From Armatimonadota bacterium (lineage in GTDB: Bacteria > Armatimonadota > HRBIN16): a stretch of 64,000 nt of DNA. Where the stretch lies: assembly GCA_040289885.1 (NCBI GenBank), contig PSLZ01000005.1:26598-90597 (forward strand), in the 5' to 3' direction. Shown here piece after piece: positions 1 through 64,000 of the stretch. Under the pieces are notes generated by a model. That model was not told where the DNA came from. It worked only from the letters and a program-made list of their open reading frames with translations, and made no database searches. Both the position numbers and the translations under genes were made by a program. Positions within the stretch are counted from its first letter, which is position 1; the number at the start of each line of letters is the position of its first letter.

Positions 1-1
1 C

Positions 2-316
2 GACGAGCGCACGATTGAGCTGGTCGGCACGAAAGGCAGTATCAGTATGCTGGGCTGGGACTGGCACCCCAAGGGCGTGGAGGTATGGGACACCGAAGCG
101 GGCGCGTGGGAGGTGGTCTGCAAGCACCAGAAAGGCTATAATTGGAATCAGGGAGGCTCGTACCTGGCGCGTTGTCTGGCAACTGGCAAGAAACCCCTTA
201 TGACGATAGAGCACGCCTTCCATGTGCTGGAGGCGATGCTGGCGGCAAAACAGTCCGCTGAAACCGGACAGCGTGTGCCGGTGCACAGTCAGTTCCCCAC
301 CCCCTGGCTGGAGTAG
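2..316 (+). CDS. Gfo/Idh/MocA family oxidoreductase, C-terminal fragment (5' end outside window)
   Basis: Frame continues from window edge; C-terminal motif HAFHVLEAMLAAKQSAETGQRVPV is typical of the Gfo/Idh/MocA C-terminal domain; stop TAG at 314-316. Confidence 0.6.
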   Translation, partial: DERTIELVGTKGSISMLGWDWHPKGVEVWDTEAGAWEVVCKHQKGYNWNQGGSYLARCLATGKKPLMTIEHAFHVLEAMLAAKQSAETGQRVPVHSQFPTPWLE

Positions 317-362
317 AACAGCGCTGATTGTGTGCGTTTATCGATGGAAGCAGGAAGGACTT

Positions 363-1323
363 ATGGCAGTAGTACCCCCTGTTACCGCCTGGGCGGGTGA
401 CATACCGGAGCTGTTCCAACGATGGCATGTCGTTGCCGAGCCTGACCGCGATGCCGCCGAATGGTGGGCAGGCGCGCCAAGTGGTGCGCGACAGAAGAAG
501 CGTCTTCTGGATGGCACTGCGGATGCGCACGGCAGAGGGTCAACTGGGTCAGCGCGGCTACGAGATACGCATCCTTCGCAGCGACGACGGTATACATTTT
601 GTGAAGATTCATCGCATCCAAAGAGAACAGATACCCACCACGGGCTTCGAACGCTCTGCCCTGCTCGTAGACCCTCATACGGGGAAGTTCAAGCTGTACG
701 CCTGCGGTCCACTCACCGGCGACTGGTGCATCTTCAAGTTCGCCGACGTCGACAGCCCAGAACAGTTTGACCCTGCTACCGTCAAGCCCGTTATCGAGGC
801 TATCCCCTCGCATCCACAGGGTGTACCGCACCCCACCGCGTACAAGGACCCGTTTATCCTCTATGCTGGCGGCGCCTATCATTGCTACGTCATCGGCGTG
901 TTGCGCTCGGAACGCATTTTCCACTTTACCAGCGCAGACGGCGAGCAGTGGCAACCGATAGGACACCCTTCTGAATCGTTGCTACCGCTCGCAGGATGGC
1001 ATTCGTTCTATTATGTGCGTCCCGCGTGCGTGCTTCCGATCGGTGTGGGCTACCTCTTCGTTTATGAAGGCTCCAGTGTGCCGTGGGAAGACCCGGTGTA
1101 TAACATCGCGACGGGGCTCGGATTCACCTTCGACCTCCATCACGTCACTGACCTCACGCCCGACGCCCCTTTGCTGGTCAGCCCTACTCCAGGTAGGCTT
1201 CACGTCTGGCGCTATTCGCACTGGTTGCGGGTGGAAGATGAGCTGTGGGTGTACGCCGAGGTGGAGAAACCCAATGGCGCACACGAGACAAGGCTCTTCC
1301 GGTTACCACGCAGTCGCCCGTAG
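363..1323 (+). CDS. BNR/Asp-box beta-propeller glycoside-hydrolase-like protein (GH130/GH43-like); apparent 1-nt frameshift near 480 (N-terminus in frame 0 from ATG 363, body in frame of ORF 397..1323)
   Basis: Strong RBS AGGAAGGA 5 nt before ATG 363 (MAVVPPVTAWAGDIPELFQRWHVVAEPDRDAAEWWAGAP), then protein-like sequence continues only in +1 frame (VVRDRRSVFWMALRM...); Asp-box TSADGEQW; WxGAP-VVRDG...FW motif spans the junction. Confidence 0.5.
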
Positions 1324-1402
1324 CGGTCTTGCGTTGTTCCGCTTCACGAATGTATACTGTAGGCGGAGTTTGCGAGACTGCCCTAACAGGTGGTGAACAA
1401 GA

Positions 1403-2075
1403 ATGGAAGCATCGCCTTCGCTGAAAACCAAGGTACACTACCCGGATTCGAATGGTCAGCCTATGGCAGATAACACCATTCAGTACGAGTATATCGTCAC
1501 GCTCAAAGGCAATCTGGAACTGCTCTTCGCGGACGACCCCAATGTTTTCGTCGCTGGCGACCTGCTCTGGTACCCCGTAGAAAACCGCCCCGATATCCGT
1601 CAGGCGCCCGACACCCTAGTGGTCTTCGGACGCCCGAAGGGACACCGAGGCTCAATACAAGCAGTGGGAAGAAGGCAATATCCCGCCCCAGGTGGTCTTT
1701 GAGATATGGTCCCCTCATAACCGACTTGGACAGATGCTGAACAAGCTCAACTTCTATGAGCGCTACGGAGTGGAAGAGTACTATATCTACTACCCAGAGA
1801 GCGGAGAATGGGAAGGCTGGTACCGCAGCGGTGATCGTCTGGTGCCCATCGAGCAAATGGACGGCTGGACCAGTCCCCGATTGAGTATTCGCTTTGGCAA
1901 AGGTTACGAGACGGACCTGGGACTGCAACTACCGAACGGCAGACGCATGCTGAGCTTCCTGCAAATCGCCCAGCTGGCCGAGCAAGCCCAACGCGAAGCC
2001 GAACCTGAACGACAGCGCGCCGAAAAACTGGCTCAGAAACTGCGAGAACTGGGAATCAATCCTGAGGAACTTTGA
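1403..2075 (+). pseudogene. Uma2 family endonuclease (DUF820), disrupted by 1-nt insertion frameshift at ~1647 (ORFs 1403..1702 + 1692..2075)
   Basis: N-part PDSNGQPMADNT...VFVAGDLLWYPVE...VVFGRPKGHRGS and C-part VVFEIWSPHN... are contiguous Uma2 motifs; deleting one A in ggctcaAtacaagcagtgggaagaa restores GSYKQWEEGNIPPQVVFEIWSP. Confidence 0.7.
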
Positions 2076-2083
2076 GCCTGCCC

Positions 2084-2112
2084 TTGCATCCTCGCCCAAG
2101 TTAGGGTATCAT
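2084..2112 (+). promoter_or_regulatory. sigma-70 type promoter of groESL (-35 TTGCAT, 17-bp spacer, -10 TATCAT)
   Basis: TTGCAT 2084-2089, TATCAT 2107-2112, immediately upstream of CIRCE. Confidence 0.55.
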
Positions 2113-2123
2113 ATTTCGTGGAA

Positions 2124-2150
2124 TTAGCACTCGGCAACGTCGAGTGCTAA
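2124..2150 (+). promoter_or_regulatory. CIRCE operator (HrcA binding site) TTAGCACTC-N9-GAGTGCTAA
   Basis: Perfect 9-N9-9 inverted repeat matching the CIRCE consensus, 28 nt upstream of groES start. Confidence 0.9.
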
Positions 2151-2177
2151 AATTATGCGCAAGGAGGTGACTCTGAG

Positions 2178-4114
<1,937 letters not shown>

Positions 4115-4132
4115 AGCGCGAAGCGACGCATC

Positions 4133-4168
4133 GGGATAAAAAGGGACAGGCGTTAGCCTGTCCCTTTA
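4133..4168. terminator. bidirectional stem-loop terminator between groEL (+) and the convergent GT39-like gene (-)
   Basis: agggacaggc-gtta-gcctgtccct hairpin; T-run on the minus strand (TTTTTATCC), weaker tail on plus. Confidence 0.5.
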
Positions 4169-4176
4169 CTCGTCAA

Positions 4177-6072
4177 CTACGATGGCGTGTATATAAACAG
4201 CACCCAGCGCGGCGGCTGGAAGTTGCTGATGATGCGCCCCGGCGCCGCCTGCGGAGCGGGATAAATCCCTCCAGCCACTGGGTCATACGGCGCACGCCGG
4301 CGGGACTTCCATGCCTGTGCGAGTTGCTGGGCTTGCTTCTGGTCGCGCACAAGATACGACTGGAACACGAACTGCGTCGCCTGCTGGTAGTGCTGAACCC
4401 AACCCTGAAGCCGTTCGCCATCGGGTGCACCACCAGCGGCTGGAGTGAGTATGGCAAACAGGGGTTGTGTCTTCTGCAGAAGGTCCCGTGCCGCCGACAT
4501 GTTTGGAACAGGCTGGTTGATGGTAAACCGCTCCTGCCCTAACCGCATCTCCAGCGGCACCTCCACCATCGGCGTCTCTGGTAACCACACCCACACTTGA
4601 TGCGTATACCACGCCGCCCGCCAAGGCACATCACTGATGCCAACAATGGGCGTCTCCAGTCCCCCCTGTGGATTGCGAGTTTTTAACTCAGAGATAATCC
4701 GCTCCAGCCTTGCAGACAGCACGCTGAACGCCATGAGCTCTTCACGCGGCGCCTTAGGCTCGCGGAAGATGAACGACAACACTAGCGGAACCATTACCAC
4801 CAGTATGGCTCCCGTTACCCCCACGCGCCACACACGCCCCGAATCCTCGGACACCCGCTGAACCAGGTCTTCCAAACCGCCTAGCGCCAACAGGCTGAAG
4901 GGCAGAGCGAAACACATCAGCGCGTACACGTTACCGCCAGGCACGCCAAACGAGCTTCCCAACAGTAACAGCACCGCCGTCCACCAGATCATATTGCGCC
5001 ACAACGCCAGCGCACGCAGGCGCATCGGCACGAACAGCCCCACAAAAGCCAGCGCTGAGAGCACAGGGTGCGGAAACGTCAACAGCGTAACGATACCCCC
5101 CCGCAAATTGCGCGACCACTTGCCCAAGACCTGCTGGGCGTTCTCCAGAAACAGGGCGGTCACACGGGGCGGACGCTTCCCCTCTTCATAGTGGCGGTAG
5201 AGCGAATAGCCCGGATACGGCTTGGTCGCCATGCCCACTTCGTAAACCCGCAGATTAAAGAACGGGTTACCAAACAGGCGAGTGTTGCGTATCCAGTAGG
5301 GCAAACTAATCAGCGCGAACCCCAGCAGAAACAGAGCCACGTGCTTGGCGCGACGTTCGGGGTTGGTCAATGCCAGATAGATGGTGGCAGGAATCAATAG
5401 AAGCCACAGCGAGACCTGCGTCAGGTAAGCCAGTCCTGCCAGCAAGCCCGCCCCAAAACTACGCCTCGGTCTGCGGGGCGACCATACCTCTACCACCTGT
5501 CCTGTATCGGGGTCGAATTGCTCCACGCTGGGGCGGTAGAGCAGATAACAGGTCGCCAGCAAAAGGAAACCCGCCATGGCGATGGGCATACCAGAGGTAC
5601 CCAGCATCGCCAGCGCGTCCTCTGAAAACAGCAGAAGTCCCGCCGCCCAGTAACCCACGCGCGGGCTGAACATTCTGCTACCCACAAAGTAAACCAGCAC
5701 CAGCCCCAGCACGAACCAGACCAACGAGCCGAGCACCAGCGTGCTATCCTGCGCCCCCCGCACCCCGATCAGCAGCGCCAGAAAAATCAGATAGGCAGGA
5801 CCGTGTTCGATATCATACGCCTCCCGCACGTCCTTCCAGAAGTACAGCCCCAACGGTACGATGTTGTTCGTGATAAAACCGCGTCCCTTCGAGATGTTGT
5901 AGGCTATCTGCCCATAGTCCATCGCCTCATCCGAAGGGCTGACGAACCGCGCCCAGTAAAACATTCGGATGACTACTGCTACAACAGCCAGAGACACGAC
6001 CCATATCACCACTTGCCGGGCGATATGGGTGACTTTAGCCTCCGCCGTGCTTCGGGGCGTCTCTTCTAGCAT
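4177..6072 (-). CDS. polytopic membrane glycosyltransferase, GT39/ArnT-PMT-like (lipid-linked sugar transferase) with C-terminal soluble domain
   Basis: 631 aa, ~11 predicted TM segments, DE..Y loop motif (SDEAMDYGQIA) near the first TM; RBS AAAGGAG. Confidence 0.55.
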   Translation of the reverse strand: MLEETPRSTAEAKVTHIARQVVIWVVSLAVVAVVIRMFYWARFVSPSDEAMDYGQIAYNISKGRGFITNNIVPLGLYFWKDVREAYDIEHGPAYLIFLALLIGVRGAQDSTLVLGSLVWFVLGLVLVYFVGSRMFSPRVGYWAAGLLLFSEDALAMLGTSGMPIAMAGFLLLATCYLLYRPSVEQFDPDTGQVVEVWSPRRPRRSFGAGLLAGLAYLTQVSLWLLLIPATIYLALTNPERRAKHVALFLLGFALISLPYWIRNTRLFGNPFFNLRVYEVGMATKPYPGYSLYRHYEEGKRPPRVTALFLENAQQVLGKWSRNLRGGIVTLLTFPHPVLSALAFVGLFVPMRLRALALWRNMIWWTAVLLLLGSSFGVPGGNVYALMCFALPFSLLALGGLEDLVQRVSEDSGRVWRVGVTGAILVVMVPLVLSFIFREPKAPREELMAFSVLSARLERIISELKTRNPQGGLETPIVGISDVPWRAAWYTHQVWVWLPETPMVEVPLEMRLGQERFTINQPVPNMSAARDLLQKTQPLFAILTPAAGGAPDGERLQGWVQHYQQATQFVFQSYLVRDQKQAQQLAQAWKSRRRAPYDPVAGGIYPAPQAAPGRIISNFQPPRWVLFIYTPS

Positions 6073-6278
6073 CCGCCAAGGCTCCTTTCGTTACCCCTGT
6101 GTTGTGCCACCTTGTAAGATTCTTGCCCAACGAACGTTTGTCCTCTAGCTATCGCCCTGCATTATACCATTGACGCCGTCCCCCTTGCCATACCCTTAGT
6201 ACTTGCAATCAGTCTATGCTTCCTCTAAAATAGAGGACAGGGCAATGAAAGCGCCACCATAGTCTAAGGGTGATTGGA

Positions 6279-8306
6279 ATGTGGGTAACTTGGCGGTCCC
6301 TGTTTGCGGTACGAGCTCCCGCTATACCGCGAACGCAAGTAACAGAACGCGAAGCTATCGAGGAAGCGGCTCGCGAGCGGGGCGTTACTCTGCGCTCGGT
6401 ATTGATTGGCACACTGCTGATCCCAGTGAATACCTATTGGATCATTCAGGTGGAGGGTATCTGGCACCGCAACCACGCGACCGCCATGTCCCTCTTTTGG
6501 AACACGGTCTTCTGCCTGATGCTTCTGATCCTGCTCAATGTGCTCGTGTTGAAGCGACTCGCCCCGCGACTCGCCTTCACGCAGGGCGAACTGATAGTCA
6601 TCTACGTAATGATTACCATAGCCTCCGCGCTCGCTGGACACGACACCTTGCAGTTGGGGATCCCTGCGCTATCCATGCCCTTCTACGGCGCGAACGCCAC
6701 CAACGGCTGGGACCAGTTGTTCAATCACTATTTCCCAAAGTGGCTGACGGTGCAGGACAAGGAGTTCCTCCGCCCCTACTACGAGGGGCACAGCTCCCTC
6801 TATATCGCGGGACGCATCTACGTCTGGCTCAAGCCGGTGCTCATCTGGAGCCTGTTCATCGGCGTGATGGGCGTGGTCATGGTGTGCCTGAATGTGATCC
6901 TGCGCAAGCAGTGGATGGAGAACGAAAAGCTCTCCTACCCTATCGTCCAGCTCCCCATGACGATGACCGCCAACGGAGGCAATACCAGCTTCTTCCTGCA
7001 GAAGCCGCTGATTCTGGGTGCCCTGCTGGGTGGTTCGCTGGACGTGCTGAACGGATTACACGTGCTGTTCCCTGCTATCCCTCAAATCGTGGTGAGACAC
7101 GACGACCCCTCGCGCAACCTTCAGCAATACTTCACCACCCCTCCGTGGAACGGTGTCGGGTGGTTCCCGCTTCCGCTGTATCCCTTCATCATCGCACTGG
7201 GCTACTTTCTGCCCGTAGACCTGTCCTTTTCCATCTGGTTCTTCTTCCTGCTGAAGATGGCTCTGCGCGTGGTGGCAACGGCACTCGGCGTGGAGCAGGG
7301 ACAACCGTACACCTTCCCCTTCTTCAACGAGCAGTCGTACGGAGCCTGGTTCGCCATTGTGGCGTTTGCGCTGTGGGGAGCACGCAACCACATCCGCGAG
7401 GTCTGGCGCAAGGCAGTTAACCCACGTTACGCCGGCATAGACGACTCGCGGGAGGCGCTGTCTTACCGCGGCGCGGTCGTCGGCTTGCTGTTGGGCACGG
7501 CTTTGCTCGTTGCGTTCTGTGTATCCGCGGGAATGAAACTGTGGGTCACGGTGCTATTCTTCCTGATATGCTTCATCATATCGATCGGTATTACCCGCGT
7601 CCGGGCAGAGCTAGGTCCCCCGGCACACGAAGTAGTCGGGATGAATGCGCAGACCTTCCTCATTATGGCGTTCGGCTCCACGGCTATCGGCGCCCCCAGC
7701 CTGACCATGTTCACCATGTTCTGGTGGTTCAGCGGACGTGGCTACCGAACCCACCCCATGCCCTGCCAGCTGGAGGCGATGAAGATGGCACAGCAAGGTC
7801 GTATCAACATGAAAGGCATGGGCTGGGTGATGGTGTTCGCCATGTTCTTTGGCGGACTGGCTTCCTACTGGGCGGCACTGCACCTGAAATACGCCAACAC
7901 CACCGGCGTAGATTACATGGACATGCACAACTGGGGCAACTACTACTGGCTGGAAAGCATCCTGCGGTCGCCTAGGCAACCGAGCGTCACCGGGATGCTC
8001 GCCGTGGTGTTCGGTTTCGCCGCTGCGTCGCTGATGCACCTTGCAAGGCTACGCTTCCTGTGGTGGCCCTTCCATCCGGCAGGTTATGCCCTGTCGCTGA
8101 ACTTTGGGGTGGAATACTTCTGGTCGTGCCTACTGATTGCCAGCGTCATCAAGTGGCTGGTTCTGCGCTATGGCGGCTACAAGCTGAACCGGCAGATGAT
8201 GCCTTTCATGTTCGGGGTGATCCTGGGCGAGTACTGCGTCGGGGCGTTCTGGAGCGCGATGAGCGTCATCCTAAACACGCGCATGTACGACTTCTGCCCC
8301 GGCTAA
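6279..8306 (+). CDS. large polytopic membrane protein of unknown function (possibly DUF6784/DUF6785-type)
   Basis: ~675 aa, many hydrophobic helices, protein-like composition; probable start ATG 6279 (MWVTWRSL) after AAGGGTGA; ORF track begins at GTG 6270. Confidence 0.5.
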   Translation: MWVTWRSLFAVRAPAIPRTQVTEREAIEEAARERGVTLRSVLIGTLLIPVNTYWIIQVEGIWHRNHATAMSLFWNTVFCLMLLILLNVLVLKRLAPRLAFTQGELIVIYVMITIASALAGHDTLQLGIPALSMPFYGANATNGWDQLFNHYFPKWLTVQDKEFLRPYYEGHSSLYIAGRIYVWLKPVLIWSLFIGVMGVVMVCLNVILRKQWMENEKLSYPIVQLPMTMTANGGNTSFFLQKPLILGALLGGSLDVLNGLHVLFPAIPQIVVRHDDPSRNLQQYFTTPPWNGVGWFPLPLYPFIIALGYFLPVDLSFSIWFFFLLKMALRVVATALGVEQGQPYTFPFFNEQSYGAWFAIVAFALWGARNHIREVWRKAVNPRYAGIDDSREALSYRGAVVGLLLGTALLVAFCVSAGMKLWVTVLFFLICFIISIGITRVRAELGPPAHEVVGMNAQTFLIMAFGSTAIGAPSLTMFTMFWWFSGRGYRTHPMPCQLEAMKMAQQGRINMKGMGWVMVFAMFFGGLASYWAALHLKYANTTGVDYMDMHNWGNYYWLESILRSPRQPSVTGMLAVVFGFAAASLMHLARLRFLWWPFHPAGYALSLNFGVEYFWSCLLIASVIKWLVLRYGGYKLNRQMMPFMFGVILGEYCVGAFWSAMSVILNTRMYDFCPG

Positions 8307-8438
8307 AAATATTCCGGGCTCCCATACAGATTAGCAGGAAAGGCTTGACAGAGGCGCGAAGATATGGTAGCGTAGAGTGCCTTTACGCTAGGCGTGATGC
8401 CAACCGTGAATCCGAATGTAAACAAAGGAGGCAGGTGT

Positions 8439-10013
8439 ATGAGACGAACCGTGTACGTTCTTGCCGTTGCGGTCGCGCTGTGGTCTTCTACAGCCTGGCT
8501 GCCGGCAAACGTGCAAGCAATTCCCAACAGCGCACCGCGCCTGCAGGTGATTAACGCGCAGGAGTTCACACAGCCCCTGCAGGTCACCAAAGAGCTGTCG
8601 GTGCGATACCAGGGCAAGGCGATAGTCAAGCTGGAACTGTGGGTAGACCAAGTGCTTTTCGCCGAGAAGTCTCTGGATATCCCTCTCGAACGAGGCGTCG
8701 CCTCGTTCATGCTCGACCCCGCCTACCTCAGCGCGGGCAAACACACCATCACCCTTAAAGCGATCGAAGCGGACGGCACGGTCGGCACCACGCGCACCAG
8801 CGTGATCGTTGAGACACCTACACTAACCAACCTGCCTCTCGCTATCGTCTCCCCGGCCAACGGCACTGCCGTATCGGGCAACGTGGAGATCGGTCTGCGA
8901 GTCAACGAGCAACTCGGCAAGGTGTACGTGAGCCTGTTCATTGACCGCCAATTCAAGACTCTGCGCAACTTTCCGCCCTATACTTACACCTGGGACACCA
9001 CTACCGTAGACAACGGCTGGCACCTGATTGAGGCACTGGGTGTGGACGAAGGGCGGAACACCTACAAGGCAACTCCTGTGCGCGTGCTGGTCAATAACCC
9101 GGGCGGTCAAACCGTGCGCGAAACACGCCTGCCGGACGCTACGACCAGCTCTCCCGATGTTCTGCTGGCCCCGCGGGGCAGTGCGCTGACGCTTCAGTCG
9201 ACGGAGGCGGTTCCCTACTCTGCGGTGCGCGACGCGACGCCCTCTACGGTGGTTGGTGTCGGCGTTAAGCGCACCCTGAGCGATGCCGAAGCCACACCTG
9301 CTCAACCCCAACAGATGGCACGCGCCACCGCACCGGCGACAATGTTGGGCGGACAGCGTGACGTCACGCCAGTGGCTGAACCGCGCGTATCGGTACAGTC
9401 GCCTGCGGTCGTCGCAGACGAGGTGTACCAGCCTGAGGTGCTGTCCTCCGCGGTTGCACCCGCTGGACAGAAGCTGGTCGTCCCGCAGATGGTGGCGATG
9501 GCACCTCCCGCCGCGCAGTCGGTGTACGAGGTGCGCCGGGGCGATACCCTCATCGGCATCGCCAAGCGACACGGCGTCTCACCGCAGGCAGTGGCAGCGG
9601 TCAACGGCATCACCAACCTGAACCGCGTGCGAGCGGGCGACAAGATCATCATCCCTGGCTCTACGTTCCAGGTGGTGTTCGACAACACCCGCATCGCCTT
9701 CGACGTGCCGCCGCGTGTGCAGGACGGTGTGCCGCTAGCACCATTCCGTCAGATCTTCGAACACACGGGGGGATGGCTCTTCTGGTATCCCCAGTCGCGA
9801 ACGGTGCGCGCCGTCAACGCCGAGCGCGAGATCGAATTGCGTATCGGCTCGCCGTCGGCGCGGGTGAACAACCAAACCCTGCCCATGGAGGTGGCACCGT
9901 TTATCGACCGGGGACGCACCATCGTGCCACTGTCGTTCGTGCGCGACGCCATGGATGTCAAAATCCACTATGACCCCAAAACGGGTAACCTGCTCATCGA
10001 AAGCGAGAGGTAA
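8439..10013 (+). CDS. secreted protein with Ig-like repeats, a LysM domain and C-terminal copper-amine-oxidase N-terminal-like domain
   Basis: RBS AAGGAGG 8 nt before ATG 8439; signal peptide MRRTVYVLAVAVALWSSTAWLPANVQA; LysM YEVRRGDTLIGIAKRHGVSPQAVAAVNGITNLNRVRAGDKIIIPG; C-terminal TIVPLSFVRDAM stalk-like domain. Confidence 0.7.
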   Translation: MRRTVYVLAVAVALWSSTAWLPANVQAIPNSAPRLQVINAQEFTQPLQVTKELSVRYQGKAIVKLELWVDQVLFAEKSLDIPLERGVASFMLDPAYLSAGKHTITLKAIEADGTVGTTRTSVIVETPTLTNLPLAIVSPANGTAVSGNVEIGLRVNEQLGKVYVSLFIDRQFKTLRNFPPYTYTWDTTTVDNGWHLIEALGVDEGRNTYKATPVRVLVNNPGGQTVRETRLPDATTSSPDVLLAPRGSALTLQSTEAVPYSAVRDATPSTVVGVGVKRTLSDAEATPAQPQQMARATAPATMLGGQRDVTPVAEPRVSVQSPAVVADEVYQPEVLSSAVAPAGQKLVVPQMVAMAPPAAQSVYEVRRGDTLIGIAKRHGVSPQAVAAVNGITNLNRVRAGDKIIIPGSTFQVVFDNTRIAFDVPPRVQDGVPLAPFRQIFEHTGGWLFWYPQSRTVRAVNAEREIELRIGSPSARVNNQTLPMEVAPFIDRGRTIVPLSFVRDAMDVKIHYDPKTGNLLIESER

Positions 10014-10021
10014 CGCAACCT

Positions 10022-10063
10022 AAAAAAGCTTTGCCGGAGAGGGCTTCCTCTCCGGCTTTTTTC
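10022..10063. terminator. bidirectional rho-independent terminator
   Basis: gccggagagg-gcttc-cctctccggc stem-loop, flanked by A6 upstream and T6 downstream; between convergent genes. Confidence 0.8.
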
Positions 10064-10087
10064 TTGGTCACAATCGGCTCGGCCTCG

Positions 10088-10342
10088 TCACACAATACCG
10101 GCCATCTTCTCCTCTTTCTTGCCCGAATCGCCCTCCGATTTGCTCTCCGAAGACCCCTTGTCCGATTTGCGATAGTCGGTAATATGAAACCCCGGCCCCT
10201 TAAACAGAATGCCAACAGGATACAACAGCCGGCGCACACTACCACCACACTGCGGGCACTCTGTCAAAGGCGGCTCGGTAATACGCTGGAACTGCTCGAA
10301 CTCCACACCGCAACTATCACAACGGTAACCGTAAGTAGGCAT
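10088..10342 (-). CDS. FmdB family zinc ribbon protein
   Basis: MPTYGYRCDSCGVEFEQFQRITEPPLTECPQCGG...ITDY matches the FmdB/CxxC-x(n)-CxxC regulatory zinc-ribbon family; start taken at MPTY (ORF track starts 12 nt earlier). Confidence 0.8.
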   Translation of the reverse strand: MPTYGYRCDSCGVEFEQFQRITEPPLTECPQCGGSVRRLLYPVGILFKGPGFHITDYRKSDKGSSESKSEGDSGKKEEKMAGIV

Positions 10343-10443
10343 CGTCCACATCACCTCCGATAATATTATGACAAGCCTCTACGGCGATGGTCAACCCTTT
10401 CTCCCAAGAAAAAATTGGAAGGAGCAGGCGAAAATTGCAGGAC

Positions 10444-10473
10444 TTGACAAACCGTGCACCGAATAGGTATAGT
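10444..10473 (+). promoter_or_regulatory. sigma-70 type promoter (-35 TTGACA, 18-bp spacer, -10 TATAGT) for the NlpC/P60 gene
   Basis: TTGACA 10444-10449, TATAGT 10468-10473, followed by RBS AGGAGGTG and ATG 10530. Confidence 0.55.
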
Positions 10474-10529
10474 CACGAGGCGTTGTAGGCTGTTCCAGCG
10501 CCACAAACGCACATTCAGGAGGTGAACCG

Positions 10530-11492
10530 ATGGCACGATGGCTCACACTCTGCACCTTGACAATCGTAACTAGCGTCTTGTGGATAACGGGTGCTGATGC
10601 CCAGCATGTGATTGTGGTTAAAGAGAACGATACGGTGTGGTGCTTGGCAAAGCGATACCATGTTCTGCCTCAGGACATCGTGAAAGTCAACGGTCTGAAG
10701 AACCCTGATTCGCTGAAGCCGGGTATGCGCCTGAAAATCCCGCCTGCCGTCAAACCAAAGGCAGTACCCACCACCATGCGCAAGACGGCAGTGATCAACG
10801 CCGGCAGAGTGTGCGTGCGGTATGCCCCGAACCGGACGGACCGCTCGATGGTGCTGTTGGATAAGGGACACCCCATTCTGGTGACGGCGCGCAGAGGGAA
10901 CTGGCTCCAAGTCAAGCTGGCAAGTGGACGAATCGGCTGGGTGCGCGATGACCTGGTAAAGGTGACAGGCATCCTGGCCACACGATCGCCAAAGACGAAA
11001 AGACCAGTGATGGCGAAGCATACGCCGAAACCGTCCCAGCCAAAGCGCAAGACGGCATCTGCCCAGAAGAGCAAGCGTCCCGTCATTGTCGCCAGCAACT
11101 CGGGAGCATTTGGTACATCCACCGGCGAATCGATCGTTCGCACCGCCTCGCGCTTCCGCGGGGTACGTTACCGATGGGGAGGCTCTTCGCGCAGTGGGTT
11201 CGATTGCTCGGGCTTCACGCGCTACGTTTTTCGGCATAGAGCGGGCATCGAACTGCCCCACTCCGCCAGCGCGCAGTTTCGACGAGGCACGCCGGTGCCG
11301 CGCAACCAGCTGAAGCCGGGCGACCTGGTCTTCTTCCAGACCTACCGGCGAGGCGCGTCGCACGTCGGTATCTACATCGGCAACGGCAAGTTCATCCACG
11401 CATCCAGTACAGGTGGGCGCGTTCGGATCGACAGCCTGAACGAAGGCTATTACCGCCAGCGCTATCTCGGAGCGCGCCGGGTAACCCAGTGA
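10530..11492 (+). CDS. peptidoglycan endopeptidase: LysM + SH3b + NlpC/P60 domain protein
   Basis: Signal peptide; LysM (VKENDTVWCLAKRYHV...GMRLKIP); SH3b (WLQVKLASGRIGWVRDDLV); NlpC/P60 catalytic region YRWGGSSRSGFDCSGFTRYVF...HVGIYIGNGKFIHAS. Confidence 0.88.
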   Translation: MARWLTLCTLTIVTSVLWITGADAQHVIVVKENDTVWCLAKRYHVLPQDIVKVNGLKNPDSLKPGMRLKIPPAVKPKAVPTTMRKTAVINAGRVCVRYAPNRTDRSMVLLDKGHPILVTARRGNWLQVKLASGRIGWVRDDLVKVTGILATRSPKTKRPVMAKHTPKPSQPKRKTASAQKSKRPVIVASNSGAFGTSTGESIVRTASRFRGVRYRWGGSSRSGFDCSGFTRYVFRHRAGIELPHSASAQFRRGTPVPRNQLKPGDLVFFQTYRRGASHVGIYIGNGKFIHASSTGGRVRIDSLNEGYYRQRYLGARRVTQ

Positions 11493-11602
11493 TCACACAC
11501 ATTTTTTGAAAAATCACAGCTACCGCAGGCAGGAGTTCTGCGGAGCGGTCGATAATCGAATAGCCTGGTACCAAGAGCCATTGCGTTTGAGAACGGCGCC
11601 AG

Positions 11603-11863
11603 ATGGAACAGCACGAAATCGGACAAGAGTTCGACATGCATCGCGTCCGCAAGGTGGTAGAGGTCCGCGCCAACATTGTCAATGAACTGCTGGACCAGGG
11701 CTGGATACTGCACGACATCTACATTTCAAACGAGTATCGCAGTGTATACATCCTGGTGATGTTGGACGAGCTGACCTGCCCCCGCTGCGGAGCACCGGCG
11801 AACATCGAAGTGTCGGAAGAAGGAGATCGCTACCGCTACATCTGCACGAAGGAATGTCAATAG
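11603..11863 (+). CDS. small hypothetical protein with C-terminal CxxC...CxxxC zinc-ribbon
   Basis: 86 aa, protein-like composition; CPRCGAPANIEVSEEGDRYRYICTKEC; only plausible ORF in the 11.49-12.03 kb gap; weak RBS. Confidence 0.4.
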   Translation: MEQHEIGQEFDMHRVRKVVEVRANIVNELLDQGWILHDIYISNEYRSVYILVMLDELTCPRCGAPANIEVSEEGDRYRYICTKECQ

Positions 11864-12029
11864 CGGCTGGCGTATCTTCATAGCACAACAGCAACATTTT
11901 GCGAGTTGCACAACGTAATCTCCATTGGGTACACTCTATGGTGTGAAACCAAAATCGGCTGTAGAGTGTCGTACGAATCAGAGAACGATAGCAGTAACCT
12001 GCTGGCGTGATTGACTTTCGAGGAACAAA

Positions 12030-12935
12030 ATGAGCACCAACAACCCGGTCAACCGAAGAGGAAGCTCGCAGGGCACTCCGACCCTAACGCCGAACCGCAA
12101 GCCGGCGTCATCGGAGGCGCCTTCCCTGCTCAACCGGCTGACGCGCGTTGCGTTGCTCACGCCAGAGGAAGAGCAGGAACTGGCGGAGCGTGCTCGCAAG
12201 GGCGATGAAGAGGCGCGCCAGAAGCTGGTTGAAGCCAACATGCGCCTGGTGATGAACATCGCCAAACATTACCGCAACGCGCTCGTCCCGTTCGAGGACC
12301 TTGTGCAGGAAGGTGCCATCGGGCTGATGAACGCGGTGGAGCGGTACGACCCCTCCAGGGGCTATCGCTTCAGCACCTACGCGACGCACTGGATACGGCA
12401 GGCGATCGGGCGGGCAATAGATAACAAGGCGAAGACGGTGCGTATCCCCGCACACGTTGCCGAACAACTGCGCCGGATGGAACGCGAGCGGGAACGCCTG
12501 CGCCGGGAGACCGGCGATGAGCCAAGCGTCGAACAGCTGGCGAAAGCGATGGGCGTGTCGCCTAAGAAGATATTGCAGCTCCAGCAGGCGGCACAGGAGC
12601 CGTTGTCGCTCGATATGCTAGTCGGCGAAGAGGAAGATACCTCGCTGGGGTCCCTGATCCATGACCAGAATGTGCGCGACCCCGAAGAGGTGATGCTGGA
12701 GCGCGAACGACGCAAAATGCTGGACGAGCTCCTGGAAACCGAGCTCACCGAACGTGAACGACAGGTCATCATCCGCCGGCTGGGCTACGGCGACCAGGAT
12801 GAACAGGTCTTACAGGAGATAGGAGAGGCGCTGAAGATCTCGCGCGAACGGGTGCGCCAGATCGAAGCGCAAGCCATGCGTAAACTCAAGGACGCGGCTA
12901 AACGTCGGGGTTTACGCGAATACCTTCTGCAGTAG
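12030..12935 (+). CDS. RNA polymerase sigma factor, sigma-70 (RpoD/SigA) family, group-2-like (regions 1.2-4.2, no region 1.1)
   Basis: 301 aa; region 2 FSTYATHWIRQAIGRAI; region 4.2 TLQEIGEALKISRERVRQIEAQAMRKL; RBS GAGGAA. Confidence 0.88.
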   Translation: MSTNNPVNRRGSSQGTPTLTPNRKPASSEAPSLLNRLTRVALLTPEEEQELAERARKGDEEARQKLVEANMRLVMNIAKHYRNALVPFEDLVQEGAIGLMNAVERYDPSRGYRFSTYATHWIRQAIGRAIDNKAKTVRIPAHVAEQLRRMERERERLRRETGDEPSVEQLAKAMGVSPKKILQLQQAAQEPLSLDMLVGEEEDTSLGSLIHDQNVRDPEEVMLERERRKMLDELLETELTERERQVIIRRLGYGDQDEQVLQEIGEALKISRERVRQIEAQAMRKLKDAAKRRGLREYLLQ

Positions 12936-12964
12936 CGGTACTTTTTACCGCCTGTCTCCCCTAG

Positions 12965-13000
12965 CGGCACGAGAGTTTCCTCTCGTGCCGTTCGCCTTCT
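12965..13000 (+). terminator. stem-loop terminator downstream of the sigma factor gene
   Basis: cggcacgagag-tttc-ctctcgtgccg followed by ttcgccttct. Confidence 0.55.
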
Positions 13001-13084
13001 ATCACACGTGCCATTAAGAGGTTTCGCTCCGCCTGCCACCGAAAATAACAGACAGAGTCCCCCGTAGAAGCGAGGAACAGAGCC

Positions 13085-15070
13085 ATGCAGAAATCCAGTT
13101 CCGAACCCAGATGGCAAACAGCAACCGCCAAAGCCTTTCATCTGCACGAATGGACGTTCAGCCTCCAGCCATCGGGCAACCCCTTCTCCCCCGCTGACAA
13201 CGACATCACCGCGGAGATTCGCCTGCCAACAGGGGAGACGATACGTCAGCCCGCCTTCTGGGATGGCGATAACACGTGGAAGGTACGGTTGGCTCTGCTT
13301 CGCTCCGGTCGTATCCATTGGAGACTGCTAAAGAACGGCTCCCCGCTGTCGGTGTCGGCGTGGGTGGAAGTGAAACCGATATCGTCACAAGCGACATTGG
13401 GCTTCGTTCGCCGGCACCCTCGCCTCAAGCAGTTTACCACCGACGCCGGCAAAACCTTCTATCCGATCGGGCAGAACGTCGGGTGGAGAACGCCGAGCAC
13501 CGACTACCCCCTCTTCTTCGAGCAGATGTCACAAGCGGGCATGAACTGGGCGCGGATATGGCTGTGCCATTGGGACGGTAAGAACCCGGACTGGGTCATG
13601 AGCAAGCGGATGGAACCCGGCTGGCTGGATATGGAGGTCATTCGTCGCCTCGAGAAGATCGTGCACCTCGCGGAAAGGTTCGGTATTTATATCCAGCTCA
13701 CCCTCCAGCATCACGGACAATACTCCACCCGCACCAACCCGAACTGGGCAGAGAACCCCTGGAACAAGCAGCACGGAGGCTTTCTCGACACCCCCGAACA
13801 GTTCTTCACCCATCCTCGCGCCCTGGAGCTCACGCGCCACAAGTACCGCTACCTCGTTGCGCGATGGGGATACTCCCCGCATCTCATGGCATGGGAACTC
13901 TTTAATGAGGTGGAGTGGACCGATGCTGCTGCCAACGGTAAATGGGATGTTATCGCCCAGTGGCACCGCGAGATGGCACGCTTCCTCCGCTCAATAGACG
14001 TGCATCAACATCTGATAACCACCAGCTCTGCCATGGATGTTCCCAGCCTGTGGGTGGAGATGGACTACTACCAGCCCCATTATTACGTGCCGGATATCGC
14101 GGGCACGCTGTTCGAAATGACACCTGCGCGGAGGAATAAACCCATCTTCATCGGCGAGTGGGGTGGTGCGAACCCGCGACAGTGGGGCGATGAAGCCTTC
14201 CTTCGACAGGGACTGTGGGTCGGCGTGATGCGCGGACTGGCGGGAGGGGCGCAGTGGTGGTCCTGGGAAACCACCGAAGCACGCAAGTGGTACGCCCAGT
14301 GGGCATCCCTATCGCAGTTCTTGAAGATGGCGGGCTTTGTTTCCGGGAATCTCTGGCAGCCCATCTCCGCACAGGTGATGTCGAAGGCACGTGCGCCGTT
14401 CCGCTTCTCGCCGGGGGGCGGATGGGAAAGCACACAGCGGTACCGCTTCATCGTGCCAACCGATGGCTCCGCTATCGAGGGATTATCGCTCCTCTCGCGG
14501 TTCATACAGGGCGAGTCGCACCGCGACATGTGTCGGGAGCCTGTGGTGTTCGAAGTGGAGTTCGCACAGGCTGGAAGATGCACGCTACATATCGGCACGG
14601 TTGCCCGTAGCGGCGCTGGCATTATTGTCAGGCTGGACAACGAGATAGTCGCCCAGGAACGGTTCTCCTCCGCACAACGGGATACCTTCGTGAACCGTGA
14701 GATCACCTTCCCTGTGCCAGCAGGCAAGCATACGATTTCCGTCTGCAACCCAGGACCCGACTGGTTTACACTGGACAGCGTGACGCTGACGCCCTACGCA
14801 CCGCCAAACAAGGTCGCCGTTTGTGGAGATGGACAAAACGCCATGTGGTATCTGTGGCGCGAGCAACCGGTGGACGCGTCGGTCACGTTGAAGATACCGA
14901 GTACTCCACCGGGAAGATATAAGGTTACGTGGTGGAACCCTTCCACTGGCAGAGCGATACACACCGAGACCGTAGCGGTGGCACAAGGAGGATTAGCGCT
15001 GAAGGTTCCCGTGCACGAGCGGGACATCGCCGGCTGTTTGAGCCCTGCGGGGCGCCGAGCCAGCCTGTAA
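13085..15070 (+). CDS. glycoside hydrolase family 5 protein (DUF5060-like N-terminus + GH5 catalytic domain)
   Basis: 661 aa; GH5 catalytic acid/base motif WELFNEVE; RBS GAGGAA; 3' end overlaps the rnpB 3' end by ~20 nt. Confidence 0.75.
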   Translation: MQKSSSEPRWQTATAKAFHLHEWTFSLQPSGNPFSPADNDITAEIRLPTGETIRQPAFWDGDNTWKVRLALLRSGRIHWRLLKNGSPLSVSAWVEVKPISSQATLGFVRRHPRLKQFTTDAGKTFYPIGQNVGWRTPSTDYPLFFEQMSQAGMNWARIWLCHWDGKNPDWVMSKRMEPGWLDMEVIRRLEKIVHLAERFGIYIQLTLQHHGQYSTRTNPNWAENPWNKQHGGFLDTPEQFFTHPRALELTRHKYRYLVARWGYSPHLMAWELFNEVEWTDAAANGKWDVIAQWHREMARFLRSIDVHQHLITTSSAMDVPSLWVEMDYYQPHYYVPDIAGTLFEMTPARRNKPIFIGEWGGANPRQWGDEAFLRQGLWVGVMRGLAGGAQWWSWETTEARKWYAQWASLSQFLKMAGFVSGNLWQPISAQVMSKARAPFRFSPGGGWESTQRYRFIVPTDGSAIEGLSLLSRFIQGESHRDMCREPVVFEVEFAQAGRCTLHIGTVARSGAGIIVRLDNEIVAQERFSSAQRDTFVNREITFPVPAGKHTISVCNPGPDWFTLDSVTLTPYAPPNKVAVCGDGQNAMWYLWREQPVDASVTLKIPSTPPGRYKVTWWNPSTGRAIHTETVAVAQGGLALKVPVHERDIAGCLSPAGRRASL

Positions 15071-15430
15071 GCGGGGTTCTGTGCCCTGCCTGTAAAGGGC
15101 AGGCGGCGGCTATCTCTCTGGGGTGCCGGTTACCCGGCACCTCTAGCGGCTGTACCCGGAGGCTCAGCGGGCCACCTCACGGCCTCCCTATTCAGCCTTG
15201 CTCCCGATGGGGTTTGCCCTGCCAGCGGCATCACTGCCGCTGCGGTGCGCTCTTACCGCGCCTTTTCACCCTTGCCCGCATTCAGCAAACGCTGAACCGC
15301 TGGCGGTGTGTTTTCTGTGGCACTTTCCGTAGGGTCGCCCCTCCCGGACGCTATCCGGCATCGTGCCCTGCGGAGCCCCGACTTTCCTCCCCACCCAAAC
15401 GGGCGAGGCAGCCGCCCGGCTGGCTCGGTG
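15050..15430 (-). ncRNA. rnpB: RNase P RNA, bacterial type A
   Basis: Minus strand reads GAGCCAGCC...GGGAGGAAAGUCGGGGCUCCGCAGGGCACGAUGCCGGAUAGCGUCCGGG...AGAAAACACACCGCC...GGCAAGGGUGAAAAGGCGCGGUAAGAGCGCACCGCAGCGG...GGGCACAGAACCCCGCUUACAGGCUGGCUC, matching universal P4/P10-12/P15/P18 core blocks of E. coli M1 RNA; P1 helix GAGCCAGCC/GGCUGGCUC; -10 TATAAT at 15440-15445 (minus). Confidence 0.9.
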
Positions 15431-15450
15431 CCCAACTTCATTATACCGCA

Positions 15451-16632
15451 CTAAGGATGCGGTGACCATGTGGGCGCGTAGTTATCGCCAGTGCCGTCCG
15501 TTAACCGCCGCGCATCCGAGCCGTCAGCACTCACGAACCACAGGTCGCGCTTGCCGTCCTCGCGGAACTTGACGTAGACCAGGCTCGTGCCTCCCTGAGA
15601 CCACGTGGGTGTGATGGCATTGCCCTTTACGATCAACCGAGGCTCCGGGTCCCCAATCCCCATCACGCCGAGGCCTGCTCGGTCTCTCTCTTCCCCTTTC
15701 ACGCGCCACATCTCGAAGGCGAGATGGGTTCCCTCCGGCGCCCACACCACCGCTCCAGGCGCAAGGTCTCCCTTACTGCTCCATAGCGGTTGCAGAGTTT
15801 CCGTGACCAGGTTATACAACGCGATCGCGTGCCCGATCTGCTTGTTATCGATGATGGTGATGGCTAACTGCGTGCCATCGGGTGAGAGCGCCGTATGTAC
15901 CTCCTGCCCACCGATGAGGGGTTTGGGAAGCTTCTGTGTGTCGGGAAGCGGGACAGGCTGTGCCCCGGACGACGCCTCTTCCTCGTGCTGGTGGTCACGC
16001 CCTGCGCCCTCTCGCCGATAGCGCACTAGCGCATCGCCCCCTTCGGTACGCAGGATGGCGTACACGATTCGCTTCTCGGGGTCGTAGGTTGGCTCGCGAA
16101 ACAGCACACTGCCTCCGAACGTGTTGCGCCACTGCTGTTCCAGTTCGAAGGGAGGCAGAATCTTCTCCGCCTCGCCACCCTCGATATCTACCAGCAGAAC
16201 CTGTCCCTGCAAGAGGAACACGATGTGCTTGCCATCGGGTAGGAACTGGGGCTTCTCCTTCGCCCCAACGCTGACCGTCAGCTGTTGAACCCGCCTGCAT
16301 TCAGGGTCGGCGTAAAATACTTGGGGCACCCGATTATCCCTGTCGGAGATAAACGTGATCAGGCGTCCATCGGGCGACCACGCGGGGTCGGTTTCTGCAG
16401 ATGGGTCCGTGGTGATCTGGCGAAGCCCGCTCCCGTCCGGGCGAATCACCCACAAATCGGGGTTGCCAGCACGGTCGGAAACAAACAGTATCCAGTCCTT
16501 GGTATCGATGTCAGCAGGTTTGACACGGAAGGGATTGAAGTACCGAATCCAGAACATGCCCGCCGCTACCAGCACCACCACTGCCAGCAAGCCCAGCAGA
16601 GTGTGCCTGAACCAGACACGCCGTAGATACAT
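15451..16632 (-). CDS. TolB-like PD40/WD40 beta-propeller repeat protein, N-terminal membrane anchor
   Basis: Repeated PD40 units (DPAWSPDGRLITFISDR; LSPDGTQLAITI; APTWSPHP); N-terminal TM helix; RBS GAAGGGAG before ATG 16632. Confidence 0.75.
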   Translation of the reverse strand: MYLRRVWFRHTLLGLLAVVVLVAAGMFWIRYFNPFRVKPADIDTKDWILFVSDRAGNPDLWVIRPDGSGLRQITTDPSAETDPAWSPDGRLITFISDRDNRVPQVFYADPECRRVQQLTVSVGAKEKPQFLPDGKHIVFLLQGQVLLVDIEGGEAEKILPPFELEQQWRNTFGGSVLFREPTYDPEKRIVYAILRTEGGDALVRYRREGAGRDHQHEEEASSGAQPVPLPDTQKLPKPLIGGQEVHTALSPDGTQLAITIIDNKQIGHAIALYNLVTETLQPLWSSKGDLAPGAVVWAPEGTHLAFEMWRVKGEERDRAGLGVMGIGDPEPRLIVKGNAITPTWSQGGTSLVYVKFREDGKRDLWFVSADGSDARRLTDGTGDNYAPTWSPHP

Positions 16633-16709
16633 CACGCGCTCCCTTCAAATGATTTACTCTCGCCTTTGGCTTTTCGCTCTCAGAAGCGCAGATTCCTGTT
16701 GGCATTGGC

Positions 16710-17330
16710 TCAGTGCAATTGCACGCTCAGGGGACGAGCCAGCGCATCGAAAACGTTGTCGGGATTGTACGGTACCTGCACCAGCAAATGCCGCTCGCCC
16801 GGATTAGCGATGAAGAACGCCATGCCTCGCGCGAAACTCAAGCCATCTGGCGCACGCTCTGATATCAGGCGCAGTTTGAAGAAGCGCGGTAACTGACCGG
16901 GCCGGATGCTACCCCGCACGTCTTCAATCAACCGCCCATCCAGTGCCCCGCGTTGACAGTGATAGGCGTAAATGTTCTGATAGCTGATCCAGTCAAAACG
17001 CTCGTACACGACGAACAGCGAGAGCTCCGTAACTTCCCGAATGAAATCCGTGTGGGGCAGTTCGTACAGCCTCTCCAGCAGAGCCAGAGTCTCCTGCACT
17101 CCCACAAAGTGGTGGGCGAACGCTCCCAGCACCCCGGAAAACTCTTCAGGCAGTTCGCGGAACTCGTAGTAACAACCATTGGTGGACAACACCACGCGGG
17201 CGATCTCGTTGCTGAACTCTAGTCCCTCGCCAACCTGTTGTTTGACGTATCTTGCTAGAACCTGTGTCGCCTCTCCGTCAGCCTCTAATTGCTCGATGAA
17301 CCACTCGCTATCCATGGTTACCCCATCCAC
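16710..17330 (-). CDS. hypothetical protein (no recognisable family)
   Basis: 206-aa ORF with protein-like composition, same strand and downstream of glcE/glcF-like genes; GTG start after GGAAGGAAGGG. Confidence 0.5.
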   Translation of the reverse strand: MDGVTMDSEWFIEQLEADGEATQVLARYVKQQVGEGLEFSNEIARVVLSTNGCYYEFRELPEEFSGVLGAFAHHFVGVQETLALLERLYELPHTDFIREVTELSLFVVYERFDWISYQNIYAYHCQRGALDGRLIEDVRGSIRPGQLPRFFKLRLISERAPDGLSFARGMAFFIANPGERHLLVQVPYNPDNVFDALARPLSVQLH

Positions 17331-17499
17331 GATGCTTCCCTTCCTTCCCCAAAGAGATTGAACCTGTACAAATAGTATTCTAAGTCAGAAACGCCTTTGA
17401 AGTCAACCACTCCGCGACGGTTTTGCGCAAAAAAACCGCATTTTGACGGGGATAGATTGGCGCATGCCTCATCCCGTGTGCTCCGCGAGAATAACAGGC

Positions 17500-18783
17500 T
17501 TACTCACCATCCTGCTGATACGCCCGATACAGCAATTCCACAGGATGCATGATGGCTATCGGGTGAGGAAGAGAACGCAAGCCCTGCGCGATCCAAGCGA
17601 GACAGCCGGGGTTGCCGGTCAAAAGTATTTCCGCACCCGTTGCCCGAACGCGCTCCACCTTGCGCTGTAGCAGACGCAGTGCTATGTCCGGCTGTAACAG
17701 GTTGTAGATGCCCGCACTCCCACAGCACATGTCCGATTCGTCCAGATCGACCAGCCTTACGCCCGGGATACTGCGGATGACCTCGCGAGGTTGCCGACGC
17801 ACCCCTTGACCGTGCGCCAGATGACAGGCATCGTGATAGGTTACTACCAGCTCCGGCGTCCCCTCTTGCCCGCCCAACGGTTGCTTCGGCACCTCGAAGC
17901 CTGCCTCTACCAGAAACTCCATAACGTCTCTTACTTTCGCCGCGAAGGCTCGCGCCTGCACTTCGTAGGGTGTGCCTGCGAACAGCCTGCCATAGCCTTT
18001 CATGGCGGAGCCACATCCCGCCGAGTTGACGATGACCGCATCTACCGAGACGCGCCCGAAACACTCCATAAGGCGCAACGCCCGCCATCGCCCCGCCTCC
18101 GGAAAGCCATTATGCAGATGCAACGCCCCACAACACCCTTGTTCACGCGGCACTACCACCTCGTAGCCGTTGCGCTGTAGCACGGCAACGGTCGCCACGT
18201 TTACCTCGTGAAACAACACCGACGCCACACAACCCGTGAGCACGCCCACTCTGCCCCGCCGTTCCCCCATCGGCGGATACACCCCAACAAGCCTGCGCGG
18301 ATTCGCACCACGGGGCACCTGCGGCAGATTAGCCACCACCTTCTCCACACCCAGCAGCCGCGCCAACGGCGCAGGTAGCGCCTTGTCGCCGAAGAACGGA
18401 GACAACCTCCGACCGATATGAATGGCGAACGCGAAAGCGCGAGGCTGTGTCATCACATCCAGAAGCCACTTCTTCACGGTGCGCTGAACACCCGAACGCG
18501 ACGGCGACCGCTCCACCTGCGCCCGCGCAATCTCAATCAGCAAGCCATATGCCACCCCCGACGGACACGCGGTCTCACAAGCTAGGCACCCAAGACACCG
18601 GTCTACATGTTCGACCGCACCTGCCTGCCACTGGATGCGCCCTTCGGCCACCGCCCGCATCAGGTAGATACGCCCGCGCGGCGAATCGGCTTCACTGCCA
18701 TCCTCGACGTAAGTGGGACAAGACTGCAGGCACAAACCGCAATGGATGCATTTCAGCAGGTCCTCACTGCGAAACTCGCGCAT
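17500..18783 (-). CDS. glcF: (Fe-S)-binding protein, glycolate oxidase iron-sulfur subunit GlcF-like
   Basis: Two 4Fe-4S ferredoxin motifs (CIHCGLCLQSCPTY; CLGCLACETACPSG) followed by two CCG cysteine-rich domains; ATG overlaps stop of upstream gene (ATGA). Confidence 0.85.
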   Translation of the reverse strand: MREFRSEDLLKCIHCGLCLQSCPTYVEDGSEADSPRGRIYLMRAVAEGRIQWQAGAVEHVDRCLGCLACETACPSGVAYGLLIEIARAQVERSPSRSGVQRTVKKWLLDVMTQPRAFAFAIHIGRRLSPFFGDKALPAPLARLLGVEKVVANLPQVPRGANPRRLVGVYPPMGERRGRVGVLTGCVASVLFHEVNVATVAVLQRNGYEVVVPREQGCCGALHLHNGFPEAGRWRALRLMECFGRVSVDAVIVNSAGCGSAMKGYGRLFAGTPYEVQARAFAAKVRDVMEFLVEAGFEVPKQPLGGQEGTPELVVTYHDACHLAHGQGVRRQPREVIRSIPGVRLVDLDESDMCCGSAGIYNLLQPDIALRLLQRKVERVRATGAEILLTGNPGCLAWIAQGLRSLPHPIAIMHPVELLYRAYQQDGE

Positions 18784-20018
18784 CACAAGCCCTCCACAAA
18801 CCTGCCCGGCGCCAATATCCGATGCGGGTCAAACCTCTCCTTGAGCCGCCGCATGACGCTCGCCCCGCCGCTGACGGAGTCCCATACATCTATCTCCTGC
18901 TTCACCGCCACAGGCGCACGTTCCAGCACACCGAATCCCCCTCGCGCACGAGCCTGTGCCCGCAGCTCCCGCAACGCCTGTCCATCGGGCACGTTCTCTG
19001 TCCACCACACCCGGACGATGCCCGTGCTAAAATGCGCCTGTAGACTCGCTTGGGGAAACCGTTCGTGCGCCCATACCAGTATCTCTGGCGTCTGCGCGGG
19101 CGGCACCACGAGACGGCAACCGCAGATGGGGTTGGCAAGTAGGTAGCGGTCGCGCAACCAGTTTACCTCCTCAGACGCAACCGGCGTCCACTCGGTCGGA
19201 ACGCGCTCTTGCAGCAGGTTCGTCTGCCAGCGCACGTCCTCTTCAAACCCCGCCAATCCAACATACAGATGCCACCCGGAATCCGCACTATAGACCACCT
19301 CTACCATTTCCGCCTGCAGTAGCGGGTGGCTCAGGGCATCGTACAGGTGGAAAAGGGTGCGTACCTCGGTGAAGGACGAGCGGACCACCACGGCAACCTC
19401 CGGCAGAGGAGCCACCTTAAAGGTCAGCTCCACCAAAACGCCAAGAGTGCCCCACGAACCGGCGAACAGGCGAGGCAAATCGTAACCGGCAACGTTTTTT
19501 ACCACGCCTACCCCCGCCTTGATCATCTCCCCGGACGGAAGAACGGCACGCACCGCCAGCAACCACTCGCGCGCCAAGCCGTAGCGGTGACGCCTCGGTC
19601 CTGCCCCACCCGAAGCCACGATGCCTCCAACCGTCTGCACAGCGGGCAGAGGAGCGTCAATGGGTAGCCATTGCTGATACGGCTGAAGCAGATTCTGCAG
19701 AGCCTCCAGGGTCATCCCCGCCTCGACGGTGACCACGAGGTCACCCGGCGAGTAGTCTCTGAGACGGGAGAGAGCCCGCATGTCCATCGCCCACAGATAC
19801 TGCTCCATGGGCGAGCCGATGGGGACGTGTGTTCCGCCACCCCACACCACGCCGGGCGCGCGATGGGTGCAACACACCTTCAGCACGGCGCACACCTCCT
19901 CCGCCGATGCGGGCTCGACGACCACCTGCGGGACACAGCCGTCTAGCGCGTACGCCGTGCACGCTTCGCCCATGCCGACGTTTGAGACCGCTTGCAGGTC
20001 CTGAATGATGTCTGGCAT
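18783..20018 (-). CDS. FAD-binding oxidoreductase, GlcD/GlcE family (glycolate oxidase FAD-binding subunit-like)
   Basis: FAD-binding PCMH-type domain; start placed at MPDIIQDLQ (ORF-track N-terminal 36 aa derive from an AT-rich repeat element and look spurious); -10 TATAAT 11 nt upstream of ATG suggests a near-leaderless transcript. Confidence 0.75.
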   Translation of the reverse strand: MPDIIQDLQAVSNVGMGEACTAYALDGCVPQVVVEPASAEEVCAVLKVCCTHRAPGVVWGGGTHVPIGSPMEQYLWAMDMRALSRLRDYSPGDLVVTVEAGMTLEALQNLLQPYQQWLPIDAPLPAVQTVGGIVASGGAGPRRHRYGLAREWLLAVRAVLPSGEMIKAGVGVVKNVAGYDLPRLFAGSWGTLGVLVELTFKVAPLPEVAVVVRSSFTEVRTLFHLYDALSHPLLQAEMVEVVYSADSGWHLYVGLAGFEEDVRWQTNLLQERVPTEWTPVASEEVNWLRDRYLLANPICGCRLVVPPAQTPEILVWAHERFPQASLQAHFSTGIVRVWWTENVPDGQALRELRAQARARGGFGVLERAPVAVKQEIDVWDSVSGGASVMRRLKERFDPHRILAPGRFVEGL

Positions 20019-20082
20019 AGTATCCGCATTATAAACGAAGCGCGCCCTCGTGCGCAAGTGTAGGCTTATATCATTTCTGAGA

Positions 20083-20218
20083 TGATTATTTTTGTCATTA
20101 TGCTGTTTATCGTCGTTCTGACTCACTTCTTCCCGTCATTCCGAGCTTCTCTCTTGTCATTCTGAGCGAAGCGAAGAATCTCAACCGAGATGCAGAACTA
20201 CGTTCATCATGACAAAAA
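20083..20218. repeat. MITE/REP-like element, copy A: degenerate GTCATTCYGAGC direct repeats, full unit tgtcattctgagcgaagcgaagaatctcaaccgagatgc, terminal inverted repeats atttttgtcat / atgacaaaaa
   Basis: AT-richer island in a high-GC intergenic region; 39-nt core shared almost exactly with loci at 28924, 31996 (reverse) and 63691 (reverse, partial). Confidence 0.7.
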
Positions 20219-20344
20219 CTGAATATCCAGTGCCATAATGTGGAACATCGTCGCTGGATACGGTGTCCCTATGTGATAGACAGGGCGGGCAAAACCAACA
20301 AAGCCATACCTACCCAGAAGCAAACCGATTGAGGAGGATCGAGA

Positions 20345-21850
20345 ATGCGACTGGCACGAGAAACATGGCTCTTGCTGGCTGTGGGATTAGCAGACCTTGC
20401 GAGCATCATCTATCTTGTGCGAAACGAACTGGTACACGAAGCCAACCCCGTGATGACTTGGTATTTGATCCACTTCGGCGTGTGGGCTTTCTGCGCCGCG
20501 AAGACCCTCATGCTGGTTTGTCCGGTGGTCATCCTAGAGTGGGTGCGCCTGTTCAAACCGTACCTAGGGCGATGGGCACTGCGTATCGCACTCCTGGGTT
20601 ATGTTACCCTCTACCTCGCCGTCGTGTGGCGGGCGAACGAGGCGCATTTCCAGCGACTGCTCAGTCCTTACCTGCCTCGCTTCAGCTGGTCCCAACGTGC
20701 AAAGCCATCGGCGTCCATGTGTCCAGCCGTTCCCCAGCCGATGGGTGATGCCCATAGACTAGCAGGATTCCCTCCCCTCGGCACGAAAGCAATAATCAAA
20801 ACCAGCGGGAGGGATGAACCCGTGCGAACGGCTTGGCAACTGAATCTGGTAGCGGTAGCGCTCCTGTGTCTGTTCAGCGCATGCGGCAAGAAGCAAACGG
20901 GCACGGCAGGCATCGGCACCACAACCGGCGGAGCGAAGCTGGTTGTCGCGGTGATGCCCAAACTGAAAGGCATTGATTACTTTAACGCAGTGGAGCGAGG
21001 CGCCAAAGAAGCGGCGCAGGAACTCGGAAATATTGACCTCACCTACGACGGACCCACCGAGGGCAAGGCCGACCTGCAGATACCCTTCATCGAAAGCTGG
21101 ACCCTGCAGAAGGTGAACGTGATCGCGGTTGCCTGCAACGACCCCGACGCCATCTCCCCTGCCCTCAAACGCGCTCGCGAGAAAGGCGTTCACGTCATTA
21201 CCTACGACGCCGATGCTAACGCCGAAAAGTCGGGACGTGAGTTCTTCGTGAACCAGGCAACCTTCGAAGACATCGGGCGCGCGCTGGTGGACGAAATGGC
21301 TTCGCAGGCAGGTGCCGAGGCAAAAGTAGCCATCGTCAGCTCTTCACCCACTGCGCCCAACCAGAACGCCTGGATCGCGGTGATGAAGCGCTATATGGCG
21401 GAAAAGTACCCGAAGATGCAGATAGTGACCATCCAGTACCCCGAAGAGGACCAGGGACGTGCCTTCAGCATGACGCAGGACATCCTCAAAACCTACCCGG
21501 ATGTGAAAGGCGTGTTTGGGCTCTCTTCCGTGGCATTCCCGGGCGCTGCCGACGCGGTGCGCCAGGCGGGCAAGAGCGGTAAGGTGGCGGTGGTGGGGCT
21601 GTCCACCCCCAAGAGCATGAAGGAGTTCGTCAAAGACGGCACGGTGAAGACGGTCATCCTATGGAACCCAGTGGACCTGGGTTACCTGACCGTGTATGTG
21701 GCGAAGGCGGTCGCGGAAGGCACACTGAAGCCGGGCGCCACCGAGTTTGAAGCGGGCAGGTTAGGCAAGGTCAAGGTGGAAGGAGACCAGGTCCTGCTGG
21801 GACCACCGATGCAGTTCACGCGCGAGAACATCGACCAGTATGACTTCTGA
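20345..21850 (+). CDS. sugar ABC transporter substrate-binding protein (CUT2, RhaS/LsrB/RbsB-like) with N-terminal DUF5658-like membrane domain in the same frame; lipoprotein form likely starts at GTG 20822
   Basis: Strong RBS GAGGAGG before ATG 20345; residues 1-100 hydrophobic with E-A-N-P motif (DUF5658-like); internal lipoprotein signal VRTAWQLNLVAVALLCLFSAC (lipobox LFSAC) preceded by GGGAGGG; remainder is a Peripla_BP_4-type SBP. Confidence 0.75.
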   Translation: MRLARETWLLLAVGLADLASIIYLVRNELVHEANPVMTWYLIHFGVWAFCAAKTLMLVCPVVILEWVRLFKPYLGRWALRIALLGYVTLYLAVVWRANEAHFQRLLSPYLPRFSWSQRAKPSASMCPAVPQPMGDAHRLAGFPPLGTKAIIKTSGRDEPVRTAWQLNLVAVALLCLFSACGKKQTGTAGIGTTTGGAKLVVAVMPKLKGIDYFNAVERGAKEAAQELGNIDLTYDGPTEGKADLQIPFIESWTLQKVNVIAVACNDPDAISPALKRAREKGVHVITYDADANAEKSGREFFVNQATFEDIGRALVDEMASQAGAEAKVAIVSSSPTAPNQNAWIAVMKRYMAEKYPKMQIVTIQYPEEDQGRAFSMTQDILKTYPDVKGVFGLSSVAFPGAADAVRQAGKSGKVAVVGLSTPKSMKEFVKDGTVKTVILWNPVDLGYLTVYVAKAVAEGTLKPGATEFEAGRLGKVKVEGDQVLLGPPMQFTRENIDQYDF

Positions 21851-22811
21851 ACGTATTCCCCCCACCCGTTTCGCACCCTGGCGCCACTACGGGCGTGAAA
21901 TGAGTGTGGGGGTGTTTCTGTTGCTGTTGCTGGCATATTTTGGCACGACGCCCGGTTTCCTGCAGGCGAGCAACCTGCGTGACATGCTCATCAACGCGTC
22001 GCCGCTAGTCATCGCCGCCTGCGGGATGACGATGCTCATTATCGCGGGCATGATCGACATCTCGGCGGGCTCTGCGCTGGCAGTGTGTGCGGTGACGGCG
22101 GGGGTGACTGCCAAATCGGGCGCGCCGTTCGTCTGGATGATACTCCTTCCTATCCTAGCGGGCGCGACCATCGGCGCGGTGAACGGCTGGCTGGTGGCTT
22201 ATGGACGCATCCCGGCAATTATCGTCACGCTGGGCATGATGAGCGTCCTGCGCGGCGGGATCATCTGGTACACGCGCGGCGAGTGGATCGGCAACCTTCC
22301 GCCCTCCTTCTCGGCGGTGGGACGTGGTCACCTGCTCGGCATTCCTGCTCCCGTGCTGATCGCCATCGGCGTGGTGACGGTTACCGCCCTCCTGCTAGCT
22401 CGCACTCCACTCGGTGGCCACATCTACGCCATCGGAGGCAATCCGCTCGCCGCCACACGCATGGGCATCCCCGTCCGCCGGACGCTATGGCTGGTGTTCG
22501 TCATGCATGGCGCCCTGTTGGGGCTGTCCGCGCTGGTGTATGCTTCAAGGTTCAGCGTCATCCAGAGCAACGCCGGCGCAGGGTTTGAACTGCTCGTCAT
22601 CAGCGCGGTGGTGGTAGGCGGGGTGAACATCTTCGGAGGACAGGGCACGGTGTGGGGCAGTGCCATCGGCGGATTACTCTTGCAGGTCATCAGCACTGGG
22701 CTGATCTTCCGCCGCGTCTCCGAGTACTGGGCGCCAAGCGTACAGGGTGCTCTCGTTCTGCTGGCGGTAATGGCAGACGCCCTGCGCACACCACGGAGGG
22801 TGAAACGGTGA
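21840..22811 (+). CDS. sugar ABC transporter permease (BPD_transp_2, RbsC/RhaP-like)
   Basis: 323 aa, ~10 TM; GMIDISAGSALAVCAV motif; overlaps SBP stop. Confidence 0.85.
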   Translation: MTSERIPPTRFAPWRHYGREMSVGVFLLLLLAYFGTTPGFLQASNLRDMLINASPLVIAACGMTMLIIAGMIDISAGSALAVCAVTAGVTAKSGAPFVWMILLPILAGATIGAVNGWLVAYGRIPAIIVTLGMMSVLRGGIIWYTRGEWIGNLPPSFSAVGRGHLLGIPAPVLIAIGVVTVTALLLARTPLGGHIYAIGGNPLAATRMGIPVRRTLWLVFVMHGALLGLSALVYASRFSVIQSNAGAGFELLVISAVVVGGVNIFGGQGTVWGSAIGGLLLQVISTGLIFRRVSEYWAPSVQGALVLLAVMADALRTPRRVKR

Positions 22812-23746
22812 GAATCCGACTGCCACGCCGCGAGGTGATCTTGATCCTTCTGCTGTTGGTGGAGATGGCGGTGCTTCAGTCCCTCTCGCCCCTCTTCCTC
22901 ACTCCCGACAACCTGCTGGAGGTGGTTCGCCAGTCCGCCGAGATCGGGCTGATCGCCCTAGCGATGACACTGGTCATCATCACCGCTGGGATAGACCTGT
23001 CGGTCGGTTCCATCGTCGGGCTGAGCATCATGGCGATGGGCATGTTGTGGGAGGATGCACACCTCTCCCTATGGGTTGCCGTGCCGCTCGCTCTGCTAAC
23101 CGGTGCACTCTGCGGTGCACTCAACGGCACATTGATTACATCGGTGGGCATTCCCCCTCTCATCGTGACGCTGGCGACCATGGCGGGCTTTCGTGGCGTC
23201 GCCTTGGGCATGAGTCAAGCGCGTTCCATCCGCAACTTCCCTGAAGGGTTCCTGTGGCTCGGTCAGGGCTACATCGCGGATGTTCCCGTGCAGGTGTGGA
23301 TATTGGCGATCGCCGCGGTGGGGTTCCACCTTGCCCTAACGCGCACCGCGTGGGGGCGGTCGGTGTTCGGCATCGGCGCGAACGAGCCTGCAGCGCGGCT
23401 CTCCGGCGTGCCGGTGCACCGGGTCAAACTGCAGGTGTACGCGCTATCGGGCTTCATGAGTGCACTGTCCGCGGTCATCTACGCCGCACACGTATCGGTC
23501 GCCAAGCCTGATGCCGGGCTGGGCTTCGAGCTCACAGCGATTACGGCGGTGGTGTTGGGCGGGACCGCCGTCTCCGGCGGCGAGGGGGGCGTACTGGGAA
23601 CCTTAATCGCGCTGTTGATGGTGGGTTTCCTACGCAGTGGGTTAACCCTGGCGCGCGTGCCCTCGGAAGCTCAGGATATGATGGTAGGGCTACTACTGCT
23701 CATCGTGGTTGCCATAGACCGTTGGAGCCGTGCCGGCAGAGAGTAA
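22808..23746 (+). CDS. sugar ABC transporter permease (BPD_transp_2, RbsC/RhaQ-like)
   Basis: GTG 22808 overlaps upstream stop (GTGA); GIDLSVGSIVGLSIMAMG motif; ORF-track N-terminal extension is spurious. Confidence 0.8.
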   Translation: MRIRLPRREVILILLLLVEMAVLQSLSPLFLTPDNLLEVVRQSAEIGLIALAMTLVIITAGIDLSVGSIVGLSIMAMGMLWEDAHLSLWVAVPLALLTGALCGALNGTLITSVGIPPLIVTLATMAGFRGVALGMSQARSIRNFPEGFLWLGQGYIADVPVQVWILAIAAVGFHLALTRTAWGRSVFGIGANEPAARLSGVPVHRVKLQVYALSGFMSALSAVIYAAHVSVAKPDAGLGFELTAITAVVLGGTAVSGGEGGVLGTLIALLMVGFLRSGLTLARVPSEAQDMMVGLLLLIVVAIDRWSRAGRE

Positions 23747-23813
23747 CCTCCAACGTTTCCCCCTTCCTTCGCCATATGGTATAATGGCAACGACGCCAAA
23801 CCGGAGAATCGAG

Positions 23814-24533
23814 ATGAAAATCCCTCTCATCGGTATCACCACGGGCTACGAACAGCACGGGGAAGCCGTCGCCGAGCTAGCCAAACGCTACGTAGACGCG
23901 GTAGTGCGGGCAGGCGGCGCGCCCGTCGTGCTCCCTCCCGCCGACCTCCGCCTCGTTCAACGATACGCCGAGATGCTGGACGGACTAATCGTTAGCGGAG
24001 GCAAGGACATCCCTCCCTCCCTCTACGGCGAGGCGACACACCCACAGACCGACGCCCTCTCGGAGGAGCGACCGCTGTTCGAAATCCAGCTGGTTCGTCT
24101 CCTGCGTGACAGAGACACACCCGTGCTGGGCATCTGTTATGGCTGTCAACTGCTGAACGTGGCGTTCGGGGGCACGCTAATCCAGGATCTTCCCTCACAG
24201 GTGCAACCCCCCCTCCAGCACCGCCGAACCTCCTCGGCAGAACCTCATGCTCGTCATCGCGTAACCCTTCGTGAAGGAAGCCTTTTGCGACAGATCTTAG
24301 GTAGGAACGAGGTGGAAATCGTCAGTTCGCACCATCAGGCGGTTAAACAGCCCGCATCTTGCTTCAAAATAACCGCCACCGCGCCGGATGGCGTCATCGA
24401 AGCTATCGAGGTGGAGGATGCGCGCTTTTTCGTCGGGGTACAATGGCATCCGGAAATGGGCCCTGAGGCGGAGGCAACGCACGCGCTACTGCACGCCTTT
24501 ATTCGCGCCGCTTCAGAACGCATCAAACCCTAA
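23814..24533 (+). CDS. gamma-glutamyl-gamma-aminobutyrate hydrolase family protein (class I glutamine amidotransferase, peptidase C26)
   Basis: MKIPLIGITTGYE...VLGICYGCQLLNVAFGG (catalytic Cys)...HH; extended -10 TGgTATAAT at 23778-23786. Confidence 0.75.
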   Translation: MKIPLIGITTGYEQHGEAVAELAKRYVDAVVRAGGAPVVLPPADLRLVQRYAEMLDGLIVSGGKDIPPSLYGEATHPQTDALSEERPLFEIQLVRLLRDRDTPVLGICYGCQLLNVAFGGTLIQDLPSQVQPPLQHRRTSSAEPHARHRVTLREGSLLRQILGRNEVEIVSSHHQAVKQPASCFKITATAPDGVIEAIEVEDARFFVGVQWHPEMGPEAEATHALLHAFIRAASERIKP

Positions 24534-24545
24534 GGAGGCACCACG

Positions 24546-25214
24546 ATGTTCCGACGTTTGGCTTTTACATTGATCGAAATGCTGGTCGTTATCGCCATCA
24601 TCGCCCTGCTGGCAGGACTGCTGTTTCCCGTGTTTTCGCGTGCCCGCGCCAAGGGGTGTGAAACCGCCTGCCTGTCCAACATTCGGCAAATCGGTATGGC
24701 CATCATGATGTACGCCGAAGACTACGATGAGCGCTATCCGTGGGCGGTTGACGCTACCGACCGCTACACGCCCCAAATCTGGAACGACTATCCCCAGTGG
24801 CAGCAGTGGATTCCCTACATGCCCATGCTCCACGAGGTCCTGCAACCCTACTGCCGCAGTGCCGAGCTGTGGCGATGCCCATCGGACTTCGGCTACGTGT
24901 ATCAGGACTTTAACTGCGAACTGCTGGATGCCACGCCCTCTTCCTACCAGAAGTTCGGCACCAGCTACGTGTTCCGCACCGAAATCGCCTTCCGGCAGAT
25001 GATGCTTTCGGGCTTCCAGTACCCCTCCGAAGTGAACGTCATCATGGACAGTAGCGGGGCGTGGCACGGCAGTGAAGGGATCATGCGCACGCGAGCCGAA
25101 TGCTTTGATAGCCGATTCTACCGCGGCTACCGTTACAACGTGCTGTTCGGCGATGGACATGCTAAGAACGTCAACTACTTTGATCTGGACAAAGCGTGGA
25201 ACGTGCCGTTATGA
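24546..25214 (+). CDS. prepilin-type N-terminal cleavage/methylation domain protein, DUF1559 (H-x9-DG) family
   Basis: N-terminus MFRRLAFTLIEMLVVIAIIALLAGLLFPVF (class III signal peptide); C-terminus NVLFGDGHAKNV; RBS AAGGAGG. Confidence 0.8.
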   Translation: MFRRLAFTLIEMLVVIAIIALLAGLLFPVFSRARAKGCETACLSNIRQIGMAIMMYAEDYDERYPWAVDATDRYTPQIWNDYPQWQQWIPYMPMLHEVLQPYCRSAELWRCPSDFGYVYQDFNCELLDATPSSYQKFGTSYVFRTEIAFRQMMLSGFQYPSEVNVIMDSSGAWHGSEGIMRTRAECFDSRFYRGYRYNVLFGDGHAKNVNYFDLDKAWNVPL

Positions 25215-26554
25215 TTCTTCGGGCGGATTGGGTACTGCCGGTGGCTAATGACCCCATCGAAGACGGCGAGGTGGTCGTCCGCAATGGGGTCATTGTGGAT
25301 GTGCGCCGGCGTTCGGGCACGCGCGGCGGCGCGGATGTGCTGGACTTCGGCGAGGCGGTCATCCTGCCTGGGTTGGTGAATACTCACACGCATCTGGAAC
25401 TCACCGTCCTGCGCGGGGCGATAGAAGACCTCCCCTTCTTCGAATGGCTCCGCAAACTGGTGGATCTGAAGAAGATGCTGTCGGAGCAGGAGTGGCGCAA
25501 CTCCGCGCTCTGGGGCGCATTGGAAGCCGCGGCCTCGGGCATCACTACCCTCGCCGACACCACCGACACGGGTGCCTCCCTATACGCGATGGTTCAAGCG
25601 GGATTGCGTGGCAGGGTGTATCAGGAGGTCTTCGCGGTGGAGCCGGACACGGATGCCCCACAGACCCTGCGCACGCTGGAAGACAGGCTACAATGGCTTC
25701 GCCGCGCCTCGCAGGGCACGACGGTGGAGGTAGGCGTTGCGCCCCATACCCTCTACACGGTCCGCCCCGCCGTCCTGCAGGCTCTGCGCCACTATACCCG
25801 CGAGAAGGGCTACCCGGTGTGCATCCATGCCGGCGAATCCGCCGATGAAATCGCTCTGCTGGAAAAAGGCGAGGGCAAGTTCGCGCAGATGTACGCCCAG
25901 CGCGGAATCCCCTGGCAAGAAGAGGGTAAACATCCACTGGACATCCTGTACGAGCAGAGCTGGCTGGACGAACACACCCTGCTGGTGCACGGTGTGCATA
26001 CCGACTCGCACCACGCTGAACGGCTTGCCTCCACCCACACCGCTGTGGCCCATTGCCCGCAGTCCAACGCCAAGCTCTGCAACGGCATCGCCCCGCTCAG
26101 TGAGTGGCTCGCACAAGGTGTGACGGTAGGGCTAGGCACGGACAGCGTCGTTAGCAACAACACCATGGACCTGTTCGCGGAGATGCGCCTGGCGGTGACG
26201 CTTCAACGCGCGGTGCACGGCGTGGATTCGTGCCTAACAGCGCGCAAGGCGGTGGAGCTGGCAACCACGCGGGGAGCGCAGGCGCTAGGCATGGCGGAGC
26301 GCATTGGCACACTGGAAGCAGGCAAACAGGCGGACCTGTGCGTGGTCTCTCTGGCGGGCGTGCATGCGTTCCCCACCTACGACCCATATGCCGGTCTGGT
26401 CTTTTCGGCACGCGCTTCCGACGTCTTGATGACAATGGTAGGAGGCAAGGTGGTGTATCAACAAGGGCAATTTCCTCTGCTTCGCGAACCTGTTGCGACC
26501 CTGCGCGAGAGACTACGCTATACCGTCCGACGTATCCGAGAGGTTTTGCACTGA
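25211..26554 (+). CDS. amidohydrolase, MtaD/SsnA-like nucleoside deaminase (candidate aminodeoxyfutalosine deaminase / MTA-SAH deaminase)
   Basis: GLVNTHTHLELT metal-binding motif; amidohydrolase fold throughout; start ATG 25211 overlaps upstream stop. Confidence 0.7.
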   Translation: MILRADWVLPVANDPIEDGEVVVRNGVIVDVRRRSGTRGGADVLDFGEAVILPGLVNTHTHLELTVLRGAIEDLPFFEWLRKLVDLKKMLSEQEWRNSALWGALEAAASGITTLADTTDTGASLYAMVQAGLRGRVYQEVFAVEPDTDAPQTLRTLEDRLQWLRRASQGTTVEVGVAPHTLYTVRPAVLQALRHYTREKGYPVCIHAGESADEIALLEKGEGKFAQMYAQRGIPWQEEGKHPLDILYEQSWLDEHTLLVHGVHTDSHHAERLASTHTAVAHCPQSNAKLCNGIAPLSEWLAQGVTVGLGTDSVVSNNTMDLFAEMRLAVTLQRAVHGVDSCLTARKAVELATTRGAQALGMAERIGTLEAGKQADLCVVSLAGVHAFPTYDPYAGLVFSARASDVLMTMVGGKVVYQQGQFPLLREPVATLRERLRYTVRRIREVLH

Positions 26555-27186
26555 TGAATCTGGATAGCTATCGCCAGCAGTTATGTGAGCTGGGGCACTA
26601 TCTAGGCGCGCGTGGGCTAGCTTGGGGCACCTCAGGCAATATCAGCCTGCGCCTCGACGAGGAGCGGTTCCTCATCTCGGCATCGGGCGCGTGGCTTGGT
26701 AATCTCACGCCAGAGCAGACGACGCTCTGCTTCCTGCAGTCCGAGCAGGTCATCGGCACGAAGCCGTCGGTGGAAACCCCTATGCATCGCGCCATCTATC
26801 GCAACCGCCCCGACGCGCAGGTGGTGGTGCACGTCTCGCCTCCTTACACCACGCTTATCGCCTGCTCCAGCCTGCACATCCCGACCGACCTGAACATCGA
26901 AAATATCTTCTATCTGGGGCGAGTGGCTCGCGTGCCCTACATGCACCCCGGTACCCAGCCGTTGGCAGAGGCTGTAGGCGCCGCGGTGCGCGAGCACGAA
27001 ACGCTCATCCTCTCCAACCACGGCGCGATCACCTTTCACCAATCCATCCCCGACGTGCTGATGCGGGTGGAGTCGCTGGAGATGACCTGTCGGATAGTGA
27101 CGATGGCGCGCATGGCAAACATCCCGCTCAACCACCTGCCCGCCGAGGTCGCCGAAGCGCTTCGGAGCGGCTATCGCAGGTCATAG
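26554..27186 (+). CDS. class II aldolase/adducin family protein
   Basis: 210 aa starting MNLDSYRQQLCELG (ATG overlaps upstream TGA); GNISLR...HVSPPY...SNHGAITF motifs of class II aldolases; 3' end overlaps convergent mqnA by 16 nt. Confidence 0.7.
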   Translation: MNLDSYRQQLCELGHYLGARGLAWGTSGNISLRLDEERFLISASGAWLGNLTPEQTTLCFLQSEQVIGTKPSVETPMHRAIYRNRPDAQVVVHVSPPYTTLIACSSLHIPTDLNIENIFYLGRVARVPYMHPGTQPLAEAVGAAVREHETLILSNHGAITFHQSIPDVLMRVESLEMTCRIVTMARMANIPLNHLPAEVAEALRSGYRRS

Positions 27187-27941
27187 ACCAGCCCCAGCTT
27201 GCGGCACTCCTCCTGAAACCGCGCCAGAGCCTCTTCGTGCGCCGGAGTCATCTGGTACTGCATGATGTCGCACAGGTAGTGCCGCACGAGGTGCTCCTCT
27301 GCTCCCAGCCGGGCGGTCTCCACCCGTATCACCTGGCCGATGTGCTCCAGTCCCCAAGCGCGCGCGGTTACCAGCACTTCCACCAGCCGCGGATGAAGAT
27401 GCTCCCGTCTGCCCAGCCATAACGCCCACACGAACGGCAGACCGGTCCAGTTGAACCATTCCTCGCCCAAATCGAACACGTACAGCCCCTCCGCCCGCGC
27501 CAGCATCCCTTTGTCTCCGATCAAAAGGGCGGAATCGGCTCTGTTCAGCATCGCCTGCAGGTCGGGCGCAGCAGGGATATACTCCGGCTTCCTCTGCCAC
27601 CAACGCGCGAACAGCACCTGCACCAGCGCGGAGGAGGTCAGCGAGCTGGTATCCAGCGCAACCGAACGCACCTTGTCCAGAGGAACCTTGCAAAACAGGC
27701 GCACGCTCAGCACCTTGCCCGTGCTCGCAATGGCGATGTCGGCAACGACTCCCCAGTCGGGATGGCGAAACAGTTCGATGGAGGAAACCAGCGCGCACGT
27801 CAGGTCACCCTTTCGGACCAGCCGCGCCAGCTGTGAGGGCACATCGGTAACCACTTCTACGCCGCTCTCCCTGCCCGCCGGCGAACAAAACCAGGCGGTC
27901 AACGGACTTGCGTTCAAATAGGGCACACTGCCAATCCGCAT
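27171..27941 (-). CDS. mqnA: menaquinone biosynthesis protein MqnA/MqnD family (futalosine pathway; likely chorismate dehydratase MqnA)
   Basis: MRIGSVPYLNASPL N-terminal signature; RBS GGAGG 5 nt before ATG 27941; tightly coupled to upstream prenyltransferase gene. Confidence 0.65.
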   Translation of the reverse strand: MRIGSVPYLNASPLTAWFCSPAGRESGVEVVTDVPSQLARLVRKGDLTCALVSSIELFRHPDWGVVADIAIASTGKVLSVRLFCKVPLDKVRSVALDTSSLTSSALVQVLFARWWQRKPEYIPAAPDLQAMLNRADSALLIGDKGMLARAEGLYVFDLGEEWFNWTGLPFVWALWLGRREHLHPRLVEVLVTARAWGLEHIGQVIRVETARLGAEEHLVRHYLCDIMQYQMTPAHEEALARFQEECRKLGLVYDLR

Positions 27942-27943
27942 CT

Positions 27944-28816
27944 TTACCTCCAGAACACCCACCAGTCCATCAGCGTAAACACGAACAGCAGAACACTGAC
28001 CCAGCCGTTCAGGGTGAAGAAGGCAAGGTTCACCCGGCTTAAATCGTGCGGCTTGACAAGGCTCTGCTCATAGGCGATCAGCGCACCGACGACCACCACA
28101 CCGGCGTAGTACCCCCAGCGGAGCTGCACCACCTGTCCCACCAGCAGTAACAGCCCCACCATACCCGCGTGCATCAGGCGTGAGAGCCACAAAGCACGCT
28201 CCTCGCCAAGCGTCTGCGGAAGTGACCGCAACCCCATCCGGCGGTCAAACTCCACATCCTGCAGGCTGTAGATGATGTCGAACCCCGCCGTCCACAGCAG
28301 AACCGCCAACGCCAGCAGAACGGGCACGAGGTCAAACCGTCCCCGCACCGCCAGCCATGCCCCCACCGGCGCAATGCCCAGACTCAGCCCCAGCCACAAG
28401 TGGCTCAGCGCGGTGAACCGTTTGGTGTACGAATAGCCCAGTATCCACAGCAGTGCCACCGGCGACAAAGCAAAACAGAGCGGATTCAACTGCCAAGCCG
28501 CGAACACGAACACTGCGGAGGATACCACAGTAAACACCGCTACCTGCCCAACCGTCAGGATACCGCGCGGTAGTGCCCTGTTCGCCGTGCGCGGGTTGAG
28601 GGCGTCATAATGCAGGTCAGCGATGCGATTGAACGCCATGGCGGAACTACGCGCCCCCACCATCGCCACCAGAATCCAGCCCAGCGTGCGCCACTCAGGT
28701 ACCCCCCGCGCCGCCAGCAGAGCCGACAACAGAGCAAACGGCAGAGCAAACACCGTATGCTCGAACTTGATCATCTCCAGAATAATTCCGACCTGCCGTA
28801 AGAACCGTCTTATCAT
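27944..28816 (-). CDS. UbiA family prenyltransferase (likely menaquinone futalosine-pathway prenyltransferase MqnP)
   Basis: ~290 aa, 8-9 TM; UbiA Asp-rich motifs (NRIADLHYD; DVEFD); start ATG 28816 after GGGAGAGG; stop 3 nt before mqnA start. Confidence 0.7.
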   Translation of the reverse strand: MIRRFLRQVGIILEMIKFEHTVFALPFALLSALLAARGVPEWRTLGWILVAMVGARSSAMAFNRIADLHYDALNPRTANRALPRGILTVGQVAVFTVVSSAVFVFAAWQLNPLCFALSPVALLWILGYSYTKRFTALSHLWLGLSLGIAPVGAWLAVRGRFDLVPVLLALAVLLWTAGFDIIYSLQDVEFDRRMGLRSLPQTLGEERALWLSRLMHAGMVGLLLLVGQVVQLRWGYYAGVVVVGALIAYEQSLVKPHDLSRVNLAFFTLNGWVSVLLFVFTLMDWWVFWR

Positions 28817-28923
28817 GCCTCTCCCCGTTGCGCTTTTTTGTCCACCGCATAGGACAACCCTGCTCATCGCAATCCTACCGCCGCCATCCGAAGCGCCAGG
28901 GGCTACCACTCTAAGCCCCCTCT

Positions 28924-29022
28924 TGTCATTCTGAGCGAAGCGAAGAATCCCAACCGAGATGCTTCGCTGGCGCTCAGCATGACAACAACGACGTCATTCG
29001 GAGCCGCGAGGCGAAGAAGCCC
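28924..29022. repeat. MITE/REP-like element, copy B: tgtcattctgagcgaagcgaagaatcccaaccgagatgcttcgctggcgctcagcatgaca hairpin unit plus partial unit gtcattcggagccgcgaggcgaagaagccc
   Basis: Palindromic arms TGTCAT..CTGAGC..GAAGC / GCTTC..CTCAG..ATGACA; intergenic between mqnP start and next gene. Confidence 0.7.
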
Positions 29023-29124
29023 TTATCATCGGGCACCACTATGCTCATTATACCCCTGAACCGTTCCCTTTGCCCTCGTATTTAGGTATACTAAATACAT
29101 CTGACGTGACGGAGGTGACACCAC

Positions 29125-29763
29125 ATGAAAACCATCCTTGGCATCGGCTTGCTCGCCTTGTCTGTTCTCTCTGCGGGCGCACAGACCCTTCGCGGCGAAT
29201 ACGCTGAAGCCCGCACCTGCAGTGTCTATGCAGGAGGCTGTCACTACTCGGGCGAATATGTGACCGCCGGGCGCGAGGCTCTGCTGTTCTGGCACGTGCG
29301 CGAAGGCACGTGGAACGGCGTCGACCTGAGCGGTCTTTCTGTCATCGCCGCGGTGGTGGCGGATAACAACCTCGCCGAGCCTTCCGCTCAACGCAAGAGC
29401 GTGCTCTACATCGACGCCCGCGCCACCGCGCCTCAGCGAAAGGTGCTCGCAGACCTGTTCGCAGTGCGCTACGCGCCAGTGCTGGGCGAACTGCAGGCGG
29501 TGAAAACGGCAGACATCCGCTACACCCGGGAGGACGCTCAGATCAACGTCTCCGCTCCCGGCGTAGCGACGTTGTCCATCTCGCGCTACCCGTGCAGGCA
29601 CTGCGTTCAGCCCCATCAGGTATGGTATCAGCCGCTGGTGCCCGTGCACGACGCCGAGGTGGCAATGGTGAAGCTGTGCGCGTACCGTGACCGCCAGCTG
29701 GGCACGGTGTGGCAACGCAGTGAGGAGAACAGCGTGTTCGTGGGGGAGTTTACCCTGCGGTAG
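29125..29763 (+). CDS. secreted hypothetical protein (Cys-containing, no known domain)
   Basis: RBS GGAGGTGA; signal peptide MKTILGIGLLALSVLSAGAQT; 212 aa. Confidence 0.6.
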   Translation: MKTILGIGLLALSVLSAGAQTLRGEYAEARTCSVYAGGCHYSGEYVTAGREALLFWHVREGTWNGVDLSGLSVIAAVVADNNLAEPSAQRKSVLYIDARATAPQRKVLADLFAVRYAPVLGELQAVKTADIRYTREDAQINVSAPGVATLSISRYPCRHCVQPHQVWYQPLVPVHDAEVAMVKLCAYRDRQLGTVWQRSEENSVFVGEFTLR

Positions 29764-29769
29764 GTCTCT

Positions 29770-29970
29770 ATGAGTGAAGGCAAACCGGTCAGACGTATCC
29801 TCTGCCCGCGCTGTCGCCTGTACGATTCCGGGCGGCGACGGTGCCGTGTCGGCAAGGTGAACCCGCGCACCCGGCTGGATACCTACGAAACCGCGCAGGT
29901 GCTGGGTGTGCGGGCGATCTGCTCCTTCAACTTGTATCGCGACCAGATGCTCTCCCCCCCCAGTACATGA
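29770..29970 (+). CDS. small Arg/Cys-rich hypothetical protein (CxxC...C)
   Basis: 66-aa ORF 6 nt after upstream stop; CPRCRLYDSGRRRCRVGK; no clear RBS. Confidence 0.3.
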   Translation: MSEGKPVRRILCPRCRLYDSGRRRCRVGKVNPRTRLDTYETAQVLGVRAICSFNLYRDQMLSPPST

Positions 29971-30057
29971 AGGAAGCGCCGATAGGCAGTTCTCACTGAC
30001 GCACGGCGCTTCACTGTCTCAATTCTTGTGGTGGTGGCGGTTTGGCGTCCCCTGCGG

Positions 30058-30091
30058 TGCGCGCACCGCAGGGGTTTGGTTGTCACTTACG
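30058..30091. terminator. strong GC palindrome terminator (13-bp stem)
   Basis: cccctgcggtgcg|cgcaccgcagggg followed by TTTGGTTG; between convergent genes. Confidence 0.7.
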
Positions 30092-30836
30092 AGCGCTTGC
30101 GGCGAAGCAGGAACACCGCCGGCATGCCCGACAGGAACAGCATCCACGTCGAGGCGTCGGGGACGTTGGCGACGTAGACCACCATGTCCTGATAGTCGCG
30201 GTCAGCCCACGGCTGTCCGGTCGTCGGATGCCGGAACGGCGTGTCCTCTGCCCCAATGTAGTAGGCTTTCAACCCTGGCACAAGTGGCGGTGCTTCGAAG
30301 AACGCGAAGTGCTGGTCACTTGTTTGTCCAGGAGCATTCAGGTGGGACTCCGTGTACCAGGTGCCGCGGGGGTTCTCCAAATAGAACCCGAAGTCGGTGC
30401 TGCCAAGCGTCACAAGTGGGTTGAATATGATACTAGCACCGGGACCAGCACTGCCGTCGAACAGCTGTAGCCTGGTACTAGGATCACCCTTCTTGTAGAC
30501 ACCGAATTTGTTCGAACTGGCAAGTCCTGCAAGCTCGATCTTGATCGCCGCCCAGTCCGAACCCGGCGAGGTGAAGTACACTTCAGGGTCTGCACTTCCA
30601 CCTTCGCCTACCCAGGTTCGGCCAGGGAAGTATGGAGGCGCTCCCTGTGGTCCGATCTCCTTGCCAATGTTACCGTGTCCGGGATCCGAGCTCGGGTTGT
30701 CCCAGTACTCCCCCGAGTTGTCGGCTACCCAGTCTTGCCAGCTATAGGCCGCTTGCCCCTGCAGGGTCAACGCCCAGGCGCCCTGCACCGCCAGCGCCAA
30801 ATCGACCACCAATGCGAGTAGCACGAACCGTTTCAT
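30087..30836 (-). CDS. secreted PEP-CTERM sorting-domain protein
   Basis: Signal peptide MKRFVLLALVVDLALAVQGAWA; C-terminus VPDASTWMLFLSGMPAVFLLRRKRS (PEP-like motif + TM + basic tail); RBS GAAGGAGGAG. Confidence 0.75.
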   Translation of the reverse strand: MKRFVLLALVVDLALAVQGAWALTLQGQAAYSWQDWVADNSGEYWDNPSSDPGHGNIGKEIGPQGAPPYFPGRTWVGEGGSADPEVYFTSPGSDWAAIKIELAGLASSNKFGVYKKGDPSTRLQLFDGSAGPGASIIFNPLVTLGSTDFGFYLENPRGTWYTESHLNAPGQTSDQHFAFFEAPPLVPGLKAYYIGAEDTPFRHPTTGQPWADRDYQDMVVYVANVPDASTWMLFLSGMPAVFLLRRKRS

Positions 30837-30895
30837 CTTTCTCTTGCTCCTCCTTCACTTGATATTTTGGTTAGGGCTGCGAGTCCCTTCTCCAA

Positions 30896-30966
30896 CCTAT
30901 ATATATGCAAGAATCGTACCAAAACGGGGGTTTTGGGGCTTTTCGGGCAAAAATTTTTTTGAATTC
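30896..30966 (-). promoter_or_regulatory. sigma-54 promoter module (minus strand): AAAAATTTTT tract ... AAAACCCCCGTTTTGGTACGATTCTTGCATATATATAGG (-24 TGGTAC, -12 TTGCA)
   Basis: TGGYAC-N5-TTGCA core at 30906-30921 (reverse complement), ~58 nt upstream of the PEP-CTERM gene; same ~70-bp module recurs at 34921 and 59741. Confidence 0.6.
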
Positions 30967-31053
30967 TTTTCGCGTCCCATGCGATTCGAGGGCAACCCTA
31001 CCGATAATGAACAAAAATGTGTTATAATCATACTGTTACGAGGGCAAACATCC

Positions 31054-31821
31054 ATGAACGACACCCAAAACCAGCACCACGCCGTGGTGGTTATCCCCAC
31101 CTATAACGAGCGCGAAAATCTGCCCGTCCTCTGCCAGAAGGTGATGGAGGCAACGGGCGGTGGCGTGCATCTGCTGATTGTGGACGATAACTCGCCTGAC
31201 GGCACGGGCGTGCTCGCGGAAGAGCTGGCAAAACAGTATCCGCAAATCCACATCCTGCACCGCCAGCGCAAAGAGGGGCTTGGGCGCGCCTACGTGGCAG
31301 GTTTCCAGCGCGCGCTGGAGATAGGCTATCGCCTGATCGCCCAGATGGATGCTGACCTCTCGCACGACCCCGCCGACCTCCCGCGCCTGATAAAAGCCTC
31401 AGAGACCGCCGACCTGGTGATCGGTTCGCGCTATGTGCCGGGCGGAGACGTTAGCAACTGGTCACGTCAGCGCTATTGGCTAAGATTCTTCGCCAACCAG
31501 TATGTCCGCCTCATCACGCGCCTGCCATTGCGCGACGCCACAGGTGGATACCGCTGTTGGAAACGCGAGGTGCTGGAAGCCATTGACCTTTCCACCATCC
31601 GCTCCAACGGTTATGCTTTTCAGATAGAGATGGCGTATCGCGCCTGCCGGCTGGGCTTTCATGTTCAGGAAATCCCCATCGTTTTCACCGAGCGGCGCGC
31701 GGGCAAGTCCAAGCTCTCCAAGAGGGTCATCTGGGAGGCGATATGGCTTCCCTGGAAACTGCGCTTCGGCAAATCCGCCCCCTCCCGCGCCAGCACACGC
31801 CCCGCCCCCCCATCTATTTGA
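31054..31821 (+). CDS. GT2 family glycosyltransferase, polyprenol-phosphate mannose (DPM1-like) synthase
   Basis: VVIPTYNERENLP...LLIVDDNSPDGTG...DADLSHDP motifs; start ATG 31054 (RBS GAGGG, -10 TATAAT at 31024); ORF-track N-terminal 70 aa spurious. Confidence 0.82.
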   Translation: MNDTQNQHHAVVVIPTYNERENLPVLCQKVMEATGGGVHLLIVDDNSPDGTGVLAEELAKQYPQIHILHRQRKEGLGRAYVAGFQRALEIGYRLIAQMDADLSHDPADLPRLIKASETADLVIGSRYVPGGDVSNWSRQRYWLRFFANQYVRLITRLPLRDATGGYRCWKREVLEAIDLSTIRSNGYAFQIEMAYRACRLGFHVQEIPIVFTERRAGKSKLSKRVIWEAIWLPWKLRFGKSAPSRASTRPAPPSI

Positions 31822-31950
31822 CAGCTTCTCCCCCCTGCGCTATAATATACATAGCAAAGGCGGGCATAGCATTATATAACGGTTTGCTTAGAAACCGTTC
31901 GCAGGGTGGGGACTGCCGTAGCGAAAGCGCCCGCCCCACATGGCGCACCC

Positions 31951-32125
31951 GTCATGCCGAGAAGCGTCGCCGTGATCATGCTGAGCATCAGCGAAGCATC
32001 TCGGTTGGGGTTCTTCGCTCCGCTCAGAATGACAGAGAGAGACTCACAATGACAAGAAGAGATGGCGCAGAATGATAGGGAAAAAGCAGTGCAGAATGAC
32101 GGGGAAACGAATGACAGAACGAGAA
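31951..32125. repeat. MITE/REP-like element, copy C (reverse orientation) followed by 5 degenerate ~20-bp tandem repeats of CAGAATGAC
   Basis: gcatctcggttggggttcttcgctccgctcagaatgaca (reverse complement of the GTCATTCTGAGC core), then cagaatgacagagagagact / cacaatgacaagaagag / cagaatgataggg / cagaatgacgggg / cgaatgacagaacg. Confidence 0.7.
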
Positions 32126-32164
32126 GACCCTTAGTCAACTAAGGAAACGGGGAGGTACAATGCC

Positions 32165-33244
32165 GTGAGTTTACCCGACGTCGAGGAACCCAGATACCTG
32201 CGCATCCAGCGCATCCTGGAGACGCAAATCCTGGAAGGCAAACTTCCGGCGGGAAGCCAACTGCCCGGCGAACGCGCGCTCGCCCGGCAATTTGGAGTCA
32301 GCCAGATGACTGTCAACCGCGCGATCCAGGAGCTGGTGCGCCGGGGACGCCTCTACCGCCGGTCGGGAGCGGGCACCTTCGTCACCGACGCGGTTCAGCC
32401 CGTGCGCGCTCACGGCGTGGTACTGGTCATCCCCTATGCGGAACACCCCCAGGCAGACACCTACCTGCGCGAGCCGTTCCGTGCCATGCGTGATGTCGCC
32501 CAAGCGCGCCAGCTGCCCCTACAGGTGGTACAGGCAGAGATCTGCGAATACACGCAAATCGCACAACGGCACGCGCAGGGCGCCCTGCTCTTCATCGCCC
32601 CGCCGATGGAGGCGTACGATGTGCTGGAACAGCTCTGGCAGGACGGGACGCGCTTTGTGGTCATGGGGGCATCCTGGCAGTCCAGCCCCTTCCCCTGCGT
32701 GGACAGCGATAACTTTGGTGGTGCGCGCCGCGCCGTCGAATACCTCCTCTCGCTGGGACACCGCCATATCGCCTACTTGAACGGCTGGCAGGGAAGCACC
32801 AACTGTGCGGACAGACTGCGCGGCTATCAACAGGCGATGGAGAAATGGAAAGTAGCCATCTGCCCCGAGTGGGTGGTGCAGGCTGGCTCGGATTCGCGCC
32901 TATCAGTGGAGGCACGTCAGCAGATGACCGACCTGCTCATCCGCGCGGAGCGGGTGACCGCCATCTTCACCGCAGGATACTACCTGGCGCTGGAAGCCCT
33001 TTCCCTGTTGCGCTCACTGGGCATGCGTGTGCCGGAAGACGTCAGCATCATCGGCTTTGACGACCCGCCCAGCGCCGTCCATCTCAGCCCGCCGCTGTCC
33101 ACCGTGCGCCAGCCCCTATACGAGATGGGACAGCATGCCATGGATATGCTTTTCGATGTGCTGACTGGCGCCACTCTACAACCCCAGCCGCTGTACCTGC
33201 CCACCGAGCTGGTGATTCGGGAGTCGTGCAGGCGTCTGGAGTAA
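32165..33244 (+). CDS. GntR-family HTH transcriptional regulator with LacI-type periplasmic-binding-protein-like sugar-binding domain
   Basis: N-terminal GntR HTH (RYLRIQRILETQILEGKLPAGSQLPGERALARQFGVSQMTVNRAIQELV); C-terminal Peripla_BP_3 fold; GTG start after GGAGGT. Confidence 0.75.
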   Translation: MSLPDVEEPRYLRIQRILETQILEGKLPAGSQLPGERALARQFGVSQMTVNRAIQELVRRGRLYRRSGAGTFVTDAVQPVRAHGVVLVIPYAEHPQADTYLREPFRAMRDVAQARQLPLQVVQAEICEYTQIAQRHAQGALLFIAPPMEAYDVLEQLWQDGTRFVVMGASWQSSPFPCVDSDNFGGARRAVEYLLSLGHRHIAYLNGWQGSTNCADRLRGYQQAMEKWKVAICPEWVVQAGSDSRLSVEARQQMTDLLIRAERVTAIFTAGYYLALEALSLLRSLGMRVPEDVSIIGFDDPPSAVHLSPPLSTVRQPLYEMGQHAMDMLFDVLTGATLQPQPLYLPTELVIRESCRRLE

Positions 33245-33363
33245 CCCGCTTCTTTACGGGTTTTCACCGCACAACGAGCCAATGCTAGTAGATTTGTCGT
33301 GCAGGTTTCGCGCCCCGTCTGCCGAGCACTAAAACGGTGCAACCCTTGTGCAGGAGGGGGGAT

Positions 33364-33651
33364 ATGGTGAAGACGCTGATCTATTGCCATCGAGACTGGA
33401 ACGACAGCGCGGGCGAATGGAGTGCACGACGCAATCTGTGTGTTCAGACAAGCCGGGAGCTGGGGCTGGTGAACACGGTAGAAGCTGAAGACTTCGCCAC
33501 CCTCCAACGGCTCTGTACGCGTGAGGGATACCAACACGTAATCGTGCCCAGTACGATGCACACCCCACCAGAGGTGCTCCTGTGGCTGAAAAAGCAGGGG
33601 ATCCGTATCCACGACGCCACGCGCCTGCTAGCGAACCGGGCTAGTAGATAG
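33364..33651 (+). CDS. small hypothetical protein
   Basis: 95 aa [19 protein letters not shown]...; RBS GGAGGGGGG 4 nt before ATG. Confidence 0.5.
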
Positions 33652-34747
33652 CCTTCTGCGTCTCCTTATCAAACAGGTGCGTCTTGTCCATGTCCAGCAC
33701 GATCTCCAGCTCCTCTCCTTCCTTCGCCTTCGTATCGGCGTCGATAGTGGCGACGAGCTGGTGCGTGCCAAGGGTCAAATACACCGTGACCACCGCCCCC
33801 ATCGGCTCGATGACGTCGACCATCGCCTTGAGTGTGTTCCCGTCGTGCGCGGTGGTCATGGGCGCCAGCGCCTTGTCGAAAATATCCTCCGGGCGCACGC
33901 CGAACACCACCTGCTTGTCCACCCAAGGCTGAACCTTATCCGCGGCGAACTTGGGCAGAAGCAGTTTGAAATCGCCGCCGTCCACATAGTATTCCTCGCC
34001 GCTGCGCTTCAGCGTCACATCGAGGAAGTTCATCGGTGGCGTACCGATGAAGCCGGCGACGAACATGTTCACCGGGTAATGATAGATGTTTAGCGGGGTA
34101 TCCACCTGCTGTAGAACGCCGTCTTTGATGACCGCGATGCGGTCGCCCATCGTCATCGCTTCCACCTGGTCATGCGTGACGTAAATGGTGGTGACCGCCA
34201 GTCGCCTCTGCAGTTTGATCAGCTCGGCACGCGTCTGCACGCGTAGTTTGGCGTCCAGGTTGGAGAGCGGCTCGTCCATCAGGAACACCTGCGGCTCGCG
34301 AACGATCGCACGCCCCAGCGCGACCCGCTGTCGCTGACCGCCCGATAACTGCTTGGGCTTGCGGTCCAAAAGCCCTTCCAACCCCAGCAGTTTCGCTGCC
34401 TCATGCACCCTGCGCTGAATCTCCGCCTTGGGGAACTTACGCATGCGCAGAGCGAACGCCATGTTGTCGTACACCGTCATGTGAGGATACAGCGCGTAGT
34501 TCTGGAACACCATAGCGATATCGCGGTCCTTAGGCTGAACGTCGTTCACCAGCCGGTCGCCGATGTATATTTCGCCGGAGGTGACCTCTTCCAGCCCAGC
34601 GATCATGCGCAGTGCGGTGGTCTTCCCACAGCCAGAAGGTCCTACCAGCACGAGAAACTCTTTATCTTTGATCTCCAGATTGAGGTCGTTGACGGCAACG
34701 ACGTTTTTGAATACTTTGGTCAGATGCTTTAGCGTGACCGATGCCAC
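33641..34747 (-). CDS. ABC transporter ATP-binding protein, MalK/UgpC/MsmX (CUT1) family
   Basis: Walker [10 protein letters not shown], signature LSGGQRQR, Walker [13 protein letters not shown]-terminal TOBE domain; GTG start after GGAGGG. Confidence 0.9.
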
Positions 34748-34920
34748 GGCTCACCGCCCTCCGGTTGAGTGTTTATCTCCTATTTATCATAGGGGAAAGC
34801 GATTCCTGCTGTCAAGCCGCCGTAGCTTTCCACCCTCAGATTGAATGAGACACCGACCAAGTTACTTCGCCAAACAATGTAGCCGTAGCGTCGAAACCCA
34901 TAATGCCCACAGGACGCCCA

Positions 34921-34995
34921 AAAAAATCTCACAATTTTTTGCGTCAAAAAGAGGAAAAACCCCGTTTTTGGTACGAATCTTGCAGTATATATACG
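34921..34995 (+). promoter_or_regulatory. sigma-54 promoter module (plus strand): CACAATTTTTT...AAAAACCCCGTTTTTGGTACGAATCTTGCAGTATATATAC
   Basis: -24 TGGTAC 34969-34974, -12 TTGCA 34980-34984; ~65 nt upstream of the PEP-CTERM/C-type lectin gene. Confidence 0.6.
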
Positions 34996-35048
34996 GCGGG
35001 AAGACACGACACGATGAATCCCTATATGGGATGAAAGGAGGTACGACT

Positions 35049-35615
35049 GTGTTGTTCAGCGTCTATCGTCGGATAGGGCTGATAGCTGGCTTGAGCCTGC
35101 TTTTCGTACATGCGGCGCACAGCTACACCCTGCTTAACTCGACCGTCTGGTCGGTCAATGGACACCTCTACCAGGTCTATGGCGGTTCCAGCACTTGGGA
35201 CGACGCCGCAGCCTTCGCCAGCACGGTGCAGGTGCCAGGATTCTACAATGGCTACCTGGCGACTGTGCATAGCGACGCGGAAAATACCGTCATCACCAAC
35301 CTGCTGACCCTGCCCGCCTGGTTGGGAGGCTACCAACCCCCAGGCGAGCTCAACCCGAATGCCAACTGGCGATGGGTGTCGGGCGAACCGTGGACCTACA
35401 CGAACTGGTACCCCGGCCAGCCGGACGACCATCTCGGTCCCGGTAGCGAGCCGTACCTGGTTATCTACACGAACGGAATGTGGCATGACTACCCGGGAGG
35501 TACTGCCACTCGCCCATCGTTCGTGGTAGAGCTGAACCCGGTTCCCGACCCAGCGAGTATTCTCGGACTAGGCATGGGTGTAGCAGGTCTGTTCCTGCGC
35601 CGCCGCAAACGCTAA
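35049..35615 (+). CDS. secreted C-type lectin-like domain protein with PEP-CTERM anchor
   Basis: RBS AAGGAGGT 6 nt before GTG 35049; signal peptide; WLGGY...NWRWVSGEPWTYTNWYPGQPDD...YLVIYTNGMWHD (CTLD-like); C-terminus PVPDPASILGLGMGVAGLFLRRRKR. Confidence 0.75.
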   Translation: MLFSVYRRIGLIAGLSLLFVHAAHSYTLLNSTVWSVNGHLYQVYGGSSTWDDAAAFASTVQVPGFYNGYLATVHSDAENTVITNLLTLPAWLGGYQPPGELNPNANWRWVSGEPWTYTNWYPGQPDDHLGPGSEPYLVIYTNGMWHDYPGGTATRPSFVVELNPVPDPASILGLGMGVAGLFLRRRKR

Positions 35616-35693
35616 ACGGCAAGCAATCGTCTGGCGCTTTGTAAAAACCGGTGCTCTCGATCTAGCAGCGAGAGAGAAGGATAGTTTTTGTCT

Positions 35694-35727
35694 AAACGGC
35701 AGGTGTTAACCTGCCGTTCTGCCTTTG
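35694..35727 (+). terminator. rho-independent terminator
   Basis: aacggcagg-tgttaa-cctgccgtt followed by ctgcctttgg. Confidence 0.6.
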
Positions 35728-35781
35728 GCATTACCCGCAAGCCCTGAAGTACAAAAAGTCGCAGCACCCTGCGTCTGTCCC

Positions 35782-35810
35782 TTGAAAGTTCTTGCAACCC
35801 GTAGTATACT
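35782..35810 (+). promoter_or_regulatory. sigma-70 type promoter (-35 TTGAAA, 17-bp spacer, -10 TATACT)
   Basis: Canonical spacing; ~190 nt upstream of the tetR-family gene. Confidence 0.45.
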
Positions 35811-35997
35811 ATTACCAGATTCAATTAACCATTTAGCTATGACTGAAACGTGACCAGAGACACTTGCTAACAACCGTTAGGGCTCAAGCGCGTTTGAAGC
35901 AGGATGACAAATGGCTGGTGCCCAAATGGAACAAGCACAATCAACCGGTAGCATGTTAATGCCAAATCCATGAAACAGATACCTTTGGAGGGAAGAG

Positions 35998-36606
35998 ATG
36001 CAGGAACCCCAAGTAACCAGCAAACGACCGACCGCACGTGACCGCATCATGCGCGCCGCGGAAGCCCTCTTCGCCGAACACGGCTTCGAAGCCACGTCCA
36101 TCGGTGAGATCGCCCTGCGCGCACACGTGAACCGTGCCCTGCTGTACTACTATTTCGAGCACAAGGAGGACCTGTACCACCAGCTCCTGCAAGAGGGCGT
36201 GGAGAAACTGCGAGCGGTCGTGCTCAACGCGCTCAACGTGACCGAATCCGTACGGGAAGCGATACGCACGTTCCTGCGCGGCTACCTGCAGATCGCGTAC
36301 CATAACCCCGGGCTGGTGCGTATCGTCTACCGAGAGATCGCCGGAGCACAGCGCGGGGACCAGGAGAGCCAGAGGCTCGTTCAACAGTTCATGCAGACCG
36401 TCGCCCAGATGGAGCAGGTTTTACAAAGAGGTATCAAAAGCGGAGAGCTGGTGCCCCACGATACCAGCAAAAGCGTGTATATGCTGTTCGGCATGACCAA
36501 TGTCTTCGTGACCCTCACCTACCTCGAACAGGCATACTACCCGCCAGACGAGATAATAGACCATATCCTTCAGGTCTTCTTCGAGGGATTGGGTGCACGC
36601 TCATAA
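35998..36606 (+). CDS. TetR/AcrR family transcriptional regulator
   Basis: N-terminal HTH RIMRAAEALFAEHGFEATSIGEIALRAHVNRALLYYYF; RBS GGAGGGAAG. Confidence 0.88.
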   Translation: MQEPQVTSKRPTARDRIMRAAEALFAEHGFEATSIGEIALRAHVNRALLYYYFEHKEDLYHQLLQEGVEKLRAVVLNALNVTESVREAIRTFLRGYLQIAYHNPGLVRIVYREIAGAQRGDQESQRLVQQFMQTVAQMEQVLQRGIKSGELVPHDTSKSVYMLFGMTNVFVTLTYLEQAYYPPDEIIDHILQVFFEGLGARS

Positions 36607-36646
36607 GCGGTTGCACCCATGTCGTGTGGCGGTGCTGGTGCGATGG

Positions 36647-38635
36647 CTACGTCTCTAGCACCAGTGCCGCTACGGTACTCAGCAGTTCCGCATCGTGCCG
36701 GGTGAACTTGCGCGGCTGAAGGGTATATACCGCCAGCAGGCTGGTAGGCTTCTTGCCTCCGATGGGCACTGCCAGACAAGATGCCATCCCTTCACGCTGG
36801 ACAAATGGGTCGTCCCGAAACCGCACATCGGCGGAAGCCTGATAAACCAGAAGCGGGCGCCCCGTCTTTAACACCCACCCCATGCTCGCCATGCCTGTCG
36901 CCTCTTCGTCGTCCAGCAGGGTCGCCATTCGCGAGCCGCTCACCGCCATCGGCTTGATGCGGTTCCCTTCTACCATGTAGTAGATCGCGCGGTCCGCGCG
37001 CAACACCTCGGCGGCGATATTGGCAATCAATTGGGGAACTTCGCCCTGCTTGACCGTGCTCCCAATAGCCTTCGCCACCCGCAAGAAGTACTGGCGCAGG
37101 TCTTCCGACTTCTGCCGCTCTTCCTCATAGCGCATGGCGTTGTCAATGGCAACCGCAGCCTGATTGGCGATCGTGTACAGAAGCTCCATCTCCGCAATGG
37201 TAAACAGCCGCCGGCGACTGCTCATCGCTAGCATCACGCCCATCGGCTCCATGCCGACCTGCAGAGGCACACACGCCAGAGAAACAACCCCCTGCTGGTC
37301 CAGCGGAACCGCTGTGTTGCGAGGGTCGGCGGAGACATCCAACACATACACCGGGCTCTGGAACTCCAGCACCCAACCCGGAATCCCCTGCCCTTTGGTG
37401 GGGCGCAGACGGTCAAAATACACCGGGTCCACCCCGCGGCTCACATAGGTGCGCAGAACACCCTCGTTGCTGTCGTACAGCATCAACGCGAACTTGTCCA
37501 CCTGCAGGAGCCGAAGCACGCTGTCCGCCACCAAGTCCAGCACGCTGTGCAGTTCCAGCGACGAGTTGACCGACTGCGACAGCTCGTAAATCGAGGTTGC
37601 CTCCTCCGCACGCCGATGGGCATCCTCATACAGCAGGGCGTTCTCGATGGCGATACCAGCCTGCGACGCAACGCCGTTCAGCAGTTTCAGGTCGGCTTCG
37701 GTGTAGGCGTTGCGGCTGGTGCTGGTGACCAACAGCAGTCCCAGCGTCTTCGTGCGCGATCTAACGGGTGCATACAACGCAGAATGGATCCGCAGGCGCG
37801 GCACAAACTGCTCCACCCCAGGCTCTAGGTCCGCAGCGTTGACCAGTCGCGGCTCGCCACTGCGCAAGACCTCCGCCTGCAAGCCTTCATCCGCCGCCAG
37901 CATGATTTCGCGCTCCTCGCCTTCCAGCCCCCGCTCCGCCGCAATGAACAGGTGCGTGCGCTCGTCATTAAGCAGAAACAGCACGGCGAACGCATGAGGG
38001 AGATGCGCCGCAACCTCCTCTAGAACCGTGTCTAGCACCTGATTGAGGTTCAAACTACTGCCGATGCTCTGCGCGGCGTGGTACATCACCTCCAGCTCGC
38101 GCCGCAGACGGTCATTGCGCTGTTCTAGCTGCCGACGCCGCCACAGGCTGGCAACATGCGATGCCAGTATCTGAAGGCTCCGAATATCCGAAGAATCGAA
38201 CCGCGAGCCGTCACGCTTGTTGAGCACTGCCAGCGCACCAAGTATCTGCTGGTCACACTGTATCGGCACCACCGCCGCGCCGCGCAGGCGCGTTCCACCC
38301 AGCAGACTCTCCATCACAGGGTCGGCATGCATGGGGTAGAAGGGGATGGCGTTCTCACCGCGGCGCACCGTGCTCTCCATCAACGAGTTCTCCACACGAA
38401 ACACCGTACCGCGAAGGTCCTGTATTCCCTCTCCCGCAACCGCTACCAGGCGCAGCTTTGCCTCGCTCTCGGTGAGGAAAGCCACCGCGCTCGCACTGGC
38501 GTCGGTCAACACGCAGGCTTCCTCCGCGATGCGGCGTAACGCCTCCTCCAGCGGCAAGGGGTCTACGGCTATCTGCGCCGCCCGGTGAAATCCGGCAACC
38601 TGCTGTTCCCACGAGACGATGCTCTCTGTGTCCAT
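36647..38635 (-). CDS. multi-GAF domain sensor protein (about four tandem GAF domains, no recognisable output domain)
   Basis: ~660 aa of repeated GAF-like units; start ATG 38635 (MDTESIV) after GAAGGGG; ORF-track upstream 34 aa look spurious. Confidence 0.7.
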
Positions 38636-38838
38636 GCCCTGCCCCTTCGCTCTGGGCAAATGTTCTATTGCACCATTATTGTTACTACACCTGTCAACCT
38701 TTGTCAAGCAAAGATGCACATGTGAACACTTCGACACTCCCGCTTTTTCTCCTGCGCCCAGCAGGAATGAACGCTTCGTGTGGTAAAATATTAGTTACCC
38801 AAAGCGTAATCTCTCCGACGCAAAGGAGGTTCTCGAAC

Positions 38839-40818
38839 ATGAGCGACGGTATTACCGAAGCAACCCGAGCACAGGCGGCTATCGAAGCCCTTCTGCGGGA
38901 GAATCGCACGTTTCCACCGTCGGAATCGTTCCGCGCACAGGCAAACGTGAACGACCCGCAAATATACGACATCGCCGAGAAAGACCCCGAAGCGTTCTGG
39001 GCAGGTTTCGCCAGCGAACTGGAGTGGTTTGAGCCATGGCAGAAGGTCTTGCAGTGGGACCCTCCTTACGCCCAATGGTTCATCGGCGGAAAACTCAATG
39101 CTTGCGTGAACTGCGTGGACAGGCACCTGCGCACAGCCCGGCGCAACAAAGCGGCAATCATCTGGGAAGGGGAACCTGGCGAAGAGCGGGTACTAACCTA
39201 CTGGGACCTCTACCGCGAGGTTACCAAGTTCGCAAACGTGCTGAAACGGCTCGGCGTGCACCGAGGCGACCGCGTGGTGATCTACATGCCGATGATCCCC
39301 GAAGCAGCGATCGCGATGCTCGCTTGTGCACGAATCGGCGCGCCACACTCGGTGGTATTCGGTGGGTTCTCCTCCGAAGCCTTGCGCGAGCGCATTAACG
39401 ACTGCGGCGCCAAGGTCGTCATCACTGCCGACGGCGGTTATCGGCGCGGTAACATCGTGCAACTCAAACGCGCCACCGACGAAGCGGTGGAACACTGCCC
39501 CACCGTTCAGCACGTGATCGTCTATAACCGCGCGATGGACCCCACGCACGTGCCGATGCTGGAAGGGCGCGACCACTGGTGGCATCGCCTGATGGAACAC
39601 GCCCCCATGCACTGCGAGCCCGAAGCCATGGACTCGGAGGACCTTCTGTACATCCTCTACACCTCGGGCTCTACCGGCAAGCCCAAAGGCATCGCACATA
39701 CGACCGGCGGCTATCTCACAGGCGTCTACGCCACCACCAAATGGGTCTTCGACCTGAAGGACGATGACCTTTTCTGGTGCACGGCGGACATCGGTTGGGT
39801 GACCGGCCACTCCTACGTGGTCTATGGTCCTCTCGCCAACGGTGCCACGGTACTGATGTACGAGGGAGCACCCGACTATCCCGACCGCGACCGATTCTGG
39901 GCGCTGGTGGAGAAATACCGTGTGACCGTGTTCTACACCGCTCCCACCGCCATTCGTGCCTTCATGAAGTGGGGTCCAGATTATCCCCAGCGCCATGACC
40001 TCTCCAGCCTGCGCCTGTTGGGCAGTGTCGGCGAGCCGATTAACCCTGAGGCGTGGATGTGGTATCACCTCTACATCGGCGGACAGCGATGCCCTATCGT
40101 CGACACGTGGTGGCAAACCGAGACGGGGCACATCTTGATCACCCCTCTGCCCGGAATCACCACCACCAAGCCCGGCTCCGCGACGCGCCCCTTCCCGGGC
40201 ATTGAGGCAGATGTGCTGGACGAACAGGGCAACTCGGTGCCGTTGGGCGGAGGCGGCTACCTGGTCATCAAGAAGCCGTGGCCCGGAATGCTCCGCACCA
40301 TCTATGGCGACCCTGAGCGGTACGTGGAACAGTACTGGAGCCGCTTCCCCGGTATCTACTTCACGGGAGACGGCTGTAAGCGCGACGAAGACGGCTACTA
40401 CTGGCTATTGGGGCGCGTGGACGACGTGATGAACGTGGCGGGACATCGCATCAGTACCATGGAGGTCGAGTCGGCGCTGGTAGACCATCCTGCTGTCGCC
40501 GAGGCAGCGGTCATCGGCAAATCGCACGAGATCAAGGGGCAAGCCATCGCTGCCTTTGTGACGCTGAAAGAAGGCTATCGCGCAGGCAGTGAGATGGTAG
40601 AGGAACTGAAGGAGCACGTCGTGCAGAAAATCGGACCCATCGCGCGCCCCGATGACATCTTGTTCACGTCTGAACTGCCCAAGACGCGCTCAGGCAAAAT
40701 CATGCGCCGCCTCTTGCGCGATATCGCGGAAGGACGCGCGCTGGGCGATACCACCACCCTGGCTGATCCGGCGGTGGTTGCCGCGCTCAAACAGCGCTAC
40801 GAAGAGCACGAGACCTAA
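38839..40818 (+). CDS. acs: acetate--CoA ligase (acetyl-CoA synthetase)
   Basis: RBS AAAGGAGGT 8 nt before ATG 38839; AMP-binding motif [11 protein letters not shown]; full-length ACS architecture; extended -10 TGTGGTAAAAT upstream. Confidence 0.95.
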
Positions 40819-40842
40819 GTCGCTAACACTCGGAGCCACCCA

Positions 40843-40871
40843 CCCCCTCTCCCGATATGCGGGAGAGGGGG
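40843..40871 (+). terminator. GC-rich stem-loop terminator after acs
   Basis: ccccctctcccg-atat-gcgggagaggggg. Confidence 0.55.
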
Positions 40872-40887
40872 CAATTCCGCTTGCCAG

Positions 40888-40917
40888 GTTGACGAAATCC
40901 TACCTGTTGTGCTATGC
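40888..40917 (+). promoter_or_regulatory. promoter of tRNA-Ser (-35 TTGACG, -10 TATGCT)
   Basis: ttgacgaaatcctacctgttgtgctatgct ~65 nt upstream of the tRNA. Confidence 0.4.
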
Positions 40918-40981
40918 TATTGTATGCCGATTCGAACCGCCTTGTATCAGCACATTCCTATCGCTACAGGACGGCGGTCGC

Positions 40982-41068
40982 GGAGAGGTGGCCGAGTGGT
41001 TGAAGGCACCGGTCTTGAAAACCGGCAGGCGATGAGCCTCGTGGGTTCGAATCCCACCCTCTCCGCCA
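40982..41068 (+). tRNA. tRNA-Ser (anticodon UGA), long variable arm, CCA encoded
   Basis: Acceptor ggagagg/cctctcc; D-arm gccgagtggttgaaggc; anticodon loop cuUGAaa; T-arm gtgggttcgaatcccac; discriminator G + CCA. Confidence 0.9.
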
Positions 41069-41108
41069 CCGGTTGCTGTTTCGTTTTGCCTGGAGGACTG
41101 GTTCGCAC

Positions 41109-42476
41109 GTGAAAAAGCGTACCCTGAAATGGCTGATTTGGGTGGCATGGATTGCTGGCGCTCTGTACTTTGCCGATAGAGGCGCAAGCTATTATCGGCA
41201 GGTGCGTTCGCTTCCTGAAAACGTGATAACCACCATCCCGGAGATGCCTCCGCATCGCGCGGGAGACCGCGTGCTTGTGTTCGCCCCTCACCCGGACGAC
41301 GAAGCGATCGGCTGTGCAGGCGTCATCCGGCAAGCCCTCGAAGCGGGAGCACAGGTCTGGGTGGTTTACATGACCAACGGCGACGGATTCCGGCTCGCCG
41401 CCGAACGGCAGTTCCGCCAGTCGAGACCTACCCCCGAACAGTATATCCAGCTCGGTGAAATGCGCCAGCAAGAGGCGCGCCATGCCATGAATACCCTAGG
41501 GCTGGCAAACTGGCGCGTCATCTTCCTGGGATACCCGGATAGAGGTCTGGACGCGCTCTGGCGGTCTAACTGGACACCATGGAATGCGCTAACCTCCTAC
41601 TACACCGCAACCGAAACCAACCCGTACCGCGACAGCTTGCATCCGGGCAGCGCTTATTGCGGACAAAACGTTCTGCGCGATGTGGAAACCGTTTTGCGCC
41701 AGACCGTTCCCACCCACGTTTACGTCACTCATCCCGCCGATGACCATCCCGACCACTCCGCCACCGCGCTGTTCGTTCAAACGGCTCTGGCACACCTGCG
41801 GGCGCGGGGGCTCGGATTCGCCCAGCGGGTGGTGCTGCGACACTACATGGTGCATTGTGGAGACTGGCCTCAGCCCCAGGGATTGCATCCGGACATGCCG
41901 CTGACGCCACCAGCAACCTTCTTCCACATCGGACTGCACTGGAAGAAGCTGACCCTGACCCGCGAGCAACAACTGCTGAAACTGAAAGCAATCCAGGCAC
42001 ATGCGTCGCAGATGCGCATGATGCCCCGCTTCCTGCAAAGCTTCGTCCGCGAGAACGAACTGTTTATCCAGCGACCACCCGTAATGAGCCTAAAGCGGGA
42101 GCAAGGCATCGTTTGGGAAGAACCTGACGCGGAAGATTTCCTGCGCGAACTGCAGTCACCCGGCGACTTCACCGCGGCACAATTGCGTCTTGAAGACGAA
42201 CAGATGGTGTTCCATTTGGATACCCGCACTAAGCCGCGCACCGGTTTCTCCTACACCTGCACGGCACATGTGCTCGCCCCGAACGGCAACATCATAACCA
42301 CCACCCTGCGTGCCAAACCGGGCAAACACAGCCTCTCCGCCTACATCGATGACGACGGCGTGACCTTCCGCTTCCCGGCACCTCCTAGGGGCTCCATCGT
42401 CACCCTGCACGCTCAATCTCGCTTCGCCGGGCTACCGGTGGACAAGAGCACCGGACAGGTGATCCAGATCCCCTGA
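41109..42476 (+). CDS. PIG-L family deacetylase (LmbE-like) with N-terminal TM helix and C-terminal extension
   Basis: VLVFAPHPDDEAIGCAGVI...VVYMTNGDG zinc-dependent deacetylase motifs; GTG 41109 chosen because the ORF-track start overlaps the tRNA. Confidence 0.7.
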   Translation: MKKRTLKWLIWVAWIAGALYFADRGASYYRQVRSLPENVITTIPEMPPHRAGDRVLVFAPHPDDEAIGCAGVIRQALEAGAQVWVVYMTNGDGFRLAAERQFRQSRPTPEQYIQLGEMRQQEARHAMNTLGLANWRVIFLGYPDRGLDALWRSNWTPWNALTSYYTATETNPYRDSLHPGSAYCGQNVLRDVETVLRQTVPTHVYVTHPADDHPDHSATALFVQTALAHLRARGLGFAQRVVLRHYMVHCGDWPQPQGLHPDMPLTPPATFFHIGLHWKKLTLTREQQLLKLKAIQAHASQMRMMPRFLQSFVRENELFIQRPPVMSLKREQGIVWEEPDAEDFLRELQSPGDFTAAQLRLEDEQMVFHLDTRTKPRTGFSYTCTAHVLAPNGNIITTTLRAKPGKHSLSAYIDDDGVTFRFPAPPRGSIVTLHAQSRFAGLPVDKSTGQVIQIP

Positions 42477-42560
42477 CGAGTCGTGTAAAAAGGCGCCGGG
42501 GGTCAGCCGGCGCCTCGCGGGAGGAGAGGAGGAGGATGGTGATAGGCGATAAGTCGGTTG

Positions 42561-43244
42561 TCAAAACGCTTGCAGGGGATTGAACTGGCTAGCGCTCCAC
42601 GGGCTCTGTACCGCCAGTCTGATCCACCGCACGTGACCATCTGCAAACACCACGTTATTGCCGTCGTTGTGGCGCGGACACTGCCACCGCGGACGCTCCC
42701 GATACGCCGATTCCCAGTTCGGGTGCCGCTCGGCAAGCTGACCGGGAAGCACATACATCATGTAACTGCCCATGGCGCCGTTCAGGTTGTTTGCATCCGC
42801 CCGGTTGTTGGGCGTGTCATACGCCAGAAACGAGTTCGACGGCACTGTAATCCTGTCCAATGCCATTCCGCTGGTTCCATAAGCCGTGCCCATCAGGCGC
42901 GGAAACCCCAAAAACGTGTTGTATGCATAACTGGGCACCGGCAATGTGTTCTCCGGGCATACCCAGATTCGCGCATCCTTCACGTACGGCTGTAACGCTA
43001 CCATCCATGCGCGCCCCTCAGGAGCAACCACCGCGTAGGGAAACGCCGCGGGCAGGTTGCCTTCCCAGTCCTGGGCGTAGAGCGCAAATGCCTGCCCAAT
43101 CTGGCGCAGGTTGCTAACGCATGCGCTACTGCGTGCCACCGCGCGGGCGCGCCCAAATACCGGCATCAAAACGGACGACAGGATCGCCACCACGGCGATG
43201 ACGACGAGCAGTTCAACCATCGTAAAGGCTTTTCGCGTTCTCAT
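42561..43244 (-). CDS. prepilin-type N-terminal cleavage/methylation domain protein, DUF1559 family (second copy)
   Basis: MRTRKAFTMVELLVVIAVVAILSSVLMPVF...NVVFADGHVRWI; ATG 43244 with GAGGAG 8 nt upstream. Confidence 0.8.
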   Translation of the reverse strand: MRTRKAFTMVELLVVIAVVAILSSVLMPVFGRARAVARSSACVSNLRQIGQAFALYAQDWEGNLPAAFPYAVVAPEGRAWMVALQPYVKDARIWVCPENTLPVPSYAYNTFLGFPRLMGTAYGTSGMALDRITVPSNSFLAYDTPNNRADANNLNGAMGSYMMYVLPGQLAERHPNWESAYRERPRWQCPRHNDGNNVVFADGHVRWIRLAVQSPWSASQFNPLQAF

Positions 43245-43450
43245 GACACTCACTCCTCATGTTCAAAATAGTCTTCGCTGTGCAGGGCACCGCTCCTTGT
43301 GGTAGCCTCTTTTTTGCCCAGCACCCTTATTACTAGCAAGAAGCGTGCCACAGCGGTGATAAAATTACCAGATTTTGCCCCAAACGGCGGGAAATTTCCA
43401 CCCGTTTCCCGAAAACATTACCAGCAAAAACGAACGCGGAGAGTGCCAAC

Positions 43451-44710
43451 ATGCGTGTGCTCGCTGAAGAGACCATCGCTACCTGCGAGCCGCCTAACAA
43501 CGGCGCGGGACCGCTGTGGTGTTACGGTGCGCCTCTTATCGTGCGCCTAGGCAAAGAGGTGTATGCTAGCGTCATGGAAACGGGAGCCGATGTGCGTCCG
43601 CTGTGCAACACCCGCCCACGCCTATACCGCAGGCGCGAGAAAGAGGGTTGGCAAATGGTATGGGCGCCACCTGCCTTCCGCGAGAGGGAACCCTGCCCGC
43701 TTGTCACCATTGCGCAAGCGCGACTGTTCCTCTCGGTGAACACCTCGCTCATGCCACCGGGCACCTACTACGGCAAGTGTGACCCGCATCTGCTAGAGTC
43801 CTCCCGCACCCACCCCAGCGAGCCCGAGAGGCACACTCCGCCTTTCCCACTATCCGCCACGTTCACCGACCACTCGTATCGCGGTATCGCCGCCGACAGT
43901 CGGCACGGCGAGATATTGCTCTTGCACATCGATGCCCGCACCAGCGAATACCATTACGCTCTGCTCAAAAGCGATGGGCGATGGGACGCTCCGGGCACCC
44001 TCTCCTTCCCGATTCGCGCCTGCTATCCACAGGTTCTCCTGCGCGAACGCACCGCCTACGGGCTGGCTATCGGCGACATTGTGGAACCGGTCGAAGAATG
44101 GCGACGGTACAAGCGAGAGAAAACCCAGCGCGGGTGGGACTATGTTTTCCGCAGGCTCTTCTTCACCAGCACGCCCAATGTGCTCTCCGAACCGTTCAGC
44201 CCGCCGCTGGAGATAGAGAACGTGGACGCTACCGGAGGGCATATCGTCAATTTGGATCTCTGGCTGGATAGGGGCGGGACGATACACTTGCTCTACCGAC
44301 GCGAACAGACAACCGCCCTGTTACGTGAGCGGTACTTCCCCCATCTGCCTCTGCGGGCGTCGCTGGAATACTGCACGGTGCAAAAAGGGCGTGTCCTTAG
44401 TCGGCAAACGCTGATGGAGGGCGGCGAGGGGCTAGCTTCCCCGCGTCCCCAATACGCTCGCTTCCACTCGCCCGACGGCAAACGCCTGTTGGTGGTCTAC
44501 GCGGCGACCTCGCCCGATGGCACGTGGCACAATGCCGTGATGCCCGTGTTTCCGAGGCGGGGCGATTCCGTCACCCTTCCTCTGCGTGAGCCGTTTATCA
44601 CATTTTTCACCGCCTGCGAACGTGGCGGAAGTCGCCCCTCTCCCTTGCTCGACCTGTTCGGGGTCGCCCACGATGCTAGGACGCTCAGGTATGCTTGCGT
44701 GCGGACGTAG
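43451..44710 (+). CDS. hypothetical protein (one Asp-box-like TSPDGTW; possible beta-propeller)
   Basis: 419-aa ORF, RBS GGAGAG; no family recognised. Confidence 0.55.
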   Translation: MRVLAEETIATCEPPNNGAGPLWCYGAPLIVRLGKEVYASVMETGADVRPLCNTRPRLYRRREKEGWQMVWAPPAFREREPCPLVTIAQARLFLSVNTSLMPPGTYYGKCDPHLLESSRTHPSEPERHTPPFPLSATFTDHSYRGIAADSRHGEILLLHIDARTSEYHYALLKSDGRWDAPGTLSFPIRACYPQVLLRERTAYGLAIGDIVEPVEEWRRYKREKTQRGWDYVFRRLFFTSTPNVLSEPFSPPLEIENVDATGGHIVNLDLWLDRGGTIHLLYRREQTTALLRERYFPHLPLRASLEYCTVQKGRVLSRQTLMEGGEGLASPRPQYARFHSPDGKRLLVVYAATSPDGTWHNAVMPVFPRRGDSVTLPLREPFITFFTACERGGSRPSPLLDLFGVAHDARTLRYACVRT

Positions 44711-45728
44711 TGCCTTCGCTTCGTCGGAGAATATCCGCCTCCTCGAACACGGCATGGTAGAGCACCGTGCGCTCCTGCGCGCTGAACACCAGATGGATTT
44801 TGCCGTCTTGCGCCTGCACCGCGCTCGGATAGGCGAAGGCATCATCCCCCTCGAACAGATTGCGTCGATACGGATAGGTCTTGTCGCCGTCCACCGAGAT
44901 CGCTGCGGTGAGGGGAGTGCGTTCGGAGGTCGAGTCGTTATAGATGAGCAGTAAATGCCCGTTGCGCAGGCGCAGGAACTCCACGGCGGAATTGGGGTTC
45001 TTGAACGCCGTCTCCTGCCCATCGCTCCAGGTACGCCCTCCGTCCCGCGATTCCGCACGCACAATACGCCGGTGCTTCACGTCCTCGTAACTGCCCCCAG
45101 CACGGCAGTAACACACCAGGTAATCGTCCGTTAGCATCGCAACGGCGGGCTGAAGGTTGCCCAGCCGCGAACGGATTCGAGTGGTAGGCGTCCAAGTGTG
45201 CCTCTTCGCACCGTAAATGAAGAACAGCGAGCAGGTCTCCGTAGACACGAACTCGGGGTCCTCGCCGACCTCGTGATACGCCGGGAGCAATATATCCCCA
45301 TTGGGCAAGGCGAGCGGGTGATTGCGCACCATCATCCCTTGTGTGAGGCTGACAATCATCGGGTCGCACCATGTCTTCGCGCCGTCCGTAGAAATCTTCG
45401 CCTGGATGATGGAAGTAGACCAGGTCGCCCCCATGCGCACCACATAGAACAACCAGACCCTACCATCATCGGGAGCCTGCCAGATAACCGGGTTGCCCTC
45501 AGGACGATTGGGAGCGTCTGCGATGGGCGTGGGTTTTGTCCATGTCCTTCGCCCTCTCGGCAGGCGTGCGCCGTAAACGGCGGTATCCTCGGCGTACTCA
45601 TCGGAGCCGGCGTAAAACACCAGATACAGGTCACCATTGGCGAGCTGAGTGATCGAGGGCGCGTGCTTGTATCGCCCGCCCGGATGCTCGGGTCCAAACA
45701 CGCGCTGAACAGGAACATGTGCGATCAT
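44685..45728 (-). CDS. BNR/Asp-box repeat glycosyl hydrolase (sialidase-like, GH33-type fold)
   Basis: Asp-boxes STDGAKTW, SRDGGRTW, SVDGDKTY; start at MIAHVPVQ; 26-nt convergent overlap with upstream gene. Confidence 0.65.
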   Translation of the reverse strand: MIAHVPVQRVFGPEHPGGRYKHAPSITQLANGDLYLVFYAGSDEYAEDTAVYGARLPRGRRTWTKPTPIADAPNRPEGNPVIWQAPDDGRVWLFYVVRMGATWSTSIIQAKISTDGAKTWCDPMIVSLTQGMMVRNHPLALPNGDILLPAYHEVGEDPEFVSTETCSLFFIYGAKRHTWTPTTRIRSRLGNLQPAVAMLTDDYLVCYCRAGGSYEDVKHRRIVRAESRDGGRTWSDGQETAFKNPNSAVEFLRLRNGHLLLIYNDSTSERTPLTAAISVDGDKTYPYRRNLFEGDDAFAYPSAVQAQDGKIHLVFSAQERTVLYHAVFEEADILRRSEGTTSARKHT

Positions 45729-45785
45729 GACGTAAATCCTCCTGCCGGGGCACACGTCTTCTGTGTGCCCCGGAGGTCTTCACTT

Positions 45786-46823
<1,038 letters not shown>

Positions 46824-46899
46824 AGCATTTCCCTCCTTCTACATGGTGTTCACTTTCTGATTCGCGATGCCACACCACCTTCCTGCTTACGCAGTATGG

Positions 46900-48606
46900 C
46901 TAACGTTTCGGGAGCATGTCCACCAGCACTGCCTTCGCACCGTCTAAAACGATCTTGCCGTTCTCTCGGCGAAGCGTGCCCTTGACCGTTACCACATCCC
47001 CCTGCAGGAACGGTAGAGGCAGTTCGCCCGGCACCCGCACCGTAACCTCCCCTACCTGCAACTCTCCGACGGTGCCCGGCATCCCGACGGTGACCGCCTG
47101 CTCGGTAAGCACCACCGGCGTGCCCTCCGGCAGTCGCCGAAGAGCCCCTACCTTCTTCACCACTTTCGCGCTACTCGTTCCCATCAGCAGGTTGCGTGTC
47201 GTCACTTTGCCCGCTTGTACCTTCGCCTTGACGCTCTGAGAGAGTCCCGACCGTGTCAGCACGTGCAGGGTGTATTCGCCGGGGGGCAGGTGCGCAAAGC
47301 CGAAGAAGCCGGTGCCGTCCACGTACTGCTCACGCTCCAGCCCTGCCCCGTTCAACGTCACCAGCGCATGGTCCTCGGCGTCCAGCGTTTCGGCGTTCAG
47401 GATGGTACCTTTGATGTGCCCGGCGATCGGCTTCTCTTTCCATACCGCGGGCGGCACGGGAACCCACTGCCCAAACACCTTTCCCAACGCCTCGTAGAAG
47501 GCAGGGTTGTGTTTCTGCTCCTTGCTCTGGGCATCGGTGTTCGTGGTAGCATAGGAGTAGAAGCAGATCCCCCGTGCCCGGTTGCCACGTGGTGTCGGTT
47601 CCCAAACCCGTTGAACCTGTCGAAGGGTGTCCTCAATGGGGTTTAGAAAGTTGCCCAGCCCGATGCCCGCGTAGTGCTCGTACTGATGGTCTTTCACAAA
47701 GCGCATCCAGTTATCCAGCCAGCGCGCGTACTTCTGCTCGTTGAAGTAGCACATCGGCAGGTTCCAGTCCAATATCCCCTCCTCCATCCACCCGCGCCAG
47801 TCCTGGTAAACACGCGAGTAGGCGGCGGAGCGCGTCCACGTCTCATCCGTCTCCGGACCGTTGCCCCACGTGATGGTCGCCGCCGATACCAGCACCTTCG
47901 GGTTGACCGTCATCGCGTACAGATAGGTCTTGCGCACCAGAGCGGTCACCTGGTCACGCCGCCACTGCTTGAACTTGGCGCTCTTGAAGAAGGGGAAGCC
48001 GCCGGAAAGCCCACGTCGTTCGTTATAGCGCTGGATGCTAACCGGGTTGTAGCCCCATCGCTCGCCCCCATAGCGCACGAAGTCAAAATGAATCCCATCC
48101 ACGTCGTAGTGCCGAACCACGTCCAGATACACGCGGAACGTCCAGTCCGCCGCGCCCGGATGTCCGGGGTCTATCTTGGTGGCTTCGCCATCGTAGTCCT
48201 CGCCCATGTCGCTTAGCGTCAGGTATTCGGGGAATCGGCTCTGCAGGGAACGCGGATGTCGGTTCCTACCCACCGCACAGGTGTTCAGCCAGGTATGCAC
48301 CTGGATGTATGGCTTTTCGCGATGGGCTTTTTCGATCAGGTAAGCCAGGGGGTCAAAACCCTCGGCAATGTCCGAGGCACGCGGCTCGTAGTGCGAGCGA
48401 TAGTAGGCGTCCGCACTCTTGCGCACCTGTACCACTACCGCATTCAGCCCCGCCTGACGCACCCGCGCTAGTAAGGTGTCCACTTGCTCCGGCGTCTTGA
48501 TGCCCTCGTTGAAGCCATCCACCCAGATGGCGCGCAGCTGCGGCTCGCCCGACGGAATGGCAAAAGCAGGCAACACCAGCAAAAGGATAGACAAGAGATG
48601 ACGCAT
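46900..48606 (-). CDS. glycoside hydrolase-like family 10 (GHL10/DUF4015) protein with C-terminal carboxypeptidase-regulatory-like beta-sandwich
   Basis: Signal peptide MRHLLSILLLVLPAFA; IWVDGFN...AGLNAVVVQVR...DGIHFDFVRY core. Confidence 0.6.
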   Translation of the reverse strand: MRHLLSILLLVLPAFAIPSGEPQLRAIWVDGFNEGIKTPEQVDTLLARVRQAGLNAVVVQVRKSADAYYRSHYEPRASDIAEGFDPLAYLIEKAHREKPYIQVHTWLNTCAVGRNRHPRSLQSRFPEYLTLSDMGEDYDGEATKIDPGHPGAADWTFRVYLDVVRHYDVDGIHFDFVRYGGERWGYNPVSIQRYNERRGLSGGFPFFKSAKFKQWRRDQVTALVRKTYLYAMTVNPKVLVSAATITWGNGPETDETWTRSAAYSRVYQDWRGWMEEGILDWNLPMCYFNEQKYARWLDNWMRFVKDHQYEHYAGIGLGNFLNPIEDTLRQVQRVWEPTPRGNRARGICFYSYATTNTDAQSKEQKHNPAFYEALGKVFGQWVPVPPAVWKEKPIAGHIKGTILNAETLDAEDHALVTLNGAGLEREQYVDGTGFFGFAHLPPGEYTLHVLTRSGLSQSVKAKVQAGKVTTRNLLMGTSSAKVVKKVGALRRLPEGTPVVLTEQAVTVGMPGTVGELQVGEVTVRVPGELPLPFLQGDVVTVKGTLRRENGKIVLDGAKAVLVDMLPKR

Positions 48607-48639
48607 TCCGTACCCCCTTTACCCCTGTACAACCTAACC

Positions 48640-48906
48640 CTACGCCGACTCTGCCTCCGCCTTCGCTATCTGAACCCAGCGCACCACCCGATGAGGGTCG
48701 TTCCGCTCGTTCCAGCCGTTTTCGGGGTCATAAAAGACGAGCGGGCGCGCCGGTTCCAGCGCGTTGTGGCGATACCACCGCTCGCACTTCTCCTGCTCTA
48801 TAGGGTGCGCAGACAGCTCGGCAACCTGCTTCGCCAGCTCGCGCAGGATACGCTGGTCGCCCCGACGGATGGAGAACCTTGTTCGGGTTGCAGTTTGCCC
48901 GGACAT
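48640..48906 (-). CDS. small hypothetical protein
   Basis: 88-aa segment MSGQTATRTRFSIRRGDQRILRELAKQVAEL... downstream of the PEP-CTERM gene; upstream part of the ORF-track entry 48640..49335 overlaps that gene and is discarded. Confidence 0.3.
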   Translation of the reverse strand: MSGQTATRTRFSIRRGDQRILRELAKQVAELSAHPIEQEKCERWYRHNALEPARPLVFYDPENGWNERNDPHRVVRWVQIAKAEAESA

Positions 48907-48974
48907 CGCGTACCTCCATGATGTTAGATGGGACAGGGCGGTTTCCTGCGCGTAGAGACTGTCCGCGCGCCAGA

Positions 48975-50057
48975 CTACCGTCTTCGTCGACGCAGCGCCA
49001 GCAATGCCACACCGCCTAGCAACACCAGCCCCGATGCAGGCTCCGGCACCGGCTGTGCCAGAATCACGCTCCAGTAGCGCACCCCGCCGATGTCTTCGCG
49101 GGTCACCCACACCAGCTCGCCCCGGTCGTTCAGCGCGACACGGAAACTGCGCGTGGTGCCGCTGTTGTCGGTCAGCGCAATCAACGTGCCATCGGCAAGC
49201 AGATGCACATCGTACTTCCGAAACAGAATCGCCTGCTCGTATGCTACCCAGCCTCGGTTGTTGATGTCGGGCGAGGAGCTGAGGGCGTTGCCGGTGTTGT
49301 TCGTCAGCGCAACCACCCCCGTCGCCTCCGACCACTGCTCGATGTTCCAGTTACTGCCGTTGTGGTGCATCCACACCACCTGCCCGTTGTCGTTGAGGTC
49401 GGGCGAGGCGTAGTCGTCGCCGACGGTGTTCTGGCTGAGGTTGCGGTAGTTGCGCATGTCATCCGCATGAGCGAGGTAGATCTGCGCATTCGCCCTGCTG
49501 TCCACCGCATTCCATGCTATCTCGCCTCGGTTATTGATGCGAGGGGTCTGGCTGTCGAAGCCCGCCCAGCTGGTCAGGTTCACCGGGTCGCTGTCGCCGG
49601 GCTTCCACAGGTAGATGTCCTGATAGCCTGTTGTCAGGTTCGTTCCCGTTGTCACCACCCAGCCCGAGTCGTTGATGTCCGGCGCACCAAAGCCTACCGA
49701 GCCGTCAGTATGCGTGATGTTGGTAATGATACCGCTATCCCACAATACCACATCCGATACGGAGCCGTCGTCGTAGCGCCAGACGATCTGATTGTGGTTG
49801 TTGATGCGGGGATAGGTGTTCAGGCGTCCCTGCTCGCCCGCACTGAGCCGTCGCACCTGCGAACCATCGTACAACCACACGTCCGAGCGCATAAAATCGC
49901 CCTCGCCCCACACGATCCAGCCGTTGTTGTTGATGTGCACCGACTGAACCGAGTTGGTATGGCGGTAGATGACCCGCGTGCGGAACACCGACTGGGAATG
50001 TGCCCGCAGGCTCGCCAGCAGTAACCCCGCGATCGCAATACCGTACAGGACACGCAT
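48975..50057 (-). CDS. secreted repeat (beta-propeller-like, ~7 x P-INN-G-IVW units) protein with PEP-CTERM anchor
   Basis: RBS AGGAGG 7 nt before ATG 50057; signal peptide MRVLYGIAIAGLLLASLRAHSQS; C-terminus PVPEPASGLVLLGGVALLALRRRRR; repeats INNNGWIVW / INNHNQIVW / INNRGEIAW / LNDNGQVVW. Confidence 0.8.
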   Translation of the reverse strand: MRVLYGIAIAGLLLASLRAHSQSVFRTRVIYRHTNSVQSVHINNNGWIVWGEGDFMRSDVWLYDGSQVRRLSAGEQGRLNTYPRINNHNQIVWRYDDGSVSDVVLWDSGIITNITHTDGSVGFGAPDINDSGWVVTTGTNLTTGYQDIYLWKPGDSDPVNLTSWAGFDSQTPRINNRGEIAWNAVDSRANAQIYLAHADDMRNYRNLSQNTVGDDYASPDLNDNGQVVWMHHNGSNWNIEQWSEATGVVALTNNTGNALSSSPDINNRGWVAYEQAILFRKYDVHLLADGTLIALTDNSGTTRSFRVALNDRGELVWVTREDIGGVRYWSVILAQPVPEPASGLVLLGGVALLALRRRRR

Positions 50058-50091
50058 TGTGCGACCTCCTTTCCAAATGATACCGTTGTAC

Positions 50092-51369
50092 TCACACCCA
50101 CTTGATGCCGATGTCGGTGCGATAGTGCATGTATTCGAATCGGATACACCGCACGGCGTCGTACGCTCTGCCTCGCGCCTGCGCCAGCGTATCGCCCAGT
50201 GCAGTGACGCCCAGCACGCGCCCGCCAGCAGTGACGATCTTGTCGCCTTCCTTGCGCGTGCCGGCATGAAAGACCACGCACTCCGGCACTTGCGCCGCCT
50301 CCTCCAGCCCTTCGATGGGGAAGCCGGTCTCATATTTGCCCGGGTAACCGCCGGAAGTGATCACCACACACACGGCATAGCGTGGCTTCCACTGCAGGAC
50401 GATCTCGTCCAGACGGCACTCTACCGCCGCCTGCATGATCTCCACCAGGTCGTTCTCCAGCAAGGGGAGCACTGCCTGTGTCTCCGGATCGCCAAACCGT
50501 ACGTTGAACTCAAGCGTCTTCAACCCATCCTGGGTCACCATCGTGCCTGCGTAAAGCACCCCCCGGAAGGGGATGCCCGCATCGCGGGTAGCACGGATGG
50601 CTGGGTGGATAATCTGCTCCATCGCCTGCTGGTGCAGTTCCGGCGTTAAGATGCGCAGGGGACAGATACTGCCCATACCGCCCGTGTTCGCCCCTCTGTC
50701 GTTGTCCAGCGCGCGCTTATAGTCCTGAACGGGTGGCATCGGCAGGACGGTCACGCCGTCAGTGAACGCCATTAGGGAGGCTTCCTCCCCGCTTAGTACC
50801 TCCTCCACGACGATGCGCGCCCCTGCCTCGCCCAGCACGCGCTCCTCCATCAGCGAGCGAATGACCTCCAACGCCTCATCCAGCTGGTGCACCACAAAGA
50901 CGCCTTTCCCTGCCGCCTCGCCGTCCGCCTTGATTACCAGCCCCTTTGCCCCCTCGCGGAAACGCTGGTGCACATACGCCGCCGCCGCATGCGGGTCACT
51001 GAAGGCAGAGAAATCGGCGGTCGGGATGCGATAGCGGCGCATCACTTCCTTCGCGTAAACCTTGCTTCCCTCCAGACGCGCAGGCTCCTTGCTCGGACCG
51101 AACACGGCCAGCCCGCGCCTTTCAAACACGTCTACCACTCCAGCAATCAGCGGCGATTCGGGACCGACCACCGTTAGGTCAACTCGGTTGCGTTCCGCGA
51201 AATTCGCCAGGCTCTCGATGTCGGTCGCCTTCAACGCCACGCACTCTGCCAGCTCGGCGATGCCGGCGTTGCCCGGCGCCGCGTAGATTTTACTCACCTT
51301 TGGGCTCTGCGCGATCTTCCAGACAAGAGCATGTTCGCGCCCGCCCCCACCGATCACCAGTACTCTCAC
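50092..51369 (-). CDS. purD: phosphoribosylamine--glycine ligase
   Basis: MRVLVIGGGGREHALVWK; ATP-grasp; full length 425 aa. Confidence 0.95.
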   Translation of the reverse strand: MRVLVIGGGGREHALVWKIAQSPKVSKIYAAPGNAGIAELAECVALKATDIESLANFAERNRVDLTVVGPESPLIAGVVDVFERRGLAVFGPSKEPARLEGSKVYAKEVMRRYRIPTADFSAFSDPHAAAAYVHQRFREGAKGLVIKADGEAAGKGVFVVHQLDEALEVIRSLMEERVLGEAGARIVVEEVLSGEEASLMAFTDGVTVLPMPPVQDYKRALDNDRGANTGGMGSICPLRILTPELHQQAMEQIIHPAIRATRDAGIPFRGVLYAGTMVTQDGLKTLEFNVRFGDPETQAVLPLLENDLVEIMQAAVECRLDEIVLQWKPRYAVCVVITSGGYPGKYETGFPIEGLEEAAQVPECVVFHAGTRKEGDKIVTAGGRVLGVTALGDTLAQARGRAYDAVRCIRFEYMHYRTDIGIKWV

Positions 51370-51372
51370 CCG

Positions 51373-52770
51373 TTACTCCTCCCGATGCCTCTCCAACGGC
51401 ACAAACCGCGCATAGTCGGGCTTAAACCCCACCCGCACGGTGCCCGTCGGGCCGTTCCGCTGTTTGGCAATGATAATCTCTGCTTCCTCTACCCGCCCCT
51501 CTTCGCGAGGCAAAGTGCCCGACTCGATATCCTCGGATGACACCGCCTCCTTCATCGCGTAGTATTCGGGGCGATAGATGAAAGCCACCACGTCTGCCTC
51601 CGCCTCGATGGAGCCGCTCTCGCGCAGGTCCGAAAGCATGGGACGCTTGTTCTCGCGATGCTCTACGGCACGGGAGAGTTGCGACAGGGCGATAATCGGC
51701 ACCCGCAGCTCTCGCGCCAGCCCCTTCAATGCACGCGCAATATCCGAAATCTCCTGCGTGCGGTTCTCAGAACGCCGGTGACTGCGCATTAACTGCAGAT
51801 AGTCCACAATCACCAGGTCCAGCCCGTGTTCGGCACGCAGACGCCGACATTTCGCGCGCATCTCGAGCGCAGAGACATCGGGCGTGTCGTCAATGAAAAT
51901 CTTTGCCTCCCACAGGTCCTGGATCGCCCGGGATATCTTGTTCCAAGCCGTCTCGGGCAGCATCCCCAACCGCAAGCGATGGGCGTTGACCTCCGCCTGC
52001 GAACAGATCATGCGCTGAACCAGTTGCTCTTTGGACATCTCCAGGCTGAAGATAGCTACCGTCTTCTTCTCATGCAGAGCAACATGCTCGCCGATGTTCA
52101 GACACAAGCTCGTCTTGCCCATGCTCGGACGCGCCGCGATGATCACCAGGTCGGAAGGTTGCAGTCCCGCGGTGATATAATCCAGTTCGCGGAAGCCGGT
52201 GCTCAACCCTGTAACCAGCTTCCGCTCGTGATAAAAGGCTTCAAAGCGATCAAACGCTTCGCCCAGCAGGGGACGGATACTCTCAAAGCCCTTACCGATA
52301 CGCCGCTGAGCCACGCGGTAGATGGCGCTCTCCGCCCGGTCAGTTACGTCGGCAATGGTCAGTGGCTCCTCTTCTTCGTCCGTCGACGCCGCCAAATGGA
52401 TGATCTCCTGCGCCGCGCTGATCAGTCGCCGACGGATAGCATACTCTTCCACAATGCCGGCATAGTAGTCCACGTTGGCTGCGCTAGGCACGCTGTCAAT
52501 CAGGGTGGTTAGGTAGGCAATCCCGCCTACCTCCTCCAACTTCCCCCGCCTCTGCAGTTCCTCGCTGACTGTGACCAGGTCCGCAGGTTCGTTCCGGCTG
52601 GAGAGGGTTACCAGCACGTCGAAGATGACCTTGTGCGCCTCCCGGTAGAAATCGTCCGGTGAGAGGAACTCGCTAACGCGCTCGATGGCCGTGCCATCTA
52701 TCATCATCGAGCCCAGCGTGGCGATCTCCGCATCGAGGTTGTGCGGTAGGGCGCGCAGGAGCTCGCTCAT
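51373..52770 (-). CDS. dnaB: replicative DNA helicase
   Basis: DnaB N-terminal domain + RecA-like domain (Walker A GARPSMGKTS); start at MSELLRALPHNLDAE. Confidence 0.93.
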   Translation of the reverse strand: MSELLRALPHNLDAEIATLGSMMIDGTAIERVSEFLSPDDFYREAHKVIFDVLVTLSSRNEPADLVTVSEELQRRGKLEEVGGIAYLTTLIDSVPSAANVDYYAGIVEEYAIRRRLISAAQEIIHLAASTDEEEEPLTIADVTDRAESAIYRVAQRRIGKGFESIRPLLGEAFDRFEAFYHERKLVTGLSTGFRELDYITAGLQPSDLVIIAARPSMGKTSLCLNIGEHVALHEKKTVAIFSLEMSKEQLVQRMICSQAEVNAHRLRLGMLPETAWNKISRAIQDLWEAKIFIDDTPDVSALEMRAKCRRLRAEHGLDLVIVDYLQLMRSHRRSENRTQEISDIARALKGLARELRVPIIALSQLSRAVEHRENKRPMLSDLRESGSIEAEADVVAFIYRPEYYAMKEAVSSEDIESGTLPREEGRVEEAEIIIAKQRNGPTGTVRVGFKPDYARFVPLERHREE

Positions 52771-52828
52771 GCGCACCTCTTGCCCACTCTGTCGGTTCGA
52801 GCTCTTTCTCATGGAACCACACCACGCT

Positions 52829-53290
52829 TCACGCAGAGGACTCTTGAGGCACTACCTCTACTCTCAGCGTCAGGTTGACATCGTGGTGCAGGTGCAGGGC
52901 GACTTCGTAATCGCCCAGCGACTTGATCGGCTCCAGAAGGGCGATCTTGCGCTTGTCTACCTTAACGTGATACTGCTGGGCAATCGCGTCGGCGATGTGC
53001 TGAGCGGTAACCGCACCGAACAGCTTGGTAGTGCCTTTGCCCGCATGCGCTTTCACTGTGACGGTCTTGCCCCTCAGCACTTCCGCCACCTGCTTCGCCT
53101 CCTGCGCCGCTTTCTCCGCACGTTGTGCCTCCTGACGCTGGCGCAGTTCGATGTTCTTCATCGCCCCTTTGTTCGCCTCAATCGCTAGCCCGCGCGGGAA
53201 TAGATAGTTCCGCGCATACCCCTCGGAAACGTTGACCACCTCGCCGTGCTTCCCCAGCGAGGGCACATCGCGCGTCAGTATCACCTTCAT
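52829..53290 (-). CDS. rplI: 50S ribosomal protein L9
   Basis: MKVILTRDVPSLGKHGEVVNVSEGYARNYLFPRGLA; conserved rplI-dnaB arrangement. Confidence 0.93.
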   Translation of the reverse strand: MKVILTRDVPSLGKHGEVVNVSEGYARNYLFPRGLAIEANKGAMKNIELRQRQEAQRAEKAAQEAKQVAEVLRGKTVTVKAHAGKGTTKLFGAVTAQHIADAIAQQYHVKVDKRKIALLEPIKSLGDYEVALHLHHDVNLTLRVEVVPQESSA

Positions 53291-53322
53291 CGCCATCGGT
53301 GTCATGCCTCCTCTGATGATGC

Positions 53323-54705
53323 TTACCGTGTTAACTGCAAACCAATCACCGGCTGGTTGCCGTTAAAGAGGCTGTCAATGCCCATCCACAGGCTCCAGTC
53401 CGCGCTCAAGTTCAGCCTCGCCCGCGTGTTGATCTGCAAATCGTTCGGGTTGAACACATCGGCGCGCACACTCAACTTCCGCCCCACTCTCCAGTCCAGC
53501 CCGACGCCCGGTTTGGAGGCGTACAAGCCATACCGCAAATTCAGGGTCGGCGTTAACTGCGAGCCATACTGTATGATGAACTTGTTGCTCTCCGTCACAT
53601 CATAAACGCCCAGATAGAAGAAGCGGTTATCGCGATAGGGAAACGAGAGCGTCAAATCGGTGCGAAAGTGCCCGTCCCGCAACCGCCCGAACACGTCCAG
53701 CGAGACGTCCATGGGACGAATGGACAGCTTGCTGGGCTGTATCAATCGCTCGACGAAACGGTTGATCCTCTCCGTAGCCTGACGCGCCTCCGTGAGCGTC
53801 GCCCGGGCCTCGGCGACCGTCGCGCGCACGTTCTGCCGCAGCTCCTCATCCCCCGTGTACTTGCCGATATCGTCCGCGATACGGTTCAGCTTCACGCTCA
53901 GCGCGCTCATCTCTTGCGCCACGTCACGCAGGTTTTGCTGAATCTTCTCATCGCTGACGAAGCGGTCGAAACTCTCGGTAGCGTGCTGGGCGGTGCGCAC
54001 CAGCTCGCGCGACTGTTCCAACAGTCCCTGCAGGTCCTCTACCACCTGCGGCAACATCCGGGTGGAGCGTCGAGTGTCCTGAACAACCGCATCGAACGAC
54101 CGCCCCGCGCTGGCAAGCAGTTTCTGTGCCTGCTCCACCACCACCGTCAGGCGTGCCGACGCCTGCTCGACGTTTCTCAAGATCTGCTTGATGCTCGCCT
54201 GCATCTCCGCATCGCGATACATGTCAATCAGCACGCTGGCGGAACGCACCAGTTTCTGCACGTCGCGCAGGGCTTCCTGGGCAACAGGCGCGAGGTCGCT
54301 GATGCTCGGCTCCTTGGTGCCGCGTATCTCCGAACCTTCACCCACACATCGAGGCGATCTGCCCGGAACCAACGCGATCAGTTTGTCTACGCCAGCAATA
54401 CCAGGCGACATCACCACCGCCGTCGAGTCTTCCGGGATCACCACGTCCTTGCGCACCGCCATCCGCACGCGCGCACGGAGATCGGGCGTTAACCACACCT
54501 TCTGCACCTCGCCAACCTCTACGCCCGCCAGATACACCCTTGCCTGCTCGCGGATGCCCAGTGCGTCCGAAAACACCGCCTCGATGTGATATACCCGCTG
54601 TGCCGCTAGTGCTCCCCGCAGATAGACCACTGTTGCCACAATCCACACGCCCGCCAGAATGATGGTTAGCCCTACCAGAAAGACCGCCTTACGCGAGGTA
54701 ATCAT
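53323..54705 (-). CDS. MCE/MlaD family protein with long C-terminal coiled-coil region
   Basis: N-terminal TM helix + MCE domain (YHIEAVFSDALGIREQARVYLAGVEVGEV); overlaps mlaF-like stop (ATGA). Confidence 0.75.
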   Translation of the reverse strand: MITSRKAVFLVGLTIILAGVWIVATVVYLRGALAAQRVYHIEAVFSDALGIREQARVYLAGVEVGEVQKVWLTPDLRARVRMAVRKDVVIPEDSTAVVMSPGIAGVDKLIALVPGRSPRCVGEGSEIRGTKEPSISDLAPVAQEALRDVQKLVRSASVLIDMYRDAEMQASIKQILRNVEQASARLTVVVEQAQKLLASAGRSFDAVVQDTRRSTRMLPQVVEDLQGLLEQSRELVRTAQHATESFDRFVSDEKIQQNLRDVAQEMSALSVKLNRIADDIGKYTGDEELRQNVRATVAEARATLTEARQATERINRFVERLIQPSKLSIRPMDVSLDVFGRLRDGHFRTDLTLSFPYRDNRFFYLGVYDVTESNKFIIQYGSQLTPTLNLRYGLYASKPGVGLDWRVGRKLSVRADVFNPNDLQINTRARLNLSADWSLWMGIDSLFNGNQPVIGLQLTR

Positions 54706-55499
54706 CGGTCACGCTCCTGTACCGTCGCGGTTTGCTCATCCTGCACAATGCCACCAGCCCGCAGGAAACGGTGTACGACAGGGTTCGGGTTCGCACGCAG
54801 TTCCTCCGGCGAGCCACAGGCGATAATGCGCCCTTCGTGAAGCATGGCGACCCTGTCCGCAATATGGAACACACTGGTCAGGTCATGTGAAACCACCAGA
54901 GCCGTGACACTCAAACGGCGCGTGGTGTCCACAATCAGGTTATCGATGGTTTCCGCCATAATCGGGTCCAAACCTGCTGTCGGCTCGTCGTACAGCACGA
55001 TTTTGGGGTTCATCGCTAGCGCACGCGCCAGCCCCACCCGCTTCTGCATCCCCCCAGAGAGCTGGGCGGGATACAGTTGCTCGGTTCCTGCCATGCCCAC
55101 CATCTCGAGCCTCTGCTTCACGATCTCCGCCACTTCCTTCTCGCGGCGGGTGATGTGGCGCCGTACCCCAAACGCCACGTTGTCGTACACCGTCAGCGAG
55201 TCAAACAGCGCCGCATACTGAAACACCAGCCCCACCTGTTTGCGGATGGGCGTCAGCCCCACCTCCGACAGGCGTGAGATCTCGGTGTCCCCAATCCATA
55301 TCTGACCGCGCTGAGGCTTGATCAATCCCCCCACCAGCTTCAACAACGTCGTCTTGCCACAACCCGATGGACCCATGATAGCAAAAATCTCACCCGTGCG
55401 CACCTCTAAGGAGACGCCCTGCAGTACCCATCGCGAGTCCACCTCGTACCACACGTCCACCACGCGCACTGCGCTCTGTGCCTGCGATTGCTCCCTCAT
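54702..55499 (-). CDS. ABC transporter ATP-binding protein, MlaF-like
   Basis: Walker [10 protein letters not shown], signature LSGGMQKRV, Walker B LYDEPTAGLD; start ATG 55499 overlapping permease stop. Confidence 0.85.
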   Translation of the reverse strand: MREQSQAQSAVRVVDVWYEVDSRWVLQGVSLEVRTGEIFAIMGPSGCGKTTLLKLVGGLIKPQRGQIWIGDTEISRLSEVGLTPIRKQVGLVFQYAALFDSLTVYDNVAFGVRRHITRREKEVAEIVKQRLEMVGMAGTEQLYPAQLSGGMQKRVGLARALAMNPKIVLYDEPTAGLDPIMAETIDNLIVDTTRRLSVTALVVSHDLTSVFHIADRVAMLHEGRIIACGSPEELRANPNPVVHRFLRAGGIVQDEQTATVQERDR

Positions 55500-56290
55500 C
55501 GCCCACCAAAAAGCAGATATGCCAGCACAAAGTTTGTGACATAGATCAACAGCACGGTAACTACCACGCTGTTCGTGGTCGCCTGCCCCACGCCCGCCGC
55601 GCCACCCTCGGTGCGCAACCCCGCACGACAACCGACCAGTGCCACAATGGCTCCAAACACCACCGTCTTCAAAAGCCCGGCAAACACATCGTAAGTGTCT
55701 ACCAAGTCCCGAATGCCCATCAGATACGAGGTGGAAGACACCCCTATCGGCACGGCGACCGCATAGCCACCGAACACCCCCGTCACGAACGCCAGCACCC
55801 CCAGCGCTGGTAACATGGTCAAACAGGCAATCAGGCGCGGCACCACCAAATACTGAACCGGGGGCACAGCCAGCGCACGCAAGGCGTCCACTTGCTCGGT
55901 GACCTTCATGCTACCGATCTCCGCCGCGATCGCCGACGCCGAACGCGCCGCCACTACCACCCCTGTCACCACCGGACCCAGCTCCCGAGCCATCGCGAGG
56001 GCAACCGCGCCGCCAGCTAGCGACCCCACCCCGAACTCTAGCATCAGCTTCGTCGAATACAGTGCCAGCACCGCTCCGGTGAATCCGCTGGTAATGACCA
56101 CCATCGGCACTGCCTGCGCCCCGATAATCGCCATCTGCGTCACCGTCTCGCGAAGCTCCCATCGCCCGCGAAGCACAAACCCTATCGCCTGTGCCAGCAG
56201 AATGCCGATATCGCCCACAAACAGCACTACCTGAGTGGCTTGCTCGGCGAGATGAAACCAGGGATAACGCATCGGCGCTCGTGTCTGCAT
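55496..56290 (-). CDS. ABC transporter permease, MlaE family
   Basis: ~265 aa, 5-6 TM, MlaE-like conserved region; short leader downstream of a TTGACA/TATACT promoter. Confidence 0.8.
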   Translation of the reverse strand: MQTRAPMRYPWFHLAEQATQVVLFVGDIGILLAQAIGFVLRGRWELRETVTQMAIIGAQAVPMVVITSGFTGAVLALYSTKLMLEFGVGSLAGGAVALAMARELGPVVTGVVVAARSASAIAAEIGSMKVTEQVDALRALAVPPVQYLVVPRLIACLTMLPALGVLAFVTGVFGGYAVAVPIGVSSTSYLMGIRDLVDTYDVFAGLLKTVVFGAIVALVGCRAGLRTEGGAAGVGQATTNSVVVTVLLIYVTNFVLAYLLFGGR

Positions 56291-56305
56291 TTCCGTTGCG
56301 CTAAC

Positions 56306-56335
56306 AGTATAGTCTCTACAAACCCCGCTTGTCAA
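56306..56335 (-). promoter_or_regulatory. sigma-70 type promoter (minus strand; -35 TTGACA, 18-bp spacer, -10 TATACT) for the mlaE-F-D-like operon
   Basis: Reverse complement of 56306-56335 reads TTGACAagcggggtttgtagagacTATACT; divergent from gyrB. Confidence 0.55.
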
Positions 56336-56394
56336 CACATCGCGCGCAAGATTGGGGTTTAGGCTTTCACCTCCCACAATATTTGACAACCTGA

Positions 56395-58503
<2,109 letters not shown>

Positions 58504-58568
58504 GGTGACAGCCACGGCAATGCCTTCACGCCGGCTGACTGCTCTAGCCGTCCACCATGAAGGACCCG

Positions 58569-59699
58569 CTATCGGTACAACAGATACTTTGCCCGGTGCC
58601 GCCGAAACGCTCCAGCCTGACTCTGCATATGCGCCCAAACCTCATCCGCATCCGCACCTTTTTCCACCATGTGATACGCCTTCCCGTCGGTCAACAACGT
58701 TATCAGACGCTCGTATGCCCACTCACGCGGGTGCAATCGCCGCAGGGCACAAGCCAGCTCCACCCCCAATCGCACCGGCTGGAACCGCCTTCTGTCCACC
58801 ACGGTGAAACGCAGACCCTGACAGACCTCCCCCGCGAATTTGCTGGCGCTAGGCGTGAACTGGACAGGCATGCAGGCGAAGCCAGGCAGGTTACGCTTCA
58901 ACAGATGCTCGCACAGGGCGGAGGCATTGAGCCACGGCGCACCGAACACCTCAAAGGGTGCATCCGTCCCCCTGCCGACCGAGACGTTGGTGAACTCCAG
59001 CAGTCCCACTCCCGGATACAGCGTCGCTGAGGTGAGACTGCGCATGTTCGGTGAGGGATTGACCCAGCGCAAGCCCGTGGTATCGTACCACATCTCGCGT
59101 TTCCAGCCCCCACAGGCGACCACCTGCAGGTCACATCGCGGCGCACGCTCCGCCTGAAACAGCTTCGCCAGCTCGCCAACCGTCATCCCGTGACGCAGAG
59201 GGATGGAATGATACGCCACAAACGAGTGTTTGTCCTTATCGGTCAGGCTCCCCTCCACCGCCACGCCGTTGATGGGGTTCACCCGGTCCAGTACTACCAG
59301 GCGCACCCCATACTGCGCCGACGACTCCATTGCCAGCCCCAGTGTGGAGATGTAGGTATAAAACCGACAGCCGATGTCCTGAATATCGAACACCAGCGCG
59401 TCCACGTGGCGAAGCATCTCCGCCGTGGGCGACTTGTGCTCACCATACAGGCTGAAGATAGGCAAGCCGGTTTCGGGATGTCGGGCGTCTTTCACCGGCT
59501 CGTCCACCACGCCCGCGAAGCCGTGTTCCGGGCTGAACAGCGCGGAGAGCTGTACCCCCACATCCAGCAGGGCGCGCCAGGTGGGAACACCTGCTCGGGT
59601 CAAACCCGTGTGGTTGGTGATCAGCCCCACACGTAGTCCGTCCAGAGCCCTCGCACCCTGGTCTATCAGTACATCGATCCCGTTGTGCACCCCGGGCAT
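58569..59699 (-). CDS. DUF1343 family protein, NamZ/YbbC-like exo-beta-N-acetylmuramidase
   Basis: 376 aa from MPGVHNGIDVLIDQGARALDGLRVGLITNHTG; RBS GGAGGAG; ORF-track upstream 151 aa look spurious. Confidence 0.65.
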   Translation of the reverse strand: MPGVHNGIDVLIDQGARALDGLRVGLITNHTGLTRAGVPTWRALLDVGVQLSALFSPEHGFAGVVDEPVKDARHPETGLPIFSLYGEHKSPTAEMLRHVDALVFDIQDIGCRFYTYISTLGLAMESSAQYGVRLVVLDRVNPINGVAVEGSLTDKDKHSFVAYHSIPLRHGMTVGELAKLFQAERAPRCDLQVVACGGWKREMWYDTTGLRWVNPSPNMRSLTSATLYPGVGLLEFTNVSVGRGTDAPFEVFGAPWLNASALCEHLLKRNLPGFACMPVQFTPSASKFAGEVCQGLRFTVVDRRRFQPVRLGVELACALRRLHPREWAYERLITLLTDGKAYHMVEKGADADEVWAHMQSQAGAFRRHRAKYLLYR

Positions 59700-59740
59700 G
59701 GTTTTTCTCCTCCGAATCACTCCGTCATCTCCCCGATTCG

Positions 59741-59812
59741 CAAATTTGCACCAATTTTTCCTCTCGGAGGCGCAAAATCCCCGTTTTTGGCACGATTCTT
59801 GTGTATAGGAGA
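59741..59812 (+). promoter_or_regulatory. sigma-54 promoter module (plus strand): ...CACCAATTTTTCC...AAAATCCCCGTTTTTGGCACGATTCTTGTGTATAGG
   Basis: -24 TGGCAC 59788-59793, -12 TTGTG 59799-59803; ~60 nt upstream of a secreted-protein gene; third copy of the module. Confidence 0.55.
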
Positions 59813-59862
59813 TGATGGTTGGTCTAGTGACTAATCGATACCACTTCACGGAGGAAAACGCC

Positions 59863-60315
59863 ATGAACAAACATCTCGCTTTGTGGAGCCTGGCTGTGGC
59901 TGTTCTGCTCATGGCAGTGCCCGCGCTCGCACAGACATGGGTGCCTGTGGGAACAGCCGAAGGCGGTATCGCGGTGTATTTTAACGACACCAACGAGGTA
60001 CCCACGAACGTTTCGTACATCCGGGTGCAGTACGCCAACTCCACCACCAACGTGAACGGGGCTTCTATCAGCATGTTGGAACCGTTTAAGACCATCTTTG
60101 GTGACTTGGGGCAGTACGGGTTTGACGGTATCGCCCTTGCGCCCACGAACACGAACCCGCACGCTCTTCAGCGTGGGGCTGTTGCCGATTGGAACGTGGC
60201 TTCGTCGTCGGAAGGCGTAATAAAGAAAAGACGCGATAGCGGTATGGCTCACAGCCCGGCACATAGCCTGCCGGGCTGTGTGGTATACAGCCTCTGGCAG
60301 GATATGTTATCATAA
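59863..60315 (+). CDS. secreted hypothetical protein (sigma-54 module upstream; no PEP-CTERM tail as read)
   Basis: RBS GGAGG 8 nt before ATG 59863; signal peptide [25 protein letters not shown]; a perfect hairpin cagcccggca-N7-tgccgggctg lies inside the last 60 nt of the ORF. Confidence 0.6.
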
Positions 60316-60376
60316 GAATGCCCCTGCTGTTGGGGGCGATATCCGTCACGCACCATCACGACAGGAGCACAAGAAC

Positions 60377-60790
60377 ATGAAATCGGCAACCAAATACCTG
60401 TGGTTCAATACCGCCAAACGGCGCGAATATATCAACATCACGGACGAAGTGGAGCAGTTCGTTCGGGAGAGCGGTATTCAGGAAGGCTTCGTGCTGGTGA
60501 GCGCAATGCATATCACCGCAGGTGTCTACGTCAACGACGCCGAGAGCGGACTGATCGCCGACATCGATGAATGGCTGGAGAAACTAGCGCCCTACCGCCC
60601 CGACTACCGCCATCATCGCACCGGCGAGGATAACGGCGACGCTCACCTCAAAAGCCTGCTCATCCACCACGAGGTAATCGTGCCTATTACCAACGGCAGA
60701 TTGGACCTGGGTCCCTGGCAGCAGATCTATTACGCCGAGTTTGACGGACAGCGGCGCAAACGGGTAATATTGAAGGCGATAGGAGAATAA
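60377..60790 (+). CDS. YjbQ family protein (UPF0047; secondary thiamine-phosphate synthase enzyme)
   Basis: [25 protein letters not shown]...[18 protein letters not shown]...; RBS AGGAG. Confidence 0.75.
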
Positions 60791-60905
60791 GAAGCCCATC
60801 TCTACCCTGGCGGGATGCCCAATCCGCCACGGGCAAGGGAGGCTTGCCTGTATCGGACAGCCGAGGGGCTGTCATCACAACGATGGGGTAGGAGGTTAAC
60901 AAACC

Positions 60906-62690
60906 ATGTACCGCAACCTCTGCACCGTGCTCGCCGAGGTTGCCGACCGGCAACCCCACCATCCGGCACTGGTGCGAATCCTCAAAGGACAGACCTATCC
61001 CCTGACCTATGGGGAGTATCTGCGTCGCGTTATTCACCTCAGCGCGGGGCTAGAGGCAACAGGGGTCTCGTCCGGTGACCGCGTGCTCTTGCTCTCCGAA
61101 AACCGCCCCGAGTGGGTTATCAGCGACTACGCCTTGCTCTCGCTGGGCGCCATTGTGGTTCCCGTCTACCCATCCCTGCCTGCCAGCCAGATCGAGTACC
61201 TCGCACGCGATAGCGGCGCCAGAGCCATCATCGTCTCCGACGAAAAGCACTACCACAAGGCGGTGGAGGTAAGCCGGGCGGTGCCCCAGTTGGAGACCAT
61301 CGTCGTGATGGACCCACCCGCTGAGCTCGCCAGCAACGCCATCACCTTCGCCGACATCGAACGACGCGGTGCAGAGGTCGCCAACGCCGAAGCCCGCTTC
61401 CGCGAACGCATCGCCCAGATACCACCCACTCACATCGCGACCTTCATCTACACCAGCGGCACCACCGGCGAGCCCAAAGGTGCGATGCTGACCCACAACA
61501 ACCTGTTGTCTAACGTGGAGGCAAGCCTGCAAATCATCGATGCGGGTCCCGAGGACGTCTTCCTCTCCTTCTTGCCTCTCAGCCACGTCTTCGAGCGGAT
61601 GGGCGGGCATTTCACCGCTGTCGCCTGCGGAGCAACTGTCTACTATTGCGAAACGCTGTTCACCACCGCGCGTGACATGCAGATCGCCCGCCCGACCGTG
61701 ATGCTGGCGGTGCCACGCCTGTTCCAGAGCATGCGCGACCGAATCATGGAAGGGGTAACTAAACAGCCCCCGCTCCGACGGCGAATCTTTCACTGGGCGT
61801 TGCGCAACGCCTCTAAATCAGCGCAGGCACTACGCGGGGAGCGACGCTGGACGCCCTGGCTTCGTCTCAAATACCGCCTTGCCGACCGACTGGTTCTCCA
61901 GAAGATTCGCGCCTTCACCGGTGGGCGGTTGCGCTTCTTCATATCGGGAGGGGCGGCGCTGGGCAAACACAACGCCGAGTTCTTCCATGCCTTTGGCATC
62001 CTGATCCTGGAAGGCTACGGGCTGACCGAAACCTCACCGGTCGTGGCGGTCAACCGCCCCGATGATTACCGCTTCGGCACGGTGGGCAAACCTATTCCGG
62101 GCGTGGAGGTGCGGATCGCGGAAGACGGCGAAATCCTGGTACGCGGCCCCAATGTGATGCTCGGCTACTATCACAAACCCGCCGAAACCGCCGAGGTGAT
62201 CGACCCCGAAGGTTGGTTCCACACCGGCGACCTAGGTGCCATCAACGCCGACGGCTTCCTGAGCATCACCGGGCGCAAAAAAGACATCATCGTGCTGGCG
62301 AACGGCAAGAACGTCTCGCCCGTGCCCATCGAGGAGCAGATCAAAACCAGCCCCTACATCTCGGAAGCGGTGCTGTTCGGTGACGAGCAGGACATCATCA
62401 CCGCCCTCATCGTGCCTCAGTTCGAACGCCTGCGCGAGTGGGCGAACCTGCAGGGTTTAACCTTCCAAAGCGACGCCGAGCTGGTCAGCCTGCCAGAGGT
62501 CAAACAGCTCATCAAGCAGGAGATCGACCGCCTCACCGCCCACCTCGCGGAGTTCGAAAAGGTCCGGCGGTTCACTTTGCTCGACCATCCCTTCAGCATC
62601 GAGACGGGCGAACTGACCCCAACGCTGAAGGTACGAAGGCACTTTATCAAACAGCGCTACGCCAAGGAGCTCGCGGCGATGGCGCGATAA
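60906..62690 (+). CDS. long-chain fatty acid--CoA ligase (AMP-dependent synthetase/ligase)
   Basis: AMP-binding motif YTSGTTGEPKGAMLTHNN; full ANL superfamily architecture; RBS GGAGG. Confidence 0.88.
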   Translation: MYRNLCTVLAEVADRQPHHPALVRILKGQTYPLTYGEYLRRVIHLSAGLEATGVSSGDRVLLLSENRPEWVISDYALLSLGAIVVPVYPSLPASQIEYLARDSGARAIIVSDEKHYHKAVEVSRAVPQLETIVVMDPPAELASNAITFADIERRGAEVANAEARFRERIAQIPPTHIATFIYTSGTTGEPKGAMLTHNNLLSNVEASLQIIDAGPEDVFLSFLPLSHVFERMGGHFTAVACGATVYYCETLFTTARDMQIARPTVMLAVPRLFQSMRDRIMEGVTKQPPLRRRIFHWALRNASKSAQALRGERRWTPWLRLKYRLADRLVLQKIRAFTGGRLRFFISGGAALGKHNAEFFHAFGILILEGYGLTETSPVVAVNRPDDYRFGTVGKPIPGVEVRIAEDGEILVRGPNVMLGYYHKPAETAEVIDPEGWFHTGDLGAINADGFLSITGRKKDIIVLANGKNVSPVPIEEQIKTSPYISEAVLFGDEQDIITALIVPQFERLREWANLQGLTFQSDAELVSLPEVKQLIKQEIDRLTAHLAEFEKVRRFTLLDHPFSIETGELTPTLKVRRHFIKQRYAKELAAMAR

Positions 62691-63573
62691 CCCGTAGAGC
62701 GCGAGGTAGGACGCTGATGGAAAGGGGCGTCTCGCCAGCCGGTTCGCCGTCGCACTGCGCCGGTTGTGCGGGAACCGCCACGATGCGCACTTCCCTCGCC
62801 CGCTCGAAGCGGAGGTGCGGACATCTCCCTGCCCTGCCGGTCATCACGTCCAGAAAAACGTGCCAGATGGCCCGACGCCACCCCCTTCCCGCAGGTAGCC
62901 ACACAAGGTCCAAAACCCCGTCATCGATACGGGCGTGTGGCGCGATAGTGGTGAACCAGCCGTAGCGCGAGGTGTTCGCCACGACCACGATCACCGCTTC
63001 CTCCTCCATCTGTTTGTCTGGCAGAACCATTCGGTAGCGCGCAGGCTGGTAACGGCGCAGTTCCTGCAGACCCGTCCACAGGAACGCGTATACCCCCAGG
63101 CTCCTCTTCAGCGGCTCGGGCACACAGCGCACCACATGGGCGTCCAGACCGGCACTGACCATCAGCACGAACGGTCGGTTGAGCACGATGCCGACGTCTA
63201 TCTGCCGTCCCTGCCCTGCCAGCACTGCCTGCACGCATCCGCGCAGGGCATGCCGTCCTAGGGGGTAGCCCAGCTCACGTGCTAACACGTTGCTGGTGCC
63301 AATAGGACACAGCGCGAGCGCGGTCGTTGAGTGTACCAGCGCGGGAAGCAAGGTGTGCACGGTACCATCTCCCCCCGCAACCACCAACAGATCACCGCCG
63401 GACTGACAGAAGTTGGTGACAAGCGTGAGCGCATCGTCCGGCGTGCGCGCTATCTCCACCTGCCAATCGGCACAGAGCGACGCAAGTGCGCGTTGCCAGT
63501 CCACGCGCCCCGCTTTGCCTCCGCCTGCGAAGGGGTTAACCAGAAACAGAACTTCTTTGCGTTCCACGCTCAT
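62647..63573 (-). CDS. diacylglycerol kinase family lipid kinase (YegS/DagK-like)
   Basis: LFLVNPFAGGGKAG...VVAGGDGTV...IGTSNVLAREL motifs; start at MSVERKEVLF. Confidence 0.78.
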   Translation of the reverse strand: MSVERKEVLFLVNPFAGGGKAGRVDWQRALASLCADWQVEIARTPDDALTLVTNFCQSGGDLLVVAGGDGTVHTLLPALVHSTTALALCPIGTSNVLARELGYPLGRHALRGCVQAVLAGQGRQIDVGIVLNRPFVLMVSAGLDAHVVRCVPEPLKRSLGVYAFLWTGLQELRRYQPARYRMVLPDKQMEEEAVIVVVANTSRYGWFTTIAPHARIDDGVLDLVWLPAGRGWRRAIWHVFLDVMTGRAGRCPHLRFERAREVRIVAVPAQPAQCDGEPAGETPLSISVLPRALRVIAPSPRAPWRSAV

Positions 63574-63690
63574 CCGCTCCGACCACTCGGCTATCCCTTC
63601 TAACAAATACGAACTTTCTCAGCAGGAGTCATCCCGTGCGGTTGGTAGCACCGTTCTTCGCGAAGTGGCATAGCCCTGAGTTCAACGAGC

Positions 63691-63738
63691 GGGATTCTTC
63701 GCTGCGCTCAGAATGACACCAAACGTCATGCCGAAAGC
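63691..63738. repeat. MITE/REP-like element, copy D (partial, reverse orientation)
   Basis: gggattcttcgctgcgctcagaatgaca + cgtcatgccgaaagc; intergenic. Confidence 0.6.
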
Positions 63739-63759
63739 CAGCTCTGCATCTACCGCTCC

Positions 63760-63800
63760 ATCACCATACAAAACAAAAGCCCTCTGCGCATGCAGAGGGC
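63760..63800 (-). terminator. rho-independent terminator for the minus-strand gene entering from the window end
   Basis: gccctctgc-gcat-gcagagggc followed on the minus strand by TTTTGTTTTGT. Confidence 0.65.
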
Positions 63801-63822
63801 TCGTGCATTACTCCGGGAACCG

Positions 63823-64000
63823 CTACCGTCCCATGAGCTTCTTCGCGATCTCGAAGATCTCCTCAGGATGATACTCTGGTGCGAACTGCTCGGGTACGGG
63901 CGGAAGCACCGGCACCGGTCCACCCGCTGGAGGTCCGTCCACCACCTGCAGATCGCCGCCCGCCGGGTGTTGTCCCTGCCAGATGGCTGCGATGTCCTTG
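63823..64000 (-). CDS. 3' end of an unidentified protein (Pro/Gly-rich C-terminus); 5' part outside window
   Basis: Minus-strand frame reads ...KDIAAIWQGQHPAGGDLQVVDGPPAGGPVPVLPPVPEQFAPEYHPEEIFEIAKKLMGR* with stop at 63823-63825; not in ORF track because truncated. Confidence 0.4.
   Translation of the reverse strand, partial: KDIAAIWQGQHPAGGDLQVVDGPPAGGPVPVLPPVPEQFAPEYHPEEIFEIAKKLMGR

What the first reader, a model, noticed from the sequence alone, without database searches (positions are those of the whole stretch)
34921..35615. C-type lectin-like domain protein with a PEP-CTERM anchor under the sigma-54 module
35049..35615 encodes a ~190-aa secreted CTLD-like protein (WLGGY / WRWVSGEPW / NWYPGQPDD / YLVIYTNGMWHD) ending in PVPDPAS-TM-RRRKR. 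Bacterial CTLD proteins fused to exosortase sorting signals are poorly characterised. A carbohydrate-binding surface protein under sigma-54 control suggests a regulated adhesion or EPS-associated function. The ORF track over-extends the start; the real start is GTG 35049 after AAGGAGGT.
Basis: partly seen in the sequence, partly recalled or inferred. Interest (0 to 1): 0.55.

Follow-up and report, generated by a model that had tools for sequence, protein, structure and literature searches.

The report
Secreted lectin-fold protein, PEP-CTERM tail
A small secreted protein of an uncultured hot-spring-type bacterium (Armatimonadota) joins a sugar-binding (C-type lectin) fold to a known cell-surface sorting tail, and is read from a tightly switched (sigma-54 type) promoter shared with other proteins carrying the same tail; it is real, but an ordinary member of known kinds.

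Summary
GTG 35049..35615 (+), preceded by AAGGAGGT, encodes a 188-aa protein with a signal peptide, a C-type lectin-like domain and a PEP-CTERM tail. Pfam Lectin_C, Pfam PEP-CTERM and TIGR02595 all score above their curated cut-offs. AlphaFold2 (core pLDDT >90) plus Foldseek put CEL-I, CD23, SP-D and MBP on top (E about 1e-9). The domain has no cysteines. It keeps QPD and a Glu, but has WHD where lectins have WND, so sugar binding is plausible and unproven.

The only promoter-like site upstream is a −24/−12 element, TGGTACGAATCTTGCA (34969-34984). It is invariant in five orthologous loci whose further-upstream DNA and gene order differ. The same roughly 80-nt module (phased A/T box, AAAACCCCGTTT, −24/−12, TATATA) recurs in the window and in metagenome contigs. 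Of nine gene families it drives, five pass PEP-CTERM cut-offs and a sixth has a variant tail. This mirrors what Haft et al. 2006 found, in Proteobacteria only.

No exosortase, rpoN or enhancer-binding protein gene was found in the roughly 84 kb readable around the gene, so those parts stay inferred. Orthologues are already annotated this way in NCBI, and lectin-plus-PEP-CTERM proteins recur in several phyla. Verdict: new member of a known kind, modest interest.

The parts
34920..34951 (+). A/T-rich box with phased A-tracts: AAAAAAATCTCACAATTTTTTGCGTCAAAAAG. The consensus across related promoters is about AAAATTTTCGAAAATTTTT. It is either a candidate intrinsic bend or a binding site for a dimeric regulator.
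   Evidence: It is conserved at fixed distance from the −24 GG in 18 non-identical promoter instances, and it lies outside the pattern used to find them. It is conserved in orthologous loci while DNA further upstream is not.
34952..34999 (+). Sigma-54-type core promoter: GGAAAAACCCCGTTTT-TGGTACGAATCTTGCA-GTATATATAC. The GG is at 34970-34971 and the GC at 34982-34983. The inferred transcription start is near 34995.
   Evidence: Exact match to TGGYACN5TTGCW. The 29-nt extended match has 0 expected by chance. It is invariant in 5 orthologous loci. It is absent from 33 loci of other phyla. No sigma-70-type site lies on this strand upstream of the gene.
35035..35042 (+). Shine-Dalgarno sequence AAGGAGGT, 6 nt before the GTG start.
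   Evidence: Read directly from the sequence. Invariant in the orthologue alignment.
35049..35615 (+). Coding sequence of 188 aa plus the TAA stop.
   Evidence: There are eleven close relatives at 65-87% identity (ten full-length or nearly so, one a 114-aa partial call); those that carry a source name are Armatimonadota or Chthonomonadetes MAGs.
35049..35117 (+). Signal peptide, about aa 1-23: MLFSVYRRIGLIAGLSLLFVHAA. It has RR in the n-region, a hydrophobic core and a VHA/A cleavage-like site.
   Evidence: Inspection of the sequence. AF2 models it as a single helix, residues 2-22. Conserved in orthologues. No signal-peptide predictor was run.
35127..35534 (+). C-type lectin-like domain, about aa 27-162. 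It contains no cysteine. The putative Ca2+/sugar site is Q124-P125-D126 (35418-35426), E134 (35448-35450) and W145-H146-D147 (35481-35489).
   Evidence: Pfam PF00059 is above its gathering score. AF2 pLDDT is 87-97 over residues 31-160. Foldseek top hits are CEL-I, CD23, SP-D and MBP, with E from 1.7e-9 and target TM-scores of 0.76-0.84 for the best-fitting CEL-I and CD23 chains. The profile search against PDB sequences gives CD23 at E 3e-17. P125, W145 and D147 are invariant and E134 nearly so.
35538..35612 (+). PEP-CTERM sorting signal, aa 164-188: P-VPDPAS, a hydrophobic helix ILGLGMGVAGLFL, then RRRKR.
   Evidence: PF07589 scores 24.7 bits against 20.7. TIGR02595 scores 21.8 against 16. 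The tail is almost invariant in orthologues.
35695..35718 (+). Terminator-like hairpin with a 10-bp stem (AACGGCAGGT/ACCTGCCGTT), 80 nt after the stop. It is followed only by CTGCCTTTGG, so the U-tract is weak.
   Evidence: The hairpin is kept in the centroid RNA fold. The simple terminator scan did not call it because there is no T-run.
30906..30970 (-). Second copy of the same promoter module. It drives the PEP-CTERM-like gene 30087-30836 (−), whose tail is VPDAS-TM-RRKRS.
   Evidence: inverted repeat I2. Orthologous pairs are seen in L009, L053, L058, L062 and L067. The tail is below the PF07589 and TIGR02595 thresholds, with only weak hits to PEP-CTERM subfamily tails.
59742..59801 (+). 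Third copy of the module. It drives a 150-aa secreted protein (59863-60315) that has no PEP-CTERM tail.
   Evidence: Direct repeat D2. Sequence read. No family hit.

Best explanation
The locus is a single-gene unit. It encodes a small exported C-type lectin-fold protein that is a substrate of the PEP-CTERM/exosortase sorting pathway. It is transcribed from an enhancer-dependent sigma-54 promoter belonging to a lineage-wide PEP-CTERM promoter module.

Shown here:
- The gene, its GTG start and its ribosome-binding site.
- The CTLD fold.
- The PEP-CTERM tail.
- A −24/−12 element conserved in orthologues.
- The same module in front of other PEP-CTERM genes.

Inferred mechanism:
1. The protein crosses the inner membrane by Sec, using its signal peptide.
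2. It is held there by the C-terminal helix and the RRRKR stop-transfer cluster.
3. An exosortase encoded elsewhere in the genome cuts at VPDPAS. The lectin domain is then released or attached to the cell surface or exopolysaccharide layer.
4. There the QPD / Glu / WHD site binds a glycan, either the cell's own matrix or a neighbour's. This would contribute to aggregation, adhesion or matrix organisation.
5. Expression is off unless an ATP-dependent activator opens the sigma-54 closed complex. The phased A/T box at about −35 to −70 supplies either the DNA bend or the activator's binding site.
6. The lectin is therefore made together with the other PEP-CTERM proteins in response to one signal.
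For: Gene and start.

CTLD: 24.6 bits against 22.6; mean pLDDT 84, core >90; CEL-I, CD23, SP-D and MBP on top; profile E down to 3e-17 for single CTLDs. P125, W145 and D147 are invariant and E134 nearly so. Residue 124 is Q or E in all but one member, residue 126 is N or D in all but one, and residue 146 is N or H throughout.

PEP-CTERM. The tail is nearly invariant in orthologues. Two more PEP-CTERM-type genes lie in the same 64 kb.

Promoter:
- Exact consensus match.
- Extended module with 0 expected by chance.
- Invariant in orthologues although the upstream neighbour differs. That neighbour is an ABC ATPase here and a DUF6785 gene in L007, L048 and L060, where the protein was scanned or read, and by its size and position also in L004 and L009.
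- No sigma-70-type site on that strand upstream of the gene.
- No match in 33 loci of other phyla.

Regulon: the metagenome scan and downstream-ORF census found 18 non-identical class-A modules. All point at a nearby ORF. They cover nine gene families.
- Five families pass the PF07589 or TIGR02595 cut-offs.
- A sixth has a VPDAS/IPDAS variant tail.
- The other three are a TPR protein, a 150-aa secreted protein, and a secreted protein cut off by the contig end.

Precedent: sigma-54 motifs in front of single-gene PEP-CTERM operons (Haft 2006, PMC1569441), and an experimentally RpoN-dependent pepA (PMC9850573).
Against: - No exosortase, rpoN or sigma-54 activator gene lies in the window or the 10 kb beyond each end, about 84 kb in all.
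- No GAFTGA or RpoN-box ORF occurs in 914 kb of fetched loci. The genome as a whole could not be searched.
- No conserved enhancer site further than about 75 nt upstream is visible. That is unusually close for a classical activator.
- The lectin site has His in place of the Ca2+-ligand Asn of WND in this clade. The orthologues read QPN, not QPD. Ca2+ dependence and sugar specificity therefore cannot be predicted.
- The canonical CTLD disulfides are absent.
- A third PEP-CTERM gene in the window (48975-50054) lacks the module. The regulon therefore does not cover all PEP-CTERM proteins.
Confidence: 0.65

Rival explanations
1. The CTLD here is a non-lectin binding module. It would bind protein, mineral or another surface, as type II antifreeze proteins, lithostathine or snake-venom CTLDs do. 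The protein would still be an exported PEP-CTERM protein but would not bind carbohydrate.
For: WND is replaced by WHD in the whole Armatimonadota clade, and the EPN/QPD position reads QPN in most orthologues. A calcium-independent type II antifreeze protein is among the close structural matches (rank 20). No disulfides are present.
Against: The other site positions are conserved or conservatively substituted across phyla: Q/E at 124 in all but one member, invariant P125, N/D at 126 in all but one, E134 nearly invariant and D147 invariant. That pattern is typical of sugar-binding CTLDs rather than the degenerate sites of non-lectin CTLDs. The best structural match is a QPD-type GalNAc lectin, CEL-I.
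Confidence: 0.25
2. The conserved upstream module is not a sigma-54 promoter. It would be the promoter or operator of another sigma factor, for example an ECF or housekeeping sigma using the conserved TATATA as a −10, with the A/T palindrome as a repressor or activator site.
For: TATATA directly after the GC element is conserved in most copies. No rpoN or activator gene was found in the DNA available. In L056, L063 and L070 a perfect TTGACA-17-TACAAT promoter also sits in the leader. In L068 the module precedes an ECF-like sigma gene.
Against: The most conserved bases are exactly those of the sigma-54 consensus: TGG-ACG and TTGC, with GG-N10-GC spacing. There is no acceptable −35 at 16-18 nt from TATATA (0-2 of 6 matches on reading the sequence), and the sigma-70 scan finds none. 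A pilin-like gene in the window also has a textbook TGGCACGCTTCTTGCT, a classic sigma-54 target. There is precedent for PEP-CTERM genes.
Confidence: 0.15
3. The C-terminal tail acts only as a membrane anchor. There would be no exosortase processing in this lineage, so the lectin domain stays tethered to the outer face of the cytoplasmic membrane.
For: No exosortase gene was found in about 84 kb around the gene or in any fetched locus.
Against: Unrelated proteins in the same lineage carry the same P-[ED]-P / helix / Arg-rich tail, scoring above the curated cut-offs. The VPDPAS motif itself is invariant or conservatively substituted (VPDPTS, VPEPAT) in the close orthologues. A plain anchor would not need that. 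In the 2006 survey, exosortase co-occurred with PEP-CTERM in every genome.
Confidence: 0.12
4. The CTLD is the variable protein of a diversity-generating retroelement.
For: CTLD folds are the usual DGR targets. This is general knowledge, and one search lists one such paper.
Against: No repeat of any part of the gene (template repeat) and no reverse transcriptase lie in the window. Orthologues differ by ordinary scattered substitutions, not adenine-directed hypervariation at the C-terminal end of the domain.
Confidence: 0.02

Closest known systems
Animal Ca2+-dependent C-type lectin carbohydrate-recognition domains (CEL-I, CD23, SP-D, MBP-A; Pfam PF00059)
   Same: It has the same fold and length. 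It shares the WIGL-type core (WLGGY) and WxW…GEPW, a QPD tripeptide followed by a conserved Glu, and a W-x-D motif at the spacing seen in CEL-I and MBP.
   Different: It has no cysteines, so none of the canonical disulfides. It has His where the Ca2+/sugar-ligand Asn of WND sits. It is bacterial, monomeric in design, and carries a prokaryotic sorting tail.
PEP-CTERM/exosortase (EpsH, XrtA) protein-sorting system, Haft et al. 2006; PepA flocculation proteins
   Same: It has an N-terminal signal peptide, a C-terminal PEP-like motif with a helix and an Arg cluster above the TIGR02595 and PF07589 cut-offs, and a single-gene unit with a long upstream region carrying a −24/−12 element about 65 nt before the start. 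All of this is as described for proteobacterial PEP-CTERM genes.
   Different: The phylum is Armatimonadota, whereas the 2006 paper found the sigma-54 motif only in Proteobacteria. The upstream motif is a phased A/T box about 20 nt from the −24 element, not the 17-nt motif ending TTTACA about 63 nt upstream. PrsK, PrsR, PrsT and the exosortase were not found in the DNA available. The passenger is a recognisable lectin domain rather than a low-complexity Ser/Thr/Asn-rich protein.
Other prokaryotic CTLD proteins with sorting signals (metagenomic and PVC-group proteins)
   Same: Relatives at 30-40% identity occur in Planctomycetota, Verrucomicrobiota and other phyla, and several also end in PEP-CTERM. 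Among the best 150 cluster representatives, five match a simple PEP-CTERM-tail pattern and a sixth looks like one by eye. Others end in sequences that look like T9SS- or dockerin-type C-termini; those were not tested against family models.
   Different: This clade is single-domain, very small (186-188 aa), has WHD, and is tied to the Armatimonadota sigma-54 module.

Membership tests
C-type lectin-like domain (Pfam PF00059 / CTLD fold) | Sequence match to the family model above the curated threshold | tested here: met
   24.6 bits against a gathering score of 22.6, residues 66-149. A profile of 20 homologues hits single-CTLD PDB chains at E 3e-17 to 1e-11.
C-type lectin-like domain (Pfam PF00059 / CTLD fold) | CTLD fold: two helices, two sheets and a long-loop region | tested here: met
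   The AF2 model has pLDDT 87-97 over residues 31-160. Foldseek gives 274 PDB hits at E<=1e-3, and all 50 listed are CTLDs, with target TM-scores of 0.76-0.84 for the best-fitting CEL-I and CD23 chains.
C-type lectin-like domain (Pfam PF00059 / CTLD fold) | Conserved disulfide pairs of canonical CTLDs | tested here: not met
   The 188-aa protein contains no Cys. The ten aligned close relatives have none inside the domain, and the more distant homologues have no conserved Cys there. Many bacterial hits have 0-0.5% Cys.
Ca2+-dependent carbohydrate-binding C-type lectins (EPN/QPD + WND site) | EPN/QPD tripeptide, downstream Glu, and the Asn-Asp of WND forming Ca2+ site 2 | tested here: inconclusive
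   Q124-P125-D126, E134 and D147 are present. P125 and D147 are invariant and E134 nearly so. N is replaced by H146 in this clade, and orthologues read QPN. Binding was not tested.
PEP-CTERM exosortase substrates (TIGR02595 / PF07589) | C-terminal PEP motif, hydrophobic helix and basic cluster scoring above the curated cut-offs, at the extreme C-terminus | tested here: met
   PF07589 scores 24.7 against 20.7. TIGR02595 scores 21.8 against 16. The match covers residues 164-188 of 188.
PEP-CTERM exosortase substrates (TIGR02595 / PF07589) | N-terminal signal peptide | tested here: met
   An RR n-region, a 12-residue hydrophobic core and a VHA/A site, conserved in orthologues. This rests on inspection and the AF2 helix 2-22 only. 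No dedicated predictor was available.
PEP-CTERM exosortase substrates (TIGR02595 / PF07589) | Exosortase (EpsH/Xrt) encoded in the same genome | not testable with these tools
   None lies in the window or within 10 kb of either end, or among the multi-TM ORFs of the fetched loci.
Sigma-54-dependent promoters | −24 GG / −12 GC elements with consensus TGGCACG-N4-TTGCW at a suitable distance from the gene | tested here: met
   TGGTACGAATCTTGCA at 34969-34984, 64 nt before the GTG. Invariant in orthologues. No competing sigma-70-type site on that strand.
Sigma-54-dependent promoters | rpoN and an enhancer-binding AAA+ activator in the genome; an upstream activator site | not testable with these tools
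   No RpoN-box or GAFTGA ORF occurs in the window or in the 914 kb of fetched DNA, window included. Only the A/T box at about −35 to −70 is conserved upstream.
PrsK/PrsR/PrsT PEP-CTERM regulon (Haft 2006) | 17-nt motif 1 ending TTTACA, 32-92 nt upstream of the sigma-54 motif, plus prsK, prsR and prsT genes | tested here: inconclusive
   There is no TTTACA upstream of this gene. The consensus box is AAAATTTTCGAAAATTTTT, and only one orthologue reads AAATTTACA. The paper's logo is not available for comparison. The TPR protein driven by the module in L065 does not hit the PrsT model. The prsK and prsR genes could not be looked for genome-wide.

The most novel reading that the evidence does not exclude
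The roughly 80-nt module (phased A4T4-type box, AAAACCCCGTTT, −24/−12, TATATA) may mark an Armatimonadota-specific sigma-54 regulon of PEP-CTERM and other exported proteins. It would be a second, independently built counterpart of the proteobacterial PrsK/PrsR system. Intrinsic DNA curvature, or a close-in palindromic site, would replace the distant enhancer. The activator and the exosortase are still unidentified. A 10-TM DUF6785/DUF6784 gene repeatedly sits just upstream of module-driven PEP-CTERM genes and could be part of the system.
Probability: 0.4. Interest if true: 0.5.

Novelty: new member of a known kind. Interest (0 to 1): 0.3.

Why it matters
It gives a clean, small example of a bacterial C-type lectin fold: 140 residues and free of disulfides. 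Related MAGs come from hot-spring and subsurface samples, although the window's own source was not established. The sugar-site residues are recognisable, which makes the domain attractive for expression and glycan-array work.

It also shows that the link between sigma-54 and PEP-CTERM genes, described in 2006 as confined to Proteobacteria, exists in a distant phylum with its own cis-element. That supports the broader view that sigma-54 governs the cell exterior. It also gives a sequence handle for finding the cognate activator and the full surface-protein regulon in Armatimonadota. None of this overturns current understanding.

Tried and rejected
- **Exosortase, RpoN and activator genes.** Pfam scans covered about 38 window ORFs. 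Precomputed Pfam calls covered the window centre and the 10 kb beyond each end. A hydropathy screen picked multi-TM ORFs in all fetched loci, followed by Pfam and NCBIfam scans. A regex screen for GAFTGA, the RpoN box and CSG motifs covered 914 kb. Nothing was found.
- **DGR hypothesis.** No template repeat was found.
- **Known RNA elements in the leaders.** Rfam at gathering threshold on the window and five module loci found only RNase P RNA and one tRNA.
- **Literature.** I searched for Armatimonadota with exosortase, PEP-CTERM or sigma-54, and for C-type lectin with PEP-CTERM. Nothing specific turned up.
- **Class B hits.** Ten of the 26 metagenome hits to the promoter pattern belong to an unrelated repeated element with no clear downstream ORF. 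They were excluded from the census.
- **PrsT.** The TPR protein under the module in L065/L066 does not hit the PrsT model.

Full report
**1. The observation**

- The mechanical ORF 34845..35615 is over-long. The start that fits all the evidence is GTG 35049, 6 nt after AAGGAGGT (35035-35042).
- Gene callers on two ENA assemblies and one Logan assembly call exactly this 188-aa product.
- Nine orthologues begin at the equivalent Met-Leu. The two longer database entries merely run back through the Shine-Dalgarno codons.
- The GTG and the Shine-Dalgarno sequence are invariant in a DNA alignment of six loci.
- The product is MLFSVYRRIGLIAGLSLLFVHAA | HSYTLLNS…ELN | PVPDPAS ILGLGMGVAGLFL RRRKR.

**2. 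What the protein is**

Family scores are above the curated cut-offs:
- Pfam Lectin_C: 24.6 bits against 22.6.
- Pfam PEP-CTERM: 24.7 against 20.7.
- NCBIfam TIGR02595: 21.8 against 16.

The fold is a C-type lectin-like domain.
- An AlphaFold2 model built on 20 homologues has mean pLDDT 84, with 87-97 over residues 31-160.
- Foldseek against the PDB returns only C-type lectin-like domains in the list shown. The first are CEL-I, a QPD-type GalNAc lectin, then CD23, SP-D, MBP and MGL. E-values start at 1.7e-9, and target TM-scores are 0.76-0.84 for the best-fitting CEL-I and CD23 chains.
- A profile of the homologues hits single-CTLD PDB sequences at E 3e-17 and weaker.

Within the domain:
- W91, G93, W109, G112, E113, W120, P125, W145 and D147 are invariant, and E134 nearly so.
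- The Ca2+/sugar site of canonical lectins corresponds to Q124-P125-D126, E134 and H146-D147.
- Distant homologues have E/Q-P-N/D and WND. The Armatimonadota clade has QPN (QPD only in this window) and WHD.
- The protein has no cysteine, so the canonical disulfides are missing.

It is therefore a genuine CTLD with a largely preserved but modified sugar site. Lectin activity is plausible and not shown.

**3. Relatives**
- Eleven close relatives (65-87% identity; ten full-length or nearly so, one a 114-aa partial call) come from MAGs; those that carry a source name are Armatimonadota or Chthonomonadetes. NCBI already names some of them 'C-type lectin domain-containing protein', 'lectin-like protein' or 'PEP-CTERM sorting domain-containing protein'.
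- One genome-collection scan found close orthologues in six MAGs. These include 'Bacterium HR16' and a Chthonomonadia MAG. It also found relatives at 30-40% identity in Planctomycetota, Verrucomicrobiota and other phyla. Several of those also end in PEP-CTERM.
- An exhaustive HMM search finds 49,722 cluster representatives at E<=1e-3. Among the best 150, five match a simple PEP-CTERM-tail pattern and a sixth looks like one by eye. Others end in sequences that look like T9SS- or dockerin-type C-termini, which I did not test against family models.
- The fusion is therefore recurrent and known to the databases. I found no paper that studies one.

**4. The promoter**
- TGGTACGAATCTTGCA (34969-34984) matches TGGYACN5TTGCW exactly.
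- The loose pattern is only marginally enriched in the window (8 matches against 3.95 expected). The 29-nt extended sequence AAAACCCCnnTTTTGGTACGAnTCTTGCA occurs twice against 0 expected.
- In five orthologous loci the stretch from about −75 to the start codon is conserved, and the −24/−12 bases are invariant. DNA further upstream is unrelated, and even the upstream gene differs. That gene is a divergent ABC ATPase here. It is a DUF6785/DUF6784 membrane protein in L007, L048 and L060, where it was scanned or read, and by its size and position also in L004 and L009.
- The sigma-70 scan finds promoters for the two neighbouring genes (34815-34786 on the minus strand; 35782-35810 for the TetR gene). 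It finds none for this gene.
- The motif is absent from 33 fetched loci of other phyla.
- A 10-bp hairpin at 35695-35718 follows the gene. The unit is monocistronic.

**5. The module and its regulon**

In the window the same module precedes two other genes:
- 30087-30836 (−), a 249-aa secreted protein ending VPDAS-helix-RRKRS.
- 59863-60315 (+), a 150-aa secreted protein.

A consensus sigma-54 site without the extended module (TGGCACGCTTCTTGCT, 43335-43350, minus strand) precedes a pilin-like N_methyl/DUF1559 gene.

One metagenome scan with the 23-nt core gave 26 loci. Ten of them are an unrelated repeated element. The rest, together with the earlier loci, give 18 non-identical instances of the module. 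Conservation extends beyond the searched pattern:
- an A/T box, consensus about AAAATTTTCGAAAATTTTT, at fixed distance;
- further A-runs at roughly 10-11-nt phasing;
- TATATA-AG-nTGGAA after the −12 element.

All instances point at a nearby ORF. The nine downstream families are as follows:

| Downstream family | Loci | PEP-CTERM tail |
|---|---|---|
| This lectin | window, L001-L006, L009, L048, L060 | passes cut-offs |
| VPDAS/IPDAS family | window, L001, L002, L009, L053, L058, L062, L067 | variant tail, below cut-offs |
| 305-aa protein | L051 | passes cut-offs |
| about 240-aa family | L056, L063, L070 | passes cut-offs |
| about 205-aa protein with an internal stop | L059 | passes cut-offs |
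| ECF-like sigma gene followed by a 292-aa protein | L068 | the 292-aa protein passes cut-offs |
| TPR protein | L065, L066 | none |
| 150-aa secreted protein | window, L043, L044, L049 | none |
| Secreted protein cut off by the contig end | L046 | unknown |

This is the arrangement Haft et al. described for Proteobacteria. They found single-gene PEP-CTERM operons, long upstream regions, a sigma-54 motif about 71 nt before the start, and an upstream activator motif. They stated that only Proteobacteria shared it. RpoN dependence of one such gene has been shown experimentally. Here the upstream element is different and lies much closer. Its A4T4-type phasing suggests intrinsic curvature, and its TTTTCGAAAA core suggests a dimeric binding site. 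I could not distinguish between the two readings.

**6. What could not be shown**

No exosortase, rpoN or AAA+ activator gene lies in the window or within 10 kb of either end or in any fetched locus. Several distinct PEP-CTERM proteins with a conserved motif argue that a sortase exists, following the phylogenetic-profile argument. This is inference.

**7. Verdict**

The object is a new, well-defined member of two known kinds: the bacterial CTLD, and the PEP-CTERM substrate under sigma-54 control. The mildly new element is the Armatimonadota-specific promoter module. Interest is modest.

Noticed in passing
L004, L007:7795-9831, L009, L048, L060 and L070:3-1292; window 6270-8306: A 10-TM DUF6785/DUF6784 gene sits immediately upstream of module-driven PEP-CTERM genes of two different families: the lectin, and the 240-aa family in L070. 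The window's own DUF6785 gene is only a 26%-identical paralogue and is not next to a PEP-CTERM gene. A functional link to sorting is pure speculation.
   Followed up: partly
L045, L047, L050, L052, L054, L055, L057, L061, L064, L069: A different, highly conserved element of about 70 nt occurs in other metagenome organisms: TTGATCATCAAGCACTTAAGCCGCTGG…CCAGCGGGTTATCCCCGGTTTTGGCACGATTCTTGAATCC. It combines a hairpin with a sigma-54-like −24/−12 element and has no clear ORF downstream.
   Followed up: no
window 43335-43350 (−), upstream of 42561-43253 (−): A textbook sigma-54 site, TGGCACGCTTCTTGCT, lies 82 nt before a prepilin-type N_methyl/DUF1559 gene. This suggests pilin-like genes are also sigma-54 controlled in this organism.
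   Followed up: partly
window 20151-20193, 28920-28993, 31965-32034, 63691-63718: A REP-like intergenic repeat, TGTCATTCTGAGCGAAGCGAAGAATC…, is present in both orientations at four sites. One 70-nt inverted pair flanks the 28.9-32.0 kb segment that holds the VPDAS PEP-CTERM gene and a GT2 glycosyltransferase.
   Followed up: no
L056, L063 and L070, leaders of the 240-aa PEP-CTERM gene: These genes carry the sigma-54 module about 250 nt upstream. They also carry a perfect sigma-70 promoter (TTGACA-17-TACAAT) about 70 nt before the start, so they have dual promoters. L046 has two tandem −24/−12 elements 50 nt apart.
   Followed up: no
L068 and L065/L066: The module also drives an ECF-like sigma factor gene followed by a PEP-CTERM gene (L068), and a secreted TPR protein (L065/L066). 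The TPR protein is reminiscent of PrsT but does not hit the PrsT model.
   Followed up: partly
window 48975-50054 (−): A third PEP-CTERM protein (TIGR02595 19.3 bits; NxxGxxAF-repeat hit below its cut-off) lies directly after purD, with no sigma-54 module.
   Followed up: partly
window 15052-15427 (−) and 40982-41065 (+): RNase P RNA class A (293.7 bits) and one tRNA. The long ORFs overlapping them in the ORF list are spurious.
   Followed up: yes

Follow-up and report, generated by a model that had tools for sequence, protein, structure and literature searches.

A four-GAF protein without an output domain encoded beside acs in an Armatimonadota bacterium, and its relatives across the phylum

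Tandem GAF folds set head to tail on long continuous helices are described in the phosphodiesterases PDE2A, PDE5A and PDE6 and in the cyanobacterial adenylate cyclase CyaB2, where two GAF domains are fused to a catalytic output, either phosphodiesterase or cyclase. A GAF protein that lacks any output domain is also described: NreA of Staphylococcus carnosus is a single GAF fold, encoded in the nreABC operon together with its partner, that forms a complex with the kinase NreB and dissociates from it when nitrate binds (PMC12423327). A third group comprises multi-GAF sensor histidine kinases and giant multi-GAF proteins, in which GAF_2-type domains are repeated with 'IENAxLYE'-type helices between them. 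To our knowledge, GAF-only proteins are common in databases and few of them have a known ligand or partner. Our searches of the literature on output-less multi-GAF proteins, on GAF domains in partner switching and on GAF domains in acs regulation found no characterised homologue of the protein described here.

We analysed a 64-kb stretch of DNA from an Armatimonadota bacterium (hereafter the window) that encodes a protein with four GAF domains. Its coding sequence lies on the minus strand at 36647..38635 and specifies 662 amino acids plus the stop codon. The maximal open reading frame is longer (36647..38737, 696 aa), but the ATG at 38633-38635 (MDTESIV...) was taken as the true start because homologues of 655-664 aa begin there and because the sequence upstream of it diverges, with indels, in close relatives. 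A divergent spacer of 203 bp (38636..38838) separates this gene from acs (38839..40818, plus strand), which encodes a 659-aa acetate--CoA ligase (NCBIfam NF001208, 1055.8 bits with a cut-off of 657; TIGR02188, 1014 bits) and whose ATG at 38839 is preceded by an AGGAGG ribosome-binding site. At the other end, a gene for a 202-aa TetR-family regulator (35998..36606, plus strand; Pfam TetR_N, 1.8e-16, and TetR_C_24) converges on the four-GAF gene, with a gap of 40 bp between the two 3' ends. This layout bears out a first-pass annotation of the locus, which had described a stand-alone protein of about 660 aa composed only of GAF units, a divergent region of about 200 bp shared with acetyl-CoA synthetase and a TetR gene converging on the 3' end; the range given there, 36647-38839, corresponds to the four-GAF coding sequence plus the entire intergenic spacer.

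Pfam identified four GAF stretches in the protein and nothing further above threshold, with scores of 1.1e-62 for GAF_2 (210.7 bits, cut-off 28.6), 9.1e-58 for GAF (195 bits) and 3.8e-40 for GAF_3 (137.7 bits). The Pfam gathering score is exceeded and the GAF fold is present in the structural model, placing the protein in the GAF domain superfamily (PF01590, PF13185, PF13492). In NCBIfam, models such as those for NifA, PtsP and FhlA were matched over their GAF regions only and far under their cut-offs, and in neither collection was there a match at E <= 0.1 to a kinase, GGDEF/EAL, HD-GYP, sigma-54 AAA+, HTH or PP2C output. All of the units recognised are GAF domains, as had been supposed, with neither PAS nor PHY matched in Pfam. 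The AlphaFold2 model (mean pLDDT 88) consists of four alpha/beta GAF folds, each with helices on either side of a central antiparallel sheet, connected by three helices of 44-46 residues (H148-191, H313-358 and H480-525); its pTM is just 0.52, so the placement of the domains relative to one another is undefined. As every residue of the model falls within a GAF fold or a connecting helix, there is no space for a cryptic output domain. On the minus strand, GAF1 (approximately residues 25-165, from the AlphaFold2 secondary structure) occupies 38141..38563 and contains a variable insert at residues 95-118; GAF2 (~196-335; 37631..38050) includes the best Pfam GAF_2 stretch, at 229-365 of the 696-aa reading frame; GAF3 (~361-500; 37136..37555) is the most conserved domain; and GAF4 (~526-661; 36653..37060) ends the protein with its last helix. 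Neither a signalling helix nor an output follows GAF4, and homologues from the window's clade stop at the same residue. The protein is a four-GAF protein without an output domain.

How does this architecture compare with the described systems? The top Foldseek structures were the helix-linked tandem GAFs of PDE2A, PDE5A, PDE6 and CyaB2, together with GAF-PHY modules (E 5e-16 to 1e-13), and the phosphodiesterase and cyclase modules share with our protein the arrangement of GAF folds along continuous helices. They differ from it in having two GAF domains and a fused catalytic output rather than four and none, and their sequence identity to it is 13-20%. NreA resembles it in being GAF-only and output-less, but has one GAF rather than four and is encoded in an operon, whereas the four-GAF gene is monocistronic; no specific sequence relationship between the two was found. 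The giant multi-GAF proteins gave the highest summed scores in a phmmer search of all proteins, filling the top of the list because scores add up over repeats. With 1,400-3,900 aa, up to 18 matched stretches and 25-31% identity, they stand apart from the family proper (34-48%), and those matched here probably have an output, whether a kinase or another type. In the same search, about 30 representatives of 640-900 aa belong to the family.

Sequence conservation is concentrated in the middle of the protein. A conserved core, made up of GAF2, the second linker and GAF3, is 53-64% identical to distant homologues, against 32-33% for GAF1 and GAF4; mean identity is 53% for GAF2 and 32% for GAF1, the least conserved domain. 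GAF3, whose best sequence match in the PDB is the isolated GAF chain 5w10 (5.9e-12), carries the invariant motifs G415xGIxGWV, D437xR and R475-R476-x-F-T...E482xxLLYT, as well as the sole conserved cysteine of the protein, C455, which is present in 94% of 116 sequences and lies in the beta-strand motif LACVPL. The GAF3 helix with the invariant RRRxFT...ELLYT sequence is a candidate interface. Cyclic-nucleotide-binding GAF domains of the PDE/CyaB type are characterised by the NKFDE motif, N-K-Xn-F-X3-D-E. GAF1 retains four of these five positions as N139-K140-x5-F146-x3-D150 (N in 89%, K or R in 97%, F in 95% and D in 96%), the fifth being hydrophobic, and the motif is absent from GAF2, GAF3 and GAF4.

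Judged by sequence, the protein belongs to a family that is uncharacterised and distributed across the phylum Armatimonadota. In a species-representative genome set, 415 candidate stretches encode a relative by tblastn at E <= 1e-3, a loose threshold that may admit other GAF proteins; the best 80 of these 415 were examined. Full-length homologues at 34-48% identity occur in Chthonomonadia/Chthonomonadaceae, Armatimonadales and Capsulimonadaceae, where they are annotated with generic names only; the cultivable species Chthonomonas calidirosea has one at 45% identity (L026). The absence of an output domain is conserved among them, and their genes are nearly always free-standing, in variable contexts. 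In clade B, the Chthonomonadaceae proteins with four GAFs, clustering of the surrounding open reading frames showed no conserved neighbour, the commonest being an SMI1_KNR4 protein at no more than 5 of 36 loci. That the family is conserved throughout a phylum that has received little study suggests that it has a core regulatory function in these bacteria.

Deep conservation of a neighbouring gene is found only in the sister clade, from Armatimonadales/Capsulimonadaceae, whose members are 37-43% identical to our protein over all four GAFs and the linkers and differ from it by an additional fourth long helix followed by a trimmed fifth GAF. At 23 of the 35 sister-clade loci recovered in the genome scan, and at 27 of 39 when four extra look-ups are added, a HATPase_c_2 gene (Pfam 2.9e-25; nearest NCBIfam models RsbW and SpoIIAB) lies downstream on the same strand at a distance of ~75-350 bp. 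Across the 23 paired loci, identity between the GAF proteins falls to 36%, and the pairing persists where other flanks differ; at L087 the kinase gene beside that for the five-GAF protein P0118 occupies 10463-10882. In a reverse look-up starting from the kinase family, a multi-GAF gene was immediately upstream in both cases (2/2). About one third of the five-GAF loci have no kinase gene, and some of the adjacency may reflect common ancestry within one class rather than selection. The pairing offers a concrete lead to the partners of output-less sensors. A FliA/WhiG sigma factor encoded 1.7-2.4 kb downstream in clade C was also considered as a partner; as a PD40 gene intervenes and the sigma factor is absent from L087, L088 and L091, it was judged to be part of a local syntenic block.

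With moderate confidence, we favour the reading that the window's protein is a soluble, output-less dimer that senses a ligand and exerts its effect in trans, through a second protein. By analogy with the tandem-GAF regulatory modules of PDE2/5/6 and CyaB2, two copies probably pair in parallel, with the three helices of 44-46 residues as the dimer axis. The protein probably recognises at least one small ligand, for which the strongly conserved GAF2-GAF3 core would be the most likely site, and it would then signal by associating with, or letting go of, a partner that has a gene of its own, as NreA does with NreB. The first-pass annotation had likewise proposed action through another protein, which is reasonable given the NreA precedent. 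In the five-GAF sister clade, the product of the adjacent downstream gene, a serine kinase/anti-sigma protein of the RsbW/SpoIIAB type, would be the likely partner.

The sister-clade pairing also raises the possibility, to which we assign a minor share, that the window's protein too feeds a ligand signal into a partner-switching circuit. It would occupy the position of a STAS-domain antagonist and would be bound or phosphorylated by an RsbW-like kinase/anti-sigma factor whose gene lies at another place in the genome. The two-gene pair of multi-GAF protein and HATPase_c_2 kinase spans a deep divergence and differing flanks, and jackhmmer searches found no STAS open reading frame within 6-8 kb of any GAF/kinase pair, nor in the window, a weak negative given the SpoIIAA and RsbV seeds used. 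The four-GAF protein itself has no Pfam STAS match. However, every kinase-adjacent protein carries the extra helix and the fifth mini-GAF, while the window's clade has neither a fifth GAF nor an adjacent kinase gene, and clade B, with its four GAFs, lacks a conserved neighbour of any kind. The 64 kb of the window yielded no RsbW-like, STAS or PP2C gene (best E 0.81 in the tblastn search for RsbW-like proteins). The sigma factor encoded at 12030-12935 was dismissed as a partner-switching component since it carries region 1.2 and is of a different type, and a 661-aa open reading frame at 13085-15070, considered as a GAF paralogue, encodes a GH5 cellulase-like protein. A search for fused GAF-kinase proteins with a chimeric query (GAF4-GAF5 plus kinase) found none, with the poor sensitivity implied by the 12 matches returned, and a profile search of the kinase family for an orthologue in the window's clade was uninformative, the best 120 matches all being close family members.

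A broader form of this idea, which we consider rather doubtful, is that the family constitutes a new type of input for partner switching, in which a metabolite, once bound by a STAS-less multi-GAF protein, would make it capture or free an RsbW-like kinase/anti-sigma factor. In this reading the kinase might also phosphorylate the multi-GAF protein, and the four-GAF form found in the window would behave likewise with a kinase encoded elsewhere. If this is true, the activity of alternative sigma factors would be tied to a metabolic signal throughout Armatimonadota.

Returning to the dimeric ligand sensor that we favour, one may ask whether the GAF folds are still sensory at all. They could instead belong to a structural or scaffolding protein, or to a GAF-fold enzyme such as a free methionine-R-sulfoxide reductase (fRMsr), and the weak conservation of GAF1 and GAF4, along with the fact that a ligand-specific signature is not assignable, would fit such a role. 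We regard this as improbable, as GAF3 has two invariant motifs, GxGIxGWV and DPR, of the loop and helix kind usual in GAF_2 domains that bind ligands, and no enzyme family was matched in NCBIfam. Several catalytic cysteines are conserved in fRMsr; with C455 as the only conserved cysteine among the 116 sequences, this catalytic set is absent.

The first-pass annotation had made a further suggestion from gene order, namely that the protein senses a small metabolite (acetate, acyl-CoA or a cyclic nucleotide) and that this is linked to the regulation of acs, and had named a lack of conserved synteny as an outcome that would refute it. Such regulation could concern either acs transcription or Acs activity. 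The divergent arrangement with its 203-bp spacer is real. When the window's Acs and TetR proteins were compared by tblastn to 86 loci, both genes were found to flank the four-GAF gene in eight, all of them at >=85% protein identity and with GAF proteins that are 88-99% identical to one another. A relative at 87% identity (L012) has only the GAF gene in common with the window, its flanks being different, and neither acs nor TetR lies within 6 kb at any of the ~75 loci with 34-48% identity. This is the refuting outcome named beforehand. As synteny among proteins that are 88-99% identical carries no functional information, we set it aside as functional evidence, and the proposed link to acs is left unsupported. 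We read the placement next to acs and TetR as an accident of gene order specific to this lineage, and the two are neighbours with no evidence of a functional partnership with the four-GAF protein. GAF3 has a weak match in RamA, an acetate regulator, limited to the GAF portion of that protein (22 bits, cut-off 500); it indicates no more than that acetate regulation can employ GAF sensors. The protein has no DNA-binding, acetyltransferase or deacetylase domain by Pfam and NCBIfam, and comparison with known acs regulators (the GAF-LuxR protein RamA, AcuABC and Pat/CobB) gave no family match above cut-off and no HTH, GNAT or deacetylase domain. Further, the family is conserved throughout the phylum with changing gene contexts, which argues for a role independent of acs. 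We consider regulation of acs by this protein improbable. For the window, the outcome is mainly a correction, in that divergence from acs is no evidence for a role in acetate metabolism; a fitting annotation of the gene is GAF-domain sensor of unknown ligand.

Bilin-binding GAF domains of phytochromes and cyanobacteriochromes are recognised by a conserved chromophore-attachment cysteine (within a Cys-His pair) and may or may not be accompanied by PAS/PHY partners. It is very unlikely that our protein senses light or redox state through bound bilin or haem, in the manner of the multi-GAF cyanobacteriochromes, of which the three-GAF-domain All2699 is described, or the GAF-A of DosS/DosT, since the Foldseek matches to phytochrome GAF-PHY modules are generic to tandem GAFs and accompanied by no PAS or PHY match in Pfam, and since, despite a weak match of GAF3 to DevS GAF-A (~1e-6), a conserved Cys-His pair is absent, C455 being situated in a beta strand with no conserved adjacent histidine.

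The spacer itself contains two separate promoters, ~75 bp apart, which also speaks against a link between the protein and acs, and the protein lacks a DNA-binding domain through which it could act on either of them. A predicted sigma-70-type promoter for the four-GAF gene (38678..38707, minus strand) consists of TTGACA, 18 nt and AACAAT, with 10 of 12 matches in the scan, and falls in a block, CTTGACAAA...TAACAAT, that is invariant across seven aligned relatives. On the plus strand at 38781..38799, a predicted extended -10 for acs (TGG TAAAAT), as read from the sequence, overlaps an imperfect palindrome, GGTAA-N8-TTACC, and the block containing both is conserved in relatives. No Rfam family matched the spacer, and an Rfam scan of the whole locus returned only tRNA; in PADLOC, neither the four-GAF protein nor the TetR protein matched an anti-phage defence family. 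The palindrome occurs once in the window, where no copies are expected by chance, and may be a candidate operator for some DNA-binding regulator. It was rejected as a TetR operator, there being no copy upstream of the TetR gene or elsewhere in the window. In one relative (L003), the TetR gene is divergent from a gene for a MalK-like ABC ATPase.

On the minus strand, the longest ORF runs over 36647..38737 (696 aa). The coding sequence of the four-GAF protein was placed at 38635..36647 (minus strand, 662 aa), because homologues of 655-664 aa begin at MDTESIV or MDAESIV and, in close relatives, alignment holds through the coding part but breaks down 5' of this ATG, where the sequences diverge and carry indels. 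Across a divergent spacer of 203 bp lies acs (acetate--CoA ligase, NCBIfam 1055.8 bits), with its ATG at 38839 preceded by an AGGAGG site, and a TetR-family gene of 202 aa (35998-36606, plus strand) converges on the 3' end of the GAF gene with a gap of 40 bp. An inverted repeat, GGGTGCA-N14-TGCACCC (36587-36620), spans the TetR stop codon and reaches into the 40 bp that separate the TetR gene from the stop of the GAF gene; although it has no T-run, it may form a bidirectional terminator hairpin. The GAF gene looks monocistronic, and its sigma-70-like promoter (TTGACA, 18 nt, AACAAT; 38707-38678) is kept as a block in seven close relatives. ORFs, spacing, and Pfam and NCBIfam matches bear out what the first-pass annotation described, a stand-alone multi-GAF gene divergent from acs and convergent with a TetR gene.

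Pfam identified four GAF stretches in the protein (GAF_2, 1.1e-62; GAF, 9.1e-58; GAF_3, 3.8e-40) and no other domain above threshold. NCBIfam returned partial matches to the GAF parts of NifA, PtsP, FhlA, MadS, NorR and RamA, all far under cut-offs, and PADLOC returned no match. An AlphaFold2 model based on a 116-sequence family alignment (mean pLDDT 88, pTM 0.52) contains four alpha/beta GAF units (about aa 25-147, 197-312, 362-479 and 530-661), mutually related by profile-profile comparison (hhalign, probability 92-99%) and connected by continuous helices of 44-46 residues (H148-191, H313-358 and H480-525). The modelled chain terminates where the last GAF helix ends, so no stretch remains unassigned that could conceal a PAS, PHY or output domain. 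Domain search and model agree with the earlier view that the protein has only GAF units and lacks a conventional output domain, and show, as modelled, four GAFs joined in series by long helices, with no output unit.

When the model was compared to the PDB using Foldseek, the top matches were tandem GAFs connected by helices, those of PDE2A, PDE5A, PDE6 and CyaB2, and phytochrome GAF-PHY modules came next (E 5e-16 to 1e-13 over the matches listed). By sequence, the closest solved relatives are isolated GAFs (5w10, 4mcw, 3e0y and DevS GAF-A); the full-length query gave E of at least 4e-11, and GAF3 by itself 5.9e-12. The protein has the characters of the GAF superfamily, and lacks those of bilin-binding GAFs, fRMsr, RamA and sensors with a fused output. 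Its fold and linkage are like those of the PDE/CyaB modules; what sets it apart is a count of four GAFs and the lack of a catalytic output. NreA, a GAF-fold nitrate sensor that forms a complex with the kinase NreB and is released from it by nitrate (PMC12423327), likewise has no output domain; the window's protein, though, is four times its size and shares no operon with a partner. GAF-only proteins are an already known kind, of which this is an additional uncharacterised one.

A tblastn search of a species-representative genome set yielded 415 candidate stretches encoding a relative at E <= 1e-3, a cut-off so loose that further GAF proteins may be among them. Of the 415, the best 80 all come from Armatimonadota except one contig, which is probably mis-binned. 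Full-length homologues form three roughly equidistant groups (A, B and C; 40-42% identity between groups). Clade A, the window's own (85-95% identity, 655-664 aa), is drawn from MAGs of hot springs and the subsurface that bear the labels Armatimonadota, Chthonomonadia, HR16 and KatS3mg022. Clade B (Chthonomonadaceae/Chthonomonadales) has four GAFs and ends in a tail some 15 residues long, and the C-terminus of clade C (Armatimonadales/Capsulimonadaceae) is longer by 120-190 residues, comprising a fourth long helix and then a trimmed GAF-like unit. Clade C tails match GAF2 (hhalign probability 83%), and the AlphaFold2 model of P0118, a five-GAF member, has a helix H652-697 followed by an alpha-beta4-alpha unit (pLDDT 80-90). 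These findings show that the family is conserved across the phylum Armatimonadota; its members are named solely 'GAF domain-containing protein' or 'hypothetical protein', and a literature search found no characterised one. Measured against 97 homologues, each less than 60% identical, identity was 53% in GAF2, 64% in the second linker and 59% in GAF3, and just 32-33% in GAF1 and GAF4, showing that GAF2-GAF3 is the conserved core. Most of the invariant residues sit in GAF3 (GxGIxGWV, DxR and RRxFT..E..LLYT..Q), as does the sole conserved cysteine, C455; GAF1 retains N-K-x5-F-x3-D at frequencies of 89-97%, and so has four of the five positions of NKFDE, the motif of cyclic-nucleotide-binding GAFs.

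We favor, with moderate confidence and by analogy, a ligand-sensing GAF protein that would act in trans and would not be dedicated to acs. Tandem-GAF structures suggest that it would form a parallel dimer along its helices and that ligand-induced changes would travel along this helical spine. The absent output and the NreA precedent suggest that the signal would exit via contact with another protein, and the sister clade, and only that clade, suggests that this partner might be an RsbW-type kinase/anti-sigma protein.

Conserved neighbours were sought by clustering all flanking ORFs. In clade C, 23 of the 35 genome-scan loci have, downstream of the GAF gene and co-directional with it, a gene of about 140-190 codons whose tblastn match begins about 110-350 bp past the GAF ORF. 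This gene encodes a HATPase_c_2 protein (Pfam 2.9e-25) whose closest NCBIfam models are RsbW and SpoIIAB, with scores under their cut-offs. Reverse look-up from the kinase family found a multi-GAF gene (about 800 aa) directly upstream in two of two cases, adjacency including four look-up loci is 27/39, and the gaps between called GAF and kinase genes in rearranged-locus look-ups are 73-200 bp. Examples among the fetched loci L040-L091 are L087 8001-10882, L088 8001-11137, L090 2396-5423 and L091 2524-5420. That such a partner also serves the window's lineage is made conceivable by the pair's persistence, with GAF proteins at the 23 loci down to 36% identical (mean 53%) and flanks as different as RluD/LspA (L087), MoaC/MoeA and a GGDEF gene (L088), and HisS and an AP endonuclease (L091). 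However, every kinase-adjacent protein has a fifth GAF, clades A and B have neither that GAF nor an adjacent kinase, the 64-kb window has no RsbW-like gene, and a low-sensitivity chimeric-query search found no GAF-kinase fusion; we consider an RsbW-like partner there unlikely and the relevance of the pairing to the window's protein limited. The clade C five-GAF/kinase pair, located outside the window, is the more interesting object. A search with SpoIIAA and RsbV seeds found no STAS ORF in any locus, a weak negative. A FliA/WhiG sigma gene, located 1.7-2.4 kb farther downstream in 13-18 loci, was rejected as a partner because a PD40 gene intervenes and it is missing from rearranged loci. The GAF gene of some Chthonomonadaceae has as its neighbour a TPR protein of about 318 aa (2 loci; L001 4788-5741, L005 8349-9305) or an SMI1_KNR4 protein (5-6 loci; e.g. 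L002 4854-5981, L089 3183-4277), too few loci for a conserved partner.

Position beside acs had suggested sensing linked to acs regulation. When the window's Acs and TetR were compared to all fetched loci by tblastn, matches were found in clade A alone (Acs in 8 loci, TetR in 9; the upstream sequence of L010 is too short to reveal acs). GAF proteins of acs-linked loci are 88-99% identical to one another, so shared gene order is the default expectation at that distance, and in L012, a clade A locus at 87% identity, nothing but the GAF gene matches the window, the flanks on either side being different. Neighbourhoods of clade B and C loci and of further look-ups at 35-48% identity are highly variable, with no acs or TetR within 6 kb. 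As the acs/TetR neighbours are thus confined to clade A, broken in L012 and absent in clades B and C, synteny is not conserved and the GAF gene has no conserved link to acs; an acs-specific role is highly improbable. Non-sensory or cofactor-based readings take smaller shares of the probability.

The extended -10 of acs (TGG TAAAAT, 38781-38789), about 75 bp from the GAF promoter, is overlapped by an imperfect palindrome, GGTAA-N8-TTACC (38782-38799), which is conserved in close relatives, unique in the window and without a copy near the TetR gene. It points to a putative DNA-binding regulator, a role ruled out for the GAF protein because it has no DNA-binding domain. An inverted repeat at the acs -35 position, TCCTGC-N5-GCAGGA (38750-38766), is also conserved in close relatives, and the two may together be operator sites for an acs regulator. 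Directly downstream of acs is tRNA-Ser(UGA) (40982-41068, plus strand), preceded by a promoter-like site (TTGACG, 18 nt, TATGCT, with TG; 40889-40918) and overlapped by a sub-threshold Rfam sX4 match.

In the related locus L003, 125 bp separate the TetR gene from the MalK-like ABC ATPase gene, and the two diverge; divergence from a neighbouring gene is the commoner TetR arrangement. Since these genes directly adjoin there, the PEP-CTERM C-type-lectin gene that separates TetR from the MalK-like gene (33641-34747) in the window looks like a recent insertion (34845-35615; true start probably near 35031). A 60-nt element ending ...CCCCGTTTTTGGNACGAWTCTTG (34923-34982 and 59742-59801, 70% identical) precedes two secreted-protein genes, this lectin gene and the ORF at 59812-60315, and could serve both as a promoter or leader. 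An intergenic repeat of about 45-70 nt (CTCTTGTCATTCTGAGCGAAGCGAAGAATC...) has three copies in the window (20151-20193, 28920-28993 and, inverted, 31965-32034; 89-98% identity) and occurs also in a related MAG (L012 2277-2448), suggestive of a family of REP- or MITE-like repeats.

Follow-up and report, generated by a model that had tools for sequence, protein, structure and literature searches.

A PEP-CTERM protein with a predicted seven-bladed beta-propeller fold encoded directly behind purD in Armatimonadota

The gene described here occupies positions 48975..50057 on the minus strand of the 64-kb stretch of DNA that was analysed as a whole (the window). It was delimited by its open reading frame and translation and encodes a PEP-CTERM beta-propeller protein of 360 aa, with the start ATG at 50057-50055 and the stop codon at 48977-48975. 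The ORF finder extends the long frame to 48975..50333 on the same strand, and a start at 50333 was considered and rejected since the longer frame overlaps purD. We placed the start at ATG 50057 because a Shine-Dalgarno sequence read from the sequence, AAAGGAGG (50065..50072, minus strand), lies 7 nt 5′ of it and is conserved across six loci, and because the orthologues agree with this start. The GC3 of the gene is 0.81, like that of the neighbouring genes. Directly upstream on the minus strand is purD (50092..51369), which encodes phosphoribosylamine-glycine ligase and was identified through matches to GARS_N, GARS_A and GARS_C. The spacer that runs from the purD stop at 50092 to the ATG (50058..50091, minus strand) is 34 nt long, confirming the placement of the gene 34 nt downstream of purD on the same strand that had been given in an earlier note on this DNA.

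The first 21 residues, MRVLYGIAIAGLLLASLRAHS (49995..50057, minus strand), look like a Sec signal peptide by inspection, with a probable cut at AHS|QS; where this protein reads L-A-S, the orthologues have L-A-C. The PEP-CTERM sorting domain covers aa 336-360 (48978..49052, minus strand) and consists of PVPEPAS, a hydrophobic helix and RRRRR, so that the extreme C-terminus, VPEPAS-GLVLLGGVALLAL-RRRRR, has the PEP motif, the hydrophobic helix and the basic cluster in order. This tail scores 19.3 bits with the NCBIfam model TIGR02595, which passes the cut-off of 16, and 18.3 bits with Pfam PF07589, narrowly below the cut-off of 20.7; the same Pfam model gives 25.9 bits on the orthologue P0005. 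Residues V337, P338, E339 and P340 are the same in all 11 sequences compared, and the C-terminal tail is conserved in 10/10 orthologues. The tail is also in frame with the repeats described below, and the frameshift that might have assigned it to another reading frame is absent. The textbook PEP-CTERM tail reported earlier is therefore genuine, as it passes TIGR02595.

The pattern [IL]N[ND]x[GN]x[IVL][VA][WYT] occurs seven times in the gene product, starting at aa 42, 85, 128, 174, 221, 265 and 309 and thus spaced by 43-47 aa, and the repeat consensus can be written as P-x-[IL]-N-x-x-G-x-[IV]-[VA]-[WY]. When the units were aligned locally in pairs, the mean z was 4.1 compared with shuffles. 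When a profile built from six units was used to score the seventh, the units reached 11.0-28.5 bits and each outscored its own shuffles, the best of 300 of which reached 5.2-10.3 bits. All units are read from the minus strand: repeat 1 (aa 36-78, HINNNGWIVW) lies at 49824..49952 and scores 28.5 bits in this leave-one-out test, repeat 2 (aa 79-121, RINNHNQIVW) at 49695..49823 scores 21.8 bits, repeat 3 (aa 122-167, DINDSGWVVT) at 49557..49694 scores 15.2 bits, repeat 4 (aa 168-214, RINNRGEIAW) at 49416..49556 scores 24.1 bits, repeat 5 (aa 215-258, DLNDNGQVVW) at 49284..49415 scores 22.7 bits, repeat 6 (aa 259-302, DINNRGWVAY) at 49152..49283 scores 24.6 bits, and repeat 7 (aa 303-334, ALNDRGELVW), which is short, at 49056..49151 scores 11.0 bits. 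The earlier note had listed exactly these strings as about seven regular repeats of ~40 aa; they are present beyond chance, and leave-one-out profiles support all seven, where the note had allowed that profile methods might not. Tandem Repeats Finder detected no tandem repeats at the DNA level in the gene, and therefore the repeats are ancient and do not reflect recent duplication.

An AlphaFold2 model built on a shallow alignment of 16 sequences has a mean pLDDT of 88.2 and a pTM of 0.84, with low confidence only in the N-terminal helix at aa 2-20, which falls in the signal-peptide segment, and in the C-terminal helix at aa 341-359. DSSP assigns four strands to each repeat of the model except the last, which has three, and one further beta-strand near the N-terminus, at aa 25-33 (49959..49985, minus strand). 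Because the C-terminal part supplies just three strands to blade 7, we read aa 25-33 as the fourth strand of this blade, which would close the ring by a 'velcro' arrangement. The predicted model has seven four-stranded sheets round a central axis, as expected of a seven-bladed propeller, and the repeats very probably fold into a closed propeller of this kind. The earlier suggestion of a propeller or solenoid can accordingly be narrowed, as the propeller is borne out with seven blades at a pLDDT of 88 and the model rules out the solenoid.

The top Foldseek matches are propellers of TolB and of S9 prolyl-oligopeptidases/acylaminoacyl-peptidases, with E-values of 3.5e-10 and weaker, and the nearest solved folds are the TolB, S9-peptidase, integrin-alpha and CylK propellers. 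The matched blades are of the PD40 type, whose signature consists of two strands joined by a tight D/N-x-x-G turn, and the P-x-I-N-x-x-G-x-V-V-W element of the gene product has the same layout. The likeness to TolB is at the level of the fold only: the TolB propeller is six-bladed and comes with an N-terminal domain, whereas the gene product has seven blades and lacks that domain, and it has no match to the TolB model TIGR02800 (343 bits required). Similarly, S9 peptidases combine their propeller with a catalytic domain and have no sequence-level match to the gene product, and neither TolB nor the S9 peptidases have a PEP-CTERM tail. A search of all PDB chains by sequence with the family profile returned no match at E<=1. 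We also considered Ca2+-binding DxNxNG loops as seen in integrin and CylK blades and set them aside, as only two of the seven blades fit (DINDSG and DLNDNG) and the superfamily consensus reads PQINxxG.

In register, the repeat motif is N-x-x-G-x-x-[V/A]-[W/Y], which is the NxxGxxAF motif of TIGR05002 (NCBIfam 'choice-of-anchor tandem repeat NxxGxxAF') with conservative substitutions; two of the seven units read NxxGxxAW or NxxGxxAY and all seven read NxxGxx[VA][WYT]. TIGR05002 scores the gene product at 24.0 bits (E 2.7e-5; cut-off 50), with the match confined to one stretch in a single blade, aa 217-228 in blade 5, and the HAF repeat model TIGR02913 reaches 14.3 bits, below its cut-off of 22.65. 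Pfam finds nothing in the gene product besides the C-terminal tail, and DUF7453 (PF24251; cut-off 26.2) has no match to it at E<=10, though the orthologue P0005 scores 15.5 bits with that model. A link to DUF7453 is provided by P0014, another PEP-CTERM protein, which is a direct phmmer match to the gene product (E 7e-9, 26% identity) and passes DUF7453 with 34.3 vs 26.2 bits. Among ten relatives checked singly, TIGR05002 is passed by P0021 alone (51.3 bits) and HAF_rpt by P0075 alone (27.2 bits). The hhalign comparison of the orthologue profile with P0021 gave a probability of 98.3% (E 2.2e-14) and that with P0075 a probability of 98.5%, in alignments that span four to five consecutive blades.

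To place the protein more widely, a family profile made from the orthologues and five distant matches was searched against 1.84 billion cluster representatives. It returned 22,438 proteins at E<=0.001, 5,086 at E<=1e-10 and 602 at E<=1e-30, and the consensus of 43 of the relatives found in this way is a regular unit, PQINxxGxVVWxGxDGxDxEIFLYDGxxxxQLTxN. Of the relatives sampled, 33/44 match TIGR05002, 23/44 beta_prop_Msarc and 11/44 the TolB propeller at E<=0.001. Their ends and fusion partners vary and include PEP-CTERM, the MYXO-CTERM family, CFI-box-CTERM, dockerin, cohesin, PKD, fn3 and Ig-like domains; this variety of anchors and partners is the 'choice-of-anchor' pattern expected for surface-displayed domains.

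These HMM and hhalign results do not agree with the earlier description of the repeats as an unnamed class, since the unit is a PD40(TolB)-like blade of the NxxGxxAF/HAF/DUF7453 type, a superfamily that already has a name and is very large. Judged from sequence comparison, the gene product is a divergent member of this superfamily that lies below all three curated cut-offs. It shares with TIGR05002 the motif, tandem units of ~44 aa, probable secretion and a C-terminal sorting signal of the interchangeable kind, and differs from it in having W/Y in place of F and, often, V in place of A. Through P0014 and P0075, DUF7453 and HAF belong to one repeat superfamily with the gene product, and both families are without known function. 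The protein falls in a W-type sub-class that is largely missed by the curated thresholds, most of its nearest relatives being sub-threshold too. In our literature search the terms NxxGxxAF, DUF7453 and HAF repeat were absent, the only mentions of 'choice-of-anchor' were unrelated, and no tested function was found for any superfamily member.

Ten orthologues at 72-97% identity were collected from metagenomes and MAGs. About ten MAG species of Armatimonadota (Chthonomonadia-like) have an orthologue; a scan of GTDB species genomes gave about nine species, all uncultured, with labels that include Chthonomonadia bacterium Ch118, Armatimonadota bacteria KM4338-44 and RSWS16, SKYG83, SKYG40 and Bacterium HR16. 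The dN/dS of the gene against the ten orthologues is 0.08-0.19 and therefore shows clear purifying selection, two to three times looser than that on purD (0.03-0.07). We conclude that 48975..50057 is a genuine conserved gene, probably for a secreted propeller, with a PEP-CTERM sorting tail.

The order purD then gene is kept in every orthologous locus, with a spacer of 34-44 nt, and this adjacency persists to a dS of about 1-1.6. Loci with enough sequence read mlaE, ABC ATPase, mlaD, rplI, dnaB, purD and the gene, on one strand throughout, and the gene closes a conserved mlaEFD-rplI-dnaB-purD block. Downstream of it lies a rearrangement hotspot that differs between lineages: in most it holds a 420-aa protein of no assigned family, GHL10, a xylose-isomerase-like TIM barrel and a BNR_2 protein, in L006 it holds YjbQ, and in L004/L012 (MAG SKYG83 / GCA_033578435.1) a 538-aa membrane protein.

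Within the 34-nt spacer, a scan with the sigma-70 consensus found no promoter-like site, a result to be read with the proviso that Armatimonadota promoters may differ, and no terminator-like site was seen. The RNA fold of the spacer is nothing unusual (z -0.79), no Rfam element such as a riboswitch or leader lies in or around it, and in an alignment of six loci the Shine-Dalgarno sequence is its only conserved element. No terminator was found after the gene either (fold z -0.09). With a spacer free of terminator-like and promoter-like sites and an adjacency held in every orthologous locus, the read-through from purD that the earlier note had raised is plausible, and we lean towards co-transcription of the gene with purD in this way. 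The gene could instead be driven by a promoter of its own in the 3′ end of purD, in which case its constant place behind purD would be a historical accident. The promoters of this phylum are uncharacterised, so a scan with the sigma-70 consensus could miss one, and the hotspot just downstream means that the gene behaves as the end of its block. Against this, the final 150 nt of purD show free variation at third codon positions, only the Shine-Dalgarno sequence is conserved in a spacer that stays at 34-44 nt, there is no terminator-like structure after purD, and the adjacency has survived to the dS given above, which together make a private promoter unlikely.

The position behind purD departs from what is usual for this class of protein. 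Most PEP-CTERM genes were reported to form units of one gene preceded by a long intergenic region, which in Proteobacteria bears a sigma-54 motif (Haft et al. 2006, PMC1569441). Two further PEP-CTERM or PEP-CTERM-like genes are present in the window, at 30087..30836 on the minus strand, with the tail VPDAS...RRKRS, and at about 35031..35615 on the plus strand, whose product has a C-type lectin domain together with PEP-CTERM. Both are preceded by a common module of ~90 nt that ends in TTGGTACGAwTCTTGCA, a -24/-12 element found in 2 exact copies against 0.1 expected by chance. The module is thus real at those two genes and absent from the one studied here, in line with the contrast first drawn from the sequence. 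Typical PEP-CTERM genes stand alone under sigma-54 control, whereas this gene sits 34 nt behind purD without the module, and this departure is kept across about ten species and is the gene's one mildly unusual feature. A match to the strict sigma-54 consensus, TGGCACGTTGATTGC, occurs inside the gene at 49191 on the minus strand; we took it as chance because it lies in the coding sequence of blade 6 and upstream of no start.

Searching the 64-kb window with tblastn gave no exosortase or EpsI. In L004/L012, on the opposite strand beyond the 538-aa protein and about 1.7-3.2 kb downstream of the orthologue, there is an EpsI (TIGR02914, 67.8 vs a cut-off of 42.8 bits) and an exosortase (TIGR02602, 150.8 vs 105.55 bits) that also passes the TIGR04178 signature, with no named subtype reaching its cut-off. 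The exosortase is followed by genes for exopolysaccharide (EPS), namely GtrA, UbiA, a sugar transferase and a Wzz-type kinase. Since the exosortase/EpsI pair stands beside the orthologue of a relative, the lineage has the cognate sorting machinery. The PEP-CTERM/EpsH model for proteins with signal peptides was set out by Haft et al. 2006 (PMC1569441), and the present case shares with that system the PEP motif, TM helix and basic cluster, next to a putative signal peptide, as well as several PEP-CTERM paralogues in one genome, a diderm host and an EPS locus in a relative. The diderm host is indicated by the MlaD/E genes in the window, which point to an outer membrane. From what is known of the family and from the locus in the relative, surface display of the propeller probably depends on exosortase.

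Taken together, our favoured reading, to which we give a probability of roughly 65%, is of a Sec-exported propeller that is sorted by exosortase, serves as a binding module and is expressed by read-through from purD. The protein would leave the cytoplasm through its putative signal peptide, and its seven NxxGxx[AV][WY] repeats are predicted to form one closed seven-bladed propeller with PD40/TolB-like blades. The helix of the PEP-CTERM tail would hold it transiently in the inner membrane until an exosortase of the EpsH family, with EpsI, recognised and cleaved the tail, after which the propeller would be handed to the outer envelope or the exopolysaccharide layer. Its likeliest task outside the cell would be non-catalytic binding, in the manner of a lectin or adhesin or as a protein-protein scaffold. 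Production would be constitutive, because read-through would come from purD at the end of a housekeeping block.

A binding role is proposed because of the choice-of-anchor pattern, the adhesin-type fusion partners and the lack of a match to any catalytic family; the analysis of the gene product pointed to no ligand, binding site or catalytic residues. A purely binding role is possible, at somewhat less than even odds. The protein could otherwise be an enzyme acting on extracellular glycans, such as a propeller-fold polysaccharide lyase, glycosidase or alkylating enzyme, working with the GHL10 and BNR-sialidase-like genes found downstream in most lineages; we consider this quite improbable. Slightly less probable still is a TolB-like periplasmic protein that maintains the envelope together with Mla lipid transport and whose tail is a plain inner-membrane anchor and no exosortase signal: the best Foldseek matches are to TolB (E 3.5e-10), 11/44 relatives touch the TolB propeller model, the mlaE-mlaF-mlaD-rplI-dnaB-purD-gene block is conserved and expression is apparently of a housekeeping type with no sigma-54 module, but the gene product lacks the N-terminal domain that TolB has beside its six blades and matches no TolB HMM, its tail passes the PEP-CTERM model with VPEP invariant across orthologues, an exosortase/EpsI pair adjoins the orthologue in one relative, and three unrelated housekeeping genes separate the gene from mla.

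Returning to the exosortase-sorted binding module, the protein itself would not surprise a specialist and overturns nothing. It is an ordinary member of a known, functionally uncharacterised family in an atypical position on a housekeeping operon, and only this attachment and the poor coverage of the sub-class by curated models seem worth carrying forward. Two suggestions follow from these points, and taken jointly we regard them as a long shot. An exosortase substrate fixed behind a housekeeping block could belong to the basic equipment of the envelope, as a structural or binding component made constitutively, in contrast to the usual view of PEP-CTERM proteins as conditional, sigma-54-controlled matrix proteins. 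The PxINxxGxVVW...EIFLYDG sub-class of PD40-like repeats, with thousands of 50%-identity clusters, might in turn merit its own family definition because the curated models mostly miss it. The conserved position behind purD offers a simple natural case in which to ask if certain exosortase substrates are made constitutively as parts of the envelope, and the curated models for the NxxGxxAF/HAF/DUF7453 superfamily miss most of a large sub-class. Since no member of the family has a known function, one ligand or localisation result would carry over to thousands of proteins. For annotation, the gain is from 'hypothetical / PEP-CTERM' to a predicted seven-bladed propeller of the NxxGxxAF/HAF/DUF7453 type that is probably displayed by exosortase; one of the orthologues is named 'PEP-CTERM sorting domain-containing protein [Armatimonadota bacterium]' at NCBI.

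The repeat that builds the propeller protein (PxINxxGxVVW...EIFLYDG) belongs to a large superfamily with thousands of 50%-identity clusters. Some of its members are giant proteins that reach 3,660 aa, with 11 matched stretches. When ten relatives were checked individually against the curated models of this superfamily, TIGR05002, HAF_rpt and DUF7453 were each passed by only one of the ten. At the N-terminus, signal-peptide positions 14-16 read L-A-C in all ten orthologues, a pattern that is lipobox-like under a permissive definition. The window protein has L-A-S, with residue 16 encoded by the Ser codon AGC (window ~50010-50012, minus strand). Either Cys16 of the orthologues is not lipidated or N-terminal processing of the window variant may have changed.

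Downstream of the propeller gene, a 91-aa ORF (window 48640..48915, minus strand) corresponds to the two ends of a conserved 420-aa protein, joining its N-terminal ~71 residues to its C-terminal ~21, with ~330 codons absent in frame. Most lineages of relatives have the intact protein, encoded after the propeller gene and ahead of GHL10, and no Pfam or NCBIfam family was found for it. The gap in the window copy is either a true internal deletion or an assembly collapse. Downstream of the orthologue in one relative, MAG SKYG83 / GCA_033578435.1, lie an EpsI gene in divergent orientation, an exosortase gene belonging to no named subtype, and GtrA, UbiA, Bac_transf and Wzz-kinase genes (8827-12538 in orthologous locus L004 and 10761-12292 in L012). 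The window's lineage has carbohydrate-related genes in place of this EPS/exosortase locus.

The two other PEP-CTERM(-like) genes of the window, at 30087..30836 (minus strand) and ~35031..35615 (plus strand), share a conserved upstream module that includes ~90 nt ahead of a sigma-54-type element, TTGGTACGAwTCTTGCA (0.1 expected by chance), with which the module ends and which is followed by TATATA. The element lies at 30906-30922 (minus strand) and 34968-34984 (plus strand), respectively. The plus-strand gene encodes a C-type lectin domain and is annotated as a longer ORF (34845..35615), of which the true start is probably the internal MKGG... at about 35031. A third near-match to the -24/-12 element, TTGGCACGATTCTTGTG, with three mismatches, was seen at 59787-59803 (plus strand), upstream of ORFs with starts at 60278 and 60906. 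Additionally, a type IV pilin-like gene (42561..43253, minus strand) with N_methyl and DUF1559/SBP_bac_10 domains is preceded, at a distance of ~95 nt, by the sigma-54 consensus element TGGCACGCTTCTTGC (43336-43350, minus strand).
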